The translations under genes and the position numbers were made by a program. From positions 1-24,678 of the IMG/VR virus record IMGVR_UViG_3300020042_005096: 24,678 nucleotides of DNA, one strand, 5' to 3'. This DNA is from a virus (taxonomy: Duplodnaviria > Caudoviricetes). Within the stretch, counting starts at the first letter, position 1. The number at the start of each line of letters is the position of its first letter. Below the pieces are notes generated by a model, which saw nothing but the letters and a program-made list of their open reading frames with translations, was not told the DNA's origin and searched no databases. This document shows, piece by piece, positions 1-24,678 of the stretch.

Positions 1-174
1 AGCAAAGTTAGAGATAGGCAAATACAAGCTGCTACAACTGTTGCTTATATGATTAAGCGAATGGGGATAAAGGCTACTCACTTTTGGCGAGATGCTACAA
101 CTGAATTTAGCAACATAGTAGAGAAAGAATTAGGGATGGCTGTAAAAATAGACATAATAAATAATTTTAAGTAA
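1..174 (+). CDS. partial CDS (3' end), probable tail-completion/HK97 gp10-like virion protein
   Basis: Frame 1 is open from base 1: SKVRDRQIQAATTVAYMIKRMGIKATHFWRDATTEFSNIVEKELGMAVKIDIINNFK*. The stop TAA at 172-174 overlaps the next ATG (TAATG). GIKATHFW resembles the C-terminal motif of gp10-like neck proteins. Confidence 0.5.
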   Translation, partial: SKVRDRQIQAATTVAYMIKRMGIKATHFWRDATTEFSNIVEKELGMAVKIDIINNFK

Positions 175-1247
175 TGACATTTGAAACAACTCCAGATAAT
201 TATCAATCAGTAAATGACATATTAGTTTATGTTGTTTATGATGCTAATTCAGTAGATCCAACTAAATTAGATTATAAGTATGTTGCTGAGATATGGTGTG
301 CAGGTGCTAAGGTTCACACTATGAGAACATACCCTAATCCAGTAAATAATAGAGGGATATTTGACACCGCATCAATAATTAGAGAATCAATAACGCCATC
401 ACTAACAACTGATTTAGGAACTGGAAAATGGTGGATTAATGTTCAAGTAAAGATACGTGAGGAATACAATGGAACAGTTGGGGCTATAGTTGCAACATCT
501 ACAGAAAAGATATTCTTTAACACTTACAATGGTCGTGTTGATACATTAACAGGATTGAGCAGCTACACTAACAAAGTGCTAAGCAACAGACCTACTACTA
601 TTTATTTGCCGAGTGGTTGTGCTACTTTTTACGTTCCATACTTCGCAGCAAGTTCATCAAGTTTCAATGTAACTATAAATGGAACTACTACATCGGTAAC
701 TCCTGCAGCAGCAAACAGTTTAATCAACATCAATATTGCTAATAGCTTAACGGCTGATTATACAGTAGTTATTAATGGAGTTACTTATAATGTGGTTGTA
801 TATTGTAGTGGTTTATACGATAACTACATTGTTCACTTTCTAAATAAGTTCGGAGGTTTTGAATCAGTACTATTTAACAAGGTAAGTAAAAAGACTTTTG
901 ATATTGAACGCAAATCATTTCAACAGTTACCTTATCGAGTTAGTAGTAGTGGAGTTGTTAGCATCAAATCATCAAACATTATGCACGAACAAAAGACAAT
1001 GTTCGGGGTTAAGTTTAATGAAAAGTTAAGAGTATCAACAGACCTATTAAGTACCGAAGAATGGAGTTGGTTAAGTCAGTTAGTTTGTTCACCTATGGCA
1101 TACATTCAACAGTTAGGAAGTAGTACACTTTACCCGATGGCAATAGCAGCTACTAACTATGAATTTAAGCAAACCTTAGTAGATGGGTTGCAGCAATTAA
1201 CCTTAGATGTTGAATTTAATAATGGCTATAAAACGCAGTATAGATAA
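174..1247 (+). CDS. putative tail/virion structural protein
   Basis: 357 aa, beta-rich and S/T/N-rich. The C-terminal FLNKFGGFE...WLSQLVCSP segment is typical of Bacteroidota phage tail-region proteins. Coupled by TAATG overlaps to both neighbours. Confidence 0.55.
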   Translation: MTFETTPDNYQSVNDILVYVVYDANSVDPTKLDYKYVAEIWCAGAKVHTMRTYPNPVNNRGIFDTASIIRESITPSLTTDLGTGKWWINVQVKIREEYNGTVGAIVATSTEKIFFNTYNGRVDTLTGLSSYTNKVLSNRPTTIYLPSGCATFYVPYFAASSSSFNVTINGTTTSVTPAAANSLININIANSLTADYTVVINGVTYNVVVYCSGLYDNYIVHFLNKFGGFESVLFNKVSKKTFDIERKSFQQLPYRVSSSGVVSIKSSNIMHEQKTMFGVKFNEKLRVSTDLLSTEEWSWLSQLVCSPMAYIQQLGSSTLYPMAIAATNYEFKQTLVDGLQQLTLDVEFNNGYKTQYR

Positions 1248-3319
1248 TGATAGAGTTATTTGTAGAGAAATATAGTGTTGATGTTGACAAGTCATTTAGC
1301 GTAATGCTAACTATGGCAATAGATGACATAAAAGACTTTTCAGCTAAAAATACAACATTTAGCAAGACTATTATTTTACCCGGAACTAATCGAAATAATG
1401 CTTTATTTGGCAATTTGTTTGATGTTTCGGCTGGCAACAATTACACTTCATCAAGTGCAAATACTGGTGTTAATTTTAATGCAAGTGTTTCGGCTAATGC
1501 TATAATGTTTGCAGATAATATTCAAGTGTTTAAAGGCACATTTAGAATATTAGAAGTTGTTATTGATAATGGAAATGTTGAATACGAAGCGGTAGTGTTT
1601 GGTGAGTTGGGGGGCTTTGTTTCAAAGATGGGGGCAGCTAAATTAGAGGACCTGGATTTTTCAGCTTACAATCATACTTACTCAATAGCTAATATTACAG
1701 GGAGTTGGACTAATGCAGCTGGTGGTAGTGGTTACTATTACCCATTAATAGATTACGGCAATTATTCGGCTGCAAAAAAAGATTATAAGGTAGGTACATT
1801 TAGACCGGCATTGTTTGCGAAAGAATACATTGACAAGATATTTTCTGCTGCTGGTTATACTTATGATTGTGCATTATTTGCCACAACAAGGTTTAAAAGA
1901 TTAATCATACCGAACAATAAAAAAGAGCTAACAAGAAAAAGTTCATTACAGTTTGACGCTGGTAGTAACGTTATCAATAATTCAATAACTGCCGATAGTT
2001 TGCCACATACTTTAGCGTTGCCAATACAAACAGCTTTAGGAACGTTTACAGCTTCATTAGGTAATACTCGATTTACTTATGCAGGTTCTACAATTACAGG
2101 AACTGTTAATGTAACTATTACAGGTAGTATTGATGCCACAGGTATTGACGGTGGGGCAAGTTGTTATTTAGCATTAAATGGTTCAGCAATAAGTTCTATA
2201 ATGTCAGGTTCTTCAGGAGTTGTTACAGATTATATTAATCAAGTAATAACAACTAATGCTGTAAGCATATCTAACGGGGATTATTTAGAAGTTATTGCAG
2301 TTGGTAGCGATACTATGAGCAATAGTTTTGATGTTAATTTTATAAGCCTACGAATAACATACGGCAACACAGGACAAGGATATGTTTTAGTTAATATAGA
2401 TGAATCACTTGTAATCAATGACACCATTCCTCAGAACATTCTGCAAAAGGATTTTATAAGTAGCATAGTAAAACTATTCAACCTTTACATTTTCGAAGAT
2501 AATACCAAAGAAAAGAATTTGCAAATAAAACCTTTCGTTGATTTTTATGCAGGTGCAACTGCTTTAGATTGGAGTAATAAAATAGACCGTTCGCAGCCAT
2601 TGAGAATAAAACCAATGAGTGAATTAAACGCTAGATATTATGACTTTAAATTCAAAGATGATGGAGATTATTATAACGATTTATACAAGAAAAGATATAA
2701 TGAAAGTTACGGCTCTTACAAATATGATAGCGGATTTGAATTTAGTAAAGACTCAACCACTATCGAATTAATATTTAGCGGAACTCCTTTACTAGGTTAT
2801 ACTGGTGAAGATAAAGTAGTTAGCACAATCTTTAAAAGAACTGGAACAACAACTGGATCAGGAGAAGAAAGTATAGATAGCAATATTAGAATTTTACAAG
2901 CTAAATTAATTAGTGGTGTTGCAACATGGCATATTAGAAACGCAGCCAATAATTCAAACATACATTCTGGAACTACATATCCTTATGCAGGTCACTTTGA
3001 TGACCCTGATGCACCAACTAACGACATTCAGTTTGGTGTCCCAAAAGAATTATTTTATGAGTTGATTAGTGGTGCAATAAACGTTAATCAATTTAATCTG
3101 TATTGGTCATCTTATATGGCTGAAATAACCGATAAGGATAGTAAACTATTAACGTGCAAAGTGAAGTTATCAAATACTGATATTTTCAACTTAGACTTTA
3201 AAAAGTTAATATGGATTGATGGCAGTTTGTTTAGGTTGAATAAGATAATAGACTTTAACGCAAGTAGTGAAGATACTTGCACAATCGAGGCTTTAAAAAT
3301 AATAAATAAAATATACTAA
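1247..3319 (+). CDS. putative tail tip/baseplate hub structural protein
   Basis: 690 aa. N-terminus (DDIKDFSAKNTTFSKTIILPG) and C-terminus (IWIDGSLFRLNKIIDF) look like a hub protein, with a variable beta-rich middle. Lies immediately before the tape measure gene. Confidence 0.6.
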   Translation: MIELFVEKYSVDVDKSFSVMLTMAIDDIKDFSAKNTTFSKTIILPGTNRNNALFGNLFDVSAGNNYTSSSANTGVNFNASVSANAIMFADNIQVFKGTFRILEVVIDNGNVEYEAVVFGELGGFVSKMGAAKLEDLDFSAYNHTYSIANITGSWTNAAGGSGYYYPLIDYGNYSAAKKDYKVGTFRPALFAKEYIDKIFSAAGYTYDCALFATTRFKRLIIPNNKKELTRKSSLQFDAGSNVINNSITADSLPHTLALPIQTALGTFTASLGNTRFTYAGSTITGTVNVTITGSIDATGIDGGASCYLALNGSAISSIMSGSSGVVTDYINQVITTNAVSISNGDYLEVIAVGSDTMSNSFDVNFISLRITYGNTGQGYVLVNIDESLVINDTIPQNILQKDFISSIVKLFNLYIFEDNTKEKNLQIKPFVDFYAGATALDWSNKIDRSQPLRIKPMSELNARYYDFKFKDDGDYYNDLYKKRYNESYGSYKYDSGFEFSKDSTTIELIFSGTPLLGYTGEDKVVSTIFKRTGTTTGSGEESIDSNIRILQAKLISGVATWHIRNAANNSNIHSGTTYPYAGHFDDPDAPTNDIQFGVPKELFYELISGAINVNQFNLYWSSYMAEITDKDSKLLTCKVKLSNTDIFNLDFKKLIWIDGSLFRLNKIIDFNASSEDTCTIEALKIINKIY

Positions 3320-5340
3320 TGGCAGACATAGAAATAAAAGCTAGGATAAGTGCAGACACAAGCGATGCAACGAAAGGGGTAGATAAGCTAAACAACTCAT
3401 TAGGTGCAACTAAAAAAAGCACAAGTGATAGCGTTGGTAGTTTTGGCAACTTAAAAAAAACGTTAAGCGACATTTCACCGGCTGCGGATGGTGCAAGTAA
3501 GGGGGCTAGTATGCTAAACGGGGCATTAAATATGCTACGTGCTAATCCTATTATTGCAGTCATTTCTTTACTTGTAATAACTATTGTAGCTCTATTTGAG
3601 AAGTTTAGAAAGATGGAAGGCGTAAGTGATAGCTTAGGCAAGGCTTGGGGAACTTTAAGCGGTGTTTTTAGTAAGTTTTTAAATGCAGTATTAACTCCAT
3701 TGATTGATGGTTTTGTTAAGTTAGTTGAACTATTTACGGGTGGGGTTATTGCAGTTCTCGAAACATTGGGAATTACAAGCGAAAAGACTGCAGAACGTTT
3801 CGGAGAAATAACAGAGGCGCTTGACGATTTAGAGGATGCCCAAAAAAATGCAGCTATTGCAACAGCTGAAAGTAATAGGAAATTACAAGAGGCAAGGGAA
3901 ATAGCAGGGGATGCGAATGTTCCAATAAAAGAAAGGATTGAGGCATTAAAATTAGCAGGCAAAATAGAGAAAGAAGAACTTGACAAAGTAGTTGAAGTTA
4001 ATAGAATGAAAACTGCTTTAGTGCTGGAGCAAATAGCAATGGAGTTAGGGGCTAAAAGTAGTTTGATTGCTAAAATAAAAGAGGGTAGCTTAGAGAATTT
4101 GAAAGCAGCAAGGTTGGAACTTGCTAATATGAAAAACGTTGATAAAGAGAAATTATATGCTATCGACCAACAAATAATTGCAGCAGAAAATGCAGCTGCT
4201 CAAAGTGCAAAGATTGGTAAAAAAACACAATCACAAATTGACAGTTTAAATAAAGAACAAGCAGCAAAAGAAAAGGAAGCAGCTGATAAACGCAAAGCAC
4301 AACAAGACAAAGAAACCGCTGAATATAACAAGTATTTACAGTTAAAGAATAAACTAACTAATGAGGCTAATTTAGCAGCTATTCAAGATGAAGTAAAGCT
4401 AAATATTCAAAAGGTTTTAAATAGTGAAAAAGATAAGATAAAAGAAATTGAAACTGCTGTTAAAGATGAAAAGAGAAAAGCCGAATTAATAGCAATGATT
4501 AAACAATCTTCTTTACAAGAGATTGCCAAAATTGAAAGGGATGACAGAATAAAGAAAGCAAAGGCAGAACAAGCTGAAGAAGAAAAAGCACTTGAAGAAA
4601 AAAAGAAAAAAGATGCTGATAATTTAGCAAAGCAAATTGCAGCAAATGATAAAAAAGCCGAGGCATTATTTAAAGCAGAAGAGGAACGTAAAAAGAAAGA
4701 AGAAGAACAAAGGCAATTAGGAATTGAATTACTTAATCCTTACGATAAAGAAGTTGCACAACTTGAAGAAGCATATAAAAAGAAATTAGAAATAGCTAAG
4801 GGAAATGAGGCTTTGATTGCAGCGGTTGAAAAAGAATTTGGTGAGCAAAAGATAGCATTAAGAGCAGCACATAAACAACAAGAACTTGATATTGTTGGAG
4901 GTATGGCAGGGCAATTATCAGGATTATTAGGAAAACAAACAGCAGCAGGAAAAGCAGCAGCGGTAGCAGGTGCAACTATTGATACTTATTCAGCAGCGTG
5001 GAAAGCTTTTAGTAATGCTCAAAAAAATCCGATTTCAATAATAGGTCCAGCATATCCATATATTTCGGCAGGTTTGGCAGTTGCAGGAGGTTTGGCAAAT
5101 ATTAAAAACATTTTATCAGTACCTGCACCGGGTGGCGGTGGTGGTAGTACACCAACAGCTGGTTCAGTTCCATCTCCGATAACACCGCAACAACAATCCA
5201 CTATGTTAAATAGTGCAAGTATTCAAGGTGTAGGTAATGCAGCTGGTTCAGGAGTTGGTAGGTCATTTGTTTTAGACACAGACATTAAAGACAATCAAGA
5301 AAGACAAGCAAGGATAAATAGGGCAGCAAGGTTGGGATAG
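3319..5340 (+). CDS. tail tape measure protein
   Basis: 673 aa. Starts ADIEIKARISADTS, contains the ANPIIAVI hydrophobic segment, a long A/E/K coiled coil, and a C-terminal G/A-rich hydrophobic region. Confidence 0.8.
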   Translation: MADIEIKARISADTSDATKGVDKLNNSLGATKKSTSDSVGSFGNLKKTLSDISPAADGASKGASMLNGALNMLRANPIIAVISLLVITIVALFEKFRKMEGVSDSLGKAWGTLSGVFSKFLNAVLTPLIDGFVKLVELFTGGVIAVLETLGITSEKTAERFGEITEALDDLEDAQKNAAIATAESNRKLQEAREIAGDANVPIKERIEALKLAGKIEKEELDKVVEVNRMKTALVLEQIAMELGAKSSLIAKIKEGSLENLKAARLELANMKNVDKEKLYAIDQQIIAAENAAAQSAKIGKKTQSQIDSLNKEQAAKEKEAADKRKAQQDKETAEYNKYLQLKNKLTNEANLAAIQDEVKLNIQKVLNSEKDKIKEIETAVKDEKRKAELIAMIKQSSLQEIAKIERDDRIKKAKAEQAEEEKALEEKKKKDADNLAKQIAANDKKAEALFKAEEERKKKEEEQRQLGIELLNPYDKEVAQLEEAYKKKLEIAKGNEALIAAVEKEFGEQKIALRAAHKQQELDIVGGMAGQLSGLLGKQTAAGKAAAVAGATIDTYSAAWKAFSNAQKNPISIIGPAYPYISAGLAVAGGLANIKNILSVPAPGGGGGSTPTAGSVPSPITPQQQSTMLNSASIQGVGNAAGSGVGRSFVLDTDIKDNQERQARINRAARLG

Positions 5341-5450
5341 TGGTACATACTATAGTACATTAGTAAATGTACCATAAGAAATAAAAATAAGCTGAAATGC
5401 AATAGTAGTAAGGATTTAATAGGTACTGTACTAGTACAGTACTATAAGAA
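5341..5450. repeat. GTAC-rich palindrome/inverted-repeat cluster
   Basis: TGGTACAT (5341-5348) and ATGTACCA (5367-5374) form an inverted repeat. GTACTGTACTAGTACAGTAC (5423-5442) is a perfect 20-bp palindrome. Direct repeat GTACYATAAGAA at 5369-5380 and 5439-5450. Confidence 0.85.
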
Positions 5451-5463
5451 TTTAAACATAAAA

Positions 5464-5493
5464 TAAATCCCAATGTAGAAACATCGGGATTTA
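5464..5493 (+). terminator. stem-loop, possible terminator or RNA element after the tail operon
   Basis: TAAATCCC-a-ATGT-AGAA-ACAT-c-GGGATTTA hairpin with only a weak U-tract. Confidence 0.5.
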
Positions 5494-5551
5494 ACCAAAA
5501 TTTTTAAACATTAAAAAAACTACAAAAGCAAATATAACTAAAATAATTTAT

Positions 5552-6913
5552 ATGTTACCAATTTACGAGTTGAAGATTTCTGAAAACATAAACGATGACA
5601 GCGAAGTGAATTTTGTTGCATTAGTTGATAAACCAGCTATTGAGAAAAACTTTTTAGCTTTTCAATTTGTTGAACCAACAAATGGAGAAAGGCAAACAGA
5701 CTTTATCCCACGTTGTATAAGCTATGTTATTAATGAGGGTAAAAGCAATGAGCAAGCAGTAGCAATATGCAACTCGATGTGGGAACAACATTTTGCAGAA
5801 AATACCTACAACGACTATCCAAAAAAAGCAAGTGAAAATGCACAAGCAGCTTTAAACTATGCTGAAAAATATGGATGGGGAACTTGTGGTACACCAGTCG
5901 GAAAAACAAGAGCAAATCAACTTGCAAAAGGTGAAAATATTAGTAGAGATACTATTGCTAGAATGTCATCATTTGAAAGGCATAGACAAAATTCAAATAA
6001 AGAATTGGGTGATGGTTGTGGTCGATTAATGTGGTTAGCTTGGGGTGGTGATGAGGGTATTGCATGGGCAACTAAAAAGCTTGCACAAATAGATAAATTT
6101 GAAAGTCAATATTCAGTAAATATGGCAGATCAAAAAGTTTCTTTTGATTATGATGATACACTTTCAACTACAAGAGGCAAAGACTTAGCAAAGCAATGTA
6201 TTGACAAAGGCGAAGATGTTTATATTATTTCAGCTAGAGATAGCAAAGACGGAATGTTATCAGTAGCTAATGAATTAGGAATTGCATCAAGTAAAGTTTA
6301 TGCTACAGGTAGCAATAAAGCAAAAGTTGAAAAGATTAAGGAATTAGGAATAAGCAAACACTATGATAATAATATTGATGTAATAAAAGAACTTGGAAGC
6401 ATAGGCGAAAAGTTTATGAAACAAAATTTTGCAATTAGCAATGAAGATAAGCGTATTATTTCAGGACCATTAATGATTGCAGAAAAACCAATATATCGCA
6501 ATGATGATCAAGGCGAATATTATATAAAATTTTCAGCAGAAACTATAAAACAGATTGCTATTAAGTATGCAAAAAAAGGATTTCAAAATAATGTTAACTT
6601 AATGCACGATAGCGGTTCGGTTGTTAGTGGATTGACTTTATTTGAAAGTTTTATATGTGATACTGAAAGGGGAATAATGCCGATGCAAGGTTTTGAAGAT
6701 TTACCAAATGGAAGCTGGTTTGGTTCTTTCTATGTTGAGAATGATGAGGTTTGGGCGGATGTTAAAGCTGGAAAATTCAAAGGGTTTAGTGTTGAGGGCT
6801 TATTCAAATACAAACCAACACAAACAGAAATGACGGCAGAAATGGCAGCGGATGAAATTTTAACGCTCTTAAATCAAACAAACGAAGACTTTGATAGTTG
6901 TATTGTAGAATAA
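5552..6913 (+). CDS. prohead maturation protease (XkdF-like) with inserted accessory domains, including a HAD-like domain
   Basis: N-terminal VALVDKPAIE and C-terminal KRIISGPLMIA..NLMH..GSWF..FKGFSVEG match XkdF-like proteases. Internal FDYDDTL...ISAR...K...YDNN match HAD motifs. Located before the scaffold and capsid genes. Confidence 0.8.
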   Translation: MLPIYELKISENINDDSEVNFVALVDKPAIEKNFLAFQFVEPTNGERQTDFIPRCISYVINEGKSNEQAVAICNSMWEQHFAENTYNDYPKKASENAQAALNYAEKYGWGTCGTPVGKTRANQLAKGENISRDTIARMSSFERHRQNSNKELGDGCGRLMWLAWGGDEGIAWATKKLAQIDKFESQYSVNMADQKVSFDYDDTLSTTRGKDLAKQCIDKGEDVYIISARDSKDGMLSVANELGIASSKVYATGSNKAKVEKIKELGISKHYDNNIDVIKELGSIGEKFMKQNFAISNEDKRIISGPLMIAEKPIYRNDDQGEYYIKFSAETIKQIAIKYAKKGFQNNVNLMHDSGSVVSGLTLFESFICDTERGIMPMQGFEDLPNGSWFGSFYVENDEVWADVKAGKFKGFSVEGLFKYKPTQTEMTAEMAADEILTLLNQTNEDFDSCIVE

Positions 6914-6921
6914 ATTATTTT

Positions 6922-7476
6922 ATGAGTACAAATTTAAAAGATAAACTAGAGAAAATAAAAGGAGCGTTTGAGGTTTTAGCTGCAAAATTCAATGCTGCTG
7001 AACCAACTCCAACTCCTACACCTGAGCCTATACCTGCAAAGATGGCTACAGATTACAAAACTTTAGATGGTCAAACTGTATTGAGTATTTCAACTTTAGA
7101 AGTTGGCGGAGATGTTATGATTGGCGAAACCGCTGCCCCCGATGGCACTCACACCTTAGAAGATGGAACTGTTATCGTTACAGTTGGCGGTAAAATTACA
7201 GAGGTTAAAGGTACTGAACCAATAGTTTCAGAAATGCCTGAAGAAATGAAAAAGATGCAAGACACTATTACTAAAATGAGTTCACAAATTGCATCATTAG
7301 AAGCTGCAATAAATACGCAAAAGCAAAACTTTAATGCTTCAATTACAACTAACAAAGACCTTATGGAATTAGTTGTTGAATTAAGCGAAAAAAGCATAAC
7401 TGCACCAGTAGAGAAAGTAGTTGATTATTCAAAACTTACTCCGCTTCAAAAATTTAGATTAAGCAAACAAAATTAA
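6922..7476 (+). CDS. head scaffolding protein
   Basis: The ATG at 6922 is preferred over the TTG at 6898. Contains a PTPTPTPEP linker, an APDGTHTLEDGTVIVTVGGKITEV motif and a C-terminal coiled coil. Lies between the protease and the capsid gene. Confidence 0.65.
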   Translation: MSTNLKDKLEKIKGAFEVLAAKFNAAEPTPTPTPEPIPAKMATDYKTLDGQTVLSISTLEVGGDVMIGETAAPDGTHTLEDGTVIVTVGGKITEVKGTEPIVSEMPEEMKKMQDTITKMSSQIASLEAAINTQKQNFNASITTNKDLMELVVELSEKSITAPVEKVVDYSKLTPLQKFRLSKQN

Positions 7477-7503
7477 TAATAAAAAAAACAATAAATAAAA
7501 GTT

Positions 7504-8526
7504 ATGGCAATTTCATACAACATTGTAGACATTCGTGGCGTAGCAGCCGAGCCAGTAGTAGAAGAGATACTATTTCAAAATGACACCATCAACAAAGGTT
7601 TAGTAACCCTTGAAGAGGATGTTAAAGCTGAAACAATTTTCACAGAAGCAACAGCTACTGCAACTTTACAAGCATATACAAGCGGTGCTCCTACTTCATC
7701 AGGTTCACTTACTGCATTTGATGTAGCAGTTACTCCAGTAAAAACTCAATTTTATCAAGAGTTTGACCCAAACACTATTCGCTTTTCACGTTTCAAAAGA
7801 GATCTAAAGCCTGGTGCTTGGGAGATATTCAGTAACGAATTTGAAAGAATTGTTATTGGTGGATTATACGCACAACAAGTTTCTAATGCTATCGAGAAAG
7901 AATTTTGGCAAGGTGTAACAAGTGCAACAAAAACAGCGGTTGCAGCTTTAACAGCAGGCACTGCTAACACATCAGTAGGTGCAGCAGAAAAGACAGCAGT
8001 TGCAGCTTTAACAACTTCACAAACAGATGGCGTTATTGCTAAGATGATTTACAATAGTTCAAATGCTACACTTACAGCAGGTGTAGGAACAAGAATTAAA
8101 GTAGCAGGAACAACTGTAACTGCATCTGTCATTAAAGCTGAATACGACAAAGTGTATGCAGCAATACCAGCAGTTGTTTTAACTGGTTCTGAAATGCCTA
8201 TGATATACGCTCCAAAGAGCCATAAGCAAATGTTAATTCAAGCAAACAACGTAACTAGTGATTACAAAAAGCCATTCGATATTAGCCCTAATATGGATAG
8301 CTTTTACTTCAATGGTTTAATGATTGTATTTGTGCCAATACCTGAAAACGTTGTTATATGTGCTTTAAAATCGCACTTAATTTGGTGTACAGATTTACAA
8401 AGCGACATCAACAAAGTACAACTTGATAAGATTGCTTTAAACAGAGAGGATATGTTTATTAAAAACAATATGACTATTGCTGCTCACGTTGTAAATCAAA
8501 AGTTTAACGTTCTTTACGTAGGATAA
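7504..8526 (+). CDS. major capsid protein
   Basis: 340 aa, directly after protease and scaffold. Strong A-rich leader, followed by a hairpin. Size and composition fit an HK97-fold capsid protein. Confidence 0.75.
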   Translation: MAISYNIVDIRGVAAEPVVEEILFQNDTINKGLVTLEEDVKAETIFTEATATATLQAYTSGAPTSSGSLTAFDVAVTPVKTQFYQEFDPNTIRFSRFKRDLKPGAWEIFSNEFERIVIGGLYAQQVSNAIEKEFWQGVTSATKTAVAALTAGTANTSVGAAEKTAVAALTTSQTDGVIAKMIYNSSNATLTAGVGTRIKVAGTTVTASVIKAEYDKVYAAIPAVVLTGSEMPMIYAPKSHKQMLIQANNVTSDYKKPFDISPNMDSFYFNGLMIVFVPIPENVVICALKSHLIWCTDLQSDINKVQLDKIALNREDMFIKNNMTIAAHVVNQKFNVLYVG

Positions 8527-8539
8527 AATTAACTAACAA

Positions 8540-8559
8540 GGGGAGTGTAACAACTCCCC
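8540..8559 (+). terminator. stem-loop after the capsid gene (weak terminator or mRNA stabiliser)
   Basis: GGGGAGT-gtaaca-ACTCCCC, followed by AT-rich sequence without a true U-run. Confidence 0.6.
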
Positions 8560-8574
8560 ATAATTATATAGATT

Positions 8575-9093
8575 ATGCCGTGTGTATTAACACAAAATTA
8601 TTCATTAGATTGCAACGATTCATTTGGTGGTGTCAAAGAACTTTGGTTTATTGAAAAAGCAAATGTAACAATTGCAGCAACAGCTGGTATTACAACTACT
8701 ATCACTAAGGCAGTAGGTAAGAAATTTTGGAAGTATGAGTTAATTCATCAAACAGCTGACGTTACTGAAAGCAAAGCAGGAAGTAGAGAGAATGGGACTA
8801 ATATGGTAACTCAAACGATTAAGTTTCCTATCAACAAATTATCGGTTTCTTTGCGTAACGAATTAGAGTTGTTATTTCAAAATTTATTAGTTGCAGTTGC
8901 AGTTGATAACAATGGCACTCCTTGGATTTATGGAGTTGATTTTGGAATGAAAGCAACTCAAGCAGATGCTAAGACTGGTATCAAATTAGGTGACAGAAAT
9001 GGCTATGAGATTACACTTGTAGGCGAAGAGAAAGTATTTGCTTTAAAAGTAGATAGTACTTCTTATGCAGCACTTGCAACAGTAGGGGCATAG
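8575..9093 (+). CDS. probable major tail tube protein
   Basis: 172 aa with MPC..DCNDSFGGVKEL, SRENGT, VDNNG and GDRNGYEITLVGEE. I recognise this pattern as the structural protein that follows the capsid gene in Bacteroidota siphoviruses. Followed by a strong terminator. Confidence 0.6.
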   Translation: MPCVLTQNYSLDCNDSFGGVKELWFIEKANVTIAATAGITTTITKAVGKKFWKYELIHQTADVTESKAGSRENGTNMVTQTIKFPINKLSVSLRNELELLFQNLLVAVAVDNNGTPWIYGVDFGMKATQADAKTGIKLGDRNGYEITLVGEEKVFALKVDSTSYAALATVGA

Positions 9094-9120
9094 TAATAAA
9101 ATATTTTAGAATTTTAATAA

Positions 9121-9153
9121 GGCGTGGCGAATAATAACGCCACGCTTTTTTTT
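9121..9153 (+). terminator. Rho-independent terminator
   Basis: GGCGTGGCG-aataataa-CGCCACGC followed by T8. Confidence 0.85.
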
Positions 9154-9537
9154 ATGATAATACTTTCAAAAAATAGTACATCTGATATTGTGATAGTGAC
9201 GCTTGAAGAAAGTAGGACATTAAATAACCCTTACTATTTATTTGTTTTCAAGTCAACTACACCAGAATTTACAGTTACTAAAATTGTAAATAGTGCCGAT
9301 GATGCAAGTAATTTTAAAAATAGATTTAACTCATTTACTTTTAATACTTCGACTATATTTGCATCAGCCGAAGCAGGGCAATATCAATACTATGTTTACG
9401 AGCAAGCGAGCAGCAGCAATACAAATACTACAGGACTTAATTTAGTTGAATGTGGTAAAATGTTTTTAAAGCAAACAGCAGCGGATATATTCACAGGCTA
9501 CCAGCCTACAACAACTTACAAAGGTTACAATGGCTAA
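9154..9537 (+). CDS. hypothetical virion-associated protein
   Basis: The ATG at 9154 lies just after the terminator, whereas the ORF-track GTG at 9124 lies inside the hairpin. Contains GQYQYYVYEQ..LVECGK and overlaps the portal start. Confidence 0.6.
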   Translation: MIILSKNSTSDIVIVTLEESRTLNNPYYLFVFKSTTPEFTVTKIVNSADDASNFKNRFNSFTFNTSTIFASAEAGQYQYYVYEQASSSNTNTTGLNLVECGKMFLKQTAADIFTGYQPTTTYKGYNG

Positions 9538-11557
9538 AATAAAGAATACCACAGAAATAGAATTTGTTAAGCGAAAATTTAATTTTGCGGATAGCGTTAT
9601 CCCTACTTTCAAAAAGCCTTTAACTGGTGGCATTGTTAAATATGGTAGTAAGGACGATTATGGAGATTATTTGATAAACCTATTCAATAAATCTTCGAAG
9701 CATAGTGCTATTATCAATGGTAAAGTTGTTTACATTTTCGGCAATGGATTCGCTCCAGTAGATGCAACAAATACTGCTGCTTTAACATTTTTAGCAAGTG
9801 CAAATGATTTCGGTGATGATTGGAATAAAGTTGCTAAGAACGCAATTTTAGACACTGAAATTTTCGGTGGTTTTGCATTGCAAGCCATCCCCAAAATGGG
9901 TGGCGGTTTTAATTGGTTTAACCTTACATTCAACAATGTAAGAACTGATTATTACAATAGTAGTTTTGAATATAAAAAAGATTGGAAAGATTATCAAGAA
10001 CAAGTTCAAAAATTCGATGCATTCAATCCAACAATAACAGACAAGGCTACTATATTTTATTTTAAAGAATATCGTCCGGGAGTTAAAGTTTACCCTTTGC
10101 CAAGTTGGGTAGCTTGTTGTAATTGGATTGAAAGTGACATTGAAGTTAGTAAAGCTACATTGACTAAAGCAATGACTGGCTTTAGTGCCAGTAAAATGAT
10201 TAGTTTTTTCAATGGTCAGCCTGCAGACGAAACTGCTAAACGTGACATCGAACAAAGGGTTAAGAATAAGTTTACTGGTGGTGAGGGTGAAACTGTAATG
10301 ATCACATTTAATGATGACAAAACACAAGCACCTGAGGTAAATGATTTAGGGGCAAGTGATTTAACAAAAGAAGATTTTAGCCGAATAGATAATTTAATAA
10401 CTCAAAATATTTTCGCAGGTCACAGCGTTTCACATCCGTTACTTTTCGGAATACAACAAGAGGGAAAATTAGGAAGTGCAACCGAATTAAAGATTGCTTT
10501 TGATACGTTCAAAAACACTTATGCCACTGCAAAACAAAAGCAATTTGAGGACTTGATGTCATACTTTGCATCTTGTAATGGTGTAGTTGCTAAGTTTAAG
10601 ATAAAAGACATTGAGCCAGTAGGGGTTGACATTAATCCAGTTGACTTTAAAGAAATGTTGCCAAAAGAATGGGTATTTGAAAAGTTGGGAATTGATGGCA
10701 GCAAATATGGTGTAGCACCAACATCAACATCAACACCTACTGCAACTACACAAACTGCATTAACAAATGATACACTTGTAAATATTACAGGCAGGCAGCA
10801 GCAAGCACTAATGAGAATTAGCAGACTATTTACTCAAGGAAAGCTAAGTAAAGCACAGGCTGCAATACAACTTAAGGGTTTTGGGTTTACAGATGAGGAC
10901 ATCAATAATTACTTAGGCGTTGATGATAACCCAATGACATTAGATACTAAGTTTAGCAGTGATGAGAAGGACATTGATTTAGCTTTTTTAGAATTTGGCA
11001 GCGAACGTAGTGGCTATAACTTTATTAAGTCAACATCTTATTATGATGATGATAGTTTTGACATTCAACTTGCTTTTGATGCTGCAATAGAATTAAACGA
11101 ATTAGAGCAACAAATTAAAGACTTATTGCAAAACAATAATAAGTTAAGCAATGCAGAGATTTCACAGGCTACAATGCAGCCTATTGAGGTTATAGACGAT
11201 ATTTTAAAAAAGTTTATTGAGTACAAAATTATTGAACGTGTTGCAAATGGCATTATAAAAGTAATTGTAAAAACTCCTAAGTTTGAATTGCCAAAGATTG
11301 AAGTATTTTACACTTACGAAAAAAGAAAAGATGTAAGCGGTGCTGATATTTTACCGACATCAAGACCTTTTTGCAAAAAGATGGTAGGACTTTCAAGTAG
11401 TAGAATGTGGAGCAGAAAAGATATTCAAAACATTTCTCAAAGGTTAGGCTATAATGTGTTTAAAGCAGCAGGCGGATTTTGGAATAATAACGGAACAATA
11501 GAACCACATTGCCGTCACGAATGGGTAGCCAATGCAGTAATTAAGAAAAACAAATAA
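9530..11557 (+). CDS. portal protein with C-terminal extension (wHTH-like and MuF-like Cys/His domain)
   Basis: N-terminal ~390 aa with YGSKDDYGDYLINLFNKSSKHSAII, YPLPSW, KFTGGEG and IFAGHSVSHPLLFGI, a portal-type pattern. The C-terminus has SRPFCKKM...GGFW...HCRHEW. Confidence 0.75.
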   Translation: MAKIKNTTEIEFVKRKFNFADSVIPTFKKPLTGGIVKYGSKDDYGDYLINLFNKSSKHSAIINGKVVYIFGNGFAPVDATNTAALTFLASANDFGDDWNKVAKNAILDTEIFGGFALQAIPKMGGGFNWFNLTFNNVRTDYYNSSFEYKKDWKDYQEQVQKFDAFNPTITDKATIFYFKEYRPGVKVYPLPSWVACCNWIESDIEVSKATLTKAMTGFSASKMISFFNGQPADETAKRDIEQRVKNKFTGGEGETVMITFNDDKTQAPEVNDLGASDLTKEDFSRIDNLITQNIFAGHSVSHPLLFGIQQEGKLGSATELKIAFDTFKNTYATAKQKQFEDLMSYFASCNGVVAKFKIKDIEPVGVDINPVDFKEMLPKEWVFEKLGIDGSKYGVAPTSTSTPTATTQTALTNDTLVNITGRQQQALMRISRLFTQGKLSKAQAAIQLKGFGFTDEDINNYLGVDDNPMTLDTKFSSDEKDIDLAFLEFGSERSGYNFIKSTSYYDDDSFDIQLAFDAAIELNELEQQIKDLLQNNNKLSNAEISQATMQPIEVIDDILKKFIEYKIIERVANGIIKVIVKTPKFELPKIEVFYTYEKRKDVSGADILPTSRPFCKKMVGLSSSRMWSRKDIQNISQRLGYNVFKAAGGFWNNNGTIEPHCRHEWVANAVIKKNK

Positions 11558-11558
11558 T

Positions 11559-12161
11559 ATGAGTGCTAATACTTTACTTGTAATGCCTAGCGTTGTTAAA
11601 GACAGAACAGCACTACATACGAACATAGATGACAAACTTATTTATCCTGAAATTAAAACTATTCAGGATATGGTAATGATGCCAATGCTCGGCAGTCAAT
11701 TATTTAGTAAACTACAAACAGAAATTGCAGCAAATACCTTAACGGGCGTTTACAAAACTTTAGTCGATAGTTATTTGATTGATGCGATGTGTTGGTTGGT
11801 AGTTAGCGAAGTAGTTGGCAGCATTAATTATCAAGTGTGGAATACTGGCGTAACAACTACCAATGCAGACAAAACAACTAATCCATCACTTGCAGAAATT
11901 AACAGCTTAAAATCGAAGTATAAGCAACGTGCGGAGCATTATATGAAACGTGCAAGGTTATACCTTATTCAAAATGGCGGTTCTTATCCTGAATATAGAA
12001 GTGTGAATGGTGGTATTGATACTGTTTTCCCCGATAAGACTTCTTATACTTGCCCTATTTATTTAGGCGATGAAAACGATTATCCAAAAGATAGTTATTC
12101 ATTAAGAAGTAACCAAAGGACTAGGGCGAACATTTTACCTTATCCAAATTACAATCCATAA
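11559..12161 (+). CDS. head-tail adaptor/connector (DUF6712-like)
   Basis: 200 aa after the portal, with NIDDKLIYPEI..QD..MLGSQLF..L and a C-terminal YL....YPEY pattern. Confidence 0.6.
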   Translation: MSANTLLVMPSVVKDRTALHTNIDDKLIYPEIKTIQDMVMMPMLGSQLFSKLQTEIAANTLTGVYKTLVDSYLIDAMCWLVVSEVVGSINYQVWNTGVTTTNADKTTNPSLAEINSLKSKYKQRAEHYMKRARLYLIQNGGSYPEYRSVNGGIDTVFPDKTSYTCPIYLGDENDYPKDSYSLRSNQRTRANILPYPNYNP

Positions 12162-12162
12162 T

Positions 12163-12294
12163 ATGAGCAAAGGAATTTCAAAGAAAACTATTGAAAAATT
12201 AAAGGTTTACTTAGCAAAACAAAATGACACCACTAACACTAAAACAAATAATTTACAGGCTACAAACACTAGCACAAAGCCACTATCAAATTAA
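12163..12294 (+). CDS. small basic ORF (43 aa), not in ORF track
   Basis: ATG 1 nt after the adaptor stop. Translation MSKGISKKTIEKLKVYLAKQNDTTNTKTNNLQATNTSTKPLSN*. Fills the gap and overlaps the next gene by 71 nt. Confidence 0.45.
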   Translation: MSKGISKKTIEKLKVYLAKQNDTTNTKTNNLQATNTSTKPLSN

Positions 12295-12958
12295 GCACTT
12301 TTTTATAGGTGACTTTGAAGAGTTCTTAGCTAATGGTGAGGTAACATATCCAGCTTGTTTTGTTGAGTTAAAGCCTACAGGTAGAATTAGTAAGACAGAT
12401 AAAATGACTTATTACAATTTTACTTTTCACTTTTTTGATTTGATGGATATTGCTACAGATAGTGCTAATAATGAATTTGAAGTTAAAAGTGATTTAGCTT
12501 CGATTGCACAAGACTATATGGCAATGCTTAACTTTAGCGATTATCAGAATGACTGGTTTATTTCAATGGATAACAATTTTGACATAAGCAAATATAAGTT
12601 GCAGGATATGGCAGCAGGTGTTAGTGTTGATGTGCAAATAGCTACTGCGTTTGGTTCAAATCGTTGTCAAGTTCCGGCACAAAATATTACCTTTGAAAGC
12701 CCAACAGATAGCAGCGGAGTGCCGATGTGGTATGATGCAAAATATATTGCTAATACTGTTTACACTTGCAGCGGTTCTGAGGGTTACAATGTTACTATTA
12801 CAGCGTTAATAAATAGAGGTATTTTAAGCGTATTTCAAGGGGATAAATTACTCGATCCTACAATGTACTCATTCAACGATGTAACAGGGCTAATAACGTT
12901 TGATTATGAGTTACAACCTGAGCAAGTATTACAAATATTAAATAGAAATAAAGTATGA
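12224..12958 (+). CDS. putative tail terminator/completion protein with C-terminal beta domain
   Basis: The N-terminal ~150 aa (HYQIKHF, YPACFV, EVKSDLASIAQD, AAGV, NRCQVP) look like a tail terminator. About 90 extra C-terminal residues follow. ATGA overlap with the next gene. Confidence 0.55.
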   Translation: MTPLTLKQIIYRLQTLAQSHYQIKHFFIGDFEEFLANGEVTYPACFVELKPTGRISKTDKMTYYNFTFHFFDLMDIATDSANNEFEVKSDLASIAQDYMAMLNFSDYQNDWFISMDNNFDISKYKLQDMAAGVSVDVQIATAFGSNRCQVPAQNITFESPTDSSGVPMWYDAKYIANTVYTCSGSEGYNVTITALINRGILSVFQGDKLLDPTMYSFNDVTGLITFDYELQPEQVLQILNRNKV

Positions 12959-14061
12959 GGATAGTATTAATTTTATTGATGTGTTGGGGTGTTGCTTTTG
13001 GGCAAGACACAACTAAGTATTTCAAGTCGGTTGATTATGGCTGGAACTGGCAACGTGGTAAATTTAGAGGTGGTTTAATATTGCCTACAGATACTGTAAA
13101 TAATAAGTTAGGGATTGCACAAATAGGGGCGAATTGTTTTGCTTGGAGTGGGTTAAAATGGAATCCAATTGGCAGCACAGATACAGCTTTTTTAGTTAGG
13201 TATTATCGAAAGAATCAAGTAGATAGTGCAATTGCTGCTAATACACCTACATACGATTTAGCAGATATACTAACGAACGGCAATAGTGCAAATAATACAA
13301 TACAAGTCAATCAAGTAAAGGCTTTCAGTAGTGCAGGGCTTAGTTTAAATAGTAATGGTGGAACACAAATAGCCAACTTAGGGGCAGGTGGTGGAAGCAA
13401 CGCAACATTCTATGGCTTTGCAGGATATAACTCAAACTTAGCAGGTAGTTATACAACAAGGTCATTTACTGATAAGAATTATGTTGATAGTCTTGATGCT
13501 TTAAAATTATCATTAACAGGTGGCACATTATCAAGCAGACTAACAGGCACATCTTTAATTTTAAATAAAGATAGTTTGCCAATTTTAACAGGTAAGAGAT
13601 GGGGATTAGTTGTTGATACATCCAACAGCAATAGAATTTCAAGAAGATTATTACCTATTCAAATTGATAGCACCGAAAGAGCATATACAGATTCGATAAT
13701 TTATACAGGCGGAACAAGACCTAGCGGAACAACAAATCATACTTACGAATGGACTAGGAATGGCAGACTTGTAACTTTTAGAATTAACATCTTATTTGGA
13801 ACTGCGGGGAGCGGAAATACTAGAGCCTTGTTGCCATTTCCATCACCAATGCCAACACCATCCACGGTAACAGGATTTACAGTTAGTAATAGTTCAAGAA
13901 TGATTCCAGTAATAGCCAATGGTGGTGGTAACACAACAATTGCTAATTCGCTCCCTAGTGCAATTGTTTACAATGCAGGAACACCAGCTATTAGCGTTGA
14001 TGCTGCTGCTCAAAATCTGCAAGCGATACAAGTTTCTGGTTCATACTTTACCAATAATTAA
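12955..14061 (+). CDS. tail-fibre-like protein carrying an N-terminal signal peptide
   Basis: MRIVLILLMCWGVAFG|Q is a Sec/SPI-like signal. Fibre motif DKNYVDS..KLSLTGGTLS and fibre-tip-like WTRNGRLVTFRI. G/S/T/N-rich. Confidence 0.55.
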   Translation: MRIVLILLMCWGVAFGQDTTKYFKSVDYGWNWQRGKFRGGLILPTDTVNNKLGIAQIGANCFAWSGLKWNPIGSTDTAFLVRYYRKNQVDSAIAANTPTYDLADILTNGNSANNTIQVNQVKAFSSAGLSLNSNGGTQIANLGAGGGSNATFYGFAGYNSNLAGSYTTRSFTDKNYVDSLDALKLSLTGGTLSSRLTGTSLILNKDSLPILTGKRWGLVVDTSNSNRISRRLLPIQIDSTERAYTDSIIYTGGTRPSGTTNHTYEWTRNGRLVTFRINILFGTAGSGNTRALLPFPSPMPTPSTVTGFTVSNSSRMIPVIANGGGNTTIANSLPSAIVYNAGTPAISVDAAAQNLQAIQVSGSYFTNN

Positions 14062-14066
14062 AATCT

Positions 14067-14837
14067 ATGAAATACCTTATCCCTTTACTTTTTATTCTAA
14101 CATCTTGCAGCAAAAACGATGCAGCGAGAACAGTTCCACAGGATAGTCTTGTTAATGCAGCAGGTGTTATTCGTGCTTATCCTACAACTGTAATAGGTAG
14201 TAAAATTCAATGGAAATTTATTGTTGATGCAGACCACGACAAGAATTTCTTTGACAGCGTTGCAGCCGTTCCAAGTGGTGCTATTCGTGTTTATTTTCCT
14301 TTGGTAAAAAAGATTAATACTTTTCTTGCAACAGGTGATGAGCAGCTTAAATACTACCAAATGGGAGCTTCAGTTAATATGACTTATGCAGATTTATTTC
14401 TTTCTACTTATGTTACAAATGGGGGTTCTTTAGTTGGCAATAATGGAGTTGGTTGGAATAGAATTGGTATGGTTTCAATTTGGGATATTAACCGAGATTC
14501 AACAACAGGATTGACAAGGGTTAATATTAAAAATCCAACATTTGTTCCCGTTGTAGCGGATGATTATGCAAAGCTAACAATTACCTACACAGGGGCTAAT
14601 ATTCGATTTGTAAGACGTGTGTATAGTGGTTTAGGCAGTTACAATACAGGCTTTTATTTAACTGATTATTTAGGCAATATTATTAAAGGTAAAAGCGACC
14701 CTTTAGACAGGGTTGTAATGGCATCAAACCCAACGCAACAGAATTTCAATTGCTATTCAGTTTCGGGCGATAGTTTACAAATTAAAATATTTAATTCAAC
14801 TGCTAATATTTGGGTTAGTGGTCAATTTATAAAGTAG
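14067..14837 (+). CDS. lipoprotein, function unknown
   Basis: MKYLIPLLFILTS|C lipobox followed by SKND; beta-rich mature part. Confidence 0.65.
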   Translation: MKYLIPLLFILTSCSKNDAARTVPQDSLVNAAGVIRAYPTTVIGSKIQWKFIVDADHDKNFFDSVAAVPSGAIRVYFPLVKKINTFLATGDEQLKYYQMGASVNMTYADLFLSTYVTNGGSLVGNNGVGWNRIGMVSIWDINRDSTTGLTRVNIKNPTFVPVVADDYAKLTITYTGANIRFVRRVYSGLGSYNTGFYLTDYLGNIIKGKSDPLDRVVMASNPTQQNFNCYSVSGDSLQIKIFNSTANIWVSGQFIK

Positions 14838-14842
14838 TAAAT

Positions 14843-15256
14843 ATGAACATACAAGATGCAGGAATAGGGGCAGGAGTTGTAGGCTTAATTGGTGTAATTA
14901 AATCTTATTTTAATTCTACTCAAAGGCAAAAAATTGCACAAATGAAATTGGAAGCAAATGTAAAAGCTGCTGCCGATAAAGTGATAAAAGAAGTTACTAT
15001 TGAATATGATGAGAAAATAAATAACATTCTCAATAAAGTTGTTATGCTTACAGAAACAGTTGCTAGGCAAACAGAAACAATAAAGCATCTTGAGTCAACA
15101 TTAGAAAATATTGCTAAGGATTTCAGAATGGTTGTTGCAATAAGTAAAGAGCATATTGCAGATAAAGCTATTGTTGAAATTGTTGATAAAATTGGAAACA
15201 ATACTAACCAACAAATTGAGAAAATTAAAGAAAATAAAAAACTAAAAGCGATATAA
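14843..15256 (+). CDS. membrane-anchored coiled-coil protein (holin/antiholin-like)
   Basis: N-terminal hydrophobic helix AGIGAGVVGLIGVI followed by a coiled coil; first gene of the lysis region. Confidence 0.45.
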   Translation: MNIQDAGIGAGVVGLIGVIKSYFNSTQRQKIAQMKLEANVKAAADKVIKEVTIEYDEKINNILNKVVMLTETVARQTETIKHLESTLENIAKDFRMVVAISKEHIADKAIVEIVDKIGNNTNQQIEKIKENKKLKAI

Positions 15257-15258
15257 TT

Positions 15259-15516
15259 ATGAAAGATAATTTTTTTACATCAATGCTCGGTGAGGGTGGA
15301 AAAATAAGCCATAAAAGGTTTATAAGTGTATTGCTAAGTGTAGCAGTAACATTTGTGTTAATTTGGGCAACAGTTAAATATAAGGAACTAATTACAGGAA
15401 TGTATAATAGTGCTTTAATATTTATTTCTGTAATGTCGGGAGTTGCTACCGTAAGCCAGATAGTAGCACTTGTAAAAGGAACTCCAGCATTAAAAGAAGA
15501 AGAACCTAAACCGTAA
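15259..15516 (+). CDS. putative holin
   Basis: 85 aa with a KISHKRF motif, two transmembrane helices and a charged C-terminus (KEEEPKP). Confidence 0.6.
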   Translation: MKDNFFTSMLGEGGKISHKRFISVLLSVAVTFVLIWATVKYKELITGMYNSALIFISVMSGVATVSQIVALVKGTPALKEEEPKP

Positions 15517-15626
15517 AATAATTGTTATAGTGCATATATTTTGGTATTTGTACTAAAAAATACTATTTAACCAAAAAAAATGCTTTATAATATGTATTCT
15601 AAGGATTTGTAATAAAACAAAAAAAT

Positions 15627-16265
15627 ATGTCACATCACGTTATGAAATATCCGCCAAATAAGCAGCTAATTTATTTAGTTGCATTAGTATTATTACTTGC
15701 TGCATTGATTGGGCTGCAAAGCTGTTCCTCTGAAAAGAAAGCATTAAAGCCATATAAGGCAGTTAATAGTGATGTTGATAGTAGTTATAAGGATAAGAAA
15801 AAAGAACTTATTGCGAGGGTGTGTGCTGTCAATTTTCCTATTGAAATTAAAACAGTAGTAAAGGATTCAATCAGAACCAAAGTCGTAAGGGTGCAAGATA
15901 ATAACCTAGTGAATAAATTGAAAGCCGAACTTGCTAAGAAATGCAAGGATATTAATATTGATTCGATTTATAATATACTCCCTTTCGATACTATTTACAT
16001 TGACCATTATCATACTAAAACGGTAACACAAAAAGACACATTGAGCCTATATAATATGGGCGTTGAAAATAGTAGATTGACTTATTATAACTTACAATTA
16101 AAAAGCAATATTGAAGATAATAATAAAGATATTGAAAAACTAAATAAGGATTTAAAATTATCTGATAAATGGAGAATAAGATGTTTTATATTAATGGCTT
16201 TAATTATTTGTTACTTTGGAATAAAAACGTTTAATTTTGTTAGAAGTTACAATATACCTATTTAA
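15627..16265 (+). CDS. putative unimolecular spanin
   Basis: Lipoprotein signal LIYLVALVLLLAALIGLQS|C, a coiled coil and a C-terminal TM helix (CFILMALIICYFGI). An alternative ATG lies at 15642. Confidence 0.6.
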   Translation: MSHHVMKYPPNKQLIYLVALVLLLAALIGLQSCSSEKKALKPYKAVNSDVDSSYKDKKKELIARVCAVNFPIEIKTVVKDSIRTKVVRVQDNNLVNKLKAELAKKCKDINIDSIYNILPFDTIYIDHYHTKTVTQKDTLSLYNMGVENSRLTYYNLQLKSNIEDNNKDIEKLNKDLKLSDKWRIRCFILMALIICYFGIKTFNFVRSYNIPI

Positions 16266-16267
16266 AT

Positions 16268-17272
16268 ATGCCTACAGCACCAATCAAGCTAACAATAGCT
16301 AAAGAATTTCGGCTAAAGTACGGGGCTGAAATGCCAACGGCTAAACTAGCGAGAATAATGTATGAAGAATGCCCAGAAGCGTTTAATAACATTGAGCACG
16401 CTAGAACAACATTACGAATGATTGAGGGCAAAATCGGTAAACATAGCCGAAAGTATGTTGCAGACAAATCACTTTTTATAAAAGAAGCAAGAACATCCAC
16501 CCCTTATTCATTACCTAAATCGGACGAAGAAAGTTTTGAGTTATTCCAAATCAAAGGACATAAAAAAGGTTTTATAATTAACGATGTTCATTTGCCTTAT
16601 CATTCAGTTTCAGCTTTAACCGCTGCCATTGACTTTGCGAAAAAAGAAAAGCCCGATTTTATTTTCATCAATGGCGACTTAGTGGACTTTCACTCAGTTA
16701 GCTACTTTCAGAAAGACCCTCGCAAAAAAAGATTTAGTGAGGAACTTGATATTTTGCAGGAATTTATTGCTGAGTTACAAAAGATATTTAAGGGTGTTAA
16801 GATATATTACAAGTTCGGCAACCACGAAGAAAGGTATGATAGTTTTTTATATCAGAAAGCCCACGAATTAAAGGGAGTTGAAGAGTTTGAACTAGAAGCA
16901 ATAGTAAAGAAAAGATGTCCTAATATTAGCATAATAAGGGATAAAAGAATAGTTGTAATGAATGGGTTGCCATTTATTCACGGACACGAATTCGGTCGTG
17001 GTGTATTCAATCCAGTTAATGCTGCTAGGGGGTTATTTCTGCAAGCTAAACATTCAGCAGTTAAGGGCGATTGCCATACATCGAGCGAACATACAGAGCC
17101 TAATATCTTCGGAAAATTAATGACAACTTATAGCGTAGGTTGTTTATGCGGTTTAACTCCTAAATGGTTGCCGATGAATAAGTGGAATCACGGGTTTGCT
17201 ATGATTGATGTAAGTGAAAAAGGGAAGTTTAAGTTTAGAAATTACCGCATATATAACGGCGAAGTGATGTAA
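16268..17272 (+). CDS. calcineurin-like metallophosphoesterase with N-terminal helical domain
   Basis: All five motifs are present: NDVHLPYH, NGDLVDF, GNHEER, HGHE, GDCH. Confidence 0.85.
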   Translation: MPTAPIKLTIAKEFRLKYGAEMPTAKLARIMYEECPEAFNNIEHARTTLRMIEGKIGKHSRKYVADKSLFIKEARTSTPYSLPKSDEESFELFQIKGHKKGFIINDVHLPYHSVSALTAAIDFAKKEKPDFIFINGDLVDFHSVSYFQKDPRKKRFSEELDILQEFIAELQKIFKGVKIYYKFGNHEERYDSFLYQKAHELKGVEEFELEAIVKKRCPNISIIRDKRIVVMNGLPFIHGHEFGRGVFNPVNAARGLFLQAKHSAVKGDCHTSSEHTEPNIFGKLMTTYSVGCLCGLTPKWLPMNKWNHGFAMIDVSEKGKFKFRNYRIYNGEVM

Positions 17273-17325
17273 AATGTCAACTATAATGAGCAGAATACTT
17301 GACAGTGATGTAAATAATCAACAAT

Positions 17326-17532
17326 ATGAAAACATACATAATTTACTTTGAAATATTTGGCAAAAAAATGAAAACTATTATCGAAGCAGATAGTAAAAAA
17401 GAAGCTAAACAAAAAGTAAAAGACAAAATAATATTTCATAAAATTGAGGGTGAAAATGATGGTGTAAATGAGGGTGTAAATAATCAAAATTTTGATTTAG
17501 ATGGTCTTAAAGACTTTTTAGGAATTAGATGA
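17326..17532 (+). CDS. hypothetical protein
   Basis: 68 aa with IEADSKKEAKQKV, a motif common in small phage proteins. ATGA overlap with the next gene. Confidence 0.6.
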   Translation: MKTYIIYFEIFGKKMKTIIEADSKKEAKQKVKDKIIFHKIEGENDGVNEGVNNQNFDLDGLKDFLGIR

Positions 17533-17774
17533 AATCTGTAAACGAAATAGTACACAAAAAACTTGGCAAACACAAAGCCATAGGACTTGCATACAAAGAA
17601 ACAGGTATAATACACATAGACGAAAGATTAAAAGGAATACAACATCTGCAAACACTAATTCACGAAATTGTACACATACAAAACCCAAAATGGTCTGAAA
17701 TAAAAGTTGAAGGACACTCAGCAGAAATGGCTAAATTAATTTGGGATAATAATTACAGAAAAATAGAAAATTAA
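17529..17774 (+). CDS. small HExxH zincin-like metallopeptidase
   Basis: AIGLA..IHIDERL..TLIHEIVH...WSE, a minimal zincin pattern. Confidence 0.6.
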   Translation: MKSVNEIVHKKLGKHKAIGLAYKETGIIHIDERLKGIQHLQTLIHEIVHIQNPKWSEIKVEGHSAEMAKLIWDNNYRKIEN

Positions 17775-17786
17775 TAAATATAATTT

Positions 17787-18245
17787 ATGCCAAAAATTAC
17801 ACAAATTTCAGATGCTTGTATTGACTTAGTAAAGTCATTTGAGGGTTTTTTTAGTAAGCCTTATTTATGTCCTGCAAATGTACCAACAATAGGCTATGGC
17901 ACTATTCTATACCCTAATGGCAAAAAAGTAACTTTACAAGACTTGCCTATTGACGAAAAGAAAGCTATTGAGTTTATGAGGTTTGAACTAAACCAAAAAG
18001 CAAAGGAAGTTGATGCAATGACAACAGATGCCGTTAATCAAAGGCAATTTGATTCGTTGGTATCATTTGCTTACAATTGTGGAAGTGGAGCTTTAAAAGG
18101 TTCTACTTTGCTAAAACGTGTTAATGCTAACCCACAAGACTTAAGTATTGTAGATGCGTTTTTAATGTGGACTAAAGCGGATGGAAAAACCTTAAATGGA
18201 CTGGTTCGCAGAAGAAAAGCCGAAGCAAAACTATATTTTAGTTAA
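17787..18245 (+). CDS. endolysin, GH24 phage lysozyme
   Basis: FEG.....YLCPANVPTIGYG (E-x8-C-x5-T triad), QFDSLVSFAYNCG, GLVRRRKAE. Confidence 0.92.
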   Translation: MPKITQISDACIDLVKSFEGFFSKPYLCPANVPTIGYGTILYPNGKKVTLQDLPIDEKKAIEFMRFELNQKAKEVDAMTTDAVNQRQFDSLVSFAYNCGSGALKGSTLLKRVNANPQDLSIVDAFLMWTKADGKTLNGLVRRRKAEAKLYFS

Positions 18246-18298
18246 TAACCTTATTGCTACCTTAGCAATGTTCAGGGTGTTTTTTTTCATAAGCAGTT

Positions 18299-18333
18299 AC
18301 CCCGTTTAGTTTCTACTTGACGGGGTTTTGTTT
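18299..18333. terminator. terminator between convergent late and early operons
   Basis: ACCCCGT...ACGGGGT stem followed by TTTGTTT; lies between convergent genes. Confidence 0.75.
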
Positions 18334-18580
18334 ATAGTTTTGAGTTTAAAAATTCATTAGTTAAATCAATTAATTTAACATTTTTGCCACCGCATATTTC
18401 AAAAGAAGATTGTTTGCTAATGCCAAATTTTATAGCATCACTAATTACTTTTTCAAGTTCTTCTTTGCTTAAAACATTAATACACTTGCACCTATTATAT
18501 TCTTTTATTGGATATTCTTTGCCGTTGGCATCAAATACAACGTTGCTAACGTTATCGTAGTATATGGTATTATTTGACAT
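18332..18580 (-). CDS. hypothetical protein (starts inside an attC-like hairpin)
   Basis: 82 aa ORF. Its 5' codons (..DNVSNV..) are encoded by the attC-like arm and the GTTAGCA box. Confidence 0.55.
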   Translation of the reverse strand: MSNNTIYYDNVSNVVFDANGKEYPIKEYNRCKCINVLSKEELEKVISDAIKFGISKQSSFEICGGKNVKLIDLTNEFLNSKL

Positions 18581-18627
18581 TGATAATTAATTGATTAATG
18601 TTGAGTGCTTATATTAGAGAGTTAGCG
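18544..18627. mobile_element. degenerate attC-like site (84 bp)
   Basis: TGCTAAC (18544-18550) ... GTTAGCG (18621-18627), with internal imperfect arms TGACATTGAT/ATTAATGTTG. Confidence 0.5.
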
Positions 18628-18633
18628 GCAACC

Positions 18634-18882
18634 CTAAAGAGACTGCAACTCACTTTCAAGATCTATTAGTTTTTGGTTGTATTCGGACAAAATCAATTTA
18701 CCGACAATACGAAAAAGGCTTTCAGGAACTTCAATACTTTCGTCAAGTCCATTGACCTTTAAATATGTTTTTCTAATAACAACACTTTCTGATTGTGTGT
18801 AATTAGCTGCTTTTATGTTAGCCTTGCAGTTTTCAATTTCTTTGGCAATTTTGTTGCCTTTTTCTAATTTTTCTAAATTCAT
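18634..18882 (-). CDS. hypothetical protein, cargo of an integron-like gene cassette
   Basis: 82 aa (MNLEKLEKGNKIAKEIE...ELQSL). Flanked by inverted ends GTTAGCGGCAACC (18621-18633) and GGCAGCCGCTAAC (18906-18918). Confidence 0.7.
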   Translation of the reverse strand: MNLEKLEKGNKIAKEIENCKANIKAANYTQSESVVIRKTYLKVNGLDESIEVPESLFRIVGKLILSEYNQKLIDLESELQSL

Positions 18883-18911
18883 TTTTATTTTGATTTGTGA
18901 AGAATGGCAGC

Positions 18912-19042
18912 CGCTAACAAGTGCTATAAAATATGGCGGCTGACGTGCTTTGATTAAACATTTGTACTAATTTAAACTTTGGTGCTTCGTATTGGGATTT
19001 CTGCTAAAAAACCGCCACATCGTATAGCACCATACGTTGGCG
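18912..19042. mobile_element. attC-like recombination site (131 bp imperfect palindrome)
   Basis: CGCTAAC-aa-GTGCTATA-aa-ATATGGCGG ... CCGCCACAT-cg-TATAGCAC-catac-GTTGGCG. AAC/GTT core boxes, an asymmetric unpaired spacer and inner arms are all visible. Confidence 0.7.
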
Positions 19043-19094
19043 GTAATACTACATTCCGTACTTCGATTTAAGCTGTTCTAATTGTTGCGTTAGG

Positions 19095-19370
19095 TTAGAA
19101 TGGTAAGTCAGTTGATAAATCAACTTCAACTGCTCTCACTTGTTGCACTTGCTTTGCAATGTATTTAACATTGCCTAATATTGCACCTTTAACACCAGCT
19201 TCTCTATCTTCTTTGCTTACGTTTTGAACTACCATACCAATATTGCCATACTGGTCAGGTTCGTCTTTCATTAAAATAGTTGCATCTAAATAAGTTCCTT
19301 TGTCACCTTTGTACAACTTTTCTTTGCTAATTTTTGTTACATCTAATTTGATGCTGATATTTGTTGCCAT
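19095..19370 (-). CDS. putative single-stranded DNA-binding protein
   Basis: 91 aa with KLDVTKI..GDKGTYLD..DQYGN..ILGNVK and an acidic C-terminal DLPF tail. In the same operon as ERF. Confidence 0.65.
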   Translation of the reverse strand: MATNISIKLDVTKISKEKLYKGDKGTYLDATILMKDEPDQYGNIGMVVQNVSKEDREAGVKGAILGNVKYIAKQVQQVRAVEVDLSTDLPF

Positions 19371-19401
19371 AATTTATGCGTAACTCCGCCGAGTTTGGTT
19401 A

Positions 19402-19503
19402 TTAAAAATCGTTTTCTGTAAAATTAAAATCGTTGAACTCATCAACTTTATCATCTATCCAATTGCATAGCAAGTAGCCTAAATTTCTAAGTATGTTTAT
19501 CAT
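19402..19503 (-). CDS. small acidic ORF (33 aa), not in ORF track
   Basis: MINILRNLGYLLCNWIDDKVDEFNDFNFTENDF*; ATGA-coupled to the upstream gene. Confidence 0.45.
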   Translation of the reverse strand: MINILRNLGYLLCNWIDDKVDEFNDFNFTENDF

Positions 19504-19733
19504 AGTAAATCGTTTATTTTTTTACAAGCTGTTGAACGTTTCAAATCTTCTATATTAGGTTCGATAACATAATACCACTTATCAACTGGAAGTTTCAAGG
19601 TTTTAAAGTTATCAATTATTTTCTTACGTTCTGAGTAATTTCTATATGCAGCAGTTCGGCACTTTTCGCCATTATACATAACTGAAATAAAACCATTGAT
19701 AGCTACTACTTTACTTCGATTCTGTATTGACAT
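19500..19733 (-). CDS. hypothetical protein
   Basis: 77 aa ORF in the tightly packed leftward operon. Confidence 0.55.
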   Translation of the reverse strand: MSIQNRSKVVAINGFISVMYNGEKCRTAAYRNYSERKKIIDNFKTLKLPVDKWYYVIEPNIEDLKRSTACKKINDLL

Positions 19734-19905
19734 TTGGCTTTAATTTTAAAATAAATTTTGCAACACAATACTCATTTATTTGATTCATAAGGTTAGGTCT
19801 ATCCCAATAAAAAAAACTTATTTTTTTAGTTGAATTAAAATTGTGTTGATAACAGATGTAATTTTTTGCATCTAAACTCTCGTTTTTAAAATGATCTACT
19901 TGCAT
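19711..19905 (-). CDS. hypothetical protein
   Basis: 64 aa ORF overlapping both neighbours in the operon. Confidence 0.5.
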   Translation of the reverse strand: MQVDHFKNESLDAKNYICYQHNFNSTKKISFFYWDRPNLMNQINEYCVAKFILKLKPNVNTESK

Positions 19906-20237
19906 TTGTAATGTTTATAATTTTGAATAATAAAATTTAACTCATCCTCATACTTTTTTGCAGTTGGGAAAATATGGCTCATTGATTTATAAATGGCTAA
20001 CATTTCTTTGCTTTCTAAATGTGCTGCAACAAATTTAGTTATTGGCATAGGTTGAAAATCTGCCATAGTTAGATTGAGTGCCTGGTTCTTAGTTAAACCT
20101 TCTAAGCAATCAGTTACTTGATTTCGCCATTGCATTACTTGTAATTCATACTGAGTATGTAAGAATGTTCTAAATTGCAACTCTTCATTTTGCTTTGCTA
20201 ATTGTGCAGTTTGTTGTGCTAATTGTACGTTATCCAT
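19896..20237 (-). CDS. hypothetical protein
   Basis: 113 aa ORF with a Q-rich helical N-terminus; short overlaps with neighbours. Confidence 0.6.
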   Translation of the reverse strand: MDNVQLAQQTAQLAKQNEELQFRTFLHTQYELQVMQWRNQVTDCLEGLTKNQALNLTMADFQPMPITKFVAAHLESKEMLAIYKSMSHIFPTAKKYEDELNFIIQNYKHYKCK

Positions 20238-20418
20238 TTTCCACCTCCTTTATTAAAAGTTTTGCAAAGAATATAGAATCGCTAACAGCAGATTCTTTTT
20301 CGGTATAAATTTCATCAAGTAGCAATATTGGCAATAATGCAGCTGCTAATTTAGTGACTTTTCTTTTGTAGAAATAGGCTTTAATTTTATTGAACATTTG
20401 GCAAAGTTTTAGTGTCAA
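20230..20418 (-). CDS. hypothetical protein (probable start ATG at 20397)
   Basis: MFNKIKAYF...EVENG; overlaps the start of the next gene. Confidence 0.5.
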   Translation of the reverse strand: MTLKLCQMFNKIKAYFYKRKVTKLAAALLPILLLDEIYTEKESAVSDSIFFAKLLIKEVENG

Positions 20419-20668
20419 TAATATTAATTATTTGGTTCGCTAATTTGAAGCAATATTTTAATTGAACATCATTACAACCACCAACCCTTGACACTTCAGC
20501 AGCTACTAATGTAGTAATAATATCCATTAGTTTAAAGTTATGTCGGCTTTCCATATCCATTTCATCATCAACAGGTTCAAATTTGCTTAAAATTGTTTCA
20601 ATTGATAGGCTTGATGTTCTTGCATTAACCGCAGCCATAGTTATTTGTTCGTGTGTGTAAAGTTTCAT
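20387..20668 (-). CDS. hypothetical protein
   Basis: 93 aa starting MKLYTHEQI, 5 nt after the ERF stop. Confidence 0.6.
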   Translation of the reverse strand: MKLYTHEQITMAAVNARTSSLSIETILSKFEPVDDEMDMESRHNFKLMDIITTLVAAEVSRVGGCNDVQLKYCFKLANQIINIIDTKTLPNVQ

Positions 20669-20673
20669 TTTGT

Positions 20674-21183
20674 TTAAATTTTAGAGTTTTTTAATAATTG
20701 TAATTGTTCTTGTTGTGATGGTGTTAATTCAAAAGCCTCGATTGCTTCAAAAGTTGTTTTGCCAGATTTCAATGCAGTAATAGCGTTCTCAAATCTAGCT
20801 GCATCAATAGGCTGTTTTTTAGGCTCAATACTATCTGCATCGGCTTCGCTTTCATCAATTAGGAATAAACCATTTAAAGCGTATTTACGGGCGTAACTTG
20901 AAGCTGTGCCAGTTGATTGTTCGCTTGACATTCCTTTATGATCAGACATTTCAGCAAAGCCATTAACACTTACTTCGCCTATTGCAGCGGTTGATTTTAA
21001 AAAAAACTTATTGCCAATAAATACTATCTCATCTGTAATAGTTAAAATAGCTTTATGCTTTAATAATATAGGCTTTACAGCTTCTAATATTTGCTCGGCA
21101 GTTCTGTATTTGTATTTGCCGAATGAGTTATATTTTCCCTTTGGTACTTTTAACTCGGTTTGAATTTTTACAAGTGCTTCCAT
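20674..21183 (-). CDS. erf: ERF-family ssDNA annealing protein (recombinase)
   Basis: KIQTELKVPKGKYNSFGKYKYRTAEQILEAVKP and QSTGTASSYARKYALNGLFLID..DAD are ERF signatures. The likely start is the ATG at 21183. Confidence 0.88.
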   Translation of the reverse strand: MEALVKIQTELKVPKGKYNSFGKYKYRTAEQILEAVKPILLKHKAILTITDEIVFIGNKFFLKSTAAIGEVSVNGFAEMSDHKGMSSEQSTGTASSYARKYALNGLFLIDESEADADSIEPKKQPIDAARFENAITALKSGKTTFEAIEAFELTPSQQEQLQLLKNSKI

Positions 21184-21188
21184 TTTGT

Positions 21189-21383
21189 TTAATTGTTTGG
21201 GTTTAATAAATTGTGTTGATATACTTCGTAAGAAGTGCTGCAAACATTTTGGTTAAATGATGTTTTAGCACGTTTATAAGTTGGTACTGGTTCTGCTTTT
21301 GGTTGCCAGTTTCTTTGTTCGATTTCTAACTGAATACTCATTGCAGTTGGTTCGTTTGAGTAAAGGTTGTTATCTACTTGCAT
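21189..21383 (-). CDS. hypothetical protein
   Basis: 64 aa ORF ending 5 nt before the ERF start. Confidence 0.5.
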   Translation of the reverse strand: MQVDNNLYSNEPTAMSIQLEIEQRNWQPKAEPVPTYKRAKTSFNQNVCSTSYEVYQHNLLNPNN

Positions 21384-21451
21384 ATATCGTCTTGAATGTA
21401 ACCAGCGATAGCTAGTAAGATTAATAAATAGATTAGTGTTTTAATTTTCAT
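21374..21451 (-). CDS. small membrane peptide (25 aa), not in ORF track
   Basis: MKIKTLIYLLILLAIAGYIQDDICK*. First ORF after the promoter at 21472-21479, with an A-rich leader. Confidence 0.5.
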   Translation of the reverse strand: MKIKTLIYLLILLAIAGYIQDDICK

Positions 21452-21471
21452 AATTTTTTTCTTTTGTTACA

Positions 21472-21479
21472 CAAAGATA
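21472..21479 (-). promoter_or_regulatory. Bacteroidota sigma-A -7 element driving the leftward early operon
   Basis: The minus strand reads TAtcTTTG, a perfect TAnnTTTG, 20 nt upstream of the ATG at 21451. Confidence 0.7.
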
Positions 21480-21530
21480 GGAGTGTGTTTGATATTATAT
21501 AAAATATTTTACGCAATCAGTTTCGTAGAT

Positions 21531-21671
21531 TTATTTTGTTGCTAATATCTTTTCCCTTACTGCAACAGTTAGGCTTTTAAACTTTTTCAATACTTCTTTT
21601 TTTTCGCTGTCTGTAAGATATGCAGCTACTAACTTTACTTTGTCTTTGTCTTGTTTTTTTGGTCGTGCCAT
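21531..21671 (-). CDS. small ribbon-helix-helix-like DNA-binding regulator (46 aa), not in ORF track
   Basis: MARPKKQDKDKVKLVAAYLTDSEKKEVLKKFKSLTVAVREKILATK*: RPKK, then a beta strand, LT.SE helix and a second helix. Located at the divergence point. Confidence 0.6.
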   Translation of the reverse strand: MARPKKQDKDKVKLVAAYLTDSEKKEVLKKFKSLTVAVREKILATK

Positions 21672-21685
21672 AATTTTTATTTTTG

Positions 21686-21693
21686 CGAAGATA
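21686..21693 (-). promoter_or_regulatory. near-consensus -7 promoter element for the RHH-like gene
   Basis: The minus strand reads TAtcTTCG (one mismatch), 14 nt upstream of the ATG at 21671. Confidence 0.45.
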
Positions 21694-21718
21694 TAATATT
21701 TTATAAAATAAAAAAATA

Positions 21719-21749
21719 TTTGTTTGTTTCAATTTATTTTATAGTTTTG
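21719..21749 (+). promoter_or_regulatory. Bacteroidota sigma-A promoter (-33/-7) for the rightward operon
   Basis: TTTG (21719-21722), a 19-nt spacer, then TAgtTTTG (21742-21749); ATG at 21772. Confidence 0.75.
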
Positions 21750-21771
21750 CATTTCAACAAAATTTTAAACA

Positions 21772-22089
21772 ATGACAAAGTATTACAAAGCGAAAGTCAA
21801 GATTGATTTTTTAGAAACAAACGAGCCACTAACTAAAGTATCTGCTAACAAGTATCAAGGCAATGACGGGTTAGAATTTAACATTGACGATAGCAATGTT
21901 GAATATTACCCTACTTGGTGCGAAATGATACAGCAAGAACGCTATCAGTTACTCGGCGAGTTAGTTGATGCAATGGTTTATTCACCAGTTGCAGTTATTG
22001 AAGTGCAACAGATAGTTAGCAGCTTTAAAGAACGTGGATTAGTTAAATCAATTATTAACCCTATAAATATTGAAAGTAATGGAATATAA
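21772..22089 (+). CDS. hypothetical protein
   Basis: 105 aa, first gene after the rightward promoter. Confidence 0.65.
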   Translation: MTKYYKAKVKIDFLETNEPLTKVSANKYQGNDGLEFNIDDSNVEYYPTWCEMIQQERYQLLGELVDAMVYSPVAVIEVQQIVSSFKERGLVKSIINPINIESNGI

Positions 22090-23095
22090 TGAGTTTTTGA
22101 AAAACAAAGTTGTTATTGCTGAAAATTTCGGCATAAATACAACTGATATTAAATTGACTAAAAAATTATTTCCACATCAAAAAGATATAGTTAACTTTTG
22201 TTTAGAAGGTGGCAGACGTGCGATTTTCGCAAGTTTCGGATTAGGCAAAACTTTTATGCAGCTTGAAATTGCTAAACAGTTAATTAGCATTTATAAAAAG
22301 CCTTTTTTAATATGCTGCCCTTTAGGTGTTAGTGGTGAGTTTAAGCGTGATAATGATAAACTTAAAACAGGTTTTAAAATTAGTTATATAACCGACACAG
22401 ATAGCATTGAAACATACGAGCCTCAGATATATCTTACAAATTATGAACGTGTAAGAATGGGCGATATTGATGCTGAAAAGTTTTGCGGTGTATCTTTTGA
22501 TGAAGCTAGTATATTACGTAATCTTCAAACAGAAACAACTCAAACTGTTTTAAAATATTTTAGAAAGGTAAACTTTAGATTTGTTGCAACTGCAACTCCA
22601 ACGCCAAATGATTTTATTGAGATTCTAAACTATGCAGATTATTTAGGTGTAATCAGTAGAGGACACGCCTTAACTCGCTTTTTTCAAAGAGATTCTACAA
22701 AAGCTGGGCAACTTAAACTTTATGAAAATAAGAAAAAAGAGTTTTGGCAATGGGTGTCAACGTGGGCAGCATTTATAAACACACCTGCGGATTTAGGATA
22801 TGATGCAACAGGCTATGATATGCCACCTATAAACATAGTAGAACATTGTATTTCTTACGATATAAAAGAGCAACCAAAAAATAAGTGGGGTGAAGCTATT
22901 TTATTTAAAGATTTAAGTAAATCGCTTTTAGAAGTTAGTAGAGAAAAAAGAGATAGCCTTTGTGCTAGAATAAACAAAGCTACTGAAATTGCTGAAACAC
23001 TAAATGGCAATGCTATTATATGGCATCATTTAGAAGCTGAAAGATGTTTGCTTGAAAGCAACTTTAAAGGTCAAAATTACACATCTGTTTATGGT
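22070..23095 (+). pseudogene. N-terminal half of an SNF2-like helicase/DNA methylase fusion, interrupted at about 23095
   Basis: Motifs LFPHQ, FASFGLGKT (I), FDEAS (II), ATATP (III) and IIWHHLEAE (IV) are present. The reading ends at SVYG, then runs into antisense sequence until the stop at 23155. Motifs V and VI are missing. Probable start is the ATG at 22079. Confidence 0.8.
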
Positions 23096-23096
23096 G

Positions 23097-23303
23097 TCAT
23101 ACTTTTGTTTTATCTACATTCTCCCCTTTATAAAAATGTTTATTTTGTCGAGTGATAACAGTTCCATTAATGGGATATAGTTTCTCCATTTCCTGCTCAG
23201 TTATACCACCGTTAATTTGCCATAAGCCCACTCCTTTTGAAATTAAGAAAGGAGTTTTGTTTCTGATTTGTTTGTGTTGGATAAAGTCTTTAATTAGTAG
23301 CAT
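23097..23303 (-). CDS. hypothetical protein
   Basis: 68 aa, starts 4 nt after the methylase stop and ends in an ATGA overlap. Confidence 0.6.
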   Translation of the reverse strand: MLLIKDFIQHKQIRNKTPFLISKGVGLWQINGGITEQEMEKLYPINGTVITRQNKHFYKGENVDKTKV

Positions 23304-23307
23304 ATTA

Positions 23308-24678
23308 TTAATTTATTAAGTCAAATAATGTAGGTACTGAAAGTTTATGCATCATAGCTTTTAAATAATAAACTCCATCATTAAAATATTCATTATTCAA
23401 CTCTATACTTACGGCTTTTCGTTGCATTTCTATTGCCTTATAAGCAGTTGAAAATAAACCGCCGAAAGGATCACAAATAACTTCGCCTTTCATAGTATAA
23501 CGATTAATTAAACGTTCAATAATATCAAATTGCAATGGGCAAATGTGCTTTTCTTTTTTAGTGTTTACTTGATTTGCATTTAAAGTTCTCATTCTATTTA
23601 CGTCTGTCCAAACCATATCATTATTACTATGCACTGGCAATGTCATAAATGTACTACTTAACTTTTCTAGTTCGTCCATATCTTCACAAATTCTAAGATG
23701 CTCTTTAAAGTTATAAATCTCATTGCTATTTAATTTTTTCCAAGCTGCAACAATCTTTTTAACTTCAACCTTTTCAAGTTCTTCTTTTGTCATAAATCTA
23801 TCTCCATTACTTCTTTGATAAGCGTGTGCATCTAATTGCCAAAGTGCTTTTTTATATTCTGTTTTTTCTTTTGTTACAGGGAAATCTCCATAAGCATTAT
23901 TCATTTCAGTAGGTGCTTTTCTAAATAGCAAAATATACTCAGGAAGTCCAACCCCCATTTTACTTGCATCTTTACATTGCTCACTCCAACCTAATCTATA
24001 TGTTTGGTTATTCTCTGCAACTACATCAGTAGTAACTGTTATTTTACCCATTAAATAAAATCCGTGCTTTAAAAAATGTTGGACAGTTTGCCCACTAAAA
24101 TCAGATATTGTAGTAAATGATGTGCCATTCTGATAACTATACCTAATTCTATCTTTAACGTGTATAGCTGCAATACGTCCGGGCTTTAATGTTCTCAATA
24201 AGTTAGGTGTTAAAAAGTCCATTTGCTCAAAAAACTTATCGTTGCCGTAATTATGTCCAAAATCATTATAATTATCTGAATACTCATAATGATCACCAAA
24301 AGGTATTGATGTCAAAATCATATCAATACTATTATCTGGCATTTCTTTTTTAGATTGGTGAACAGTTACAGTATCGTTATTATAAACTGTTACATTATCA
24401 TAAACTAATTTGCGACCTTTTTCAAAAATTTGACGTTCCATTTGTGATTTTATTAAGTTGTTATTTAATCCATTTTCTTTTACAAGTTCAATCATTTGCT
24501 TATTTAATTCAATATGTTTTGCCCACTTTTCTTTTAAAGTTTTCAGTGCTTCATATTCATTTTCTGTATAGACTATATGAACATTAACAACTTCTTTTTG
24601 CCCAAATCTGTAACATCTGTGAATTGCTTGAATAAAGTCGTTAAACTTATAATCAATACCTGCAAAAATCATATTGTT
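23308..24678 (-). CDS. C-terminal half of helicase-methylase fusion: helicase motif VI plus N4/N6 (beta-class) DNA methyltransferase; 5'-partial
   Basis: The frame is open to the window edge (NNMIFAG...). QAIHRCYRFGQ is helicase motif VI, TSIPF is an SPPF-like catalytic motif, and KHICPLQ and CDPFGGLFST mark the SAM-binding region. Confidence 0.85.
   Translation of the reverse strand, partial: NNMIFAGIDYKFNDFIQAIHRCYRFGQKEVVNVHIVYTENEYEALKTLKEKWAKHIELNKQMIELVKENGLNNNLIKSQMERQIFEKGRKLVYDNVTVYNNDTVTVHQSKKEMPDNSIDMILTSIPFGDHYEYSDNYNDFGHNYGNDKFFEQMDFLTPNLLRTLKPGRIAAIHVKDRIRYSYQNGTSFTTISDFSGQTVQHFLKHGFYLMGKITVTTDVVAENNQTYRLGWSEQCKDASKMGVGLPEYILLFRKAPTEMNNAYGDFPVTKEKTEYKKALWQLDAHAYQRSNGDRFMTKEELEKVEVKKIVAAWKKLNSNEIYNFKEHLRICEDMDELEKLSSTFMTLPVHSNNDMVWTDVNRMRTLNANQVNTKKEKHICPLQFDIIERLINRYTMKGEVICDPFGGLFSTAYKAIEMQRKAVSIELNNEYFNDGVYYLKAMMHKLSVPTLFDLIN

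Follow-up and report, generated by a model that had tools for sequence, protein, structure and literature searches.

A stretch of 24,678 nucleotides from a tailed-phage record (IMGVR_UViG_3300020042_005096, positions 1 to 24,678; hereafter the window) contains a 415-bp unit that, judged from its copies and breakpoints in related sequences, is a real and mobile gene cassette. In our reading, this unit is probably an integron-like mobile cassette of the Bacteroidota that carries its gene antisense and was inserted at an attI-like site by an IntI-related host recombinase supplied in trans, with the folded coding strand as its substrate. Comparisons trace its moves and endpoints, and we infer the enzyme, the strand used and the mode of expression. 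Sequence comparison further indicates that the entire non-coding frame of the cassette, which the original prediction had missed, is reused around dozens of unrelated genes. The parts of the locus are as follows, in positions of the window.

18604..18623, + strand: non-palindromic acceptor, read as attI-like, ending in the crossover triplet GTT (18621-18623); the - strand reads AAC-N7-T-N3-(C)G, with A here replacing the usual C
18622..19036, + strand: complete gene cassette, 415 bp from G|TT to G|TT, delimited by copies and by breakpoints in relatives
18634..18882, - strand: cargo gene, 82 aa, with 48 homologues
18916..19038, + being the top strand and - the coding and folding strand: attC-like hairpin, 123 nt from AAC to GTT, identified by covariation, folding and collinearity with chromosomal sites
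19037..19086, + strand: 48-bp remnant closed by a third GTT (19084-19086); identity to relative L001 and to sequencing run X4 resumes at 19084

Pfam and PHROG profile searches showed the 24.7-kb record to be a fragment of a tailed phage with portal, head protease, endolysin, ERF and helicase-methylase genes. The cassette locus is the meeting point of a leftward ERF operon and the rightward endolysin gene, with these neighbors:

19095..21180, - strand: ERF operon, co-directional with the cassette gene and upstream of it, with the ERF single-stranded DNA-annealing gene at 20674-21180
19095-19370, - strand: 91-aa gene with a DLPF end (phrog_24909, function unknown)
18332..18580, - strand: 82-aa ORF beginning just beyond the acceptor and overlapped at its start by the 84-bp element of the original prediction; at most a candidate cassette

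The ERF gene was assigned by PF04404 (E = 2.6e-30), and its operon is the likely source of cassette transcription. The 91-aa gene we take to be SSB-like solely through its DLPF ending. For the ORF at 18332..18580, which is retained at 96% in relatives L001 and L002 and as an N-terminal half only in L024, Pfam and PHROGs gave no family match. Motif scanning and tblastn detected no tyrosine recombinase encoded within the 24.7-kb window, an incomplete record, and none in the related 25-kb record of L001. Counts from a scan for sigma-70 promoters and terminators, made with models ill-suited to Bacteroidota, were no higher than in shuffled sequences. A small perfect hairpin after the endolysin stop codon (18253-18269), kept in L026 and with a similar one in L034, is probably a terminator between the convergent genes. 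A candidate left end at 18261-18272 (10/12 complementary, by eye), in a short hairpin after the endolysin gene, was left uncounted. Elsewhere in the window, the helicase-methyltransferase gene (phrog_16, 22070-24678) is divided between strands, its N-terminal half at 22070-23155 (+) and its C-terminal half at 23308-24672 (-). The block from 23097 onward is inverted relative to L001, from which this gene is missing, and the split reflects either a real inversion or an assembly chimera.

The sequence strings reported earlier, belonging to a 131-bp imperfect palindrome at 18912-19042 and an 84-bp stretch at 18544-18627, are all present, as are the 11/13 complementarity of the cassette ends and the stop codon adjoining the box. 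Folding energy alone gave a weak signal for the 131-bp element when both strands were folded (z = -1.36 for + and -1.66 for -). The native strands are nearly equal in energy (-18.2 for + versus -17.8 kcal/mol for -), only the - strand forms one long hairpin, and the arm score of 36 was equaled by one of 12 whole-window shuffles. The palindrome nevertheless exceeds chance, chiefly on comparative grounds. These come from a structural alignment of 38 sites, comprising 25 of the frame family (that of the window and one each from 24 further families, with four broken-hairpin families excluded), ten chromosomal sites and three from other phages. Across the alignment, 22 pairs (a 19-bp stem plus the AAC/GTT triplet) were 96% paired, against 28-52% in slid controls. 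Thirteen of the 19 stem pairs changed on both sides in a compensatory manner, and the score was equaled in 0/500 shuffles, a figure that yields no probability because the sequences are related. The AAC/GTT triplets were invariant in 38/38 sites, which had been cut at those triplets. The stem runs continuously for 19 bp, with two G.T wobbles on the - strand, an unpaired central spacer of 2 nt versus 5-6 nt and a loop of ~75 nt; extrahelical bases near the L box occurred in none of the 38 sites. Presumably, the - strand is the one that recombines.

Because the hairpin aligns collinearly with Bacteroidota chromosomal attC-like sites, the suspected kinship with these sites is upheld. Named genome matches of the hairpin pattern were nearly all from Bacteroidota, and a subfamily-specific pattern gave no matches in genomes and six in viral contigs. 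Rfam returned two weak unrelated matches for the window, the element was absent among the longest repeats listed by a repeat finder and an annotated phage collection contained nothing matching 18540-19060. The window holds one full hairpin; relatives L032 and L034 have two or more.

Evidence for movement came from natural copies and replacements. Locus L018, in an unrelated phage context, matches window positions 18617-19038 at 92% and nothing else nearby, with both ends on the AAC/GTT triplets, and L336 represents a third copy with other neighbors. In relatives L001 and L002 (94% identical), both flanks are retained around another cassette, and divergence from the window sets in at 18624 and 19084; the L001 arrangement recurs in sequencing run X4. 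In run X15, contigs show breaks at 18621 and 19035 and carry a different sequence on the left side. Both the site and the cassette are missing from this place in the more distant relatives L004-L007 (83-84%). The left GTT is shared by the window, L026, L028, L029 and L032, which carry five different units, each with complementary ends as read by eye. Sequence comparison thus locates the natural breakpoints at triplets 18621-18623 and 19036-19038; the exact cut within the triplet would follow integron biochemistry. Within families, both 30-nt flanks were <60% identical in 96 of 100 cassette pairs, with identity falling at the AAC on both sides. The L018, L001/L002 and X15 variants and these flanks bear out the proposal of a mobile integron-style cassette with breakpoints at GTT triplets, and the expected recurrence of the same repeat next to different ORFs was found in the framed families described below. 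Contig sets from four sequencing runs contained no circle joint and no exact empty site, which is not evidence of absence.

The same flanks argue against homologous or microhomologous exchange, for instance by ERF-type annealing between conserved repeats, with the hairpin as a passenger or RNA element. Although an ERF gene resides in the same operon, half-hairpins and hybrid hairpins occur and the folding strand is also the mRNA strand, sequences past the AAC agree no better than background (median 0.30) in 96/100 pairs, with matching runs of mostly 0-1 nt. Moreover, some acceptors are non-homologous 20-bp sites that bear a recombinase-type motif, and cassette ends co-vary so as to stay complementary. 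We consider this explanation very unlikely for the movement of the unit. Homology-driven exchange also occurs, as deduced from the swapped hairpin cores or half hairpins of some frame members together with loci L105 and L108, a natural empty/filled pair for a methyltransferase-like cassette in which 18 nt are shared past the AAC so that the crossover cannot be placed. In L105 and L108, the outer arm of the hairpin has 18 nt identical to those of the neighboring cassette and is less well paired, as though an exchange had fallen inside the L box.

The 48-bp remnant to the right of the cassette may be the 3' end of an earlier inverted cassette gene; it is also present in run X15, behind a different left neighbor. 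Hairpin-less remnants lie between the last cassette and the GTT beside the 91-aa gene in both the window (19037-19086) and L001 (4287-4330). Their sequences differ, and they possibly arose by recombination at a secondary GTT.

On the left side, the 84-bp stretch had been interpreted as a second, degenerate attC. It showed no hairpin beyond chance (z = -0.89 and -1.01, arm score 11), and relatives L024/L028 and L029 do not conserve its left AAC. The real site is its right end only, 18604-18623, which from its motif and absence of folding reads as a non-hairpin, attI-like acceptor. Among 79 distinct acceptors behind framed cassettes, 54 were hairpins and 25 were not, and AAC-N7-T-N3-CG occurred in 15 of these 25, versus 1.1% of 3314 background AAC sites. 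First-cassette sites next to host recombinases, picked by eye, showed the full motif in 5/7 loci; a non-hairpin site with a common motif heads the phage array and host arrays alike. The window acceptor keeps the T and G of the motif, ranks third among 1125 AAC sites when scored with a matrix from which it was excluded and agrees at 14/17 letters with the recombinase-adjacent site of L160. The missing consensus C and a rank of third rather than first in the window weaken our main reading.

With one attC, one acceptor and no attC cluster, the window is not the phage CALIN (at least two attCs, no integrase) that had been suggested. Phage attC arrays are already described (Qi 2023, PMC9892861). 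Like those phage CALINs, which include the Bacteroidota phage Polaribacter P12002L, the present locus combines attC-like sites and cassettes in a phage without integrase, implying an enzyme in trans; it differs in its single hairpin with an attI-like acceptor, its systematically antisense genes and the mobility evident from natural variants. A term search of PMC9892861 returned neither 'antisense' nor 'Bacteroid', and its supplementary CALIN table may contain related phages.

Gene orientation was resolved through co-travel of gene and hairpin, since end complementarity alone does not fix polarity. In the window cassette, gene and hairpin move together, the hairpin preceding the gene and the gene lying antisense to it; the crossover end is therefore 19036-19038 and the coding strand is the bottom strand. 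An integron gene cassette, in contrast, consists of a gene followed by its own attC in the same orientation. Running the same search pattern on viral and genome collections resolved 20 of 36 viral sites, all antisense (20/20), and 23 of 114 distinct genome sites, 20 sense and 3 antisense. An antisense arrangement, raised but left undecided in the original prediction, is thereby confirmed. Two of the three antisense genome cassettes, which may be of prophage origin, start inside the hairpin as phage genes do, and the chromosomal pair L118/L155 travels from AAC to AAC with a downstream hairpin. As the phage gene faces the acceptor, it would be read from the upstream phage operon, a mirror image of attI/Pc expression. 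Two exceptional arrangements were also seen. L028 (6023-6520) holds a sense, host-type cassette without PHROG match at the same acceptor in a related phage, which suggests that host cassettes are captured by phages, and L151 (365-1171) contains a single antisense gene inside an otherwise sense chromosomal array.

Candidate enzymes were found beside host arrays. Tyrosine recombinases were present in seven of 120 genome loci (80 with long flanks), always upstream of the first hairpin, with six co-directional with the array and one divergent; a split integrase in L185 (26-29%) was excluded from this count. No recombinase turned up in 289 loci of viral and metagenome origin, many of which are short. 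Six of the seven enzymes were scanned, and all matched TIGR02249 in two stretches below the cut-off and scored best with a XerA-like model. Aligned to the Vibrio integrase (PDB 2A3V), the L142 enzyme skips ~43 residues that include the IntI insertion. By these comparisons, the candidate enzyme is IntI-related and Xer-like, is devoid of the IntI insertion and is not a canonical IntI. The earlier idea of an IntI-like enzyme in trans is accordingly upheld in its trans part, with none in the window and enzymes at host arrays, and has to be revised as to the enzyme type.

A canonical IntI from the host or another phage, acting on ordinary attC sites of a phage CALIN, might still account for the AAC/GTT cores, complementary ends and asymmetric spacer, all of which fit attC (PMC5027507). 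IntI1 recombined a Polaribacter phage attC (PMC9892861), and for two attC sites without extrahelical bases, bottom-strand recombination was little affected (PMC5027507). This alternative is nonetheless improbable: extrahelical bases, one of three unpaired attC features (PMC5027507), are absent from all 38 aligned sites, the six array-adjacent recombinases fall below the TIGR02249 cut-off, the one aligned to 2A3V has no insertion and the 409 loci scanned by motif and tblastn, many being short, yielded no IntI-type gene that comes closer. Two points weigh on the preferred reading of an insertion-less host recombinase. The I2 helix is described as what enables IntI to recombine single strands (PMC7790495), so an enzyme without it would need another way to bind the hairpin. 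In addition, the candidate enzyme is tied to the cassette only by its neighborhood in host genomes (seven of 120 genome loci) and by motif likeness. A joint loss of the insertion and the extrahelical bases would be coherent.

In the preferred reading, the unit moves whole, with GTT/AAC breakpoints, into attC-like or attI-like acceptors, as the natural variants show, and its coding strand can fold into a 19-bp stem without extrahelical bases, as covariation shows. The enzyme would be a Xer-like, insertion-less recombinase of the kind heading host arrays beside the same acceptor motif. Most likely, a host recombinase present during infection would excise the cassette through its folded coding strand, and another phage would receive it at one of its attI-like or attC-like sites. 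Phages would then be seen to borrow the cassette machinery of their hosts, in mirror image, for exchanging accessory genes with unrelated phages. If an enzyme devoid of the I2 helix recombines hairpins, it would also put to the test the accepted explanation of how single-strand recombination by IntI arose.

Features shared with classical integrons (PMC5027507, PMC5371416) include the one-end AAC/GTT crossover, a complementary core and inverse core, a folded single-strand site with unpaired spacer and variable loop, and a putative non-hairpin entry site at the array head. The present system departs from them in the missing extrahelical bases, the 2 versus 5-6 nt spacer, the ~43 residues including the IntI insertion that the candidate enzyme lacks and the phage genes pointing toward the entry site. 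Hence, the unit works like an integron cassette, and three membership features of classical integrons are not found in it. IntegronFinder 2.0 detected few integrons in Bacteroidetes (PMC9024848), and PMC8618304 merely lists the phylum Bacteroidetes/Bacteroidota. Antisense phage cassettes, such a recombinase-array system and such a frame were not described in the literature searched by title and abstract opening, a search that covered few subscription journals.

The frame consists of the hairpin, a leader up to the ATG and a trailer from the stop codon:

18883..18915, - strand: leader, from hairpin foot to start codon, common to 97 proteins in 35 families
18621..18636, - strand: trailer, made up of the TAG stop codon and then the inverse core, whose end is AAC; pairs with 18903-18918 in the excised circle

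This frame encloses 35 unrelated protein families. Searching with the first 26-27 nt of the leader yielded 99 metagenome and 39 viral loci; with the window, the 142 matches gave 106 distinct leader-protein pairs and, after exclusion of nine shorter or cut-off proteins, 97 proteins of at least 30 aa. All-against-all phmmer comparison of the 35 families led to no merges (best E = 0.009). The trailer, which lay outside the search pattern, had at most three mismatches to that of the window in 80 of 85 complete ORFs, covering 33/35 families, and the hairpin was at least 75% identical to the window's in 27 of 34 families with enough upstream DNA. For 68 complete cassettes, identity within families was 0.90 for the frame, 0.89 for the gene and 0.30 (median) for the flanks; between families, it was 0.84 for the frame (median; maximum 0.99) and 0.50 for the gene. 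The leader was absent from 401 Bacteroidota genomes at up to one mismatch and is carried by phage and metagenome contigs.

Framed cargo proteins measure 59-137 aa, and 12/35 families match PHROGs, with a function for the HNH family only. The window cargo has 48 homologues of 60-96% identity, 43 of them 82-83 aa long, and searches of Pfam, PHROGs, Atlas and folds assigned no function. Its model (pLDDT 96) predicts a helix, beta-hairpin and helix in a prefoldin-like shape; the fold search returned nothing at E <= 0.001, and prefoldin-like entries had E values of 0.035 or worse.

Sedentary chromosomal integrons with homogeneous attC repeats, such as those with Vibrio VCRs, likewise place a near-identical site around many unrelated genes. 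The VCRs resemble the present case in combining one site with many genes and in site length (~123-126 nt). They differ in that the shared part here begins with the stop codon, takes in the hairpin and ends at the start codon, with a leader not found in the 401 Bacteroidota genomes.

Several features of the coding ends bear on how the frame came to surround so many genes. The last six coding bases contain 9% A in 32 families, against 50% in 356 control genes, and in these 32 families a frame-like composition extends 12-18 nt into the coding end. Read backwards, this end resembles the left ends of host cassettes, with GAC in 29/48 phage ends (partly non-independent) and 41/84 chromosomal ones versus 8.9% of background. 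Family-1 homologues in L003 and L034 are ordinary genes with other termini. On balance, we lean toward the view that short-homology recombination brought phage genes into a frame that already existed. A phage gene would be joined to such a frame at two points, its start codon and a position a few codons short of the stop codon, and the new cassette would take its leader and stop codon from the frame; this is the weakest step of the proposed mechanism. An RNA-based route seems improbable.

Frames could instead have been homogenized by gene conversion or selection around cassettes of independent origin. Family 16, one member of which (L239, 77% protein identity) has a diverged frame and a different hairpin, and the hairpin cores swapped in some members would fit such a history, as would a trailer constrained by pairing with the first 15 nt of the leader and a leader itself chosen by the search. 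Against it stand the frames of unrelated genes, up to 99% identical (median 0.84; within families, 0.90), in which the unpaired loop and the leader to the ATG agree as well, and the frame-like coding ends. We therefore regard homogenization as unlikely and capture into a ready frame as the better account.

Taken further, Bacteroidota phages may possess their own cassette factory, in which a standard frame of stop codon, hairpin, leader and start codon captures ordinary phage genes time and again and a host recombinase lacking the I2 helix spreads the products between unrelated phages by means of hairpins without extrahelical bases; we put this forward tentatively, at somewhat less than even confidence. 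If true, de novo formation of cassettes, a subject discussed in PMC8352920 and PMC5371416, would have left a natural record in the dozens of framed families. Because the frame is reused around 35 small genes that are unrelated to one another, and related phages hold homologues of some of them in free-standing form, the junctions can be mapped and the building step tested, which offers a handle on the open question of how integron-like cassettes are built.

Variants of the frame were also observed. In the framed cassettes of L288, L325 and L399, the 5' half of the hairpin has been lost, with nearly the same breakpoint in all three, and the end of another gene stands in its place. Loci L231-L271 display a second frame type, in which the gene starts inside the hairpin and many methyltransferase-like cargos share the same N-terminal peptide of ~16 residues.
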